In this document: positions 1 to 32,000 of the stretch, one piece after another
Layout of the letters: every line of letters begins with the position of its first letter
How positions within the stretch are numbered: position 1 is the stretch's first letter
NCBI RefSeq assembly: GCF_000010625.1
Contig: NC_010296.1
Location: 4,800,001-4,832,000, forward strand
DNA: 32,000 nucleotides
Origin: Microcystis aeruginosa NIES-843
Lineage (GTDB): Bacteria; Cyanobacteriota; Cyanobacteriia; Cyanobacteriales; Microcystaceae
Reading direction: 5' to 3'
The notes under the pieces: generated by a model
Database searches by the model: none
The model's input: the letters and a program-made list of their open reading frames with translations, nothing else
Told to the model about the DNA's origin: nothing
Made by a program: the position numbers and the translations under genes

Positions 1-1184
1 CGGAAGTGTCAGAAGCGATCGATTTTTGCCGTTATTACGCCTCCGAGATGGAAAGACTGGATTTAGGGCATAATTTCGACGTAGCAGGTGAGAATAATCG
101 TTATTCCTACCAACCCCGGGGTATTGCTTTAGTGATTTCTCCCTGGAATTTCCCCCTAGCGATCGCAGTTGGAATGACAGTAGCGGCTTTAGTAGCAGGT
201 AACTGTACGCTATTGAAACCTGCCGAGACTTCCTCGGTGATTACGGCGAAATTTGCCGAGATTCTCCTAGAAGCGGGTATTCCTGCCGGAGTCTTCCAAT
301 ATATCCCGGGTAAAGGTTCGCAAGTGGGGGCGCATTTAGTTAGCCATCCCGATGTTCACCTAATCGCCTTCACCGGTTCACGAGAAGTGGGCTGTCGCAT
401 CTATACAGATGCCTCCATCGTGCAAAAGGGTCAAAAACACCTAAAACGAGTTATCGCCGAAATGGGCGGCAAAAATGCCCTAATTGTCGATGAGAGTGCC
501 GATTTAGATCAGGCCGTTGTCGGTGCGGTTAAGTCCGCTTTTGGCTACACCGGCCAGAAATGTTCCGCCTGTTCGCGGATAATTGTTCTGGAAAGCGTCT
601 ATGATAGCTTTGTGGATCGCTTTGTCGAGGCTACCAAGTCCCTCAATATCGGGCCGACGGATTTACCGAGTACGGAAGTAGGACCGGTTATCGACGAGAA
701 AGCTCAAGCAAGAATTCGGGAATATATCGAAACTGGTAAAAAAGAGGCTGAATTAGCCCTAGAAATGCCAATTCCAGAAGTGGGTTACTTCGTCAGTCCC
801 ACCGTCTTTAAAAATGTTCCCCCTGATGCGGTAATAGCGATGGAGGAAATTTTTGGTCCAGTGGTGGCGATTATCAAAGTGAGCAATTTCGAGGAAGCTT
901 TAGCTGTAGCTAACGGAACCGACTATGCTTTAACCGGCGGCTTATATTCTCGCACTCCTGCCCATATTAACCGAGCTATGCAGGAATTTGAAGTGGGAAA
1001 CCTCTATATTAACCGGGGAATCACCGGCGCGATTGTCTCCCGTCAACCCTTCGGGGGTTTCAAGATGTCGGGGGTAGGTTCCAAGGCTGGGGGTCCCGAT
1101 TATCTGCTGCAATTCCTCGAACCTCGTCACATCAGCGAGAATATTCAACGTCAGGGATTTGCACCGATTGAAGGGGCCGATTAA
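1..1184 (+). CDS. putA: 3' part of PutA-type 1-pyrroline-5-carboxylate (glutamate semialdehyde) dehydrogenase; the 5' end lies outside the window
   Basis: The frame is open from base 3 (EVSEAIDFCRYYA...). Aldehyde dehydrogenase hallmarks are present: EMGGKNA (catalytic Glu region) and GQKCSACSR (catalytic Cys). Stop codon TAA at 1182-1184. Confidence 0.8.
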   Translation, partial: EVSEAIDFCRYYASEMERLDLGHNFDVAGENNRYSYQPRGIALVISPWNFPLAIAVGMTVAALVAGNCTLLKPAETSSVITAKFAEILLEAGIPAGVFQYIPGKGSQVGAHLVSHPDVHLIAFTGSREVGCRIYTDASIVQKGQKHLKRVIAEMGGKNALIVDESADLDQAVVGAVKSAFGYTGQKCSACSRIIVLESVYDSFVDRFVEATKSLNIGPTDLPSTEVGPVIDEKAQARIREYIETGKKEAELALEMPIPEVGYFVSPTVFKNVPPDAVIAMEEIFGPVVAIIKVSNFEEALAVANGTDYALTGGLYSRTPAHINRAMQEFEVGNLYINRGITGAIVSRQPFGGFKMSGVGSKAGGPDYLLQFLEPRHISENIQRQGFAPIEGAD

Positions 1185-1250
1185 GCGATATAGCCAAAAT
1201 TGGCGATTATTGGGGGTTTATACCCCCAAATCGGGTTAAATTATCGGCTA

Positions 1251-1368
1251 AGACTAAATCCAGTTATTAAAAACTGATTATTTATTCTCCGTTTTGCCTT
1301 CTGCATGAGTAGAAAACGGGTTTCTCCGAGAAACCCGTTTTCTGTGCGTTACTCAACGGATTTAGTAT
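1251..1368. mobile_element. MITE-like element of about 118 bp with inverted termini AGACTAAATCC...GGATTTAGTAT and an internal 14-bp perfect hairpin (1311-1343)
   Basis: The terminal inverted motif is visible. The reverse complement aligns by eye with 21166-21273 and with the right half at 15757-15816 (shared GAATAAATAATCAGT(T/C)TTTAATAAC..GATTTAGTAT). Confidence 0.6.
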
Positions 1369-1457
1369 CAGGAGTCGGTCGTCAGGAGTCAGTATTCAGG
1401 AGACTATTTTTATTTGTTTTCCCTTCCCCCCACTTCCCTATCTCCCCACTCCCCTAT

Positions 1458-1494
1458 CTCCCCCCGCAACGCGCACGAAGTGGTCTCCCCACTC
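1458..1494. repeat. 36-nt conserved core (CTCCCCCCGCAACGCGCACGAAGTGGTCTCCC-N-ACTC) embedded in C/T-rich repeat DNA; the second copy is at 21031-21067
   Basis: Hand alignment gives 31 identical consecutive nt (1459-1489 vs 21032-21062), then one mismatch, then ACTC in both copies. Confidence 0.75.
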
Positions 1495-1556
1495 TCCTAG
1501 ACTTTTTAAACAGGATTTAGTATCACAGGGGACTCCCCAGCTGTTGTCTTTCCTAG

Positions 1557-3263
<1,707 letters not shown>

Positions 3264-3488
3264 AATCTAGGGATCAGCTATCAGTTTTTATCGGGGAATT
3301 TTTTGACCTGCTGACCACTGATAGCTCCTCCTTAATTAGGGTTTGCTGAATAAATCTAAAAACCTTGTGTATAAGACTTTTAGACTTTTTGGTTTCCAAA
3401 AAGTACCAGATATGGGAGTGATCGGGGGGAAAATTCAGGTACTTTTTCCCTGAAAATTGGGTAATTGACCCCCTCAAAATCAGTAAAA

Positions 3489-3554
3489 CCCTACACCCTA
3501 CACCCTACACCCTACACCCTGCCCCCAGGAAAAACTTTTTCAGCAGACCCTAAT
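3489..3554. repeat. Heptamer array (CCCTACA x4) plus a conserved 36-38 nt tail CCCTGCCCCCAGGAAAAACTTTTTCAGCAGACCCTAAT
   Basis: The tandem heptamers are visible. The tail recurs at 6099-6137 with 2-3 mismatches, there preceded by CCCCACA x3. Confidence 0.7.
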
Positions 3555-3960
3555 TACTTCCAGTAATTGCCCTGTGGTACAATTTCTGAATTCCCGTGAC
3601 TAATTTATCTAACATCGATCGATGGCTATCATGAGTCGGATCGAAACTCTGCACTTTGGTTAATAATTTCGCTTCCTGTATATCCACGTCGTCATCGCTA
3701 TAGATTAAAGTGCTAATCGATGTTAGTAGATCTTGATAGATTTCTGGACTAGGATTATCGCCTAAATAGGACTCTAACCATCGATAACATTCACTGGTTT
3801 TAACTGGTTTTAGTTCCGATAATAGTGGTTTTATCTCCGGATCATCATCAAGTTTTTCCCTCACAGCTACCTGTCGTAAATAATTTCTTTCTGATGGTTG
3901 AATGACACCATCAATCCAAGCAACACCGATGAGAATTTTCAGTAATTGTTTATTTTTCAT
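3550..3960 (-). CDS. TerB-like (tellurite-resistance TerB fold) small protein
   Basis: The N-terminal pattern LKILIGVAWIDGVIQPSERNYL matches the TerB-type 'hhhhhhh-DG-h---E' signature. The gene overlaps the rsmB stop by 11 nt, which suggests an operon. Confidence 0.55.
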   Translation of the reverse strand: MKNKQLLKILIGVAWIDGVIQPSERNYLRQVAVREKLDDDPEIKPLLSELKPVKTSECYRWLESYLGDNPSPEIYQDLLTSISTLIYSDDDVDIQEAKLLTKVQSFDPTHDSHRSMLDKLVTGIQKLYHRAITGSN

Positions 3961-5302
3961 CCCACACTTCCTTGACTAACTTAGCCATAAAAAAACCGTC
4001 TTGATTATGCCGATGGGGTAACACTTCGATCGCTCCCGTTTCTGTATAGTATTCTGAGACGCATGAATTAGAGTCAGGAGTGGCCATTTTCCAATCGGGA
4101 TGAGCGGCTAAAAACTGCTCGATCACTCTTTCATTTTCTAACGGATCGAGAGTACAGGTGGCATAAACTAAGATTCCCTTCGGTTTTACCCAAGTGGCAG
4201 CCGAGGCTAAAAGTTCCCCCTGTCGTTTGGCTAGTACAGGTAAATTTTCGGGTGTTTGTCGCCAACGTATATCAGGACGCTTGTGCAGGGTTCCCAATCC
4301 TGAACAGGGAGCATCGATTAGTACACGATCGGCGATGCCGTGCCACTGGGGACGATCGCGACTATCCCCTAGATGTATTTCGATCGCTTTTAAGTCTAAT
4401 CTTTTAATATTGGCTTCTAACTGTCGTAAACGGGATGCCGTTTGATCACAGGCTAATATTCTACCCCGATCGCCCATTAATTCGGCAATATGAGTGGTTT
4501 TTCCCCCCGGTGCCGCACAAGCGTCGATAATTGTCTCTCCGGGCTGGGGATCGAGGAGATAAGTGACTAATTGGGCGCTAATATCCTGTAGGGTGTAATT
4601 TCCGGCTCGAAATCCCTCTAAACGCTCAATATTGCCTAAACCAGAGGTTAAACGGCAAGCTAGAGGTAATTTAAGATGATGAAAGGTTATATTGGCTGAT
4701 TCTAACTCATTTTCTAGGGCTTCTCGGCTAGTTTTCAGGGGATTAATCCGAATATCGAGGTCAGGAGAGCGATTAAACCATTGACACAGTTGTTCCGTTT
4801 CCGTAACACTAAAGCGATCTAACCACAATTGCACCAACCAATCGGGGAAACTGTGGAGAATACCCAATCTAGAAGCGGTATTTTCCGGTAAAAGTAAAGG
4901 ATCGTCGCCATTAGCAGTTAAACGGAGATATTGCCGCAGCATTCCGTTAACCACCGCCGCTAATTTGCCTAAATGACTGATTTTAGTTAATTCTACCGCC
5001 GTATTCACCGCCGCCGATGGGGGAATCTGGGATAGATAACGCAGTTGATAAAGACCAATATGGAGAATTCGCCGTAAATCCGGGGGTTGCTGGGCCGCGG
5101 TTTTTTTCCCCAAGCGATCGAGCAGCGCATCCAAAGTTCTTTGTCGGCGGATTATACCATAAACAATCTCCGTTGTCAAGGCTGTGTCAAGACAATTTAA
5201 GGAACTAGCGGACAAATGGCGATCAAGAGCGCGATCGGGATAGGCGGAGGAGCGATCGATATCCCGTAAAATCAGCAAAGCCAGCTGACGAGCATTATTC
5301 AT
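3950..5302 (-). CDS. rsmB: 16S rRNA (cytosine967-C5)-methyltransferase RsmB/Sun
   Basis: An N-terminal NusB-like region is present, with SAM-binding DACAAPGGKT and catalytic Cys motifs DAPCSGLGT and YATCT. Confidence 0.9.
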   Translation of the reverse strand: MNNARQLALLILRDIDRSSAYPDRALDRHLSASSLNCLDTALTTEIVYGIIRRQRTLDALLDRLGKKTAAQQPPDLRRILHIGLYQLRYLSQIPPSAAVNTAVELTKISHLGKLAAVVNGMLRQYLRLTANGDDPLLLPENTASRLGILHSFPDWLVQLWLDRFSVTETEQLCQWFNRSPDLDIRINPLKTSREALENELESANITFHHLKLPLACRLTSGLGNIERLEGFRAGNYTLQDISAQLVTYLLDPQPGETIIDACAAPGGKTTHIAELMGDRGRILACDQTASRLRQLEANIKRLDLKAIEIHLGDSRDRPQWHGIADRVLIDAPCSGLGTLHKRPDIRWRQTPENLPVLAKRQGELLASAATWVKPKGILVYATCTLDPLENERVIEQFLAAHPDWKMATPDSNSCVSEYYTETGAIEVLPHRHNQDGFFMAKLVKEVWDEK

Positions 5303-5856
5303 GCAGTTTCTAGACGATTGCGGAGGAATTGGCGTAAAATAGTCAGTGCCGGAATCGGGATTTCGTGACCCATATTTAACTCGTGATATTCGACGTTAAC
5401 CCCCAAACCAAGCAGTAAATCTCTGGCTTGACGAGCAGCAGCGATAGGAACGACGGGATCCTGCTTACCATGAACAATTAAGACATTTTGTGGGCCTTGG
5501 GGATGGGGTTCACCGTGCAGATAACCACTCAAGGAACCCAATCCCGCCAAGGGTAAGGATAAACCCACATCCAGCGTCATCGCTCCCCCTTGGGAAAAAC
5601 CAGTCAAAAAAGTACGCTCTAGGGGAATGCCGGTGGTTGCTTCCAGGGAAATAATCCAATCGTGCAACTGTTGACGACTAGGGACTAAACCTTGATAATC
5701 GGAGGTTTCTAAAGCATACCAGGCGCGTCCCCCCGGCACTTGCGGATGATCGAAGGGAGCATTAGGAAACAAAAATTGACAATCAGCCAGATCCAACATC
5801 GATGCAAGGGGGGCCAGATCCATGGCATCTGCACCCCAACCGTGCAGCATGATCAC
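5299..5856 (-). CDS. Phospholipase/carboxylesterase-family alpha/beta hydrolase; the start codon is uncertain and the frame stays open upstream to 6000
   Basis: HGWGA oxyanion region, GFSQGG nucleophile elbow, and a C-terminal GHEI. A 4-nt ATGA overlap with rsmB is present. Conserved-looking N-terminal residues (LSFNPIVIPPSPENPARYLV) lie upstream of the GTG at 5856 with no ATG/GTG/TTG. Confidence 0.8.
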   Translation of the reverse strand: MIMLHGWGADAMDLAPLASMLDLADCQFLFPNAPFDHPQVPGGRAWYALETSDYQGLVPSRQQLHDWIISLEATTGIPLERTFLTGFSQGGAMTLDVGLSLPLAGLGSLSGYLHGEPHPQGPQNVLIVHGKQDPVVPIAAARQARDLLLGLGVNVEYHELNMGHEIPIPALTILRQFLRNRLETA

Positions 5857-6024
5857 TAGATAGCGAGCGGGATTTTCTGGGGAAGGGGGAATGACAATCG
5901 GGTTAAAAGACAGGGTTTTTTCCTCGCAATTCTCTTTTTTATCTATTCTATAGCGGTTTTCCCCGGGGTGAGATGGGTGTTGGGGGAGTCTTTTCAGTGA
6001 TCAGCTTCTGAAGGCAAAAGGCAC

Positions 6025-6570
6025 TCATGCAAAAGGCAGCTTTATTCTCCCAACTCCGGCGCTCCCAACTCCCATCACCCCACACCCCACACCCCACACC
6101 CTGTCCCCAGGAAAAACTTTTTCAGCATACCCTAAATAGCAACCAATAATTTCCCTTGTCTTTCTATCAATTAACCGCCAAATATAAACCTTTATCGTCT
6201 TAGAAAAAACCCAAGACCACATCTCATCACATTCTCTAAACAATTTACCTTTTGGTTTGTCCGAAACCTTTACTTGACGGGGAACAGCCGCCAGTTTATT
6301 GTTGACATAATTTTGTAACCATGACCAACTTACCCCTGTTACTCTCGCAATTCCTCGCAAGGAAATTCGTTCGAGCAAGAGTTGATCAATTAATTGTTTG
6401 GTTTCGTCAGAGACGGTTTTATTAGTGGGATTGATCACCAACGGTTGACCACATTCTTTACCTTGACGTTTGGGTTTTCCATTATGAATAGAACCATTCT
6501 TGATAGTATGGTGAGAACCACAACGCTTGACAGGGGAATAGAGGTGAAGGGGGTATTTTGTTCGGTGCTA
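6025..6570 (-). pseudogene. IS1-family transposase remnant, degenerate at the N-terminus and truncated after about 105 aa at the C-terminus
   Basis: A Zn-finger/HTH part (...KRCGSHHTIKNGSIHNGKPKRQGKECGQPLVINPTN... LRGIARVTGVSWSWLQNYV) is followed by DEMWSWV...IWRLIDRKTREIIGCYLG. Homology stops at about 6137, where the heptamer/tail repeat begins. An in-frame TAG lies upstream and there is no start codon for the Zn-finger part. Confidence 0.7.
6078..6137. repeat. Second copy of the heptamer (CCCCACA x3) plus CCCTGTCCCCAGGAAAAACTTTTTCAGCATACCCTAAAT element
   Basis: Hand alignment with 3489-3554. It forms the artificial C-terminus (GVGCGVMGVGS...) of the IS1 remnant ORF. Confidence 0.7.
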
Positions 6571-6756
6571 GACTGATATTTGAGTAAGCCAGACAGGAGC
6601 CAGAAAAAGATATTTATTATAAAAGTCATGCTCAAGCTAGAGGTTTAAAGACTGAGCGGGTTGCAATTATTTTTATTAATAAATATTTTACACAATTCAT
6701 ACCAGGTAAGCAAGAGGGCTACGCCACTACTACCGAATCATTACCACATCGGTTAC

Positions 6757-6896
6757 TTTTTTTCTGGTTCAGATGGCGAGAATTGTCAGGAAAAGTCAAC
6801 CCGTCACTCCCCCTCAAGGATTTTTATCAATTCCAGTTAATCGATAAAAGCAGTACAAGTGTATTTAATTAACTGTCCGACGTTTAATTTATCGTA
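6757..6896 (-). pseudogene. Decayed duplicate of the 3' end of the CPBP protease gene (homologous to 11475-11615)
   Basis: Hand alignment shows 8 mismatches in the first 77 aligned positions, then a small indel, then further matching (GTGTATTTAATTAACTG). The minus-strand translation contains stops. Confidence 0.7.
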
Positions 6897-7318
6897 CTAT
6901 TCCCCTGTTCTATTTCTCCCAGTCTTATTAAAATTTCTGATTGATCTGGGTGATTTCTAATTTTATTGATCTCTTCATAAGTAACCTCCATAATATCAAA
7001 TAATAACCATATTAATCTTTCTCTCTTATCCTCGTCACTAAAATTTCCCCCGATGATAGCGTTTAATCTTCCTTGATATTTCTCTTGCGTTTCTTTCAGT
7101 GGAAATCTACTGATTAATTCTTGGATGTATTCCTGAAGAGTAACTATTTGAAAACAATTAAATCTAGGCTTGATAGACATATATAGGCTGGTTTTCTTGT
7201 TTCCCAATTTCTTTTGGAAAGGCTCAATAATAGATGCTTGAAATTGTTTGTACAACCCTAATATCTTTTTGATCAGACTGGAGACAGGATTAATTGTCGA
7301 TAAGCTAAATCCACCCAT
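6884..7318 (-). CDS. Hypothetical protein (144 aa from the ATG); the in-frame upstream extension to 7462 encodes a TM-like helix but has no canonical start
   Basis: It is a long ORF in AT-rich DNA and I recognise no motif. The upstream in-frame sequence reads ...DNVYVGLIIALVFGFIISSLNPNLEQIDQV-MGGF. Confidence 0.45.
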   Translation of the reverse strand: MGGFSLSTINPVSSLIKKILGLYKQFQASIIEPFQKKLGNKKTSLYMSIKPRFNCFQIVTLQEYIQELISRFPLKETQEKYQGRLNAIIGGNFSDEDKRERLIWLLFDIMEVTYEEINKIRNHPDQSEILIRLGEIEQGNSTIN

Positions 7319-7603
7319 TACTTGGTCGATTTGTTCTAAATTAGGGTTTAAGGAACTAATAATAAAACCGAAGACCAGAGCAATGATTAAACCAACATAT
7401 ACATTATCCTCGATTGAGCTTAATAGAGAAAATATAAATTGAATAAGGCTCTTCGGTAATTGTTATGCAATGGACGGGGGTTATAAGGGATGGAACCCTT
7501 ATATAGAAAGGCATTTAGCGATTTTTGTCAATTGTTTTTTATCTAGAGCGAACTAATCAATTAAGTCTCTTGCCAGATAAGGATTTAGTCGATTTATGCC
7601 CCC

Positions 7604-7960
7604 CTATCGAACCATACCAAGTAACGAAGAACCTTGAATAAAAAGGTATAAGAGTATTGATATAAGAACTTTGAGAATTAATAACCTAACAAAAGTATTT
7701 AAAAAATCCTTTTTTAAATCGGGAAATAAATGACGAATCCTAAAAGCTGAGAAATAGCTACTTCCAGTTTCAACTGCTACTCCAATAATTATCGCAGTCA
7801 CGACAAAAGGCCACCGATCTTCTCCCAGAAGTTTCCGTATTTCACTAGAAAGGTCGGTGGCGGCAGCTGTCTGAGAATCTACCAAAAATAGGTAATGGGT
7901 GAATGAACTGAAAAAAGGAAACTTATCTAATTCCGTTAGAACCTGACTACAAAATACCAT
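7604..7960 (-). CDS. Hypothetical small membrane protein (118 aa, two predicted TM helices)
   Basis: Hydrophobic segments WPFVVTAIIIGVAVETGSSYF and FVRLLILKVLISILLYLFIQGSSLLGMV are present. Its ATG overlaps the end of the upstream ORF by 14 nt, which suggests translational coupling. Confidence 0.5.
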   Translation of the reverse strand: MVFCSQVLTELDKFPFFSSFTHYLFLVDSQTAAATDLSSEIRKLLGEDRWPFVVTAIIIGVAVETGSSYFSAFRIRHLFPDLKKDFLNTFVRLLILKVLISILLYLFIQGSSLLGMVR

Positions 7961-8243
7961 TTACCCTCAGCCAACGAGTTTTCCAAGTGGGAGTAAAGAT
8001 TTTGTAGCTTTCTTCTTCATTGACTTTGATATAGCCTTTGTCCGCTAGTTTTTCTAATTTATCTTGTAAGTCAGCTTCTCCAATTCTATCTGTTTCAATT
8101 TCAAAGCTCAAGGCAGTGGCAGCCCTAACTTTGAGTAAATCAGATAAAAGAGACTTCTCCGCGGAGGTTAAATAATTGTCAGACTTAGCTGAAGTCCCAG
8201 AATCACCCTTGTCTTTGGACTTAGAAGGAAATATGTCAAGCAT
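7947..8243 (-). CDS. Hypothetical 98-aa protein with a disordered Ser/Lys/Asp-rich N-terminus and a possible winged-helix-like C-terminus
   Basis: This is the first ORF of the minus-strand operon, transcribed divergently from the HTH-NTPase gene. The C-terminal segment LQDKLEKLADKGYIKVNEEESYKIF resembles a wHTH wing, but this is a weak call. Confidence 0.5.
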   Translation of the reverse strand: MLDIFPSKSKDKGDSGTSAKSDNYLTSAEKSLLSDLLKVRAATALSFEIETDRIGEADLQDKLEKLADKGYIKVNEEESYKIFTPTWKTRWLRVNGIL

Positions 8244-8296
8244 TCTGTTTTGTGTAGTTTATAAATACACTTCGACCAGTACATCTTGATCCTCAG

Positions 8297-8414
8297 TCAT
8301 GACTCTCTGAGTTCATGACTGAGATATGTCTGAGTTTTTTGCGATAAAAGCGTAAACGACCACTCTAATCTCTGATCTCATGACTGAGATATGTCTGAGT
8401 TTTTTGCGATAAAA
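8297..8414. promoter_or_regulatory. Divergent control region with a perfect 37-bp direct repeat (8313-8349 and 8378-8414) plus a shortened third copy (8297-8312)
   Basis: TCATGACTGAGATATGTCTGAGTTTTTTGCGATAAAA occurs twice, 65 bp apart start-to-start, and TCATGACTCTCTGAGT lies just upstream. The region sits between divergent genes and ends 29 nt before the ATG at 8443. Confidence 0.55.
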
Positions 8415-8442
8415 TAGAGATTGCGTCGATTGATGGAAGTTT

Positions 8443-9699
8443 ATGGGGCGATCGCTTAAAGTAAAATCAGAATATATCCCTAGAGTCAAACAAGCAGTTA
8501 AACTCAATGGTTACGCAAGTCAAGAGCTGCTTGCTGAGGATTTAGGATTCGCAAAATCGACTATTAGCCTTTTTCTTAACGGTAAATCGATTAGTAATCT
8601 CAATTTTTTTGAAATTTGTCAAAAATTAGCCCTTGATTATCGAGAAATCACTGACTGGGATGAGTTGGAGGAAACAGCTGCTGCCACGTCTGAGGATGAG
8701 GGAGAAAACCGGGCTGCGGATTTTTCCAAGTATATTGAACGTCCTCCAGTGGAACAGCTTTGTCTGGAGACGGTGAGTCAAGCAGGTTCATTATTGCGGA
8801 TTAAATCAGCCAAGGGGATGGGTAAAACCCTATTAGTCGATAGAATTTTGAGTCAAGTTGACAAAAGAGAGTATAAAACCGTCAGTTTCAGTTTTTTACA
8901 AGCAAGTAAAGGAATTCTCGGCGATTTAGACCGATTGCTCTCTTGGTTTGCTTTGATTATTTCCAAGAAATTAGGATTAGCAGCTCTCTTTCAGGAAAAA
9001 TGGCAAGAAGGATTAGGACTTTATAGCTGTACTGCCTATTTTGAAGACCATTTGCTCAAAAAGCTGGATAAACCCCTAATTTTAGTTTTAGAGGAGATAG
9101 ATAGTCTCTTTGCCTATACCAGCGTTGCCGACGATTTCCTTAGTTTATTTCGTCTTTGGCACGAGGAGGCAAAAAATAATAATACTTGGCAAAAGTTACA
9201 CTTAATTATCACCTATTCCACAGAAAATTATGTTCCTGCTGACCTGAATAAATCTCCTTTCAATGTAGGAACAGAAATCCTGTTACCTGATTTTACTCTA
9301 GAACAGGTCTTGACTCTAGCTAATAAATATCAGGCTAACTTGGGAAAAGATGAACTGCAAAGAATAATTAATCTTGTCGGGGGACATCCCTATTTAATCC
9401 AAAAGGCGATTTATGGGATTAGCCAAAAACAACTGTCTTTAGCAGATTTTTTAGAGACAGCAGCCACGGAAGCGGGGATTTATGGGGATCATTTGCGAGG
9501 ACATTTGCTAAACTTACAAGAACATCCAAACCTAGCAGCAGGAATGAAAAAGGTTGTAGAGTCCTCTTCTCCCGTTGATTTAGGTGCAGCAATTAATTGG
9601 CAACTTCATAGTTTAGGATTAGTAACCTTTGTGCAGAATGCTGTTCAACCCCGTTATCCACTATACAGCGACTATTTTAGGTATCGCCTATCCTCCTAA
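8443..9699 (+). CDS. XRE-type HTH fused to an AAA-like (AAA_35/PF14516-type, STAND-like) NTPase
   Basis: HTH segment: SQELLAEDLGFAKSTISLFLNGK. An acidic linker follows. Other motifs are Walker A SAKGMGKTLL, Walker B LILVLEEIDSLF, SPFNVG, and a GGHPYLIQ helix. The family assignment is from memory of the YI-R...(Q)MGK(S/T) pattern. Confidence 0.75.
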   Translation: MGRSLKVKSEYIPRVKQAVKLNGYASQELLAEDLGFAKSTISLFLNGKSISNLNFFEICQKLALDYREITDWDELEETAAATSEDEGENRAADFSKYIERPPVEQLCLETVSQAGSLLRIKSAKGMGKTLLVDRILSQVDKREYKTVSFSFLQASKGILGDLDRLLSWFALIISKKLGLAALFQEKWQEGLGLYSCTAYFEDHLLKKLDKPLILVLEEIDSLFAYTSVADDFLSLFRLWHEEAKNNNTWQKLHLIITYSTENYVPADLNKSPFNVGTEILLPDFTLEQVLTLANKYQANLGKDELQRIINLVGGHPYLIQKAIYGISQKQLSLADFLETAATEAGIYGDHLRGHLLNLQEHPNLAAGMKKVVESSSPVDLGAAINWQLHSLGLVTFVQNAVQPRYPLYSDYFRYRLSS

Positions 9700-9875
9700 A
9701 ATCCAATATATTGAGTTAAACTGTTGTACATCTAAATCTAATATTCGTTTTCACCTGTTCCCCGTTCCCTCATCGAATCCAGAACTTTAAATGCGGACTA
9801 GCTTAGGCACAGATAACCTTTGATTAAATTATTCATCGAACTTAACCAATCAGACAAATTGCTAATTTTAATGCT

Positions 9876-10997
9876 ATGGCGACCAATTTTTATCATATTG
9901 GAGGCAGCGTCCCCCTAAATGCACCTAGTTATATCAAGCGGGAAGCAGATGATATATTTTATGACTATCTAAAAAATGGACAGTATTGCTATGTGTTAAA
10001 TTCCCGTCAGATGGGAAAATCAAGTTTGTGGGTACAGACACAAAAACGACTGCAAGAGGATAATATTGATTGTGCTACCATTGATTTGAGTGGTATAGGA
10101 AAAAACATCTCCGAAGATATTTGGTATCGAGTATTATTTGAGCAACTGGTTAAACGATTTGATCTTTCTATTCGGGGAAAAGAGCAAACTTGGTGGGATG
10201 AACGAGCCTATAAATCAGCTATTAATCGTCTTGATCAATTTGTTGAGGACATTCTCTTAAAGGAGGTATCCCGACCTATTGTTATCTGTTTTGATGAAAT
10301 TGATAGCGTTCTGAGTTTAAAATTTTCCACAGATGATTTCTTTGCTTGGCTGCGTAGCTGTCATGAAAAACGTCCTCATAATAGGGATTACCAACGTCTA
10401 ACCTTTTGTATGTTGGGGGTAGCGGCAGTTTATAACTTTATTCTAGATAATAATCGTAGTCCTTTTAATATTGGTCAAGATATTCGATTATCTGGATTTA
10501 CTATAAGGGATGCCAGAAAACTTGCCGAGGGATTGCAGGACAAAGTTCCCAATCCACAAGGGGTTTTAGAGGAGGTTATAGACTGGACAGGTGGACAACC
10601 ATTTTTAACTCAAAAAATTTGTCGTTTAATCTCCACATCTCGCCCTGAATTTGGCAAGGAATCCCCAGCAAACCCGATTAATGTCGGCGATTTTATCCAG
10701 TCGCAAGTAATTAGTAACTGGGTATCTCAAGATAGTCCAGAACACCTAAAAACTATTCGGAATCGTTTATTAAATAAGCGTGTCACGGGTAGAAGAATGC
10801 TGAAGCTTTACCTAGAAATTTTAAGAAATGGTGAAATTACCGATGATGGTAGTCTTGATCAAATAGAATTACGCTTAACGGGATTGGTAGTTGAAGACCG
10901 ACAAAAGTTAAAAGTTTATAATAAGATTTATAGAAATGTTTTTAATGAAACTTGGGTGACAACCGATGAACGACCTGGCCACAATTTTTGGAATTGA
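9876..10997 (+). CDS. Stand-alone AAA-like (AAA_35-type, STAND-like) NTPase, a paralogue of the upstream gene
   Basis: Motifs YIKREADD...LNSRQMGKSSL (Walker A), VICFDEIDSV (Walker B), SPFNIG and GGQPFLTQ are present. The C-terminal LRLTGLVVEDRQKLKVYNKIYRNVFNETWV is typical of this family. It aligns motif-for-motif with 8443-9699. Confidence 0.8.
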   Translation: MATNFYHIGGSVPLNAPSYIKREADDIFYDYLKNGQYCYVLNSRQMGKSSLWVQTQKRLQEDNIDCATIDLSGIGKNISEDIWYRVLFEQLVKRFDLSIRGKEQTWWDERAYKSAINRLDQFVEDILLKEVSRPIVICFDEIDSVLSLKFSTDDFFAWLRSCHEKRPHNRDYQRLTFCMLGVAAVYNFILDNNRSPFNIGQDIRLSGFTIRDARKLAEGLQDKVPNPQGVLEEVIDWTGGQPFLTQKICRLISTSRPEFGKESPANPINVGDFIQSQVISNWVSQDSPEHLKTIRNRLLNKRVTGRRMLKLYLEILRNGEITDDGSLDQIELRLTGLVVEDRQKLKVYNKIYRNVFNETWVTTDERPGHNFWN

Positions 10998-11401
10998 CTG
11001 TATTGATTATTGGGGGTTAAAATTTCCAAGAAAAATCCTGTACCACCAGAGAAACTATTCCCTAGTTCTGATGTATTACCAAACATTAAACCGAAACCAA
11101 ACATCCAATAAGCCAAGGCAGAAACACAGAAGACAATTAGGTTTTTAGCTAAGACATTAGTGGCGTTATTAGTACGACAAAAACCCGTTTCCAGCATGGC
11201 AAAACCCGCATTCATAAAGAATACTAACGAGCCGGCTATTAACATCCAGAGATTAGCAACTAAATCCAGAGTAGAATTATTTAAATCTTGTGCTGTGACT
11301 TTGCCTACACCGATCAACAGCATGACAATAAGAGAGAAACAAAAAGATAGGATATTACGCAAACGCGGGCGATATTCTAGAAAAGATAATAATCGATTCA
11401 T
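10928..11401 (-). pseudogene. amt: Ammonium transporter (Amt) gene truncated after about 125 codons; only about 11025-11401 is Amt-like
   Basis: LWMLIAGSLVFFMNAGFAMLETGFCRTNNATNVLAKNLIV...WMFGFGLMFG...GFFL is a typical Amt N-terminus. The remainder of the ORF runs into the 3' end of the opposing NTPase gene and is unrelated sequence. Confidence 0.8.
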
Positions 11402-11453
11402 CGGCTATAACTCTCATGGGCAATTTCCCCTTTATAGTAATTGATTTAATCCC

Positions 11454-12284
11454 CTATCGTTCACTCAAAACTGCTTTTTTTCTGATCCAGATAGCGAGAA
11501 TTGTCAGGAAAAGTAAACCCATCACTCCCGCTAAAGGATTTTTATCGATTCCAGTTAACCAATCGGGAACAGTACCAGTGTATTTAATTAACTGACCCAC
11601 ATTTAATATATAGTATGCCCAGATTAAACCCGCGTGCAGACCGATGCTTTTACCCAAATTACCACCACAGGCGCGTTTTGCCCAACCGAGAATCAATCCT
11701 AGCAAGACTAAGGCAGGAAATTGGGGAAAAGTGCGGATAATTTCGGCTAAAGGTTTAATAAAGTGAGCAAGAGCGAAAATTAAGGCACTAATCACTAGAG
11801 CGATAGCGGGACGATAATCCTTTTCTAATTCTCCCAGTAACCAGCCCCGAAATAGCAATTCTTCGGCGAAACCCACCGCTAAAGCGACTAAAAACCCCTC
11901 CAGGATGATTTTGCCGATTTGGGGATTTGCGGGTAAGAAATTTAACCAACCTAGGAACGCTTGGGACAGAAAAAGCGAGAAAGTGAAAAATAGACCGATC
12001 GCTAACCCGTTAATTAACTCGATCGGCGTTTTTCTTCGCCAAATCAACCCATAATCGGCTAATCCCTCATCGCCATAAATTGTCCGTCCCCACCAATGGG
12101 ATAACCCCAAAAATTCCAGATAGAGAACAGAAAGGGTCAAAATTGAGACAAGATTAGCATTAGTGGCAAAAAAGTGATAGAGGGGAAGTGCGATCGGCAA
12201 CCAGAGAAAAAGTAAGAGCAAAATAAAAATTCCCAGTCGCAGGGGGACTGGGTAAGTGGCAATTACCCGCAATCTTTTATTCAT
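11454..12284 (-). CDS. CPBP-family (CAAX/Abi) intramembrane glutamic endopeptidase
   Basis: It is polytopic and hydrophobic, with motifs FAEELLFRGWL and LIFALAHF. Its ATG overlaps the clpS stop (ATGAATAA). Confidence 0.85.
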   Translation of the reverse strand: MNKRLRVIATYPVPLRLGIFILLLLFLWLPIALPLYHFFATNANLVSILTLSVLYLEFLGLSHWWGRTIYGDEGLADYGLIWRRKTPIELINGLAIGLFFTFSLFLSQAFLGWLNFLPANPQIGKIILEGFLVALAVGFAEELLFRGWLLGELEKDYRPAIALVISALIFALAHFIKPLAEIIRTFPQFPALVLLGLILGWAKRACGGNLGKSIGLHAGLIWAYYILNVGQLIKYTGTVPDWLTGIDKNPLAGVMGLLFLTILAIWIRKKAVLSER

Positions 12285-12564
12285 CGGGTTCGATGCTGCT
12301 GGTTAAACCTTTATTTTTCAAGGTTTCACAGTAAAATTCCGCGTGTTCTTGGATGCAGGTAATCACCAAGGCCGTACCATTAGTGTGCGCTTCCATCATG
12401 ATATCAACTGCTTGGGGTTGCGTCATACCGGCGATCGTTTGCATTAAACTCTGAACCACATACTCCATCGAGTTAAAGTCGTCATTGTGGAGTAAAACGC
12501 GATAACGCGGCGCTGGTTTACGGATTGTCGCTGTGGAACGCTTTTCGATCACTTCTGTGGACAC
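12277..12564 (-). CDS. clpS: ATP-dependent Clp protease adaptor ClpS
   Basis: The sequence RYRVLLHNDDFNSMEYVVQSLMQ...QAVDIMMEAHTNGTALV is canonical ClpS. Confidence 0.92.
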   Translation of the reverse strand: MSTEVIEKRSTATIRKPAPRYRVLLHNDDFNSMEYVVQSLMQTIAGMTQPQAVDIMMEAHTNGTALVITCIQEHAEFYCETLKNKGLTSSIEPDE

Positions 12565-12764
12565 CGTTTCTCTCCTTTGAATCTATATCGCAAATACAGG
12601 TCAATTACTTAATGATCATAATCAAAATTTCCAGATTGAGCTAGGCTTTTTCTGTGATCCGTGAGGGGGTTGGGTGTTGGGGAGTGGGGGACAGCCAAAG
12701 GAATGACATTTCTAGATAGATAGATCATAATTGAATTAATTGGCTAATTTAAGCTTATTTTTCC

Positions 12765-13265
12765 ATGGCTACTGACGAATTACAAAACCTCGAAGACAAT
12801 ATTCAACGCTTAAAACAACAATTAGCGGGAATCCGCGATGCGTGGACAGGTGCGCGTCCAGAAGATAAAGTTCTTTTGCAGCAACGCATAAACGATAAGC
12901 GCATAGAAATTAAAGAATTGGAACGAGAAAAATGGGATTTAATCGCCAGCGAGAGTCAAGAAGCATCTTTTCCTGATGCCGAGGTAATGGTAGCAGAAAT
13001 TGTCACAGAATTGACGGCAATTACCAAAGAACCACCCTCAGAACTTGCTTCTGCACAAATCTTAGAATTATTAAATCAAATTCTGGCTAAACTCAATCAA
13101 CCAGAGCGATCGGCAGCAGCCAAATTAAAAGCGGCCATATCTACTATACCCCCTTTTGTTTCCCTGACCTACGAAGCGGAATTAGATACTGAGTCAACTT
13201 TTAAGCGTTATTTTCCCACATTTAATCGTGCGATCGCAGGAGTGAAAAATCGTCTAAAAAAGTAA
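12765..13265 (+). CDS. Uncharacterised 166-aa coiled-coil/helical protein, candidate N-terminal module of the downstream STAND NTPase
   Basis: The N-terminus is heptad-rich (LQNLEDNIQRLKQQLAGI...RINDKRIEIKELEREKW), followed by an acidic linker and a helical C-terminal half. The ORF ends ...CTA AAA AAG TAA, 23 nt before the NB-ARC ORF. Confidence 0.6.
   Translation: MATDELQNLEDNIQRLKQQLAGIRDAWTGARPEDKVLLQQRINDKRIEIKELEREKWDLIASESQEASFPDAEVMVAEIVTELTAITKEPPSELASAQILELLNQILAKLNQPERSAAAKLKAAISTIPPFVSLTYEAELDTESTFKRYFPTFNRAIAGVKNRLKK
13256..13262 (+). promoter_or_regulatory. Candidate -1 ribosomal frameshift heptamer A_AAA_AAG, or alternatively an A6 indel hot spot
   Basis: The zero-frame codons are cta AAA AAG taa. 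The -1 frame (aaa aaa gta agt att ccc tct atc cct agt aat GTG) has no stop and is the frame of ORF 13289-15442. An SD-like AGGAG lies at 13238-13242. Confidence 0.35.
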
Positions 13266-13288
13266 GTATTCCCTCTATCCCTAGTAAT

Positions 13289-15442
13289 GTGGGCAAAAGT
13301 ACGGTTAATTTTGTCGGGAGGGAAGATGAGTTAACCTTAATTCATCAGAAATTGCAAACAGAACAAGGGGTGATTGTTTGCGCGGTGGAAGGGTTAGGGG
13401 GAATAGGAAAAACCGCTTTAGCTTTGGAATATGCGAAACGATACCAACAGGAATACGCGGCACAATATTGGTTATCCTTGCGACTATCGGGTTTAGCAGA
13501 AGAAATAGTTAAATTAGCCGCTCCCTATCTATCTTTACCAGAAATATTGAAAAAAGAATCTTTAGAAAAACAAGTGTACTGGTATTGGCAAAATTGGCTA
13601 CCTCAGCAGGGAAAATTATTATTAATTCTCGATGATGTCCCCAATATCGACAGAATTCCCGATCGAATGTTACCAAAAGATTCTAGGATTAAGATATTAG
13701 TCACCACTAGGGAAAGGTGTCTTAGTACGGAATTTGAGTCTATAGCTTTAGATGTTTTACCCTTAGATAAATGTGTGGAATTATTAACCAAAATTGTTGG
13801 TACTGCTAAAGTTGAGCAAGAAAAAGCTTTAGTAGAACAGATCTGTCACGAAATTTTAGGACGCTTAACCTTAGCAGTGGAGTTAGTGGGGGAATATTTA
13901 GCGAAAAATCGTCATTTAAAGTTTAGCCATTTACGCGATAAATTAAATTTAGCTCATACTGCTTTAACCAAGGAAAGAAACCACAGAGATTATGGACATT
14001 TAGGGGTAGCAGCCGCAATTAAAATCAGTTGGGATGATTTAAGTTCTGCTGTTCAAAAAGTGGCAATACTGTTGAGTTTATTCGCACCAGTGGCTATTGC
14101 TTGGACGTTGCTAGAAGATACGGCAAAATCCACGGAAATTACCGAAAGCGAACTAGAAGAAGCGCGGGGACAATTGGATAATTCTCATCTGATGCAACCC
14201 GTGGATGAGGACTATTCTTTTTATCGGATTCATCCCCTCGTGAGAGAATTTTTTCAACAGCAATTACAGGAAATTCCTAAGATAAATTCTCTTTATCGAT
14301 GCGCTTTTGTGGAAACTTTGTTAACCATTGCCGAAAATATCCCGCAAACCCCCACAAGGGAGATTATTGCAGCAGTAACTCCCGCAATTCCCCATCTGCA
14401 ACTTGTCAGTCAAACCATGTTAGATGATATTCCCAACCTGGAAGATAATTTAATTCAGGTGTTTCTTGGGGTAGCTTTGTTTTATAAGGGACAGGGAGAA
14501 TATGATTTAGCAGCAGTTCCCTTAACAAAATGTTGTGAAGAAATCCAATCTCGCTTAGGAGAAAACAATCTCTATTTTGCTAGCAGTCTCAATAATTTAG
14601 CACTATTATACAAACCCCAAGGCAGATACGCAGAAGCGGAACCCTTGTATAAGCGCTCCCTTTCTCTGATAAAACAGCTATTAGGAGAAAACCATCCTAG
14701 TGTTGCTACCAGTGTCAATAATTTAGCACTCTTATATCAATGCCAAGGCAGATACACAGAAGCAGAATCGTTGTATAAGCACTCCCTTTCTCTAAGGGAA
14801 CAACTATTAGGAGAAAACCATCTCGATGTTGCACAAAGTCTCAATAATTTAGTAGTGCTATACGAATACCAAGGCAGATACGCAGAAGCGGAACCCTTAT
14901 GTAAGAGATGCCTTTCTCTGATAGAACAGCTATTAGGAGAAAACAATCTCTATTTTGCTACCATTCTCAATAATTTAGCGGAATTATACCGCTTCCAAGG
15001 CAGATACGCAGAAGCGGAACCCTTGTCTAAGAGATGCCTTTCTCTGAAAGAACAGCTATTAGGAGAAAACCATCCCGATGTTGCACAAAGTCTCAATAAT
15101 TTAGCTTTTTTGTACCAATGCCAAGGCAAATACGCAGAAGCGGAACTGTTGTATAAGCGCTCCCTTTCTCTGCGGGAACAGCGATTAGGAGAAAACCATC
15201 CTAGTGTTGCTAAAAGTCTCAATAATTTAGCGGTATTATACGAATCCCAAGGCAGATACGCAGAAGCGGAACCGTTGTATGTGAGAGCTATTGCTATTTA
15301 TCAAGAAAGATTAGGAGAAAATCATCCCCATACCCAAAAAGTAAGGCAAAATTTTATGATTCTGTTGTCGCGATTATCCGATGAAGAATTACAGCAAAGA
15401 TTCCCCGATGAGATAGTTAATCTCTTAAAAAGTATCAGGTAG
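13289..15442 (+). CDS. NB-ARC (STAND, NLR-like) NTPase with C-terminal TPR array and no N-terminal effector domain
   Basis: It has a GTG start, with the P-loop beginning at about residue 33 (GLGGIGKTALA). Other motifs are Walker B LLLILDDV, KILVTTRE, a degenerate GLPL (LGRLTLAV), and IHPLV at the MHD position. Seven 42-aa kinesin-light-chain-type TPR units follow. Confidence 0.9.
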   Translation: MGKSTVNFVGREDELTLIHQKLQTEQGVIVCAVEGLGGIGKTALALEYAKRYQQEYAAQYWLSLRLSGLAEEIVKLAAPYLSLPEILKKESLEKQVYWYWQNWLPQQGKLLLILDDVPNIDRIPDRMLPKDSRIKILVTTRERCLSTEFESIALDVLPLDKCVELLTKIVGTAKVEQEKALVEQICHEILGRLTLAVELVGEYLAKNRHLKFSHLRDKLNLAHTALTKERNHRDYGHLGVAAAIKISWDDLSSAVQKVAILLSLFAPVAIAWTLLEDTAKSTEITESELEEARGQLDNSHLMQPVDEDYSFYRIHPLVREFFQQQLQEIPKINSLYRCAFVETLLTIAENIPQTPTREIIAAVTPAIPHLQLVSQTMLDDIPNLEDNLIQVFLGVALFYKGQGEYDLAAVPLTKCCEEIQSRLGENNLYFASSLNNLALLYKPQGRYAEAEPLYKRSLSLIKQLLGENHPSVATSVNNLALLYQCQGRYTEAESLYKHSLSLREQLLGENHLDVAQSLNNLVVLYEYQGRYAEAEPLCKRCLSLIEQLLGENNLYFATILNNLAELYRFQGRYAEAEPLSKRCLSLKEQLLGENHPDVAQSLNNLAFLYQCQGKYAEAELLYKRSLSLREQRLGENHPSVAKSLNNLAVLYESQGRYAEAEPLYVRAIAIYQERLGENHPHTQKVRQNFMILLSRLSDEELQQRFPDEIVNLLKSIR
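14591..15346 (+). repeat. Six tandem 126-bp units encoding near-identical 42-aa TPR repeats, with a degenerate seventh at 14465-14590
   Basis: AATAATTTAG recurs exactly every 126 nt (14591, 14717, 14843, 14969, 15095, 15221). Long identical nucleotide blocks such as GGCAGATACGCAGAAGCGGAACCC recur. Confidence 0.92.
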
Positions 15443-15756
15443 GTAAAAAAATATATATCTCCTTCCCCGGTTTTACTGGGGAGCGCTCAGTTTCCGGGAG
15501 ATCCTAACCAAGCTTCTCAATCTTCTAGTTCAAAAAAATCGAATAAAGCTGCTGCCTTCCTTTAAATACGCGCAAAAAAGTCCCGTACAACTGGCAAAAT
15601 TTTGTCTTTGCTCTGTATCTTTTATTTGCTTGACTTTTTGAGCAACTTGTGCTAATAAATCTGGGAGCGAGTCTAAAAATAGGGTGTAGGCAACGGTATG
15701 CGATCGCCAATACCGCATCAGATTATACTTCATATTTATGAGAAAAGCAGTATGAA

Positions 15757-15816
15757 GACAGGCACTGATGCAAAAGGGAGAATAAATAATCAGTTTTTAA
15801 TAACCGGATTTAGTAT
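15757..15816. mobile_element. Partial copy (right half) of the ATACTAAATCC/GGATTTAGTAT MITE family
   Basis: GACAGGCACTGATGCAAAAGGGAGAATAAATAATCAGTTTTTAATAACCGGATTTAGTAT aligns with 21208-21273 and with the reverse complement of 1251-1300. Confidence 0.55.
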
Positions 15817-15835
15817 GACCCTAGCAGCCTAAAAA

Positions 15836-15871
15836 TAGCAAAAAACCCGGTGGGAAAATCTCCCCACCGGG
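15836..15871 (-). terminator. Rho-independent terminator downstream of rpmE
   Basis: A 9-bp GC-rich stem CCCGGTGGG (15846-15854) pairs with CCCACCGGG (15863-15871) around an 8-nt loop. On the minus strand it is followed by TTTTTGCTATTTTT. Confidence 0.65.
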
Positions 15872-15893
15872 TCAAAAAGGCAAAAGTAAAGAA

Positions 15894-16127
15894 TTATTTC
15901 TGATCGGCCTTTTTGCTTGACTTATCGCCCATTTTGTACTTACGCAAGAAGCGATCGACCCGGCCCTCCGTATCGATCATCTTCTGGGTTCCCGTATAAA
16001 AAGGATGATTACCCGACCAAACCTCCACATGAATTTCTGGTTTTGTCGAACCCACCGTCATCACCAGTTCACCATTACAGATCACCTTAGCTTCCGGATA
16101 CCAAGTAGGATGAATTTTTTTCGGCAT
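15894..16127 (-). CDS. rpmE: 50S ribosomal protein L31
   Basis: The sequence MPKKIHPTWYPEAKVICNGE...HPFYTG is canonical L31. Confidence 0.95.
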   Translation of the reverse strand: MPKKIHPTWYPEAKVICNGELVMTVGSTKPEIHVEVWSGNHPFYTGTQKMIDTEGRVDRFLRKYKMGDKSSKKADQK

Positions 16128-16146
16128 AATAAACCTCTCTATTAAC

Positions 16147-16560
16147 CTAACGTTTCGAGTATTGAGGCGCTTTGCGCGCTTTGTGAAGACCGTATTTTTT
16201 CCGTTCCTTCGCCCGGGGATCCCGAGTCAGATAACCTTCACTCTTGAGGGGAGGACGATTTTCCGGCGCTAATTGACATAAAGCTCTAGCGACACCCAAT
16301 TTCACCGCGTCCGCTTGGCCGGTCAAACCACCGCCCTCGGCCTTAACGATGATATCATACTCGTTTTCCAGTCCCAAAGTCTCCAGAGGAGCCTTGATCG
16401 TCTGGATATAGGTGGGAATGCGGTTAAAATGGGTTTCTCCATCGCGACCGTTAACGGTAATTGCCCCCGTCCCCGGCACGAGACGCACGGCAGCGACCGC
16501 CGATTTGCGTCGTCCCGTTCCCCAATAAACTACCTTATTTTTACTGTCCGTGGCTTGCAT
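16147..16560 (-). CDS. rpsI: 30S ribosomal protein S9
   Basis: [10 protein letters not shown]-like [15 protein letters not shown] is present, and the C-terminus ...RKAPQYSKR is typical. Confidence 0.95.
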
Positions 16561-16564
16561 TGAC

Positions 16565-17020
16565 TTAATTTCCTCCTGCGGGAATCGTATTAATCGCTAA
16601 AACTTCCGGTTGTTGTGCCTGATGGGGATGTTCCGCACCGGCATAAACTTTCAGTTTCGTGAACAATTTCCGACCTAAGCTATTTTTCGGGAGCATTCCC
16701 TTAACAGCGTGTTCGATAATCCGTTCGGGAATGCGTTTTTGCAGTTTATCGAAGCTTTCTACCTTCATACCACCCGGTCTGCCGGAGTCGCGGCGATAAA
16801 CTTTCTGTTGGCGTTTTTTGCCCGTCACCGTCACTTTTTCAGCGTTAATAACAATGACAAAATCCCCCGTATCCAGATGGGGGGTGAAAGTGGCTTTATT
16901 TTTGCCCCGTAGAATCATAGCGATCTCGGTGGCCAGACGACCTAGACGCTGATCGGCCGCATCAATGACGTACCATTTCTGCTCTAGAGTCTCTAAATTT
17001 GGTAGAGGTGTTTTGTTCAT
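16565..17020 (-). CDS. rplM: 50S ribosomal protein L13
   Basis: [28 protein letters not shown] is canonical L13. Confidence 0.95.
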
Positions 17021-17068
17021 GGTGAGTTTGCCTTGGTTTACAAAAATAATTTTTTTTATTGCCGACCT

Positions 17069-17110
17069 GGGTGTTGGGGTGTTGGGGTGTTAGGGTGTTG
17101 GGGTGTTGGG
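17069..17110. repeat. Octamer tandem repeat (GGGGTGTT x about 5), giving six G3-4 tracts on the plus strand
   Basis: G tracts lie at 17069-71, 17076-79, 17084-87, 17093-95, 17100-03 and 17108-10, separated by TGTT or TGTTA. The repeat sits in the rplM-truA spacer. Confidence 0.85.
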
Positions 17111-17143
17111 TTTTAGTTGAAATTCCCCTATTCCCCCATTACC

Positions 17144-17974
17144 CTATTCCCCTATCCCCTCTGCTCGGAAATAATAAAGAGGCTGAGTCTCGAACCAGAC
17201 GCTATCGGCAAAGGGAAAATCGGCGTAACCCACCCGCAGTAAACATAGTCCTTTAGCTGGTGCGGCGTATTTGACCAATTCTCGGCGCTGATTGACCCAG
17301 ATGTCGGTAAAGTTTTCTAGCGATCGCTCACCAGTTCCCACCTCCACCAACATTCCCACCAATAGGCGCACCATCCCGTACAAAAAGCCATTGGCTTGAA
17401 TTTCCATCTGTACAAACGGCCCTTGACGGTAGCATTCCACCCCTTGTACTTCTACCCAGGAATGGTCACGACTAGAGTTAGCACGGTGAAAGGCGGCCAG
17501 ATGGTGCTTACCCAATAGAGGCTTTAAGGCCCTGGCCATCACATCGGCATCGAGGGGACGATGGTAGTAGTGCCAACTAAAGGGGCTAACAAAGAGATTG
17601 GGGATGGGGTCGGTATAGAGGGTGTAACGATAACGTCGCCAGAGGGCCGAGAAACGGGCGTGCCAGCGATCGGGAACCCGGCCCGAGGCCCGGATGACGA
17701 TATCGTCATCTAGCCGAGCATTGAGAACCTTGGCCCAATGGGAAGGTGGGATCGGACTCTGCTGCTCGAAATGGGCAACTTGGGCGGCGGCGTGAACACC
17801 GCTATCGGTACGTCCGGCCCCGTGCAGAGTGACGTCATGACCGAGAATATCGGCCAGAGCCTTCTCGATTTCTTCCTGCACGCTCCTGTGATCGGGTTGC
17901 CGTTGCCAGCCGTGGAAATTAGTTCCCACATACTGGATAACTAGGGCGATCCGCGACTGGTGGCAAGCTGTCAT
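17144..17974 (-). CDS. truA: tRNA pseudouridine(38-40) synthase TruA
   Basis: Motifs YVGTNFHGWQRQ, catalytic GAGRTDSGVHA, and FLYGMVR are present. Confidence 0.92.
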   Translation of the reverse strand: MTACHQSRIALVIQYVGTNFHGWQRQPDHRSVQEEIEKALADILGHDVTLHGAGRTDSGVHAAAQVAHFEQQSPIPPSHWAKVLNARLDDDIVIRASGRVPDRWHARFSALWRRYRYTLYTDPIPNLFVSPFSWHYYHRPLDADVMARALKPLLGKHHLAAFHRANSSRDHSWVEVQGVECYRQGPFVQMEIQANGFLYGMVRLLVGMLVEVGTGERSLENFTDIWVNQRRELVKYAAPAKGLCLLRVGYADFPFADSVWFETQPLYYFRAEGIGE

Positions 17975-17976
17975 CT

Positions 17977-18327
17977 TTACATCAGTTCGATAATCGCCAT
18001 GGGGGCATTGTCCCCGCGACGGCGCAGGGTACGCACTACCCTGGTATAACCGCCGTTACGGTTGCCATAACGGGCCTGGGCTCCTTCAAAGAGGGCATGA
18101 ACCAGTTGTTTATCGTAGATGTAGCCCATAGCTTGGCGACGGGCGCTCAGGGAACCGTCTTTAGCTAGGGTGATAATGTGGTCTACCTCTGCTCGCACCG
18201 CTTTCGCTTTCGCTAGGGTGGTGGTGATCTGACCATGTAGAATTAGCTGGGTGGCCAAGCTGCGCAGCAGTGCCTTTCTTTGGTCAGCCGGCAGACCCAA
18301 TTGAGGCACTTTACATCGATGTCTCAT
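17977..18327 (-). CDS. rplQ: 50S ribosomal protein L17
   Basis: [37 protein letters not shown] is canonical L17. Confidence 0.95.
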
Positions 18328-18348
18328 GGTATTTTCCTGGAATTGGGT

Positions 18349-19290
18349 TTACTTGCTTTTTTCTTGGGGTAGGGTGATGCCTAACCGTTTTTGTAGGGCT
18401 TCAATGACTTCTTCCGCCGATTTCTGCCCAAAGTTTTTGATTTCTAAGAGATCTTCTTGGCTGTAATCGAGGAGGTCGGCTACGGTGTTGATCTGCGCTC
18501 GCTTCAGGCAATTGTAGGCGCGCACGGATAATTGTAGTTCCTCGATCGGAATTTGGTTTTCTTGGTTGATCTCTTGGTCGTCAAAGTTACTGGAGGATTC
18601 GAGGGCGTTGAGATCCTTGAGCGGGTTAAAGAGATTAACTAGCATATCGGCCGCTTGGGAAAGGGCTTCTTTGGGGTTAATGCTCCCGTTTGTCCAAATT
18701 TCTAAGAGCAGACGATCTCTAGCTTGACCGCTTTCGGAACGGATATCTTCGACGCTGTAGTTGACTTTGGTTACGGGCATAAAAATCGAGTCGATTTGCA
18801 GAAAGTCTAGCGAAGTGGCTTCGTCTTTACTGCGATCGATCGCCCGATAGCCTTTGCCTTTTTCCACGCGAAATTCCATCTCTAGCTTGGCCCCTTCGGC
18901 TAGGGTAGCGACGTACTGATTGCGATCGACTATCTCGACTTCTGAGGGTAAATCGAATTGTGCCGCCACTACCGTCGCCGGTCCAGTTGCCACTAAACGC
19001 CCGATCTGGGTTTGATTGGTGTAGCTTTTCAGGATGATTTCTTTCATGTTGAGCATGAGTTCCATCACGTCCTCGCGTACTCCCTGGACGGTGGCAAATT
19101 CGTGATTGACTCCCGCGATCCGCAGGGCCGTCACGGCCGCCCCTTCCAGATTGGAAATGAGAATCCGTCTCAGGGCATTACCTACGGTCGTACCCTGGCC
19201 TCTTTCCAGAGGCTCTAGTACAAATTTACTGTACTGACTCTGATTCTTGTAAGTTTTTGCTTCTACACACTCGATTTGAAATTGCGCCAC
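18349..19290 (-). CDS. rpoA: DNA-directed RNA polymerase alpha subunit
   Basis: The N-terminal domain (LEPLERGQGTTVGNALRR) and C-terminal domain (LSVRAYNCLKRAQINTVADLL) are both present. It uses a GTG start with a GGGAGG SD at 19298-19303 (minus strand). Confidence 0.95.
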   Translation of the reverse strand: MAQFQIECVEAKTYKNQSQYSKFVLEPLERGQGTTVGNALRRILISNLEGAAVTALRIAGVNHEFATVQGVREDVMELMLNMKEIILKSYTNQTQIGRLVATGPATVVAAQFDLPSEVEIVDRNQYVATLAEGAKLEMEFRVEKGKGYRAIDRSKDEATSLDFLQIDSIFMPVTKVNYSVEDIRSESGQARDRLLLEIWTNGSINPKEALSQAADMLVNLFNPLKDLNALESSSNFDDQEINQENQIPIEELQLSVRAYNCLKRAQINTVADLLDYSQEDLLEIKNFGQKSAEEVIEALQKRLGITLPQEKSK

Positions 19291-19308
19291 CGATTGACCT
19301 CCCTTGTT

Positions 19309-19343
19309 CAGTTATCAGTTATCAGTTATCAGTTATCAGTTTT
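19309..19343. repeat. Heptamer tandem repeat CAGTTAT x4 plus an imperfect fifth unit, followed by GTTCAGC repeats (19351-19377)
   Basis: The tandem units are visible. The array lies in the rpsK-rpoA spacer and begins 5 nt from the rpoA SD. Confidence 0.88.
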
Positions 19344-19483
19344 CTCTAGCGTTCAGCATTTAACGTTCAGCGTTCAGTTTTTTGATCAGATGGTCTTTGA
19401 CGACCCGATTCTCCTGCTGATGTGCGAAAAGCTAACGGCTGCCGGCCTCAAGATCCCTGTCACCTGAAAAAGCTGTTCACTGT

Positions 19484-19876
19484 TTACACTCTCCGGCGTT
19501 TGGGAGGACGACAGCCATTGTGGGGGATGGGGGTCACGTCCCGGATCAGGGTGATTTCTAATCCTGCTCCTTGCAGGGCCCGGATTGCGGTTTCCCGTCC
19601 TGCCCCAGGGCCGCTAACCATCACCTCTAGTTGACGCATTCCCTGTTCGATCGCTCGGCGGGCGGCGTTATCGGCGGCGGTTTGGGCGGCGAAGGGGGTT
19701 CCTTTTTTGGCTCCTTTAAAACCACTCGATCCCGCCGATGCCCAAGAGATCACATCGCCTTTGGTATCGGCGATCGTGACAATGGTATTGTTGAAGGTCG
19801 ATTGAATGTGAGCGACTCCGGTAGGAATATTTTTCTTCTGTTTTTTGGGTCCGGTTTTTTTGGTTGGTCGCGCCAT
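19484..19876 (-). CDS. rpsK: 30S ribosomal protein S11
   Basis: [16 protein letters not shown]...[14 protein letters not shown] is canonical S11. Confidence 0.95.
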
Positions 19877-19915
19877 AGTTTTTCTTGATTGGGGGATATC
19901 GCAATGAATAAAAAA

Positions 19916-20299
19916 TTATTTCTTGGAGGGGGCTTTTTTCTTCCCTGCCACTGTCACCCGACGACCGCGACGGGTCCGCGCATTGGTTCGCGTCCGTTGC
20001 CCGCGCACGGGTAATCCTAGCCGATGCCGACGACCTCGATAGGTGCCGATATCGGCGAGGCGTTTGATGTTCATCGCCTCCCAGCGTCTCAAATCCCCCT
20101 CGATTTGATAATTTGTTTCGATATAAGTCCGTAGCGCCGCCACGTCTTCATCGCTGAGATCCTTGACCCGAGTGTCAGGGTTAACACCCGTCGCAGATAA
20201 GACTTCTTGGGAACGCGATAGACCCACTCCGTAGAGGTAGGTCAGGGCGATTTCCACACGCTTATCGCGAGGTAGGTCTACACCAGCTATCCTTGCCAC
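19916..20299 (-). CDS. rpsM: 30S ribosomal protein S13
   Basis: [26 protein letters not shown] is canonical S13. Confidence 0.95.
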
Positions 20300-20392
20300 G
20301 CTTTTTCTTTCTCCCTATGAACGATTTTTTTTCCAAAAACGACTACAATTAACGGTAACGATTCTCTGCCCCAAGACAGTGACTTTGGTGGG

Positions 20393-20506
20393 TTAACCTT
20401 GTCTCTGCTTGTGTTTGGGGTTAGAACAAATTACCATGACTCGACCGCGCCGACGGATGACGCGGCACTTTTCGCACATTTTTTTGACAGACGCTCTAAC
20501 TTTCAT
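20393..20506 (-). CDS. rpmJ: 50S ribosomal protein L36 (37 aa; below the ORF-track size cutoff)
   Basis: Manual translation gives [37 protein letters not shown] followed by a stop. Confidence 0.92.
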
Positions 20507-20633
20507 GCCTAACTATTCTGGCAACACTGCAAGCTTACTATTATATCAGATTTCTTTTACCCGTGTCACCTATTTTTTTTAAATAAATTTGGCCGCTTAT
20601 TAGGCTTTTTGGCTTCTCTGCCCCTATTTATCG

Positions 20634-20864
20634 CTATTTTTTTTGATTTTTCAGGCGATAGGTAATTCTGCCTTTGGTTAGGTCGTAGGGGGTCAGTTCC
20701 ACTTTGACTCGATCGCCGGGGAGGATTTTGATATAATTACGGCGGATTTTGCCAGATATATGGGCCAAGACGTTGAAACCGTTATCTAAATCCACCCTAA
20801 ACATGGCGTTGGGCAAGGATTCGGTGACGGTTCCTTCCATTTCGATGAGATCTTGTTTAGACAA
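20634..20864 (-). CDS. infA: Translation initiation factor IF-1
   Basis: [47 protein letters not shown] is canonical IF-1 (S1 fold). Confidence 0.95.
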
Positions 20865-20952
20865 AGTTAATTCCTCAATTTCACTAGAGACAATTTAATT
20901 TAATGATCGGCAGCATCAACCGTGCTTTTAGCACAATTCCCCCAGTATAGCT

Positions 20953-20987
20953 TATCAGTTATCAGTGATCAGTAATCAGTAATCAGA
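20953..20987. repeat. Degenerate heptamer array (ATCAGT-N)x5
   Basis: CTTATCAGTTATCAGTGATCAGTAATCAGTAATCAG belongs to the same unit family as 19309-19343. Confidence 0.7.
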
Positions 20988-21030
20988 TGTGAGTTTTCAG
21001 TCCACAGCAAAAAAGCTCCCCATCTTCCCT

Positions 21031-21067
21031 CTCCCCCCGCAACGCGCACGAAGTGGTCTCCCGACTC
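21031..21067. repeat. Second copy of the 36-nt CGCAACGCGCACGAAGTGGTCTCCC-containing core
   Basis: It matches 1458-1494 (same strand) with one mismatch. Confidence 0.75.
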
Positions 21068-21165
21068 CCCACTCCCCACCCCCATCTCCCCACTCCCAGG
21101 CAGTATTAACGAGTAATATTTAGATAATCAACAGCTTAACCTTGCTGTGTTTTCACTGATTACTG

Positions 21166-21273
21166 ATACTAAATCCGTTGAGTCTAGGCTACATATCAGG
21201 ACAGGCACTCATGCAAGAGGCAAGAGGCAAAAGTGTGAATAAATAATCAGTCTTTAATAACCAGATTTAGTAT
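21166..21273. mobile_element. MITE-like element (about 108 bp) with termini ATACTAAATCC...AGATTTAGTAT
   Basis: It has inverted termini. Its internal sequence is shared with 1251-1368 (opposite orientation) and with 15757-15816. Confidence 0.6.
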
Positions 21274-21305
21274 GATTACGGTTCAATGTTCCCTGAAAAG
21301 CTAGA

Positions 21306-21572
21306 TTACTCGACGACAATTCGCCATTCATGGAGTTCGTATTCCACACAACCATTCTCGATTAAAGGATCGCGAGCTATAATTGCTTGAGCCTCCTCAA
21401 GAGAATCGGCCTGAAATAATAACATTCCGCCGCCCCTTTCTGCCCAATAACCAGTTTTTGCTGCTCGTCCTTGGCTAATTAAATCACGCACATAGTCCTT
21501 ATGGGCGCTGACATAGCGATCGAAGGTAGTTTTATCAACAATGCCTTTTTCTATCTTGACAAACCAGGGCAT
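21306..21572 (-). CDS. YciI-family protein
   Basis: An 88-aa protein ending ...EEAQAIIARDPLIENGCVEYELHEWRIV, which is typical of YCII-related domains. Confidence 0.7.
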   Translation of the reverse strand: MPWFVKIEKGIVDKTTFDRYVSAHKDYVRDLISQGRAAKTGYWAERGGGMLLFQADSLEEAQAIIARDPLIENGCVEYELHEWRIVVE

Positions 21573-21731
21573 AAATTCTCAGTAGGCTAGGACTGATTAA
21601 CAACCCTATAATTATACCGATTAATCTTGGCCGTCAATGGTGCAATGTAACAGAGCTATACAATTGGCTAGAGTTGTTGAAGATTGCTAGAATCGAGATA
21701 ATATCTTCATTTCTCTACCTTGCTTGTCTCC

Positions 21732-22283
21732 ATGAATCAACCCCAGGGATCTCTATTTTTTATTGCGCTTTTGCCGCCGCCAGAAGTACAGGAAATTGCC
21801 ACAAAAATCAAGGTAGAGTTTGCAGAAATTTACAATAGTCGCGCCGCCCTGAAATCGCCTCCCCACGTCACTCTCCAACCCCCTTTCCGGTGGAATTTAG
21901 AACAATTACCCGATTTAGAAAGATGTTTAGAGGAATTTGCCCGCTGGCACGCTCCTATTCCCCTAATTCTCCAGAATTTTGCCGCCTTTAAACCGCGAGT
22001 CATTTATATTAATGTCCAGAAAACCCCAGAATTATTAACCCTACAAAAACGGCTTTTACAGCAGCTAGAATCTTCCTTGAATATCATTGATAATGCCTCA
22101 AAAAGCCGAGCTTTTGCGCCCCATTTAACCGTTGGCTTCCGAGATTTAACTAAAGATAATTTCTGGAAAGCTTGGTCAAAATATGCTAATCAAGAGCTAT
22201 TTTTTGAGGTGATGATCGATCAAATTACCCTCCTAATCCATAACGGTAAGCACTGGGAAATTTATCGGCAATTTTCTCTATAA
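21732..22283 (+). CDS. 2H phosphoesterase (2'-5' RNA ligase/LigT-like) family protein
   Basis: Two H-x-T motifs are present (PPHVTLQPPF and APHLTVGF). I prefer the ATG at 21732 to the TTG at 21720. Confidence 0.72.
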   Translation: MNQPQGSLFFIALLPPPEVQEIATKIKVEFAEIYNSRAALKSPPHVTLQPPFRWNLEQLPDLERCLEEFARWHAPIPLILQNFAAFKPRVIYINVQKTPELLTLQKRLLQQLESSLNIIDNASKSRAFAPHLTVGFRDLTKDNFWKAWSKYANQELFFEVMIDQITLLIHNGKHWEIYRQFSL

Positions 22284-22429
22284 TCTGGACCCTTGGGGTT
22301 TCTATCTACAGAGGAAGGGGTTATAGTGCTAAAATAGGAGAGAGCAGCTTTTAAAGCTTCATTTCTGGCTTTTTTCCGATATTTTAACCCAGAGAGCCAT
22401 TTTACTGCGACTCCGCCGCCCTGAAACCT

Positions 22430-23896
22430 ATGTTACTCAAAAATCCCCCGAAAATCTCCCCCAATCTGATCAAACAGTTAGAAGCGATCCTTGGCAAAGA
22501 TGGAGTCATCCGTCGCAAAGATGAATTATTAACCTACGAGTGCGATGGTATCACAGGATACAGACAAAGACCCGCTCTTGTGGTACTGCCTCGCAGCACC
22601 GCAGAAATTGCGGCGGTGGTGAAACTCTGTCACGATAACGAGATTGCCTGGGTAGCGAGGGGTGCAGGAACGGGCTTATCGGGAGGGGCGTTACCCTTAG
22701 AAGAGGGGATTCTCATCGTCACGGCGCGGATGAATCAGATTCTCAGGGTTGATTTAGATAATCAAAGGGTGGTGGTACAGCCCGGGGTGATTAATAATTG
22801 GGTGACGCAAGCAGTAAGCGGGGCGGGATTTTATTATGCACCGGATCCCTCTAGTCAAATTATCTGCTCGATCGGCGGTAATGTGGCGGAAAATTCCGGC
22901 GGGGTTCACTGTTTAAAATACGGCGTGACTACCAATCACGTTATGGGCTTAAAAATCGTCCTTCCCGACGGTTCAATTATCGATGTGGGGGGTGCGGTAC
23001 CGGAACAACCGGGCTATGATTTAACCGGTTTATTTGTGGGTTCCGAGGGAACTTTAGGCATCGCCACGGAAATCACCCTAAGAATCCTGAAAACTCCGGA
23101 ATCTATCTGTGTTTTACTGGCCGATTTTACCAGTATCGAGGCGGCGGGCCAAGCGGTGGCGGATATTATTAAATCGGGAATGATTCCGGCGGGGATGGAG
23201 ATTATGGATAATCTCAGTATCAACGCCGTGGAAGATGTGGTGGCTACCGGCTGTTATCCCCGGGATGCCGAGTCAGTTTTGTTAGTGGAATTGGATGGTT
23301 TAGGGGTAGAAGTAACCAGGAATAAACATCGGGTTGCCGAGATTTGCCGTCAAAATGGGGCGAGAAATATCACCACGGCTAATGATGCCGAAACCCGCTT
23401 GAAACTCTGGAAGGGCAGAAAAGCGGCTTTTGCGGCGGCGGGGAAAATTAGCCCTAATTATTTTGTGCAAGATGGGGTGATTCCCCGCACTCAATTGGTC
23501 TATGTTCTTCAGGAAATTAAGGCTTTAAGTGAAAAATACGGCTATAAAATCGCCAATGTTTTCCACGCCGGTGATGGTAATTTACACCCGTTGATTCTCT
23601 ACGATAATAAGGTGGAGGGGGCCTGGGAAGAAGTGGAAGAATTAGGCGGTGAAATTCTCAAGCTTTGTGTGCGGGTTGGCGGCAGTTTATCGGGGGAACA
23701 CGGTATCGGCATCGATAAAAATTGTTATATGCCCGCCATGTTCAACGAGATTGACTTAGAAACTATGGGCTATGTGCGGGACTGTTTTAATCCCAAAGGT
23801 TTAGCTAACCCGGGGAAATTATTCCCCACCCCGCGCAGCTGTGGGGAAGCCGCTAATGCCAAAATACAAGGGTTTGCGGGGGTGGATGTGTTTTAG
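22430..23896 (+). CDS. glcD: Glycolate oxidase subunit GlcD (FAD-linked oxidase)
   Basis: The FAD-binding PCMH region ARGAGTGLSGGALP and the C-terminal GSLSGEHGIGIDK are present. Confidence 0.88.
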   Translation: MLLKNPPKISPNLIKQLEAILGKDGVIRRKDELLTYECDGITGYRQRPALVVLPRSTAEIAAVVKLCHDNEIAWVARGAGTGLSGGALPLEEGILIVTARMNQILRVDLDNQRVVVQPGVINNWVTQAVSGAGFYYAPDPSSQIICSIGGNVAENSGGVHCLKYGVTTNHVMGLKIVLPDGSIIDVGGAVPEQPGYDLTGLFVGSEGTLGIATEITLRILKTPESICVLLADFTSIEAAGQAVADIIKSGMIPAGMEIMDNLSINAVEDVVATGCYPRDAESVLLVELDGLGVEVTRNKHRVAEICRQNGARNITTANDAETRLKLWKGRKAAFAAAGKISPNYFVQDGVIPRTQLVYVLQEIKALSEKYGYKIANVFHAGDGNLHPLILYDNKVEGAWEEVEELGGEILKLCVRVGGSLSGEHGIGIDKNCYMPAMFNEIDLETMGYVRDCFNPKGLANPGKLFPTPRSCGEAANAKIQGFAGVDVF

Positions 23897-23925
23897 GTTA
23901 TCGGCAAGTATTGACTGATTACTGA

Positions 23926-24693
23926 TTACAGTCCACCTTGGGGTCCTAGGGGCAGATTGATATTAGAGGGGAAAACTGGGACTTGTCTTTCTAGAAAGCG
24001 TTGAGTGACTAATTCTCGGAAAATCTCTAGGTCTTTTTGCCATTGTCCCAGATATTGTTTGAGCAGATTTAATCGATCGCTACCCTCGGCCAGATTATAG
24101 TTAAAGTTGCCGGCAAATAATAGCGCCGCTAGGGTTTTGCCATCGGGTAATTGCAATTTTACCTCGTTAATCCCCACAGATAACTGAGAGGTTTCTAACT
24201 GATAAAGTAGATTGATGCCGGCTTGTAGGGGGGCTGTACCGAAATTGAGCCAGGGACCGGGGGCCAGAAGAGTTTCGGTGATATATTTTTTAGCGGCATC
24301 GGGGCTACTAGGGAGAGGAACAATGCTTTTCGGGGCGATACTCAGGGCTTGATATTCGGCTAAAGGGAGTTTATCTAGATATAAACCAACAATTTCTGGC
24401 AGTTTCAGTTTCAGGCTATCGGGAGAGTTAATTATCTCCACAAAGGTAATTGTCCGGGGTTGGGCGACGATGCTGATACCATTTTGAAAATTAACTTGAG
24501 CGTAATTAGGATTGAGTACCGGCTGGCCATTTAATTCCCAGTCGGGGGGAACTATTCCCGAATATTTGAGGAAATCAACCGTTAGCATGGCGGGATTGAG
24601 GCTTTTGGCTGTAATTGCGATGGAAAGTTCTTGTATTTCCCCCAAACTAGCCAGAGGTTGATTGGAGTTATTGTCAGTGGTGGTAATCATCAA
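23926..24693 (-). CDS. Hypothetical protein (255 aa)
   Basis: It is a long ORF with ordinary codon texture. I recognise no catalytic motif. Confidence 0.55.
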   Translation of the reverse strand: MMITTTDNNSNQPLASLGEIQELSIAITAKSLNPAMLTVDFLKYSGIVPPDWELNGQPVLNPNYAQVNFQNGISIVAQPRTITFVEIINSPDSLKLKLPEIVGLYLDKLPLAEYQALSIAPKSIVPLPSSPDAAKKYITETLLAPGPWLNFGTAPLQAGINLLYQLETSQLSVGINEVKLQLPDGKTLAALLFAGNFNYNLAEGSDRLNLLKQYLGQWQKDLEIFRELVTQRFLERQVPVFPSNINLPLGPQGGL

Positions 24694-24751
24694 TTTTCTC
24701 CGTGGATATTTATGTTTTCTTTCTAAGTGGGTGGGGGTTAAAAATTGTTCA

Positions 24752-26410
24752 GATCCGCCCCTTATTAAGCCGGGAGCGGCACCCCCCTTATTAAGCTATC
24801 CATTAGTCACATCTTTCTTAACATAAAATTTGACAAAAAGAGAAAAGTGTGCCAGATGGCTCAAGGGGGTTCTATAGGGGGACTAATTTGATGAGATAGT
24901 TTCCAAGTCTGGCTGATATCATGTAACCTTCGCAGTCCCAACCAAATAGTTTTAACACCAGGTTCACCGTCACCTTTTCTACCTAAAAACCCCCCAAGAG
25001 AAGCAATCATTCTGACCGCTTCTCGAAAGGAGGGCGGCTTTTCAGGTGGCGGACTCTTTTTATGAATAGTGGCACACAAAGATTGCCATTCATGTTCTTC
25101 CAAAAAACTTTCACAACTCTCCTCTCCGTGTAAGCGTGCTTGATAGGTTAACCAAAGTAATCTCCAAGCTACAATTGAATAGGTAGCTAAGGCCATCTCA
25201 ATTCTCCTACCCGTTTCTAATTGCAGTTTTTCTAATCCACAACCACTTTTTAAAACAAAATGATAGCGTTCTATTAACCAGCGATAACTATACCAGCGCA
25301 CACAGGTTATCGCTGATTCAAAGCTACTAATGTCTAGGCTAGTTAAGAGCAGCCAACTGATAGGATTAACTCCGCTATGCGGATTTTCTTCTTCAGCTAA
25401 AATTACCTGTAATTTGACCGGTTGACGAGGGGTCGCCTTGGAGTGATGGCTAGGTACTTGTATTTCAAAACTGGCAAATCTAACTGTTAGTTTAGCTAGT
25501 CTAGCCTCGTGATTAGGATTGCGTTTTACTTGCACATCTAAGGTCCCACAGGCTTTTATTTCTCTGATGGATTGATGTAAATATTTAGGCTCTGAATGCC
25601 CTGACCTTTGCTTGTCTTCGAGATAGTTAACTTTTCGGTTATGAGTTCCTCGAATTAATAAATGAGAGTTAGGACTTCTTGATTGGGCAAATAAATCAAA
25701 TATGTCTGCCTCACAATCTCCGATTGTTACTACTTGAATATCTTCGGGTATCTGTTGTTGTGTTTCTGACAAAGAATCTAACCATCTTTGACTTTCTTTT
25801 TCTTGGGTTTCTCTTTTTTTGCGTTGCTTGGCAATCCCTAAATTCTTTTCTTCTCTTGCCCAGACATATTGATTAATCAGTCCTAAAGGTATTCCGACTG
25901 GGGACACTCCTAAGGTGGTATGAACTTTGAGACCAAAGGATTTTTTATAATCTAGATAACCCATGCCTTTTTTGGCTTTTTGCGTCGTAAAGTCTAAACT
26001 TGTTGTGTCTTGCACTGCCAAAACTATTGGATGTTCTTTGATTCTTTCTACTGTACTTTTGGCCTGGGCGGCAATTATATCTGAGGGGTGAAAATAGGGG
26101 GAATTCCAAAAGTCGTAGGTGGCACTCGCTGCGGCTAGATTTCCTGAAGCTTGTGGCACACTTGTACTAGGTTGACTGGCCAAGTTTTCCACGATACTGA
26201 TTAACCTTTTCTTTCTTCTGGTGTCCCCTAGGTCTGCATACTGTAATTCTTGGGCTGCCCATTTCTCCATTTTTTTGCTTACCTCCACCTTAATTCCTTC
26301 TTTCAAAACTATACCTATCAATCGTTTCCCCTTTTTTTAAGTTTCTTCTCTTTTTGTTAAGAAAGATCCGACTAATGGATAGCTTATTAAGGGGGGATTA
26401 AGGGGGGATC
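24752..26410 (-). mobile_element. IS4-family insertion sequence; the core runs 24782-26396 with 42-bp imperfect TIRs, and extra partial TIR-like copies lie just outside
   Basis: The left TIR 24782-24823 (CCCCCCTTATTAAGCTATCCATTAGTCACATCTTTCTTAACA) matches the reverse complement of 26355-26396 with 4 mismatches. Outer GATCCGCCCCTTATTAAGC (24752-24770) matches the reverse complement of 26397-26410. Confidence 0.8.
24861..26321 (-). CDS. IS4-family DDE transposase
   Basis: The Y-(2)-R-(3)-E-(6)-K signature is present as YSYRWLIERYHFVLK, along with DDE-type regions (AVQDTTSLDF, TIGDCEADIF). Confidence 0.9.
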   Translation of the reverse strand: MIGIVLKEGIKVEVSKKMEKWAAQELQYADLGDTRRKKRLISIVENLASQPSTSVPQASGNLAAASATYDFWNSPYFHPSDIIAAQAKSTVERIKEHPIVLAVQDTTSLDFTTQKAKKGMGYLDYKKSFGLKVHTTLGVSPVGIPLGLINQYVWAREEKNLGIAKQRKKRETQEKESQRWLDSLSETQQQIPEDIQVVTIGDCEADIFDLFAQSRSPNSHLLIRGTHNRKVNYLEDKQRSGHSEPKYLHQSIREIKACGTLDVQVKRNPNHEARLAKLTVRFASFEIQVPSHHSKATPRQPVKLQVILAEEENPHSGVNPISWLLLTSLDISSFESAITCVRWYSYRWLIERYHFVLKSGCGLEKLQLETGRRIEMALATYSIVAWRLLWLTYQARLHGEESCESFLEEHEWQSLCATIHKKSPPPEKPPSFREAVRMIASLGGFLGRKGDGEPGVKTIWLGLRRLHDISQTWKLSHQISPPIEPP

Positions 26411-26487
26411 AAAGACAAAATCTATCTTCAATTTAATTGAAACCACTAACTTAGGGTTACAGTTAAATTATTCTGGGTCTCGGTGGC

Positions 26488-27255
26488 CTAGTCACTAATC
26501 AACTCAGACACAGGACAAGAGAGCCATTCTAAATAATTATTACTCAATTCTTTCACGGCTAATTCATAGAACCTCTGACCGTGTTCGGGAGTGGCTAAAG
26601 CAGGATTGGAACCCATACGACCATCGGGGTAGTTTTGGCGAAAATTAGCCGCACCGTAAATACCATGACCAGAAGCCACTTTTTCGGATAAAAAGGCGTT
26701 TTTAAGGCTCTCAGGGTAAAGATACTGAGTTAACGCCACTTCGCTCGGTGTAGCGTGGGAACCCTCCTGATCTCCATACAATTCTTTGGCTAAAAGATAA
26801 ACTTCTCGCACCATAAACCAATTGGCCACTTGACATTTAACCTCGTTTGTGTTAGGTAAATTGAGGGAATCCAAATGATAATAGGTTTCCGCAAAAGCGG
26901 CCTTTAGGGTGGCAATATTGCCCCCGTGACCATTAATAAAGAAAAATTGACGAAAACCGGCTCTAGCTAAACAAGTCACATAGTCGAGGATGACTTGAAT
27001 CAAAGTGCTAGGACGAAGGCTAATTGTACCAGGGAAAGCCGTGTGATGTAGGGCCATACCGACATTTAAGGTGGGTGCTACCATTGCTCGTACCTGTTTC
27101 CCCACTCCTTTAGCGATCGCCTCCGCACATAGAGCATCTGTACCAATCAGTCCCGTCGGCCCGTGTTGTTCCGTGGAACCAATGGGAATAATAATTCCCT
27201 GAGATTGTTCTAGATAGGATTCCACCTCTAACCATGTAGATAACTGTAATAACAT
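26488..27255 (-). CDS. Creatininase-family amidohydrolase
   Basis: IIPIGSTEQHGPTGLIGTD and FFINGHGGN motifs are present. Confidence 0.82.
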   Translation of the reverse strand: MLLQLSTWLEVESYLEQSQGIIIPIGSTEQHGPTGLIGTDALCAEAIAKGVGKQVRAMVAPTLNVGMALHHTAFPGTISLRPSTLIQVILDYVTCLARAGFRQFFFINGHGGNIATLKAAFAETYYHLDSLNLPNTNEVKCQVANWFMVREVYLLAKELYGDQEGSHATPSEVALTQYLYPESLKNAFLSEKVASGHGIYGAANFRQNYPDGRMGSNPALATPEHGQRFYELAVKELSNNYLEWLSCPVSELISD

Positions 27256-27329
27256 TCGGCTCTAGCCTTCCAAAACGAGTGCAGGTTGACAAATTGAGAT
27301 AAAATTAGGACGAATAATCAAGTATTTTT

Positions 27330-28082
27330 ATGTTAACCCTTGACACCCCCCCCTTGTCGGCGAGTGCGGATTTCGTTCCCAATCATCGGATTTTAATCGT
27401 TGAAGATGAAGAAGTGATTCGGGATATGATTATTTTGGCTTTGGAAGAAGAAGGTTACGAGGCTCTCGGTGTTAGTGATGGTCGCGTTGCCCTAGAATTA
27501 CTGCAAAGTCAAGAATCTAATCACGGTGAGTCTCGTTTTGATTTGGTCGTTTTGGATTTAATGTTACCCCAAATCAACGGTCTTGATATCTGTCGTCTGT
27601 TGCGCTATCACGGCAATATTATCCCGATTTTAATTTTAAGTGCTAAGGCCAGCGAAACCGATCGAGTTTTGGGTTTAGAAGTAGGTGCCGATGATTATCT
27701 GACTAAACCCTTTAGTATGCGAGAATTAGTCGCTCGTTGTCGCGCTCTCATTCGTCGTCAAGGATTTACTTCCCTAGCTGCCGCTCCCGTGCGAAAATTC
27801 CGCGATGTTCTTCTCTATCCCCAGGAATGTCGGGTGACGGTGCGAGATGAAGAAATTAACCTTTCTCCTAAAGAATTCCGTCTCCTAGACCTATTTATGA
27901 GTTATCCGCGCCGAGTTTGGTCAAGAGAGCAATTAATTGAACAAATTTGGGGGCCAGATTTTTTAGGAGACACCAAAACCGTCGATGTTCACATTCGCTG
28001 GTTACGGGAAAAACTAGAAATCGATCCCAGTCAACCGGAATACCTGATTACTGTACGCGGTTTCGGTTATCGTTTTGGCTAG
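27330..28082 (+). CDS. sphR: OmpR/PhoB-family response regulator, probably the phosphate regulon regulator SphR
   Basis: The receiver domain (ILIVEDEE, DLVVLDLMLP, KPF) and winged-helix output (LSPKEFRLLDLFM...VRGFGYRF) are present. Synteny with a PhoR-like kinase and phoU supports the call. The gene symbol is an inference from context. Confidence 0.8.
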   Translation: MLTLDTPPLSASADFVPNHRILIVEDEEVIRDMIILALEEEGYEALGVSDGRVALELLQSQESNHGESRFDLVVLDLMLPQINGLDICRLLRYHGNIIPILILSAKASETDRVLGLEVGADDYLTKPFSMRELVARCRALIRRQGFTSLAAAPVRKFRDVLLYPQECRVTVRDEEINLSPKEFRLLDLFMSYPRRVWSREQLIEQIWGPDFLGDTKTVDVHIRWLREKLEIDPSQPEYLITVRGFGYRFG

Positions 28083-28129
28083 GTGAGCGATTATATTTTC
28101 CCGATTAGCGATCGCCGCTCGCGCAGACA

Positions 28130-29431
28130 ATGACTATTTTCGCTTTTATTTTCGGAGTAGTTTTAGGTTTGAGTATTTGTTACTGGCAAGTCTCACGCTT
28201 AAATAGAGAGTTAAAGCGAACCCTGAGCGCTCTCTCGGATTCGGCGGATTTGTCGGCTTCTTTTCCCGTTACCTCCCTGGTGCGTCGAGAATTACAGTTT
28301 CTCTCCCAAAGTCTGCAAGAGCGAGAAAAGAGCTTAGAAATTCAGAAATCCTTGCTAGAACGAGCGCCGATCGCCTATCTTCATATAGATGCCGATAATC
28401 AACTGCTCTGGTGTAATCAACAGGCAATTACCCTCTTAAAACTCGATCGCTGGCAGCCAGATCAGGTACGTCTGCTGCTGGAATTAGTGCGCTCCTACGA
28501 ATTAGATCAATTAATTCAAGAAACTCGTCAAAAACAGAGTCCACAGGTGCAAACTTGGACTTTTTACCCGACTAATTATCCTGTCACCCCCATTAGCGAT
28601 CGCCAAGTGATTGCTCCTAAATCGATTGCCTTGAAAGGTTACGGTTATCCCTTGCCAGAAGGTCAAATCGCTGTATTTATCGAAAATAGACAGCCTTTAG
28701 TGGAATTATCGCAAAATCGCGAGCGAGCTTTCTCTGACTTAACTCACGAGTTACGCACTCCCTTAACCTCCATTTCTCTCCTTACCGAAGCTTTACAAAA
28801 ACGCCTCCAAGCTCCCGAAAGACGCTGGTTAGAACAAATGGGGAAAGAAGTGGAGCGTTTGAGTCAATTAGTCTGCGATTGGCTAGAAATCAGTGAATTA
28901 CAAGCGGATGCGGGGCGATCTTTACAATACCAGATGATTAATCTACAGGATCTAATCCGCGCCGCTTGGCAGACTGTCACCCCAATAGCCGCCCAAAAAC
29001 AGATTAGCTTAGATTATTCCTCTCCGGTGGATTGGACGCTGGAAGTGGATCATTCTCGTCTGCTGCAAGTTTTCCTGAATCTCTTTGATAATGCCATCAA
29101 GTATAGTCCCGATCGAGGGAAAATTCGCCTAGAAATTCGAGAAATATCCGATACTATCGGGGAAAAATGGCTAAAAATTGACGTTATCGACAACGGGAAG
29201 GGATTTAACGAAGCGGATCTACCCTACGTTTTTGATCGCCTCTTTCGCGGTGATCCTTCCCGCACCCGTCAAAAACAAGGCACAAAGGATTATAGTACCG
29301 GTTTAGGTTTATCGATTGCCAAAGAGATTATTCAAGCCCATGGCGGTTCGATCGTCGCTCAAAATGATCCTAACACCGGCGGCGCTCGCCTACAAGTCAC
29401 TCTCCCCCGTCAAAAAAAGGAGATGAGGTGA
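28130..29431 (+). CDS. sphS: PhoR/SphS-like sensor histidine kinase
   Basis: It has an N-terminal hydrophobic segment, H-box FSDLTHELRTPLTSI, N-box NLFDNAIKYSP, G1 DNGKGF, and G2 GLGLSIAKE. Confidence 0.85.
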   Translation: MTIFAFIFGVVLGLSICYWQVSRLNRELKRTLSALSDSADLSASFPVTSLVRRELQFLSQSLQEREKSLEIQKSLLERAPIAYLHIDADNQLLWCNQQAITLLKLDRWQPDQVRLLLELVRSYELDQLIQETRQKQSPQVQTWTFYPTNYPVTPISDRQVIAPKSIALKGYGYPLPEGQIAVFIENRQPLVELSQNRERAFSDLTHELRTPLTSISLLTEALQKRLQAPERRWLEQMGKEVERLSQLVCDWLEISELQADAGRSLQYQMINLQDLIRAAWQTVTPIAAQKQISLDYSSPVDWTLEVDHSRLLQVFLNLFDNAIKYSPDRGKIRLEIREISDTIGEKWLKIDVIDNGKGFNEADLPYVFDRLFRGDPSRTRQKQGTKDYSTGLGLSIAKEIIQAHGGSIVAQNDPNTGGARLQVTLPRQKKEMR

Positions 29432-29550
29432 TGGGTGTGGGGTGTGGGGAGAAAAAAATCTGTCAAGTTCTCTGGACAACTGTACAAAATCGAAAATTTT
29501 CTTGTTATCACTGTAGAGAAAGAGTAGTTTTATGTTAAGCGAATCCGACC

Positions 29551-30219
29551 GTGAGCCTATCCAAAGAAACCAATCATCCCGATCGCACCTATTTCGCTCG
29601 TTCTCTCCAGCGATTGGAACAGGATGTGCTGAGAATGGGAACCTTGGTCGAAGAATCCTTTCGTCTTAGCCATCAATCCCTTTTTGCTAGGGATTTGGAA
29701 ATGGCGAAAAAAATCGCCCCCCTTGACAAGGAAATCGATCGCTACTACCGTCAAATCGAGTTAGATTGCGCCACTCTCATGACTCTACAGGCTCCCGTAG
29801 CCCAAGATTTGCGGCTTTTAAGTGCTTTTATGCAATTAGTGCGCGATTTGGAACGTATCGGCGATTATGCTAAGGATTTAGCCGAAATAGCACTCAAGTT
29901 ATTCGCCTATACTCCCCACGATTGTATGAGTGAGATCGAGGCCATGTCCCACCATGCTCAGTATATGTTAGCCACGAGTCTGGTTGCTCTGGCTGACCTC
30001 GATCAGGAAGCCGGTCCAAAGGTCAAAGAACTAGATAATACGGTCGATCAAGCCTATGACTATCTTTATCACACTCTCGCCCATCAAAGAGATATTAAGG
30101 GTGTGGTGGAACCAATCCTGCTGATGGCTTTACTAATCCGTCATCTGGAACGTATGGCCGATCACGCCACCAATATCGCCCAAAGGGTATCCTACATCGT
30201 TACTGGACAGAGAGGCTGA
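29551..30219 (+). CDS. phoU: Phosphate signalling protein PhoU (SphU)
   Basis: Two PhoU repeats are present, with ERIGDYAKDLAE and ERMADHATNIAQ. It uses a GTG start. Confidence 0.88.
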   Translation: MSLSKETNHPDRTYFARSLQRLEQDVLRMGTLVEESFRLSHQSLFARDLEMAKKIAPLDKEIDRYYRQIELDCATLMTLQAPVAQDLRLLSAFMQLVRDLERIGDYAKDLAEIALKLFAYTPHDCMSEIEAMSHHAQYMLATSLVALADLDQEAGPKVKELDNTVDQAYDYLYHTLAHQRDIKGVVEPILLMALLIRHLERMADHATNIAQRVSYIVTGQRG

Positions 30220-30267
30220 GGGTGCGGGTGTCCTGAGTTGATTTCCCTCGAACTCTGGCCCGCGCTT

Positions 30268-31143
30268 TTAGCGTTTACGACTCAGGGGGTTAAAAATTTC
30301 ACTTAACCCCTCTCCCAAGAGAGATAAACCCACCACCATCGTGGTCATCGCTAATCCGGGAAATAAAGTAGTCCACCAGATACCTGTAGATAAATCCGCC
30401 AAAGCTTCCTTGAGATCATGACCCCATTCCGGCACTTCTTCTGGTAATCCTAAGCCTAAAAAGCCTAAACCGCCTAAAACAAGGATCGCATCCGCCGCGT
30501 TGAGGGTAAAAAGAACCGGGACACTCTGGACGACATTAAAGAAAAGATATTTTGATAGTATCCGGCCTGGACTAGCACCGATCGCTCGTGCCGCTTCGAT
30601 AAATAACTCATTTTTAACGCTGGCGGTTTGATTTCTGACCACGCGAAAATATTGGGGAATATAGGCAATGCTAACAGCGATCGCTACATTGACGATACCA
30701 CGACCCAAAACGAAAGCCAGAGCCACCGATAATAATAACCCCGGCAAGGTGTAGAGGGTATCCATGAGAAAGAGGAGAACGCGATCGATCTTACCCCCCA
30801 AATAACCGCTAATTAACCCTAAAGGAACCCCGATGACTAAAGATAATCCTGTGGCCAAAAATACCACGGACAAGGCCGCCCGGGCCCCGAATAGGGTGCG
30901 GGAAAAGACATCATAACCGCGCACATTCGTCCCGAACCAATGGGCAGAACTGGGGGCTTGTAGGGGATAATTGCTTAAAATGTCGGTTGGATCCTGAATC
31001 AGGCTGATCGCTTGCAGAAGGGGCGAAAACAGGGCAATCAGGATAAAAATAATTGTCAATACCAACCCAACCCCTAGGAGTTTAGTGGTTAGGTTGGGTT
31101 TCAGAAAAGGATCGATCGGCAATTTAACAGGAGTCATCGACAA
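30268..31143 (-). CDS. ABC transporter permease (DppC/OppC-type peptide/nickel family)
   Basis: It is polytopic, with the EAA loop IEAARAIGASPGRILSKYLFFNV. Confidence 0.88.
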   Translation of the reverse strand: MSMTPVKLPIDPFLKPNLTTKLLGVGLVLTIIFILIALFSPLLQAISLIQDPTDILSNYPLQAPSSAHWFGTNVRGYDVFSRTLFGARAALSVVFLATGLSLVIGVPLGLISGYLGGKIDRVLLFLMDTLYTLPGLLLSVALAFVLGRGIVNVAIAVSIAYIPQYFRVVRNQTASVKNELFIEAARAIGASPGRILSKYLFFNVVQSVPVLFTLNAADAILVLGGLGFLGLGLPEEVPEWGHDLKEALADLSTGIWWTTLFPGLAMTTMVVGLSLLGEGLSEIFNPLSRKR

Positions 31144-31212
31144 AATTTAGCCATTGCATAGAACGCTAATTGTAGAAGACAAGGCTAACCTGAGACAAGA
31201 GCAGTGTTTTTT

Positions 31213-31326
31213 TCAGACAGCTGGGGCCGAAACGACCATAAACCAGAGCAAGACTGCTAAAGCTAAAACAGTTAGTTTAATGAGGATATAAAGCAGTCCG
31301 TTGGGATAAAGGAGATCGTGAAACAT
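31213..31326 (-). CDS. Candidate 37-aa single-pass membrane peptide (not in the ORF track)
   Basis: Manual translation gives MFHDLLYPNGLLYILIKLTVLALAVLLWFMVVSAPAV followed by a stop. A strong SD GAGGAGG lies 4 nt upstream of the ATG. Confidence 0.35.
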   Translation of the reverse strand: MFHDLLYPNGLLYILIKLTVLALAVLLWFMVVSAPAV

Positions 31327-31451
31327 ATTACCTCCTCGGTAGAGAGTAGCGATTGTCCCTCTCTATCTTTGATCTTAAGTCTTTCTTTGTTCAGGTGACG
31401 CACAACTTAACAAAACGTGCGATTATAGGGAAAAAGATTTTTTCACTAGCT

Positions 31452-31928
31452 ATGGCACTACTGACCACGGGAAAACCATTTATTCGCGATCTGGAACAAT
31501 ACGGTGCTTTAGGGGTTTACGCACCCTTAGAAGGGGGTTACGAGGGACGCTATCAAAGACGTTTACGGGCCACCGGTTACAATGTCCTGCATATCACCGC
31601 TAGAGGTCTAGGGGATTTAAGTGCCTATCTTACCGGCATTCATGGAGTCCGTCCCCCCCATTTAGGTAAAAAAAATATTGGTCGGGAAGCAGCCGTCGGA
31701 CCGGTTTATTTTATTCCTCCCATTGCTACCTATCAATTGGAAAATTTACCCCCCAAATCTAAAGGTTTAGTGATTTGGATTATTGAAAGTTTTGTTTTAT
31801 CCTCGGAAGAAAAACAATACTTAATTAATCTTAGTCAACAGGAACCCCGGTTAAAATTTGTCCTCGAATTGGGTGGGGAAAGATATTTCCGTTGGCAACC
31901 TTTGAGCAAATCTTTAATCGCTGCCTAA
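31452..31928 (+). CDS. ndhN: NAD(P)H-quinone oxidoreductase (NDH-1) subunit N
   Basis: MALLTTGKPFIRDLEQYGALGVYAPLEGGYEGRYQRRLRATGY is typical NdhN. I prefer the ATG at 31452 to the upstream TTG-type start at 31353. Confidence 0.85.
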   Translation: MALLTTGKPFIRDLEQYGALGVYAPLEGGYEGRYQRRLRATGYNVLHITARGLGDLSAYLTGIHGVRPPHLGKKNIGREAAVGPVYFIPPIATYQLENLPPKSKGLVIWIIESFVLSSEEKQYLINLSQQEPRLKFVLELGGERYFRWQPLSKSLIAA

Positions 31929-32000
31929 ATTACCGAAATAACACGGTTATTGAAATATCTCCCCCTCAACCCCTCTCCCCGGAGAGGGAAACTTCAATTC

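Follow-up and report, generated by a model that had tools for sequence, protein, structure and literature searches.

A 32-kb window (the whole stretch of DNA analysed here) from the genome of Microcystis aeruginosa NIES-843 (GCF_000010625.1, NC_010296.1) contains two adjacent AAA_35-type NTPase genes, NT1 and NT2. They face a small gene and a split membrane-protein gene across a divergent intergenic region, and are followed by a remnant of the ammonium transporter gene amt (Table 1).

Table 1 Features of the NT1–NT2 locus in the NIES-843 window.
Feature	Position	Strand	Size or extent	Evidence
Strain-specific left flank (transposase remnant, ORF 6025-6441-, and unique sequence)	6025..6745			Pfam, blastn
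Membrane gene, 3′ part	6884..7446	-	codons ~107-293	tblastn with P0056: 96% identity over residues 107-293
MITE-like insertion splitting the membrane gene	7447..7634		188 bp	
Membrane gene, 5′ part	7635..7960	-	codons 1 to ~109	tblastn with intact P0056, blastn collinearity
Small protein	7947..8243	-	98 aa	cluster look-up
Divergent intergenic control region between small gene and NT1	8244..8442			
Inverted repeat	8292-8302 / 8313-8323			
CTGA(G/C)TT-type boxes, first set	8307-8313, 8319-8325, 8330-8336	+		
CTGA(G/C)TT-type boxes, second set	8384-8390, 8395-8401	+		
NT1	8443..9699	+	418 aa, intact	Pfam AAA_35 (PF14516) E=8.6e-121
NT1 XRE-type HTH	8482-8646	+	residues ~14-68	HTH_3 E=0.002
NT1 acidic disordered linker		+	residues 74-90	AF2 model
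NT1 AAA_35 STAND-like NOD (nucleotide-binding oligomerisation module)		+	residues 93-413	
NT2, truncated AAA_35 NOD	9876..10997	+	373 aa	Pfam AAA_35 E=4.7e-38
Deletion junction, truncated NT2 fused to amt N-terminal remnant	10966/10967			blastn against Microcystis loci
amt (ammonium transporter) N-terminal remnant	10967..11401	-	~145 codons	Pfam Ammonium_transp E=7.3e-18

An initial reading of the sequence alone had proposed two adjacent paralogous AAA_35 NTPases, and the Pfam matches to both bear this out. NT1 carries a GMGKT Walker A motif, a LVLEEID Walker B motif and GGHPYL. Walker A and B are kept in both NT1-type and NT2-type partners, the NT2-type versions being QMGK[ST]S in 72/72 proteins and DEID in at least 71/73. 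NT1 and NT2 are AAA_35 (STAND-like) NTPase paralogues of ancient divergence and share 25% identity over 236 aa. The XRE-type HTH that had been assigned to NT1 only is likewise upheld: the HTH_3 match of the window protein is sub-threshold by the Pfam cut-off, close homologues have precomputed PF01381/PF12844 matches, and the NT1 family profile matches HipB (E=0.003). The AF2 model (pLDDT 86) places an N-terminal five-helix bundle ahead of the disordered linker, and its best PDB matches (Foldseek) are PAB2304, Avs3/Avs4, ORC/Cdc6, plant NLRs and MalT. The full-length NT1 architecture is found at 44-72% identity in many cyanobacterial genera, across orders.

The NIES-843 NT2 is truncated. Its homology to full-length NT2 stops at 10966, codon 364 (tblastn, blastn), and from there the frame runs through 9 codons of antisense amt sequence to its stop. 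In other genomes the complete NT2 protein has 685-752 aa; the extra part comprises a second lid/winged-helix repeat, one TM helix and, at the C-terminus, a Cys-rich domain of ~125 aa. In Microcystis, Crocosphaera and Prochloron, this TM and Cys-rich C-terminal domain is probably extracytoplasmic. NT2 therefore appears to lack a sensor domain here because it is truncated; the earlier claim that there is none holds for the NIES-843 protein and fails for full-length NT2. The junction lacks 2061 bp present in locus L003 and 4755 bp present in L001 (blastn), and the comparison with L003 shows that NT2 and amt each lost the 3′ end to one deletion. What is left of amt covers positions 1-75 only of the Ammonium_transp profile; other strains have a complete amt of 479-505 aa in convergent orientation to NT2.

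Three small ORFs had been described on the opposite strand, but these are really two genes: in other Microcystis strains the 118-aa and 144-aa ORFs are joined in a single intact gene for a 293-aa membrane protein. The annotated 118-aa ORF (7604-7960-) reads on into the MITE, and the annotated 144-aa ORF (6884-7318-) lies inside the 3′ part of the gene. The MITE has imperfect terminal inverted repeats (GGCTCTTCGGTAATTG / CAAGTAACGAAGAACC) and a 7-bp target-site duplication, TGAATAA, at 7440-7446 and 7635-7641. Three more copies at ~90% identity occupy unrelated places in the Microcystis genomes L099, L101 and L102. The intact membrane protein has two strong TM helices (residues 93-111 and 121-139), and its structure model has a pLDDT of 40. 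The 98-aa ORF was read correctly, including the 14-nt overlap of its 3′ end with the membrane gene. Its product is 83-102 aa long in other strains, with a variable N-terminus and a conserved C-terminal F-x-P-[ST]-W-K-T-R-W motif. The core is probably a winged helix, consistent with a TrmB wHTH match in 4/7 members of the family that is sub-threshold (E=0.004-0.008). The small and membrane ORFs are intact in most Microcystis strains.

The NIES-843 region, taken at first for a five-gene unit, thus reads as a four-gene locus that is partly broken, with two of its genes damaged and only NT1 and the small protein intact. Without the sensor half of NT2, and with a MITE inside the membrane gene, the complete system cannot function in this strain.

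The same reading had cast the segment as a horizontally acquired island that interrupts native genes. The compositional observations behind it stand: the module (6746-10966) has a GC content of 37.1% vs 46.3% for the window outside 6001-16000, and a HIP1 site is present within it at 8448-8455. A recent AT-rich five-gene accessory island, inserted into native genes at amt-CPBP, would fit this composition, the left-flank transposase remnant (weak HTH_Tnp_ISL3 and DDE_Tnp_IS1 matches in Pfam) and the distribution among Microcystis strains, where, as anticipated, some genomes have the locus and others do not, with independent decay. However, the window is collinear with other Microcystis strains from 6746 to at least 13277, through amt, CPBP and ClpS (blastn), and the right-hand edge of the proposed island is no boundary. 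Moreover, amt was cut by deletion rather than insertion, the genes number four, and no integrase, tRNA or flanking repeat was found at the proposed edges. Orthologous NT1-NT2-amt order is also found in Crocosphaera, Prochloron and the metagenomic relative L093, and across cyanobacteria an NT2-type gene lies beside an NT1-type gene in 70/80 loci (49 tandem, 21 divergent), the other 10 being mostly contig-end cuts or gene fragments. By these comparisons the NT1-NT2 pair does not look like a recent import, and a recent island, which the synteny and junction data already contradict, is very improbable. Filamentous species have several paralogous NT1-NT2 pairs, as judged from repeated organism names among the loci.

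Relatives of the two NTPases differ at opposite ends. NT2 C-termini carry WD40 repeats in 23/66 cases, and others carry TPR, CHAT, PG_binding_1, GAF-PAS with or without a cyclase, PBP_like_2, Peripla_BP_6, COP23, the lectin-like 3keto-disac_hyd or Pkinase+WD40. Among these sensors, the solute-binding, GAF-PAS and cyclase types are usual in everyday environmental signalling. The N-terminal domain of NT1-type proteins is in most cases an XRE HTH, as in NIES-843; in some relatives the HTH is replaced by Trypsin_2+TIR_2 (L078, L085), Patatin (L081) or CHAT (L088), all counted above Pfam cut-offs. Output swaps on NT1 combined with variable NT2 C-termini form a pattern similar to that of paired immune receptors, and suggest a division of labour in which the NT1 type would contribute an N-terminal output domain and the NT2 type a variable C-terminal sensor. 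Because effectors and sensors are swapped family-wide, an immune or abortive-infection role seems the most likely one for the NT1-NT2 family. The earlier suggestion that a DNA-binding STAND-like NTPase and a partner NTPase could plausibly serve in conflict gains from both the structural matches and these swaps. None of the components is a known defence gene, as had been stated: none of the four proteins is matched by a PADLOC or NCBIfam model, and a literature search found no published description of the NT1-NT2 pair.

The divergent intergenic region holds two sets of CTGA(G/C)TT-type boxes, the second of which is the product of a duplication specific to this strain (46-nt direct repeat 8304-8349 / 8369-8414). 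These boxes (8307-8401) form the sole such cluster in the window, and no consensus sigma-70 promoter was found in the intergenic region. In different cyanobacterial orders, HTH-type NT1 genes are preceded by CTGA(G/C)TT direct repeats with an 11-bp period, the last box being a median 59 nt away from the start codon. Chains of at least three boxes at 10-12-bp steps occur in 22/71 HTH-type NT1 upstream regions vs 0.03% of 20,967 control windows; this strict metric catches about one third of the loci, the Nostocales variant being recognised by eye. No box arrays were found upstream of non-HTH NT1-type genes, a small control group (n=6). The boxed promoter is common to NT1 and the small/membrane pair in all 13 Microcystis loci of the compared set (L001-L012, L016) and in L093, and on two truncated contigs, L089 and L112, the small gene likewise has box arrays upstream.

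We favour, with moderate confidence, the view that the NIES-843 locus is a strain-decayed four-gene locus with a cyanobacterial two-NTPase core and a conflict-type role; more broadly, it is probably a conflict or signalling module that is degenerate in this strain. In the mechanism we propose, the C-terminal domain of NT2 would perceive a cue, leading to NTP-dependent hetero-oligomerisation of the NT1 and NT2 NODs. The arrayed NT1 HTHs would bind the 11-bp-phased repeats of the divergent promoter and shift transcription of the NT1-NT2 operon and the opposite operon. In Microcystis the latter encodes the small winged-helix-like protein and the 293-aa membrane protein, and this pair, quickly diversifying and with a link to phage, would be a candidate effector or its regulator.

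The same architecture could instead serve non-immune signal transduction, as a split MalT/AfsR-like STAND transcription regulator in which NT2 responds to a cue from the environment or the envelope, possibly nitrogen or ammonium given the adjacent conserved amt, and NT1 switches on a small regulon through direct-repeat operators. Direct repeats of 11-bp period near promoters resemble the activator sites of SARP/MalT-type regulators, a likeness that the box arrays share. The sensors PBP_like_2, Peripla_BP_6, GAF-PAS and adenylate/guanylate cyclase, the conservation of NT1 between orders, and the convergent NT2/amt order kept in Microcystis, Crocosphaera, Prochloron and L093 also point this way. 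So does a paralogue, an Hpt (phosphorelay) protein that has the same C-terminal TM and Cys-rich module at 74% identity and in some strains takes the place of the NTPase cassette. AAA_35 is in addition fused to sigma-70 factors (PMC11119718). We nevertheless consider a purely regulatory role unlikely, as NLR/Avs-like immunity is marked by domains such as the trypsin-TIR, patatin and CHAT of the NT1-type NOD and the CHAT, WD40 and TPR of NT2; the locus is also dispensable, with repeated decay inside one genus, and filamentous species carry multiple paralogous pairs. Furthermore, dN/dS is 0.45 for NT1 and 0.69 for NT2, indicating weaker constraint than on the flanking housekeeping genes (ClpS 0, CPBP 0.15, amt 0.27).

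Within the favoured conflict-type reading, the assignment of the small and membrane proteins as effector meets a competing account: they may form an autonomous cassette, toxin-antitoxin-like or a phage-derived exclusion/moron element, a possibility we entertain tentatively. This alternative touches the effector sub-claim only and fits either reading of the NTPases. The pair is nearly restricted to Microcystis, and the expectation that the small ORFs are conserved beside the NTPases holds there and in L093 and largely fails elsewhere. Since it is absent from the other NT1-NT2 loci (67 non-Microcystis loci lack it) and occurs without any AAA_35 gene in L096, another cyanobacterium, the pair may be a mere neighbour. 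In L096 it sits amid PIN, HicA and DUF6883/DUF4926 toxin-antitoxin genes and a CRISPR-cas array, and in L090 it adjoins a sigma factor. Its 14-nt overlap resembles that of a coupled pair, and dN/dS is 1.54 for the small gene and 1.0-1.14 for the membrane gene, values that near 1 are compatible with relaxed constraint too. Against autonomy stand the box-bearing promoter shared with NT1 and the lack of a match to known TA or PADLOC families. In addition, PF20712 (CyanoTRADDas_TM), another small membrane protein, holds the same divergent position beside NT1 in 7 loci of other lineages, and TM proteins are enriched among NT1 divergent neighbours (26/43 vs 324/1048). A phage link is consistent with the cassette: P0366, 57% identical to the small protein, is encoded on a phage-like contig without the membrane partner, next to a small terminase, a tail protein, Ant, an Hdf-like antirestriction protein and lysozyme. 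This contig is HIP1-rich.

All seven proteins checked by cluster look-up have identical entries in NIES-843 (BAG05061-05064 for those of the locus), and the ORFs listed for this range by the sequence-only reading agree with mechanical ORF calls. Its core observation of two adjacent AAA_35 paralogues stands: the HTH-bearing NTPase (NT1) and its partner (NT2) are both members of Pfam AAA_35 (PF14516), both exceed the 27-bit gathering score, and they are ~25% identical over 236 residues. NT1 contains Walker A GMGKT and Walker B LVLEEID, with G127, K128, and D220 invariant or nearly so in 73 sequences, and a pattern count finds the NT2 motifs QMGKSS and FDEID in no fewer than 71 of 73 sequences. 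Both proteins therefore carry the Walker A and Walker B (hhhhD[DE]) signature of STAND NTPases, and the motifs GGHPYL (NT1) and GGQPFL (NT2) are conserved.

Searched by sequence, the PDB gave no relative for the AAA_35 domain of NT1 or of NT2. The NT1 model (AF2, 73 sequences; pLDDT 86, pTM 0.77) consists of an XRE-like five-helix bundle (helices 9-21, 27-34, 38-45, 52-61, and 66-69), a disordered acidic linker, and a nucleotide-binding oligomerisation module (NOD). The best Foldseek matches to this model are PAB2304, Avs3, Avs4, archaeal ORC/Cdc6, SSO1545, plant NLR resistosomes, and MalT, with a probability of 1.0 for Avs3/4, NLRs, MalT, ORC/Cdc6, and PAB2304 and TM-scores of just 0.4-0.6. 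The modelled NOD has the tripartite STAND/ORC-like organisation (NBD, helical domain with GxP motif, winged helix), and the fold matches together with the GG(H/Q)P motif place AAA_35 among the STAND/ORC-like NTPases. At the N terminus, the HTH_3 score of the window NT1 (18.6 bits) is under the 23-bit cut-off; close homologues have precomputed PF01381/PF12844 matches and the NT1 family profile matches HipB at E=0.003, which with the five-helix model identifies an XRE/Cro-C1 HTH. PADLOC-DB v2 gave no significant match (best PDC-S27, E=0.0033, for NT1; E of at least 0.008 for the small and membrane ORFs), and neither did NCBIfam for the locus proteins.

Features of the AAA_35 locus and of the loci compared with it (window coordinates unless a locus handle, L, precedes them)
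Feature	Position	Strand	Description
NT1	8443-9699	+	418 aa; Pfam AAA_35 E=8.6e-121, 403.2 bits; weak HTH_3 match at residues 26-68
NT2	9876-10997	+	373 aa; Pfam AAA_35 E=4.7e-38, 131.3 bits
HIP1 site	8448-8455		
CTGA(G/C)TT boxes	8307, 8319, 8330 and 8384, 8395		
188-bp insertion	7447-7634		imperfect terminal inverted repeats; 7-bp duplication TGAATAA
MITE copies outside the window	L099:1302-1488; L101:9538-9724; L102:1427-1613		188-bp family, 7-bp TSD
Transposase N-terminal remnant	6025-6441		weak ISL3-HTH and IS1 matches; marks rearrangement breakpoint left of module
NT1-type N-termini replacing HTH	L078, L085		Trypsin_2+TIR_2, above Pfam cut-offs
NT1-type N-terminus replacing HTH	L081		Patatin, above Pfam cut-off
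NT1-type N-terminus replacing HTH	L088		CHAT, above Pfam cut-off

In NIES-843 the locus is degenerate: the sensor half of NT2 is missing, and the gene for the membrane protein is split. The 144-aa ORF falls in a cluster whose normal member length is 293 aa (cluster look-up), and the 118-aa ORF resembles the N terminus of the same 293-aa membrane protein, so that the five genes first counted included two halves of one. By tblastn the intact protein (P0056) aligns in two pieces, residues 1-109 at 7960-7634 and residues 107-293 at 7447-6887, and in other strains 6746-7446 and 7635-8334 directly adjoin each other (blastn). The insertion that splits the gene is a MITE, whose copies (~90% identical, n=3) occupy unrelated sites in other Microcystis genomes. 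Intact NT2, found in strains with an unbroken gene, is 685-752 aa long (AAA_35 score of the full-length protein 122.7 bits); its extra part comprises a second lid/winged-helix copy, 31% identical to residues 230-368, followed by one TM helix and a ~125-aa C-terminal domain with conserved cysteines. The Crocosphaera orthologue has an architecture identical to that of full-length Microcystis NT2, and the truncation found in the window recurs in two other Microcystis contexts (L098 and L101). The reported lack of a sensor domain thus reflects a truncated gene. NT2 homology ends at 10966, amt homology resumes at 10967 (blastn), and 2061 bp spanning the 3′ ends of the convergent NT2 and amt are absent relative to locus L003; amt was therefore cut by a deletion and not by island insertion, which removes the claim that the segment interrupts native genes. 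Rfam gave no match within 5800-12000.

Immediately past the NOD, most NT2-type proteins have a conserved helical motif, LRPY.EA..AW......SRLLRG..L.EA..WA....LS..DY.FL..S (NT2 residues ~365-430 in most lineages), a version of which lies in the C-terminal tail of a 416-aa Microcystis NT2 variant.

The locus had also been read as an accessory island. Its low GC (37.1% for the module at 6746-10966 against 46.3% for the window outside 6001-16000) and its HIP1 site are confirmed by composition and motif position, and deviant composition is expected of acquired DNA. No integrase, tRNA, or direct-repeat boundaries and no insertion into an intact site were found: on the right, collinearity with other strains continues, and the left shows only the transposase remnant. 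Collinearity with other Microcystis strains starts at 6746, leftward of which lie strain-specific sequence and that remnant. Nor is the module missing from related lineages at the same site, since Crocosphaera (L013, L014), Prochloron (L015), and a metagenomic relative (L093) have the NT1-NT2-amt order too, with the convergent placement of amt and NT2 that Microcystis shows. This synteny across genera argues for vertical inheritance with loss and against recent import; together with the collinear right side and the deletion in amt, it rules against island status. The esterase and RsmB genes, left of the remnant in the window, lie at different distances from ClpS-CPBP in two other loci (L105, L107), which shows that deletions have struck this site repeatedly.

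Among ten distinct Microcystis contexts around an identical ClpS gene, the module is present in five (L098, L100, L101, L104, L107) and absent from five; of the latter, three have a 636-aa Hpt protein after amt, and two have larger deletions. The C-terminal 306 residues of the Hpt protein are common to NT2 at 74% identity. This protein (632-636 aa; L001:3378-5276, also in L099, L102, and L103) has an N-terminal Hpt domain of the CheA-like phosphotransfer kind, and is convergent to amt; some strains have it next to the NTPase cassette, others instead of the cassette. The part that it has in common with NT2 is the lid-repeat, TM, and Cys-rich module, which looks like a portable sensor.

NT1-like proteins that keep the full-length architecture (44-72% identity) occur in Crocosphaera, Prochloron, Lusitaniella, Coleofasciculus, Moorena, Nostoc, Calothrix, Rivularia, and others. 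In a census of 80 loci from species-representative genomes, an NT2-type gene adjoins the NT1-type gene in 70 (49 tandem downstream, 21 divergent upstream), and the remaining 10 are mostly cut off at contig ends or contain gene fragments. Each NT2 matches Microcystis NT2 at E ~1e-78 to 1e-220 and NT1 only at ~1e-7 to 1e-18; judged by these comparisons, NT1-type and NT2-type NODs are distinct clades. C-terminal sensor or repeat domains are absent from both window proteins, never occur on NT1, and are carried by NT2 orthologues and paralogues. WD40 repeats form the NT2 C terminus in 23 of 66 cases, and the others include TPR, CHAT, PG_binding_1, GAF-PAS with or without cyclase, PBP_like_2, Peripla_BP_6, COP23, a lectin-like 3keto-disac_hyd domain, and Pkinase+WD40. 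On NT1-type proteins it is the N-terminal HTH that is exchanged, for protease, TIR, patatin, or CHAT domains, and an NT2-type gene follows the NT1-type gene in each of these loci. NT1-type NODs score 410-484 bits against AAA_35, above NT1's own score. One further locus (L082) has an apparent HTH and TIR combination, with both matches below cut-off.

With swappable N-terminal outputs on one NOD and swappable C-terminal sensors on its paired NOD, the predicted domain architecture follows NLR/Avs-type immunity, here divided between two proteins. A non-immune signalling role for the AAA_35 pair is a serious rival, since NT2 types carry solute-binding, GAF-PAS, and cyclase sensors, amt is a conserved neighbour, and the Hpt protein is a paralogue.

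Five Coleofasciculus loci (L019, L020, L024, L027, L078) contain a ~206-267-aa gene with a weak HSDR_N (restriction-endonuclease-fold) match between NT1 and NT2, and the first four have an IU_nuc_hydro nucleoside hydrolase gene next to them upstream, in divergent orientation. Both genes may be lineage-specific effectors.

Upstream of HTH-type NT1 genes of many orders lie three to five direct repeats with the core CTGA(G/C)TT and a period of 10-12 bp. Scored as CTGASTT with at most one mismatch (the stricter TGA[GC]T[TA] undercounts arrays), chains of at least three boxes occur in 22 of 71 upstream regions as against 0.03% of the control windows (n=20,967, drawn from these loci); for chains of at least two, the figures are 35 of 71 and 0.57%. 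The end of the last box precedes the start codon by a median of 59 nt. Nostocales loci have a visibly related variant, GAGTAYRTATCGACTT, that the CTGASTT metric misses. The arrays are absent upstream of the six NT1-type genes without an HTH (n=6), and the 32-kb window holds no second box cluster. A sigma-70 consensus scan found no promoter in the spacer between NT1 and the small gene, and overall the sites were not in excess. From phylogenetic footprinting we infer that the boxes are the putative operator of the NT1 HTH; their phasing by one helical turn would suit the predicted binding of an oligomer. Two of the window's boxes, 8384 and 8395, derive from a strain-specific duplication (46-nt repeat). 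The number of box repeats in this spacer (8304-8414) varies by strain, NIES-843 having a 65-bp duplication, and in one locus (L009:9326-10000) the spacer is expanded to ~670 bp with many more boxes.

All 13 Microcystis loci of the search set (L001-L012, L016) have the small and membrane genes, which are lacking at the other 67 NT1-NT2 loci. An exhaustive profile search with the membrane protein returned a handful of distant homologues only, each again preceded, where contigs allowed, by a small-protein homologue. One (L093) repeats the entire amt-NT2-NT1/small-membrane layout, and in another (L096) the small/membrane pair stands alone among PIN, HicA, and DUF6883/DUF4926 genes, adjoining cas genes. 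In seven other lineages the position divergently upstream of HTH-type NT1, which the small/membrane operon holds in Microcystis, is filled by a small protein of PF20712 (cyanobacterial TRADD-N-associated 2-TM), which is without sequence similarity to either Microcystis protein and absent from the window. TM proteins make up 26 of 43 divergent neighbours of NT1, twice their share among background ORFs (324 of 1048).

The two genes diverge rapidly. Across 12 Microcystis alleles (NG86, ratio of means), dN/dS is 1.54 for the small gene and 1.04 and 1.14 for the halves of the membrane gene, compared with 0.45 for NT1, 0.69 for NT2, and 0.27, 0.15, and 0 for the controls amt, CPBP, and ClpS. Both ORFs are full-length in most strains, and this persistence together with the dN/dS values favours diversifying selection over simple decay. 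Two strong TM helices are predicted in the membrane protein, whose AF2 model at 293 aa is unusable (pLDDT 39.8). Compared with a type II-like toxin-antitoxin pair, the genes overlap by 14 nt; 293 aa is large for a toxin, wHTH support for the small protein is confined to sub-threshold TrmB winged-helix matches in four of seven members, and neither protein matches a toxin or antitoxin family in Pfam, PADLOC, or NCBIfam. The small/membrane operon is a candidate effector of the NTPase pair and may equally be an autonomous neighbour.

The small protein has a C-terminal motif, GY[IV]K...F.P[ST]WKTRW (profile positions 69-104). A likeness to the repeated core motif of the linker domains in the phycobilisome linker CpcN (8imn; summed E=2.8e-7, single repeats i-E of at least 0.75) was rejected as probably a chance match of compositional or short-motif origin. 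Many Microcystis loci have a 195-aa gene after the membrane gene; this was also rejected as a member of the unit, because the 210-aa gene that L093 has there is not related to it.

An 82-aa protein, P0366, 57% identical to the small protein, is encoded directly upstream of the small terminase on HIP1-rich phage-like contigs (L108, L109). Nearby genes encode a tail/host-specificity protein, an anti-repressor Ant, an Hdf-like antirestriction protein, a methyltransferase, an HNH nuclease, an RNA ligase, and a lysozyme, and no membrane-protein partner lies beside P0366 on these contigs. No match for L108 (nucleotide) or P0366 was found in INPHARED, and neither P0366 nor the membrane family was found in IMG/VR. 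The contigs (L108:1-11103 and L109) come from lake metagenomes and have 39% GC and ~1 HIP1 site per kb; their tail protein is a distant relative (23%) of one from Microcystis phage Mwe-JY26.

We then compared the pair with known systems. The nearest published idea is the nSTAND2 two-gene counter-invader system, a purely computational prediction (Kaur, Iyer, Burroughs, Aravind 2021, eLife; PMC8195603): an operon of two STAND NTPases that are expected to assemble as a hetero-multimer, in which variable effector modules occur on one partner and one partner has eroded NTP-binding motifs. The AAA_35 pair, likewise a computational prediction, also consists of two adjacent STAND-NTPase genes with variable effectors on one and is predicted to hetero-oligomerise. 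Unlike the inactive or eroded nSTAND2 partner, both AAA_35 proteins keep Walker A and B, and NT2 carries sensors. The nSTAND2 profile (PF20702) hits NT2 only, and below its 24-bit cut-off (11.7-12.9 bits; E=0.066 in the window, 0.16 full-length), and NT1 not at all; the GT4 and HEPN effectors of nSTAND2 were not seen in AAA_35 loci, where effectors are HTH, TIR, trypsin, patatin, and CHAT. With Avs3/Avs4 (Gao et al. 2022; PDB 8dgc, 8dgf; ranks 2-9 of the PDB matches to the NT1 model) the pair has a STAND-type NOD in common, and at the AAA_35 family level it resembles Avs/NLR-like proteins in having N-terminal TIR, trypsin, patatin, or CHAT, a central NTPase, and variable TPR or WD40 sensors. 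It differs in placing effector and sensor on two paralogous NOD proteins instead of one polypeptide, in an AAA_35 NOD without a PADLOC match, and in a commonest output that is an XRE HTH and not an enzyme. We found no publication describing an AAA_35 (PF14516) NTPase pair; in the papers found, the domain is mentioned only as an accessory to some cyanobacterial sigma factors (PMC11119718).

Among archaeal ATPase_2 proteins, PAB2304 (2qen) ranks first (E=3e-9, TM 0.52-0.60) and SSO1545 (2fna) sixth; both differ from NT1 in sequence (13-16% identity) and are without an HTH or a paired partner. MalT (PDB 8bob), among the NT1 fold matches, and SARP/AfsR proteins resemble NT1 in coupling a NOD to a DNA-binding domain. 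Operators of SARP/MalT regulators are direct repeats close to the promoter, spaced by about one helical turn. The phased direct repeats enriched upstream of NT1, co-occurring with the HTH, are candidate operators of a similar kind. Unlike MalT/SARP, NT1 has an N-terminal HTH of the XRE and not the LuxR/OmpR type, its sensor is on a second NOD protein, and versions with enzymatic effectors exist; DNA-binding domain, NOD, and sensor are split over NT1 and NT2 and do not form one polypeptide. Plant paired NLRs (RGA4/RGA5, RRS1/RPS4) are adjacent, often head-to-head paralogues that divide sensor and executor roles. To these the AAA_35 pair stands in analogy only, given another NOD clade, bacterial hosts, a transcriptional output, and an interaction that is only proposed.

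The best-supported reading has two layers, an NLR-like AAA_35 sensor/executor pair and a Microcystis-specific small/membrane operon. In the first, the executor at this locus would be a transcription factor acting on the phased direct repeats; in the second, the fast-diversifying, phage-linked operon would share the regulated promoter in Microcystis. The proposal of an undescribed conflict system is thus borne out partly and in spirit, leaving aside the island, the five genes, the missing sensor, and the interrupted neighbours. Taken as one joint claim, which we advance tentatively and hold to be rather doubtful, the pair would be a cyanobacterial counterpart of plant paired NLRs, with sensor and executor AAA_35 proteins side by side and an output that swaps between TIR, trypsin, patatin, or CHAT and an XRE HTH. 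The HTH version would convert infection sensing into transcription from the 11-bp-phased repeats and thereby into a membrane effector (in Microcystis the 293-aa protein, checked by its small partner), which cyanophages would counter with a small-protein homologue.

If this is true, cyanobacteria would have in the AAA_35 pairs a large and so far uncharacterised class of NLR-like two-component systems, with separate paralogous NTPases as sensor and executor and transcription as a common output. Paired-receptor logic is otherwise known mainly from plants; the bacterial STAND/Avs picture would gain it, along with a defined cis-element for testing. Microcystis is a toxic genus that forms blooms and faces heavy pressure from phages, and the patchy presence of the module, its repeated decay, and the fast diversification of the small and membrane genes, with a homologue of the small one on a phage-like contig, point to an active, strain-variable host-phage interface. 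The message of the window is more modest: NIES-843 has a half-dead copy of the locus and is therefore the wrong strain for a phenotype search.

Shortly beyond ClpS, at 12765-15442, the window contains a second STAND-type pair, in which a gene for a 166-aa coiled-coil protein precedes one for a 717-aa NB-ARC + TPR protein. The dN/dS of the 166-aa gene is 0.61, from four alleles only. In other Microcystis, a ParE/RelB toxin-antitoxin is inserted between the two genes, or the NB-ARC protein is called at 314 aa.

Follow-up and report, generated by a model that had tools for sequence, protein, structure and literature searches.

A probable programmed -1 frameshift joins a small helical protein to an NLR-like receptor in Microcystis aeruginosa, with a conserved slippery site in distant relatives

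We analyzed a 32,000-nt stretch of the genome of Microcystis aeruginosa NIES-843 (hereafter the window), in which two plus-strand reading frames meet at a slippery sequence. The upstream ORF, here called X (12765-13265, plus strand), is the zero-frame ORF and gives by standard decoding a 166-aa protein that ends in ...GVKNRLKK. Its 3' codons are cta (13254-13256), AAA (13257-13259), AAG (13260-13262), and the stop codon TAA (13263-13265). These codons confirm the presence of the heptamer A_AAA_AAG at 13256-13262 on the plus strand in the zero-frame X_XXY_YYZ phase, as an earlier note on this DNA had claimed; TAA follows the heptamer directly and ends the 166-aa product. The -1 frame, which reads KKVSIPSIPSNVGKSTVNFVGRE..., is open from 13226 to a stop codon at 15440-15442 and overlaps the zero frame by 40 nt, with the heptamer inside the overlap. 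The note was also correct that this frame runs without a stop into an NB-ARC/TPR ORF (13289-15442, plus strand; 717 aa) that otherwise depends on the GTG at 13289, before which the -1 frame of the window has no canonical start codon. The linker codons for VSIPSIPSN (13262-13288, plus strand) are read only after a -1 shift. A slip would produce a predicted trans-frame product of 166 + 726 = 892 aa, computed from the sequence and equal to the approximate size proposed in the note. Residues 176-892 of this predicted fusion correspond to the NB-ARC/TPR ORF, and the predicted peptide across the junction is VSIPSIPSNVGK. In Pfam, the -1 ORF matches NB-ARC (PF00931, E = 5.5e-18) and TPR_12 (PF13424, E = 2.9e-96), and its TPR repeat array (14555-15280, plus strand) has a 126-nt period with 5.8 copies that are 81% identical. 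An NB-ARC domain followed by a repeat array identifies the encoded protein as an NLR-like STAND NTPase, and the TPR array is presumed to be the sensor part of the receptor. A consensus scan found a weak promoter-like element, ATGACA-17-CATAAT (12703-12731, plus strand), upstream of X, and no promoter-like or terminator-like site on the plus strand between X and the NB-ARC ORF. There are no tRNA genes within the window.

X represents an all-helical, uncharacterized, and apparently cyanobacterial family, with relatives in the genera Vacuolonema, Chamaesiphon, Tychonema, Microcoleus, Crinalium, and Nostoc. Its AlphaFold model (pLDDT 86.8) consists of a long helical hairpin and six short helices. 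A Pfam search gave no match at E < 0.01, including none to the families of effector-associated domains (EADs), and only a sub-threshold match to a coiled coil; NCBIfam, PADLOC, and a sequence profile search of the PDB gave nothing significant. A Foldseek search of the PDB likewise gave nothing significant, and the best hit, the ESCRT-III-like protein CdvB2 (E = 0.18, TM 0.2-0.35), is a lead only. X also forms the C-terminus of a TIR protein (P0131), an SNF2 protein (P0129), and a DUF8370/8371 protein (P0137). Two remote members, P0223 (1315 aa) and P0247 (1169 aa), carry X in frame at the N-terminus of an NTPase, and X-NTPase fusion is therefore a natural protein architecture. P0150 was rejected as a further natural in-frame junction because an additional indel lies some 20 codons upstream in its contig; its true X frame still ends tta AAA AAG tcg TAG. 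X is thus distributed in the manner of an EAD, on the N-terminus of NTPases and on separate proteins.

The heptamer alone is no evidence of recoding, since AAAAAAG occurs 21 times on the two strands of the AT-rich window, near the number expected (18.2 +/- 4.5 in shuffles). What makes it significant is its phase, its place in the 40-nt frame overlap, and, most of all, the fact that relatives have conserved it. The junction occurs in 20 further Microcystis loci, all of which have CTAAAAAAGTAAGTA, the identical heptamer followed by TAA. Counting the window, 21 Microcystis sequences contain the junction; the length of the A6G tract is the same in all of them, and none is an A7 or single-ORF allele. 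The best 120 X homologs (75-97% identical, 130-166 aa) include no fused protein, and the full-length ones end in NRLKK; more than 100 Microcystis X protein clusters are free-standing 166-aa proteins with the same ending, none of which is fused. Truncated X alleles of 136/137 aa are deletions rather than tract changes. The earlier note had named beforehand the orthologous findings that would count against a frameshift, namely an A7 tract with a single ORF or loss of the heptamer, and the outcome of this comparison favors its proposal. The alternatives that it had listed, sequencing error, pseudogenization, and phase variation, are ruled out as far as sequence comparison reaches.

A wider sample comprised 14 distant X-family lineages, in which X is only 30-50% identical; because of their shared ancestry, these lineages count as only partly independent observations. 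In 13 of the 14, the end of X is a correctly phased slippery site. Ten of them have A_AAA_AAG in phase (L028, L029, L031, L033, L035, L036, L037, L039, L040, and L043), L042 has the alternative canonical heptamer G_GGA_AAA, and L038 and L044 have A9 runs. Across the distant lineages the heptamer is conserved at 92-100%, compared with 30-50% for the flanking bases. The codon that precedes A_AAA_AAG ends in A, and this is achieved with five different codons (CTA, GCA, TTA, GAA, and CGA). Both the site and its phase are thus conserved beyond what the protein requires, as in a -1 frameshift site. The zero-frame stop codon follows immediately in eight of the 11 aligned distant heptamer lineages and one codon later in the other three. 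In every one of the 13 lineages with a slippery site, the -1 frame continues into a large protein, usually a STAND NTPase of differing type: NB-ARC in L028, L031, L033, and L036; NPHP3_N/AAA_16 in L029; AAA_16-TPR in L035 and L040; NACHT in L037 and L043; nSTAND1 in L039; and nSTAND4 in L038. The partner in L042 is an unclassified P-loop ATPase with the motif GLRRMGKT, read from the translation, and that in L044 has a transmembrane segment and an FGE-sulfatase domain. Where a contig extends as far as the stop codon, the -1 ORF is uninterrupted for 390-740 codons. In L041, which serves as a negative control, X is the C-terminus of another protein, there is no -1 ORF, and the junction reads gcG AAA AAG, with the first A of the slippery site lost. 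Comparison at the sequence level shows that the broad X family has kept the slippery site in its phase together with the -1 continuation, whichever large protein comes next. The dnaX-type programmed -1 frameshift proposed in the earlier note is supported by this comparison of 20 Microcystis loci and 13 of 14 distant lineages, and we consider it probable that such a frameshift couples X and the NB-ARC/TPR ORF as one recoded gene.

An alternative is a conventional pair of co-transcribed genes, X and the receptor, with the receptor translated from GTG 13289 or by coupled reinitiation and the heptamer a by-product of a conserved Lys-Lys end in an AT-rich genome. We regard this as unlikely. It does agree with the presence of the GTG (residue 12 of the ORF that it would start aligns with position 2 of the NB-ARC profile), with the abundance of AAAAAAG in the window, and with the tiny gaps or overlaps that are normal in Bell/NLR gene pairs (Dyrka et al.). 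It also agrees with L041, where the C-terminal KK is kept without a frameshift partner, so that KK is partly a family trait. However, the GTG is not conserved: the equivalent codon encodes Leu in L028, L031, L033, and L036, inside a conserved P-x-N-L motif. The same linker motif, (I/P/V)P-x-N-(L/V), lies upstream of and across GTG 13289 in the window and is found in the -1 frame of these four lineages. Moreover, L028, L029, L031, and L037 have 44 to 65 codons after the heptamer without a canonical start codon, and the conserved receptor motifs FVGRE/FIGRQ precede the first start codon in such start-poor lineages; gene callers placed the receptor starts of L028 and L031 inside the P-loop. The third-position A in five preceding codons, the invariant AAA-AAG order, and the alternative heptamer in L042 point to selection at the nucleotide level, and in each of the 13 lineages with a slippery site the partner is read in the -1 frame.

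The elements around the site also bear on this question. No significant fold follows the heptamer in the window (z = +0.42), and this absence of a hairpin speaks for two separate genes. In contrast, strong hairpins lie shortly behind the heptamer in six lineages (z -2.1 to -4.1), among them L031 (-4.1), L037 (-3.9), L039 (-3.5), L042 (-2.5), and L033 (-2.1); they begin 2-6 nt past the heptamer, differ in sequence in each lineage, and are positioned like frameshift stimulators. A role as intrinsic terminators was rejected for them, given their location within the -1 ORF and the lack of a T-run behind them. GGAG-like elements occur 13-14 nt upstream in L028, L029, and L036, within differing amino-acid contexts. 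In the window, the SD-like AGGAG at 13238-13242 (plus strand), located 13 nt upstream of the heptamer as the earlier note had reported, is the sole candidate -1 stimulator found and is weak; roughly half of the Microcystis loci have GGGG in its place.

Transcriptional slippage, in which RNA polymerase adds one A in the A6 run and generates the same fusion, seems very improbable. The expected product (..LKKVSIPS..) is identical, and the A9 runs of L038 and L044 are long enough for slippage of the kind known in bacteria (PMC1088944). Nevertheless, A6 is short for productive slippage, the GGGAAAA of L042 contains no long homopolymer, and the run is always X_XXY_YYZ-phased and G-ended, features that are irrelevant to polymerase slippage, while downstream hairpins and upstream SD-like elements are stimulators of ribosomes. 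The last alternative, a former single X-NB-ARC gene broken by a fixed frameshift mutation or switched off by a phase-variable A6/A7 tract, is favored by the in-frame proteins P0223 and P0247 and the indel-prone nature of homopolymers, but it is close to refuted, because neither the 21 Microcystis sequences nor the more than 100 protein clusters show tract length polymorphism, the truncated alleles arose by deletion, and 13 lineages at 30-50% X identity would all have to retain one and the same "break" with the downstream ORFs intact.

Programmed -1 frameshifting at the X junction is the reading that we develop here; it is strongly supported by the comparative evidence, and we infer that the shift is ribosomal rather than transcriptional. 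The majority of ribosomes would stop at TAA 13263 and release free 166-aa X. A fraction would slip by -1 on A_AAA_AAG, with two Lys-tRNAs re-pairing on AAA AAA, and would read GTA next to produce the 892-aa X-NB-ARC-TPR receptor. Since there is only an SD-like element 13 nt upstream and no hairpin, the efficiency in Microcystis is probably modest; with a weak stimulator and a GTG start codon available, it may be low, and an X-less receptor could also arise. The unstimulated A_AAA_AAG heptamer supports only about 0.3% frameshifting in E. coli (PMC4066793). The frameshift would fix the ratio of sensor-tethered X to excess free X, and the minor trans-frame product would always be the sensor-coupled form. 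In some relatives, the zero-frame product would be an effector-X protein, such as TIR-X. Upon receptor oligomerization, clustered X domains may recruit or nucleate free copies by X-X contacts, which would resemble the homotypic EADs of bacterial conflict systems.

The Microcystis alleles differ in what the -1 frame encodes. In the type-A alleles (L001, L007, L011, L012, L016, L017, and L020), the -1 tail reads KKVSIPSKSLA..RTINISQSGIGNTQNNIFNL and then stops, and a separately encoded NLR begins with MKINIEQDGTDNNQNNTFNL. The X tail and the NLR N-terminus form a motif pair in these alleles, where the tail motif is found only in the -1 frame of X; by eye, the tail closely resembles the BASS3 (RHIM-like) amyloid pairs in Table S2 of Dyrka et al. 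No usable start codon for the tail was found in L011. In type A, the frameshift would extend X by a BASS3-like amyloid motif, the counterpart of which stands at the N-terminus of the separate NLR. These alleles agree with the proposed sensor coupling and lend the frameshift additional support. Two independent deletions with different breakpoints lead from the type-A form to type B, to which the window belongs, and to type C (L015), and both connect the tail frame in frame to the NLR. The BASS-type motif pair is absent from the window allele, in which both motifs are deleted. Within Microcystis, nucleotide diversity is 0.038 in the -1 tail, 0.045 in the 3' portion of X, and 0.027 in the intergenic DNA next to the tail, and the tail has five synonymous and five non-synonymous changes (3 to 1 in the motif core); this gives no signal of purifying selection on the tail, in a comparison that is underpowered because diversity is too low.

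A broader possibility, which we offer tentatively, is that X, the slippery site, and the stop codon constitute a portable, family-wide recoding cassette placed before unrelated STAND sensors, which would provide a tethered and a free death/adaptor module at a fixed ratio. Free X or TIR-X might then polymerize on the activated receptor in an ASC/ESCRT-III-like manner, and the coupling in Microcystis might have switched between a covalent and an amyloid-templated link.

Several known systems share parts of this arrangement. E. coli dnaX and the orfA-orfB junction of IS3/IS911 use the identical heptamer in the identical phase, and the SD-like elements 10-14 nt upstream in some X lineages and the hairpins a few nt downstream in others correspond to theirs. 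They likewise make two products with a common N-terminus at a set ratio, as predicted here. In IS3/IS911, as at the X locus, the zero-frame product is short and the trans-frame product is a long fusion, whereas the dnaX frameshift gives the shorter product. They also belong to different gene families, while the X locus is a predicted bacterial NLR-like receptor module; furthermore, its zero-frame stop codon abuts the heptamer, its stimulators vary by lineage, and the window lacks a hairpin. The Bell/BASS-NLR pairs (Dyrka et al. 2020, bioRxiv 10.1101/2020.01.06.895854) similarly place a small helical protein directly upstream of an NB-ARC/TPR gene, and, as in type A, the C-terminal motif of the small protein matches the NLR N-terminus; the type-A motif resembles BASS3 pairs such as the Pseudanabaena pair ..QINVDQSGTGNTQTNTFN / EINIGQGGTGNTQNNTFN. 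The BASS3-like motif at the X locus is, however, out of frame and reached only by a -1 shift, X (166 aa) has no detectable similarity to any described domain, and the window allele, lacking both motifs, would link X straight to the receptor. For Microcystis, Dyrka et al. list a pair at another locus, and that pair is of the BASS5 type (bioRxiv 10.1101/2020.01.06.895854).

Like the EADs of NTPase-centered conflict systems (Kaur et al. 2020, PMC7159879), X occurs both N-terminally on STAND NTPases and in separate proteins, where it is either free or joined to TIR, SNF2, and other domains, a distribution that suggests homotypic recruitment. X differs in belonging to no Pfam EAD family and in that the two copies would come from one gene by recoding and not from two genes. 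The predicted 892-aa product has the same tripartite layout, a helical module, NB-ARC, and TPR, as all-in-one NLRs (plant CC-NLRs, fungal HeLo-NLRs, and bacterial Avs/bNACHT); here, unlike in those proteins, the X module would also be released free and the full-length receptor would need the frameshift. We found no earlier description of this frameshift, and no case of a bacterial NLR-like receptor expressed via programmed frameshifting, in the searched literature on frameshifting and STAND/NLR/conflict systems (Antonov 2013, Atkins 2016, Sharma 2014, Kaur 2020, Dyrka 2020, Kibby 2022, a 2025 frameshifting preprint, and a 2026 STAND survey). With its recurrence across many cyanobacteria, the X junction looks like an undescribed programmed frameshift rather than a mistake in the sequence or a decayed gene.

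Much current work on immunity and regulated cell death centers on bacterial NLR-like receptors. Should the frameshift prove real, annotation systematically misdescribes such loci as a "hypothetical protein" followed by an N-terminally truncated NACHT or NB-ARC gene, as exemplified by the Crinalium RefSeq record. The frameshift would also build in the stoichiometry of receptor to free N-terminal module, with a bearing on receptor signaling. The Microcystis alleles link three known effector-sensor couplings, by fusion, by amyloid motif, and by homotypic adaptor domain, at one locus where they can be compared strain by strain. If the proposed switch in Microcystis is true, it would be a natural demonstration that covalent and amyloid-templated coupling are interchangeable.

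The X gene in the window (ORF 12765-13265, forward strand), which encodes a 166-aa protein of an uncharacterised all-helical family, ends in GVKNRLKK, and the junction DNA reads ...aat cgt cta AAA AAG TAA gta ttc.... The earlier note had proposed a -1 slippery site here, and its details held on inspection. AAAAAAG occupies 13256-13262 in X_XXY_YYZ phase (codons ctA AAA AAG), an AGGAG lies 13 nt 5' of it (13238-13242), and the -1 frame is free of stops from 13226, reading KKVSIPSIPSNVGKSTVNFVGRE... on into the 717-aa NB-ARC/TPR ORF (hereafter the receptor), whose earliest canonical start codon is the GTG at 13289. A slip would join 166 and 726 residues into an 892-aa product, the size proposed (approximately 892 aa). 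The NB-ARC profile begins at residue 12 of the receptor ORF; thus, the receptor without X would have no N-terminal module. The TPR region (14555-15280) is a tandem array with a 126-nt period, 5.8 copies and 81% identity. Highly self-similar repeat arrays are typical of fast-evolving NLR sensor domains. The same strand also encodes a 373-aa AAA_35 ("AAA-like domain") protein (9876-10997), approximately 1.8 kb upstream of X, and between the two are an ammonium-transporter-fragment-like ORF, a CPBP-like membrane protein and, on the other strand, clpS; these three were identified by eye from translations.

The decisive evidence for a conserved frameshift junction, as read from genomic sequence, comes from distant relatives. 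We sampled DNA from 14 lineages in which X is only 30-50% identical to that of the window. Ten of them have an in-phase xxA AAA AAG with the zero-frame stop immediately after it or one codon on, L042 has ccG GGA AAA TAA, the canonical heptamer G_GGA_AAA, and L038 and L044 have A9 runs at the end of X. In all 13 lineages with a slippery site, the -1 frame runs on into a large protein: NB-ARC, NPHP3_N/AAA_16, AAA_16-TPR, NACHT, nSTAND1, nSTAND4, an unclassified P-loop ATPase, or, once, a transmembrane plus FGE-sulfatase protein. The sole exception among the 14 is L041, where X ends another protein, no -1 ORF follows and the site reads gcG AAA AAG TGA; with its first A changed to G, this sequence serves as a small negative control. 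In a site-anchored alignment, the heptamer bases are 92-100% conserved vs 30-50% for the flanks, and the preceding codon is CTA, GCA, TTA, GAA or CGA, which specify four amino acids and always have A in the third position. At the sequence level, these comparisons show that the slippery site is conserved, as are its phase and the ORF in the -1 frame.

Three distant loci have features of their own. L044 (3555-4948) lies on a plasmid, p057_E of Nostoc sp. C057. Its X gene terminates in gcg cta aaa aaa aag TAA (A9G), and the -1 frame leads to a transmembrane segment and a formylglycine-generating-enzyme (FGE-sulfatase) domain instead of a STAND NTPase, so the recoding junction is not limited to NTPase partners. 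L036 (645-1268, P0150) was considered as a single-ORF X-NB-ARC protein and rejected, because an extra 1-nt indel lies approximately 20 codons 5' of an intact site (tta AAA AAG tcg TAG); the indel, seen in a single Logan contig, stems from faulty assembly or is a genuine suppressor-like mutation. L035 (1-6918) carries a TIR-X [frameshift] AAA_16-TPR gene with an NB-ARC/TPR gene upstream and a 221-aa TIR protein downstream, a neighborhood that looks like a clustered conflict or defense island.

If X and the receptor were two independent genes, the heptamer would be incidental, and AAAAAAG by itself is not unusual in the window (21 copies vs 18.2 expected). RefSeq treats L043 (3152-5565; Crinalium epipsammum PCC 9333 plasmid pCRI9333.05, NC_019736.1) as two unrelated genes, one for a hypothetical protein cut short (3230-3643) and one, from 3811, for a "NACHT domain-containing protein". 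The -1 frame of this locus is open from the heptamer at 3631, and X-receptor loci are probably mis-annotated systematically. After the heptamer, L028, L029, L031 and L037 have no ATG, GTG or TTG for 44 to 65 codons, a stretch that holds conserved receptor motifs (P-x-N-L ... FVGRE); the starts chosen by gene callers for the L028 and L031 receptors are Met codons within the P-loop. The window GTG corresponds to the Leu position of P-x-N-L elsewhere and is therefore not a conserved start. We consider independent genes improbable.

Candidate stimulators of a ribosomal slip were sought by folding the 80 nt 3' of the heptamer in each lineage. Stable hairpins start 2-6 nt 3' of the heptamer in L031 (z -4.1), L037 (-3.9), L039 (-3.5), L042 (-2.5) and L033 (-2.1), all unrelated in sequence; L029 (-2.2) has a predicted long-range fold. 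These hairpins lie inside the -1 ORF with no T-run behind them. The 80-nt folds gave no significant downstream structure in the window (+0.4), L028, L035, L040 or L043. A GGAG-like element lies 13-14 nt 5' of the heptamer in the window, L028, L029 and L036, in differing amino-acid contexts, a spacing reportedly within the range that stimulates -1 shifting in dnaX. Slippage by RNA polymerase instead of the ribosome would be plausible mainly in the A9 lineages, and we regard it as less probable still than independent genes. For the ribosomal frameshift, A_AAA_AAG ranks with the most shift-prone heptamers of E. coli, where it shifts at approximately 0.3% unaided and at tens of percent when stimulators are present (PMC4066793); the background reported for E. 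coli when no motif is present is roughly 0.07%. Given the low unstimulated rate of A_AAA_AAG and the missing hairpin, efficiency in the window allele may be low. Much higher efficiency is predicted for L031, L037 and L039, and a Microcystis tRNA-Lys set with UUU as its sole isoacceptor would make slippage more likely.

A search with X returned 251 homologs. The best 120 of these (75-97% identity, nearly all Microcystis, 130-166 aa) include no receptor-fused X, and every full-length protein among them ends in NRLKK. Of 27 Microcystis-type loci retrieved as DNA, 20 contain the junction, and the orthologue comparison proposed in the earlier note found the identical CTAAAAAAGTAAGTA in 20/20, with neither an A7 nor a single ORF. 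The trivial alternatives that it raised, namely sequencing error, pseudogene or phase variation, are contradicted by the invariant junction and the lack of a fused homolog among these best 120, and we give them very little credence. Within Microcystis, there is too little diversity to demonstrate selection on the -1 tail. The junction-less alleles are truncated or disrupted X copies that have lost both heptamer and receptor, including 136/137-aa forms ending in PPFVSLLG(R). These forms (L005 4001-4414 and downstream; L022-L025) are deletion remnants, and in L005, two tandem paralogous genes of approximately 295 aa replace the receptor; the locus between clpS and its neighboring genes thus differs from strain to strain. 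Nucleotide diversity of X in Microcystis is 0.158 in the first third vs approximately 0.05 in the remainder. The N-terminal coiled-coil (window 12830-12920, codons ~23-52; alignment A1) falls into two very different allele classes, IRDAWTGARPEDKVLLQQRINDKRIEIKEL vs KRDxLVTIAPEEQVRIKQQIEDLRRxIRDF, a split that may have arisen by mosaic recombination or under diversifying selection.

Microcystis junctions have three architectures. In type B (window, L002-4, L008-10, L013, L014, L019, L021), the -1 frame leads directly to NB-ARC, and the predicted tryptic peptide VSIPSIPSNVGK could come from the trans-frame product alone. In type A (L001, L007, L011, L012, L016-18, L020), it encodes a 32-residue tail, VSIPSKSLA[GS]I[ED]RTINISQSGIGNTQNNIFNL, and then stops (predicted peptides SLAGIER/SLASIDR and TINISQSGIGNTQNNIFNL); X and tail are followed by a RelB/ParE-like pair and then by a 751-aa NLR that starts at an ATG of its own and has the N-terminus MKINIEQDGTDNNQNNTFNL...AVPSNVGKST. 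The tail and this N-terminus carry matching Q/N-rich motifs, a pair resembling BASS3 (RHIM-like) pairs (Table S2 of Dyrka et al.). The tail contains no ATG or GTG, and its sole TTG reads TTT in L011, so its translation, if any, must go through a frameshift. Types B and C (L015, KKVSIPSKSLASIDRTINISQ joined to AVPSNVGKST) are type-A deletions with different breakpoints ("CT" and "GTCAA" microhomologies). Both fuse the tail frame in-frame with the NLR (chance probability 1 in 9), which is suggestive and not decisive. The toxin-antitoxin pair (65 and 88 aa) spans 4658-5125 in L001 and occupies the same position in L007, L011, L012, L016, L017 and L020, the type-A loci where the region was read; in the distant L028, a RelB-like/ParE pair lies directly upstream of X (292-761).

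A profile search of 1.84 billion representative proteins places X in a family of 198 clusters at the 50% identity level, mostly free proteins of approximately 165 aa. The C-terminus is exactly KK in 52/150 listed clusters and in 80/113 in a second search. X also forms the C-terminal part of TIR, SNF2 and DUF8370/8371 proteins and is the in-frame N-terminal part of the large STAND NTPases P0223 and P0247. Wherever a source is named, it is a cyanobacterium (Vacuolonema, Chamaesiphon, Tychonema, Microcoleus, Crinalium, and Nostoc). The confident AlphaFold model (pLDDT 86.8) is all-helical: residues 2-29 and 32-64 form a long hairpin, with six short helices after it. We found no significant structural or sequence relative; weak ESCRT-III-like structural matches are a lead only. 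The distribution of X (free, on effectors, and on NTPase N-termini) parallels that of the effector-associated domains of conflict systems, which act by homotypic contacts (Kaur et al., PMC7159879).

The recoding mechanism itself is of the classical dnaX/IS3 kind. Frameshift expression of bacterial NLR-like receptors, a portable frameshift connector before varied sensors, and the combination of a frameshift with a BASS3 amyloid motif were not found in the frameshift surveys, reviews and NLR/STAND papers searched. Most probably, standard decoding yields free X, and a -1 slip on A_AAA_AAG yields X-NB-ARC-TPR or, in type-A alleles, X-BASS3. We infer that the frameshift would thereby fix the ratio of sensor-coupled X to surplus free X, and receptor assembly may then recruit free X. 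The TIR-X gene of L035 fits this recruitment idea, because its zero-frame product would be a free effector bearing X.

Follow-up and report, generated by a model that had tools for sequence, protein, structure and literature searches.

Organization of the Locus

Two adjacent open reading frames on the forward strand occupy positions 12765 to 15442 of the window, the 32,000-nucleotide stretch of the Microcystis aeruginosa NIES-843 genome that we analyzed. ORF1 (12765..13265) has a zero-frame product of 166 aa (18.8 kDa, pI 5.1) that ends in NRLKK, followed by TAA. ORF2 (13289..15442; 717 aa) is called by ORF finders from a GTG (13289..13291), and initiation there is predicted to give a protein beginning with MGKSTVNFVGR. 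It contains an NB-ARC NTPase domain at residues 12-249 (13322..14035; PF00931 in Pfam, E=5.5e-18), in which we read the Walker A motif GLGGIGKT at residues 35-42 (13391-13414), in agreement with the preliminary description of this DNA, which had the protein starting near a P-loop at about residue 33. A tandem TPR array of 126-nt (42-aa) units (14555..15280; 5.8 copies, 81% matches) comprises about six TPR_12/TPR_10 units (TPR_12 E=2.9e-96) and is presumed to be the sensor region. ORF2 thus combines the two features of a STAND/NLR-like protein of the NB-ARC clade, an NB-ARC domain with Walker A and C-terminal repeats. It was not recognized as a member of the known antiphage STAND families (Avs, bNACHT etc.): PADLOC gave no Avs or NLR model match and only a generic TPR match (E=9.7e-10). 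Against NCBIfam FxSxx_TPR it scored 270 bits, under the cut-off of 300.

A promoter-like site (ATGACA-17-CATAAT, 12703..12731, forward strand) agrees with the consensus at 10 of 12 positions, a weak match only, and such sites are not more numerous in the region than in shuffled sequences. We found no forward-strand promoter-like site in 13100-13290, nor anything resembling a terminator between the two ORFs, which is consistent with one transcript carrying both.

The ORF1 Module and Its Family

The AlphaFold model of ORF1, built on a 46-sequence alignment, is all-helical and confident (pLDDT 88.5, pTM 0.78). An antiparallel N-terminal hairpin of two long helices (residues 2-29 and 32-64; 12768..12956; pLDDT 84-96) is followed by an acidic linker (residues 65-71) and six shorter helices, much as the coiled coil, acidic linker and helical region had been described by eye. 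The N-terminus, MATDELQNLEDNIQRLKQQL, is charged and amphipathic, and Microcystis alleles vary most at residues 23-52 of the hairpin. The best-conserved stretch in family alignments is the signature AAAKLKxxISxxPPFxxxxYExELDTExxxRRxFPTF (residues 117-153; 13113..13223), which we used as the pattern in a genome scan for the family.

As already suspected by eye, ORF1 could not be assigned to a known family: searches of Pfam, NCBIfam and PADLOC gave no match past coiled-coil noise, and a search of PDB sequences gave none. A Foldseek search of the model against the PDB returned a best E=0.23 with TM<=0.39, the top matches being designed bundles and, weakly, ESCRT-III/CdvB. It revealed no likeness to CC, HeLo, MLKL or Bell-type structures and no helical pore-forming structure among the matches, so the model has no recognizable similarity to the four-helix-bundle pore-forming domains of the plant CC, fungal HeLo and MLKL type; the preliminary description had drawn a formal analogy with plant CC-NLRs and fungal HeLo-NLRs.

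An exhaustive search recovered 196 cluster representatives at 50% clustering. Family members also carry the module fused, N- or C-terminally, to STAND, Roc-COR and SNF2 proteins. ORF1 of the window matched no profile of an effector-associated domain (EAD), and no Pfam EAD model reached its threshold in the family; EAD9 matched two of 46 members at E=0.008, weakly, below threshold and within the hairpin, and member P0164 scored 13.8 bits (E=0.05, cut-off 25) in the hairpin only. The module lies directly 5' of a STAND NTPase or TPR ORF in 49 of 59 species loci, and it is in frame at the N-terminus of STAND proteins in four cases (P0225, P0253, L035, L043). The latter dispose of the possibility, raised beforehand, that its homologues are never associated with STAND NTPases. 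Taken together, these comparisons indicate that the 166-aa module is genuinely associated with STAND/NLR proteins and belongs to a family not described before. Its arrangement with ORF2 is not an assembly artefact or sequencing error, because it recurs in independent assemblies: the exact ORF1 was found in the same arrangement in four independent Logan assemblies, and 17 Microcystis loci, including the window, have ORF1 and ORF2 contiguous.

The Junction Between the Two Reading Frames

The last codons of ORF1 form the slippery heptamer A_AAA_AAG (cuA AAA AAG; 13256..13262), which lies in the X_XXY_YYZ phase of the zero frame and is the proposed -1 shift site. The zero-frame stop TAA (13263..13265) adjoins it, and an SD-like AGGAG (13238..13242), a candidate frameshift stimulator, lies 13 nt to its 5' side. 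The -1 frame is that of ORF2, with which ORF1 shares a short overlap. It continues through 13262..15442 for 726 codons and a stop, encoding the linker VSIPSIPSN, the NB-ARC domain and the TPR array. The predicted trans-frame product would therefore have 166 + 726 = 892 aa (101 kDa), with the junction peptide VSIPSIPSNVGK. The preliminary description mentioned a frameshift fusion only as a target for modelling, and neither the in-phase heptamer nor the -1 relation of the frames.

The -1 frame opens no earlier than 13226, and from there to the heptamer it contains no ATG, GTG or TTG. The GTG at 13289, codon 10 of the -1 frame, lies 24 nt past the ORF1 stop and ahead of the FVGR motif at codon 17, which is a point against recoding. 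The AGGAG element pairs with the anti-SD sequence at -7.5 kcal/mol, within the top 4% of ORF2 positions. The element reappears with unchanged spacing in Microcystis, Merismopediaceae, Limnothrix and Pseudanabaena (the RLKK lineages), where the amino acids that it encodes differ (AGV, KGV, KEA, KEL, REI, RGL). RNA structure 3' of the site in the window does not exceed that of shuffled sequences (z=0.0 for 73 nt; z=0.4), an exceptional hairpin downstream of the slip site is present in only 13 of 52 loci, and no Rfam frameshift element matched. In-phase A_AAA_AAR has a background frequency of 8e-4 per codon; of 82 Lys-Lys dipeptides in the same genes, only 22 (27%) are slippery. A tRNA-Lys(CUU), where present, would reduce slippage on AAG.

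Conservation Across Cyanobacteria

In 49 of 59 cyanobacterial species loci, the module ends in an in-phase A6G, A7, A9 or A10 run followed by a long -1 ORF of 150-1076 codons, or one cut by a contig end. Outside Microcystis, the module is 36-57% identical to that of the window. The downstream -1 ORFs encode NB-ARC+TPR, NACHT or nSTAND4 NTPases, and the presence of three types of STAND NTPase after the slip site suggests that the site travels with the module. The run is in phase 2 in every A6G locus, the Nostocales relatives having A9 or A10 runs. The codon leading into the heptamer always ends in A (CTA, GCA, GTA, CCA, GGA), and encodes L, A, V, P or G. In relatives, the zero-frame stop follows 1-9 nt past the run, with a single outlier at 37 nt (L042).

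Most lineages have no ATG, GTG or TTG between the slip site and the start of the conserved NTPase domain; outside Microcystis, the first start codon mostly comes after the FVGR motif, and in most Nostocales loci it stands at codon 184-274, past Walker A (codon 88). One extra A puts the two parts in frame in three species, L035 (A10), L043 and L049 (both A7), and past the junction L035 and L043 continue in sequence homologous to their relatives' -1 ORFs. P0225 and P0253 are module-STAND fusions that lack an A-run.

The comparisons indicate that, across cyanobacteria and three STAND clades, the slip site is conserved together with its phase and the long -1 ORF, and that among distant orthologues the site is conserved beyond what the protein sequence would need. 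Two points stand against recoding: conservation of the Lys-Lys tail alone could keep the heptamer within Microcystis, and the protein database yielded no in-frame Microcystis fusion. All 12 complete contiguous Microcystis loci have an open NLR ORF (691-834 codons). In two more contiguous loci the ORF is shorter, at 584 and 402 codons, and in four it runs into a contig end.

Split Alleles in Sister Microcystis Strains

Ten loci from sister Microcystis strains (L006, L065-L070, L081-L083) carry a 775-nt block at the point corresponding to 13277..13278. Within the block are a -1-frame extension that includes a Q/N-rich motif, genes for RelB-like and ParE proteins, and, for the NLR, a matching motif with a new ATG. 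In these split loci, the -1 frame past the heptamer encodes ...TINISQSGIGNTQNNIFNL-stop, which would add to the module an 18-aa, Q/N-rich motif identical at 12 of 18 positions to the new NLR N-terminus, MKINIEQDGTDNNQNNTFNL. An identity this high was not attained in any of 20000 composition-preserving shuffles; by BLASTP alone, the pair has E=0.15. The motif is the same in 10/10 split loci, and its three nucleotide changes are synonymous in the -1 frame, a pattern indicating that this frame is under protein-level constraint in the sister strains. By analogy, the split alleles have the layout of amyloid-signaling pairs. The window allele has no motif shared between effector and NLR, the linker there reading VSIPSIPSN.

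ORF1 remains an intact 166-aa ORF in all split-allele strains. The split-allele NLR starts at an ATG of its own, and at least four of the 10 loci (L006, L068, L081, L082) have it intact, so covalent fusion is not obligatory in Microcystis.

Interpretation of the Locus

The preliminary description took the NB-ARC protein to lack an N-terminal domain and the 166-aa module to be a separate upstream gene. Comparative evidence leads away from both statements: the conserved slip site, the -1 ORFs devoid of starts and the natural fusions favor a -1 recoded junction between the two. We consider it probable that positions 12765-15442 are one recoded gene, encoding a cyanobacterial NLR-like STAND protein whose parts are joined by a -1 slip. 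In the window, the NTPase would have an N-terminal domain on the same polypeptide only given that shift, and both the 49 conserved loci and the in-frame orthologues support this. On the same comparative evidence, the NTPase is probably not made chiefly by initiation at the GTG at 13289.

We weighed three other explanations. The locus could be a pair of ordinary genes, as the preliminary description had it, one for a free 166-aa adaptor or effector and one for an NB-ARC/TPR protein begun at GTG 13289, perhaps by termination-reinitiation. Their products would act as non-covalent partners, the A-rich end of ORF1 being a conserved basic tail. The position of that GTG speaks for such a reading, as do the four intact split-allele NLRs with their own ATG and the persistence of a 166-aa ORF1 beside them. 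It is nevertheless unlikely: most other lineages lack a start codon in the -1 ORF ahead of the conserved domain, the heptamer is held at the nucleotide level despite five different preceding residues, one extra A yields natural in-frame fusions, and the split-allele -1 extension, conserved as protein and with its NLR-matching motif, would go untranslated.

Alternatively, RNA polymerase might add one A in the run and bring part of the mRNA into frame, with no slip by the ribosome. Runs of A9-A10 length are known to cause such slippage in dnaX of Thermus and in other genes (PMC3711429), and the Nostocales relatives have runs of this length; a difference of exactly one A in the genomic in-frame variants and the lack of significant downstream structure in the window would also fit. 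The window and most loci, however, have only A6 and then G, which is the canonical heptamer for ribosomes and a short run for polymerase slippage; the run keeps a strict codon phase, which matters to the ribosome and not to polymerase; and an SD-like element stands at the right spacing. We therefore regard transcriptional slippage as improbable. Decay or phase variation, in which a fused NLR gene lost 1 nt in a homopolymer and the long protein is absent or made only after a reverting replication slip, would accord with the homopolymer indels of the family (A7 and A10 in-frame variants), the decayed loci (L006, L037, L050, L059, L060) and the frequent decay of the NLR part in Microcystis, but is very improbable given that 49 of 52 loci with an intact partner ORF are out of frame, always requiring a -1 and never a +1 shift, that the -1 ORFs stay open over 600-1076 codons in lineages whose synonymous divergence is saturated, that efficient phase variation needs a run longer than A6, and that the NLR ORF is open in each of the 12 complete contiguous Microcystis loci.

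If the locus is one recoded gene, ordinary decoding would give the 166-aa helical N-module, ending at TAA 13263, and a fraction of ribosomes would slip back one base on A_AAA_AAG (13256-13262), probably helped by the AGGAG and by the adjoining stop codon. These ribosomes would read through VSIPSIPSN into the NB-ARC and TPR regions and produce the 892-aa protein of N-module, NTPase and TPR sensor. By such a slip, the receptor would have an N-terminal domain and the cell would also keep a free pool of the same domain. Ligand would be sensed by the TPR array and the NB-ARC domain would oligomerize, clustering the attached N-modules, which may serve as the output. We infer that like-with-like hairpin contacts most likely allow the clustered modules to recruit or nucleate the free 166-aa copies; alternatively, the free copy may restrain the receptor. 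In split alleles, the shared Q/N-rich motif would substitute for the covalent link, as in amyloid-signaling effector/NLR pairs.

More tentatively, the conserved -1 frameshift may be a built-in design of a widespread cyanobacterial NLR-like family, giving a free signaling or death module and its tethered copy at a fixed ratio, with a copy bearing an amyloid-type motif in place of the tethered one in split alleles, and with the activated receptor nucleating the free module. We hold this to be possible rather than probable. If true, it would be a one-gene equivalent of a sensor with an ASC-like adaptor, or of NWD2 with HET-S, and recoding efficiency would set the trigger threshold.

Comparison With Known Systems

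The tau/gamma frameshift of E. coli dnaX uses the identical heptamer A_AAA_AAG with an SD-like element 5' of it, and, as is proposed here, derives from one gene two proteins with a common N-terminus (PMC3711429). It differs in that the shifted product is short, and is predicted to be long here, and in having a hairpin with no significant counterpart in the window. In IS3/IS911 and the phage lambda G/GT tail chaperone, the short form is more abundant and works with or regulates the long form. OrfA-OrfAB of IS3/IS911 and lambda G/GT resemble the proposed arrangement of the locus in having a short zero-frame and a long -1 product with a common oligomerizing helical N-terminal region (PMC5009743). 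Here the downstream part combines a STAND NTPase and a TPR sensor, whereas it is the transposase catalytic domain in IS3/IS911 and a tape-measure-binding domain in lambda G/GT; unlike IS3/IS911, the locus has no terminal inverted repeats or mobile-element context.

Small helical proteins encoded directly 5' of an NB-ARC/TPR gene are also known from Bell-BASS/NLR (bioRxiv 10.1101/2020.01.06.895854), Bab/Agp (bioRxiv 10.1101/2024.11.07.622273) and fungal HET-S/NWD2. In these amyloid-signaling pairs, as here, the same module occurs NLR-fused or separate, and a short motif rich in Q, N and G stands both at the end of the upstream protein and at the start of the NLR, a likeness confined to the sister alleles. 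The window allele lacks such a coupling motif, as would be expected if its link is covalent through the proposed recoding. A further difference is that the effector-side motif of the split alleles is reachable only by a -1 shift. The Bell domain has about 100 aa and a hydrophobic first helix, whereas the module has 166 aa and a charged amphipathic one. Like the EADs of NTP-dependent conflict systems (Kaur et al., 2020; PMC7159879), the module is a small, non-enzymatic, all-helical domain carried by STAND, Roc-COR and SNF2 proteins, for the most part in cyanobacteria that are multicellular or colonial, and recoding would likewise supply two copies linked to one system. The second copy, however, is not fused to an enzymatic effector and would be the zero-frame product of the same gene.

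Plant CC-NLRs (ZAR1 type) and fungal HeLo-NLRs share with the predicted long product the order of parts, a helical N-terminal domain, NB-ARC and a repeat sensor, and differ in that ORF1 has no sequence or fold similarity to theirs. To our knowledge, recoding is not known in either family. The analogy drawn earlier with these receptors nonetheless gains support at the level of gene arrangement, because a module that is NLR-fused, or separate with a shared short motif, follows the same genomic logic as the fungal HeLo/HELL and bacterial Bell domains.

Significance

In animals, plants, fungi and bacteria, immunity relies centrally on NLR-type STAND proteins, whose output normally depends on the N-terminal domain. 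In the present case, the N-terminal domain of an NLR-like receptor appears to be attached by translational recoding. Every public record of the family that we examined splits the gene into a 'hypothetical protein' and a seemingly headless NB-ARC protein, and surveys of bacterial NLR architectures would thus misclassify the whole family as effector-less. If confirmed, this would be a case of cellular -1 frameshifting outside mobile elements and viruses and, as far as our literature search showed, the first -1 frameshift in an immune-receptor family; the literature that we searched contained no prior report of one in such a family or in an NLR-type protein.

Microcystis would offer a natural experiment, with covalent (recoded) and split (motif-coupled) versions of one receptor that connect fused NLRs with amyloid-signaling pairs. 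The 166-aa module is a candidate death or signaling domain in a bloom-forming cyanobacterium, and the phage defense of bloom-forming Microcystis is ecologically important.

The ORF1/ORF2 Junction

ORF1 (12765-13265, + strand) encodes the 166-aa module, and the NLR-like ORF2 (+ strand, 717 aa) follows it from a GTG at 13289 to 15442. ORF2 carries an NB-ARC NTPase domain (E=5.5e-18), with its Walker A at residues 35-42, and about six TPR_12/TPR_10 repeats. ORF1 gave nothing above noise against Pfam, NCBIfam, PADLOC and PDB sequence profiles, the module is publicly annotated only as "hypothetical protein", and ORF2 matched none of the named antiphage families in PADLOC. Because of this layout, the NB-ARC/TPR content of ORF2 and the missing family match of ORF1 in Pfam, NCBIfam and PADLOC, we could confirm the preliminary description of a headless-looking NB-ARC ORF preceded by a 166-aa ORF that cannot be assigned to a family. 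In this Microcystis genome, the pair is flanked on one side by ClpS and an Rce1-like protease and on the opposite side by a ribosomal-protein/rpoA block, all on the - strand.

The last codons of ORF1 read cta aaa aag TAA and include the heptamer A_AAA_AAG (13256-13262, + strand) in the X_XXY_YYZ phase of ORF1. A_AAA_AAG is the canonical -1 slippery heptamer, and a host with tRNA-Lys(UUU) as its only tRNA-Lys would be expected to slip efficiently on the AAG. The frame of ORF2 is the -1 frame of ORF1 and opens only at 13226. The predicted slip product, ...NRLKK-VSIPSIPSNVGKSTVNFVGREDEL..., would have 892 aa and 101 kDa, with the trans-frame junction peptide VSIPSIPSNVGK directly after ...NRLKK, while a start at GTG 13289 would give the N-terminus MGKSTVNFVGR. 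A protein search with a junction-spanning query found no in-frame fused Microcystis protein. An SD-like AGGAG (13238-13242, + strand) lies 13 nt upstream of the heptamer, and its anti-SD pairing energy ranks within the top 4% of ORF2 positions. We rejected a downstream stimulatory hairpin in the window: a stem is present (13269-13276/13317-13324), yet shuffled sequences fold equally well, and in two fold tests the downstream RNA was not unusually structured (z=0.0 and z=0.4). Rfam matched no family at the junction.

The putative recoding signal belongs to the dnaX/IS3 type, and the long product would be made by a shift as in IS911 OrfAB or phage G/GT; the protein itself is an NB-ARC/TPR STAND. 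An IS-element OrfA/OrfAB pair was discarded, given the NB-ARC/TPR content of the downstream ORF and the flanking ClpS and ribosomal protein genes. Errors of sequencing or assembly were likewise discarded as the source of the A-run, because many independent assemblies (Illumina, metagenome and complete-genome) agree on its sequence.

The TPR array (14555-15280, + strand) consists of tandem 126-nt units of about 81% identity, and ORF2 ranges from 691 to 834 codons across strains. The length range and the unit identity suggest that the repeat number may change by recombination, a process known from NLR repeats in fungi and bacteria.

Conservation of the Proposed Slip Site in Cyanobacteria

Each species was represented by one genome in a scan with A3, the narrower alignment of the ORF1 family, which returned 59 loci from Microcystis, Merismopediaceae, Limnothrix, Pseudanabaena, Microcoleus, Coleofasciculaceae, Stenomitos, Leptolyngbya, Nostoc, Anabaena, and others. 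In a tally anchored on the A-run, 49/59 loci have an in-phase slippery run followed by a long -1 ORF (150-1076 codons, or cut by a contig end), three are fused in frame via one extra A (L035, A10; L043 and L049, A7), and the remaining seven are decayed or otherwise different. Downstream of the module, the in-frame sequence of L035 and L043 is homologous to that of the -1 ORFs in relatives. The zero-frame stop lies 1 or 4 nt past A_AAA_AAG in nearly all recoding loci (37 nt in L042), and few of the 49 have an open +1 frame. The codon preceding Lys-Lys always ends in A in these loci, whatever the residue (CTA, GCA, GTA, CCA, GGA). As background, within the NTPase ORFs themselves A_AAA_AAR has an in-phase frequency of 8e-4 per codon, and only 22/82 Lys-Lys pairs there are slippery. 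Comparison of these loci establishes, at the sequence level, conservation of site, phase and ORF relation, and in-frame orthologues exist.

Proteins encoded by the -1 ORFs are of the NB-ARC+TPR, NACHT or nSTAND4 kind; module and slip site therefore occur together with members of three STAND clades. A conserved FVGR motif precedes the first ATG/GTG/TTG of the -1 frame in most lineages. Candidate frameshift stimulators differ by lineage: SD-like elements occur in the group whose module ends in RLKK, and strong, sequence-unrelated hairpins lie 5-8 nt past the site in 13/52 loci, again lineage-specifically.

Some -1 ORFs contain Q/N/G-rich stretches right past the shift site. One (L014, 5495-6424) has SNQGGSDNTQNSTN, then a hydrophobic segment and TPRs, and lacks an NTPase; another (L015, 5501-5800) has a 98-aa linker with GGDIKANISQQIENN...GGEVRIENLYV. 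In such fused versions the stretches may serve as internal motifs of the amyloid type. One species (L062, 5001-5700) has no A-run, and only one TAG stop (...LKGQSND*LQSSGS...FVGRDQAL...GMAGVGKS) separates the module from the NTPase, which keeps the module's frame; readthrough of the stop codon, initiation at a separate start and a pseudogene are all conceivable.

Three States of the Locus in Microcystis

The contiguous state, as in the window, was found in 17 loci. All 12 complete contiguous loci have an open -1 ORF (691-834 codons); besides these, two contiguous-type loci have shorter ORFs and four are cut by contig ends.

In the split state (10 loci: L006, L065-L070, L081-L083), a 775-nt block sits at 13277/13278, between module and NLR, and encodes a RelB-like antitoxin of 65 aa and an 88-aa ParE toxin, a pair that may be a passenger or may belong to the system. 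As 775 mod 3 = 1, the NLR stays in the -1 frame of ORF1 without the block. In split loci the -1 frame past the heptamer reads VSIPSKSLAGIERTINISQSGIGNTQNNIFNL-stop, followed by the RelB-like gene and then the ParE gene, and an ATG downstream of ParE opens MKINIEQDGTDNNQNNTFNLNIPEPKERQAV-PSNVGKSTVNFVGRE..., the NLR. Peptides predicted for these strains are ...LKKVSIPSK and TINISQSGIGNTQNNIFNL.

The two 18-aa stretches formed by the ORF1 -1 extension and the NLR start share 12/18 residues, a score reached in 0/20000 shuffles; BLASTP on the pair (E=0.15) is too insensitive for an 18-aa low-complexity motif, and the shuffle test was used instead. The ORF1-side stretch is identical in 10/10 split loci, and its three nucleotide changes are synonymous in the -1 frame. 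These comparisons show protein-level constraint on the -1 extension. The Q/N-rich motif is reachable solely via a -1 shift, and it provides independent evidence of -1-frame translation past the heptamer in Microcystis. Amyloid-signalling pairs are defined by a short Q/N-rich motif that ends the upstream protein and starts the NLR (bioRxiv 10.1101/2020.01.06.895854), a layout that has been shown to work in antiphage defence (bioRxiv 10.1101/2024.11.07.622273), and the split loci share it. NLR decay after the split was set aside as proof of fusion dependence, the contrast being only suggestive (contiguous nearly all intact vs. split four intact, five broken and one cut).

The remnant state is represented by M. 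aeruginosa NIES-87, where a truncated but intact 137-aa ORF1 (L005, 6001-6414; ...PPFVSLLGR) is followed by two DUF4351 genes in place of the NLR. Such truncated forms are widespread, with many database proteins of 136-137 aa.

Near ORF1 in the window, two AAA_35 ("AAA-like domain") NTPase genes and an ammonium transporter remnant (8443-9699 and 9876-10997, + strand; 10928-11401, - strand) were found, the AAA_35 genes in a low-GC stretch (0.35-0.40 over about 6000-11000). They replace most of the transporter gene, leaving 157 aa of the full 505-aa gene of other strains. From amt to ClpS, the region resembles a variable island that holds conflict-type NTPases.

Fold and Family of the Module

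An exhaustive HMMER search (E<=1e-3) gave 196 cluster representatives of the ORF1 family, most of them stand-alone proteins of 160-170 aa, with the signature AAAKLK..IS..PPF....YE.ELDTE...RR.FPTF. True fusions join the module to nSTAND1/AAA_16 and TPR (P0225), to nSTAND1 (P0253), or to TPR (P0169), and it is also C-terminal on an SNF2 helicase, a NACHT-like protein and a Roc-COR protein. The link to STAND NTPases that had been proposed is borne out by the in-frame fusions P0225 and P0253 and by the NB-ARC+TPR, NACHT and nSTAND4 content of the -1 ORFs. Judged from sequence, the module is a real, undescribed family tied to STAND NTPases. In P0127 and P0136 the module is preceded, within one polypeptide, by an SNF2 helicase and by a 490-aa unknown domain; each of the two terminates at an ...ALAKK/ALAKR site, and a -1 STAND ORF may also lie downstream of them.

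AlphaFold with 46 diverse sequences gave a confident all-helical model (pLDDT 88.5, pTM 0.78), a long hairpin (residues 2-64) followed by six shorter helices; it supersedes a model from a shallow 13-sequence Microcystis alignment (pLDDT 60), confident for the hairpin only. The Foldseek check suggested in the preliminary description returned no significant relative in PDB or BFVD. Only weak leads were ESCRT-III/CdvB (E 0.3-0.6) and Pfam EAD9 (13.8 bits); just 2/46 family members touch EAD9, below threshold and over the hairpin alone. The module resembles Bell/HeLo-type or EAD-type modules in genomic logic and differs from each in the membership features that we could test. A Bell domain was rejected on the module's length and the nature of its N-terminal helix, a distinction drawn from descriptions of that domain.

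Among Microcystis strains, ORF1 varies most at residues 23-52 (window 12831-12920), the hairpin tip and second helix, where two allele classes occur, IRDAWTGARPEDKVLLQQRINDKRIEIKELE and KRDTLVKIAPEEEVRIKQQIEDLRRKIRDFE; its C-terminal two thirds hardly vary. This variability may reflect specificity or diversifying selection.

Interpretation

The best-supported reading is one recoded gene that yields p166 and a 101-kDa N-module/NB-ARC/TPR protein. The shift would occur at a useful rate in this strain, the N-module would be the output domain of the receptor, and the free module copy might be recruited by, or restrain, the tethered copy.

That ORF1 and ORF2 are instead two independent genes is unlikely. 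In its favour, the NLR is intact in at least 4/10 split loci and therefore can exist unfused; against it, in most Nostocales loci the first -1-frame start codon comes at codon 184-274, past the Walker A at codon 88, so independent initiation cannot yield a working NTPase there. Slippage during transcription, by which the frame would change in the mRNA, we consider slightly less probable again; in its favour, the run is A9-A10 instead of A_AAA_AAG in Nostocales recoding loci. A decaying or phase-variable gene is very improbable beside the open -1 ORFs of the complete contiguous loci.

The recoded gene partly agrees with the preliminary interpretation: a STAND-tied, undescribed helical module stands, and a separate upstream gene serving a headless NB-ARC is not supported, since a conserved slip site probably joins the two. 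The literature searched contained no description of frameshifting in a STAND/NLR gene. The finding is larger than the one first described: across cyanobacteria, a conserved recoding site would link NLR-like NTPases to a helical module of an undescribed family, and in a natural split variant in Microcystis the same shift would expose a putative amyloid-type coupling motif.
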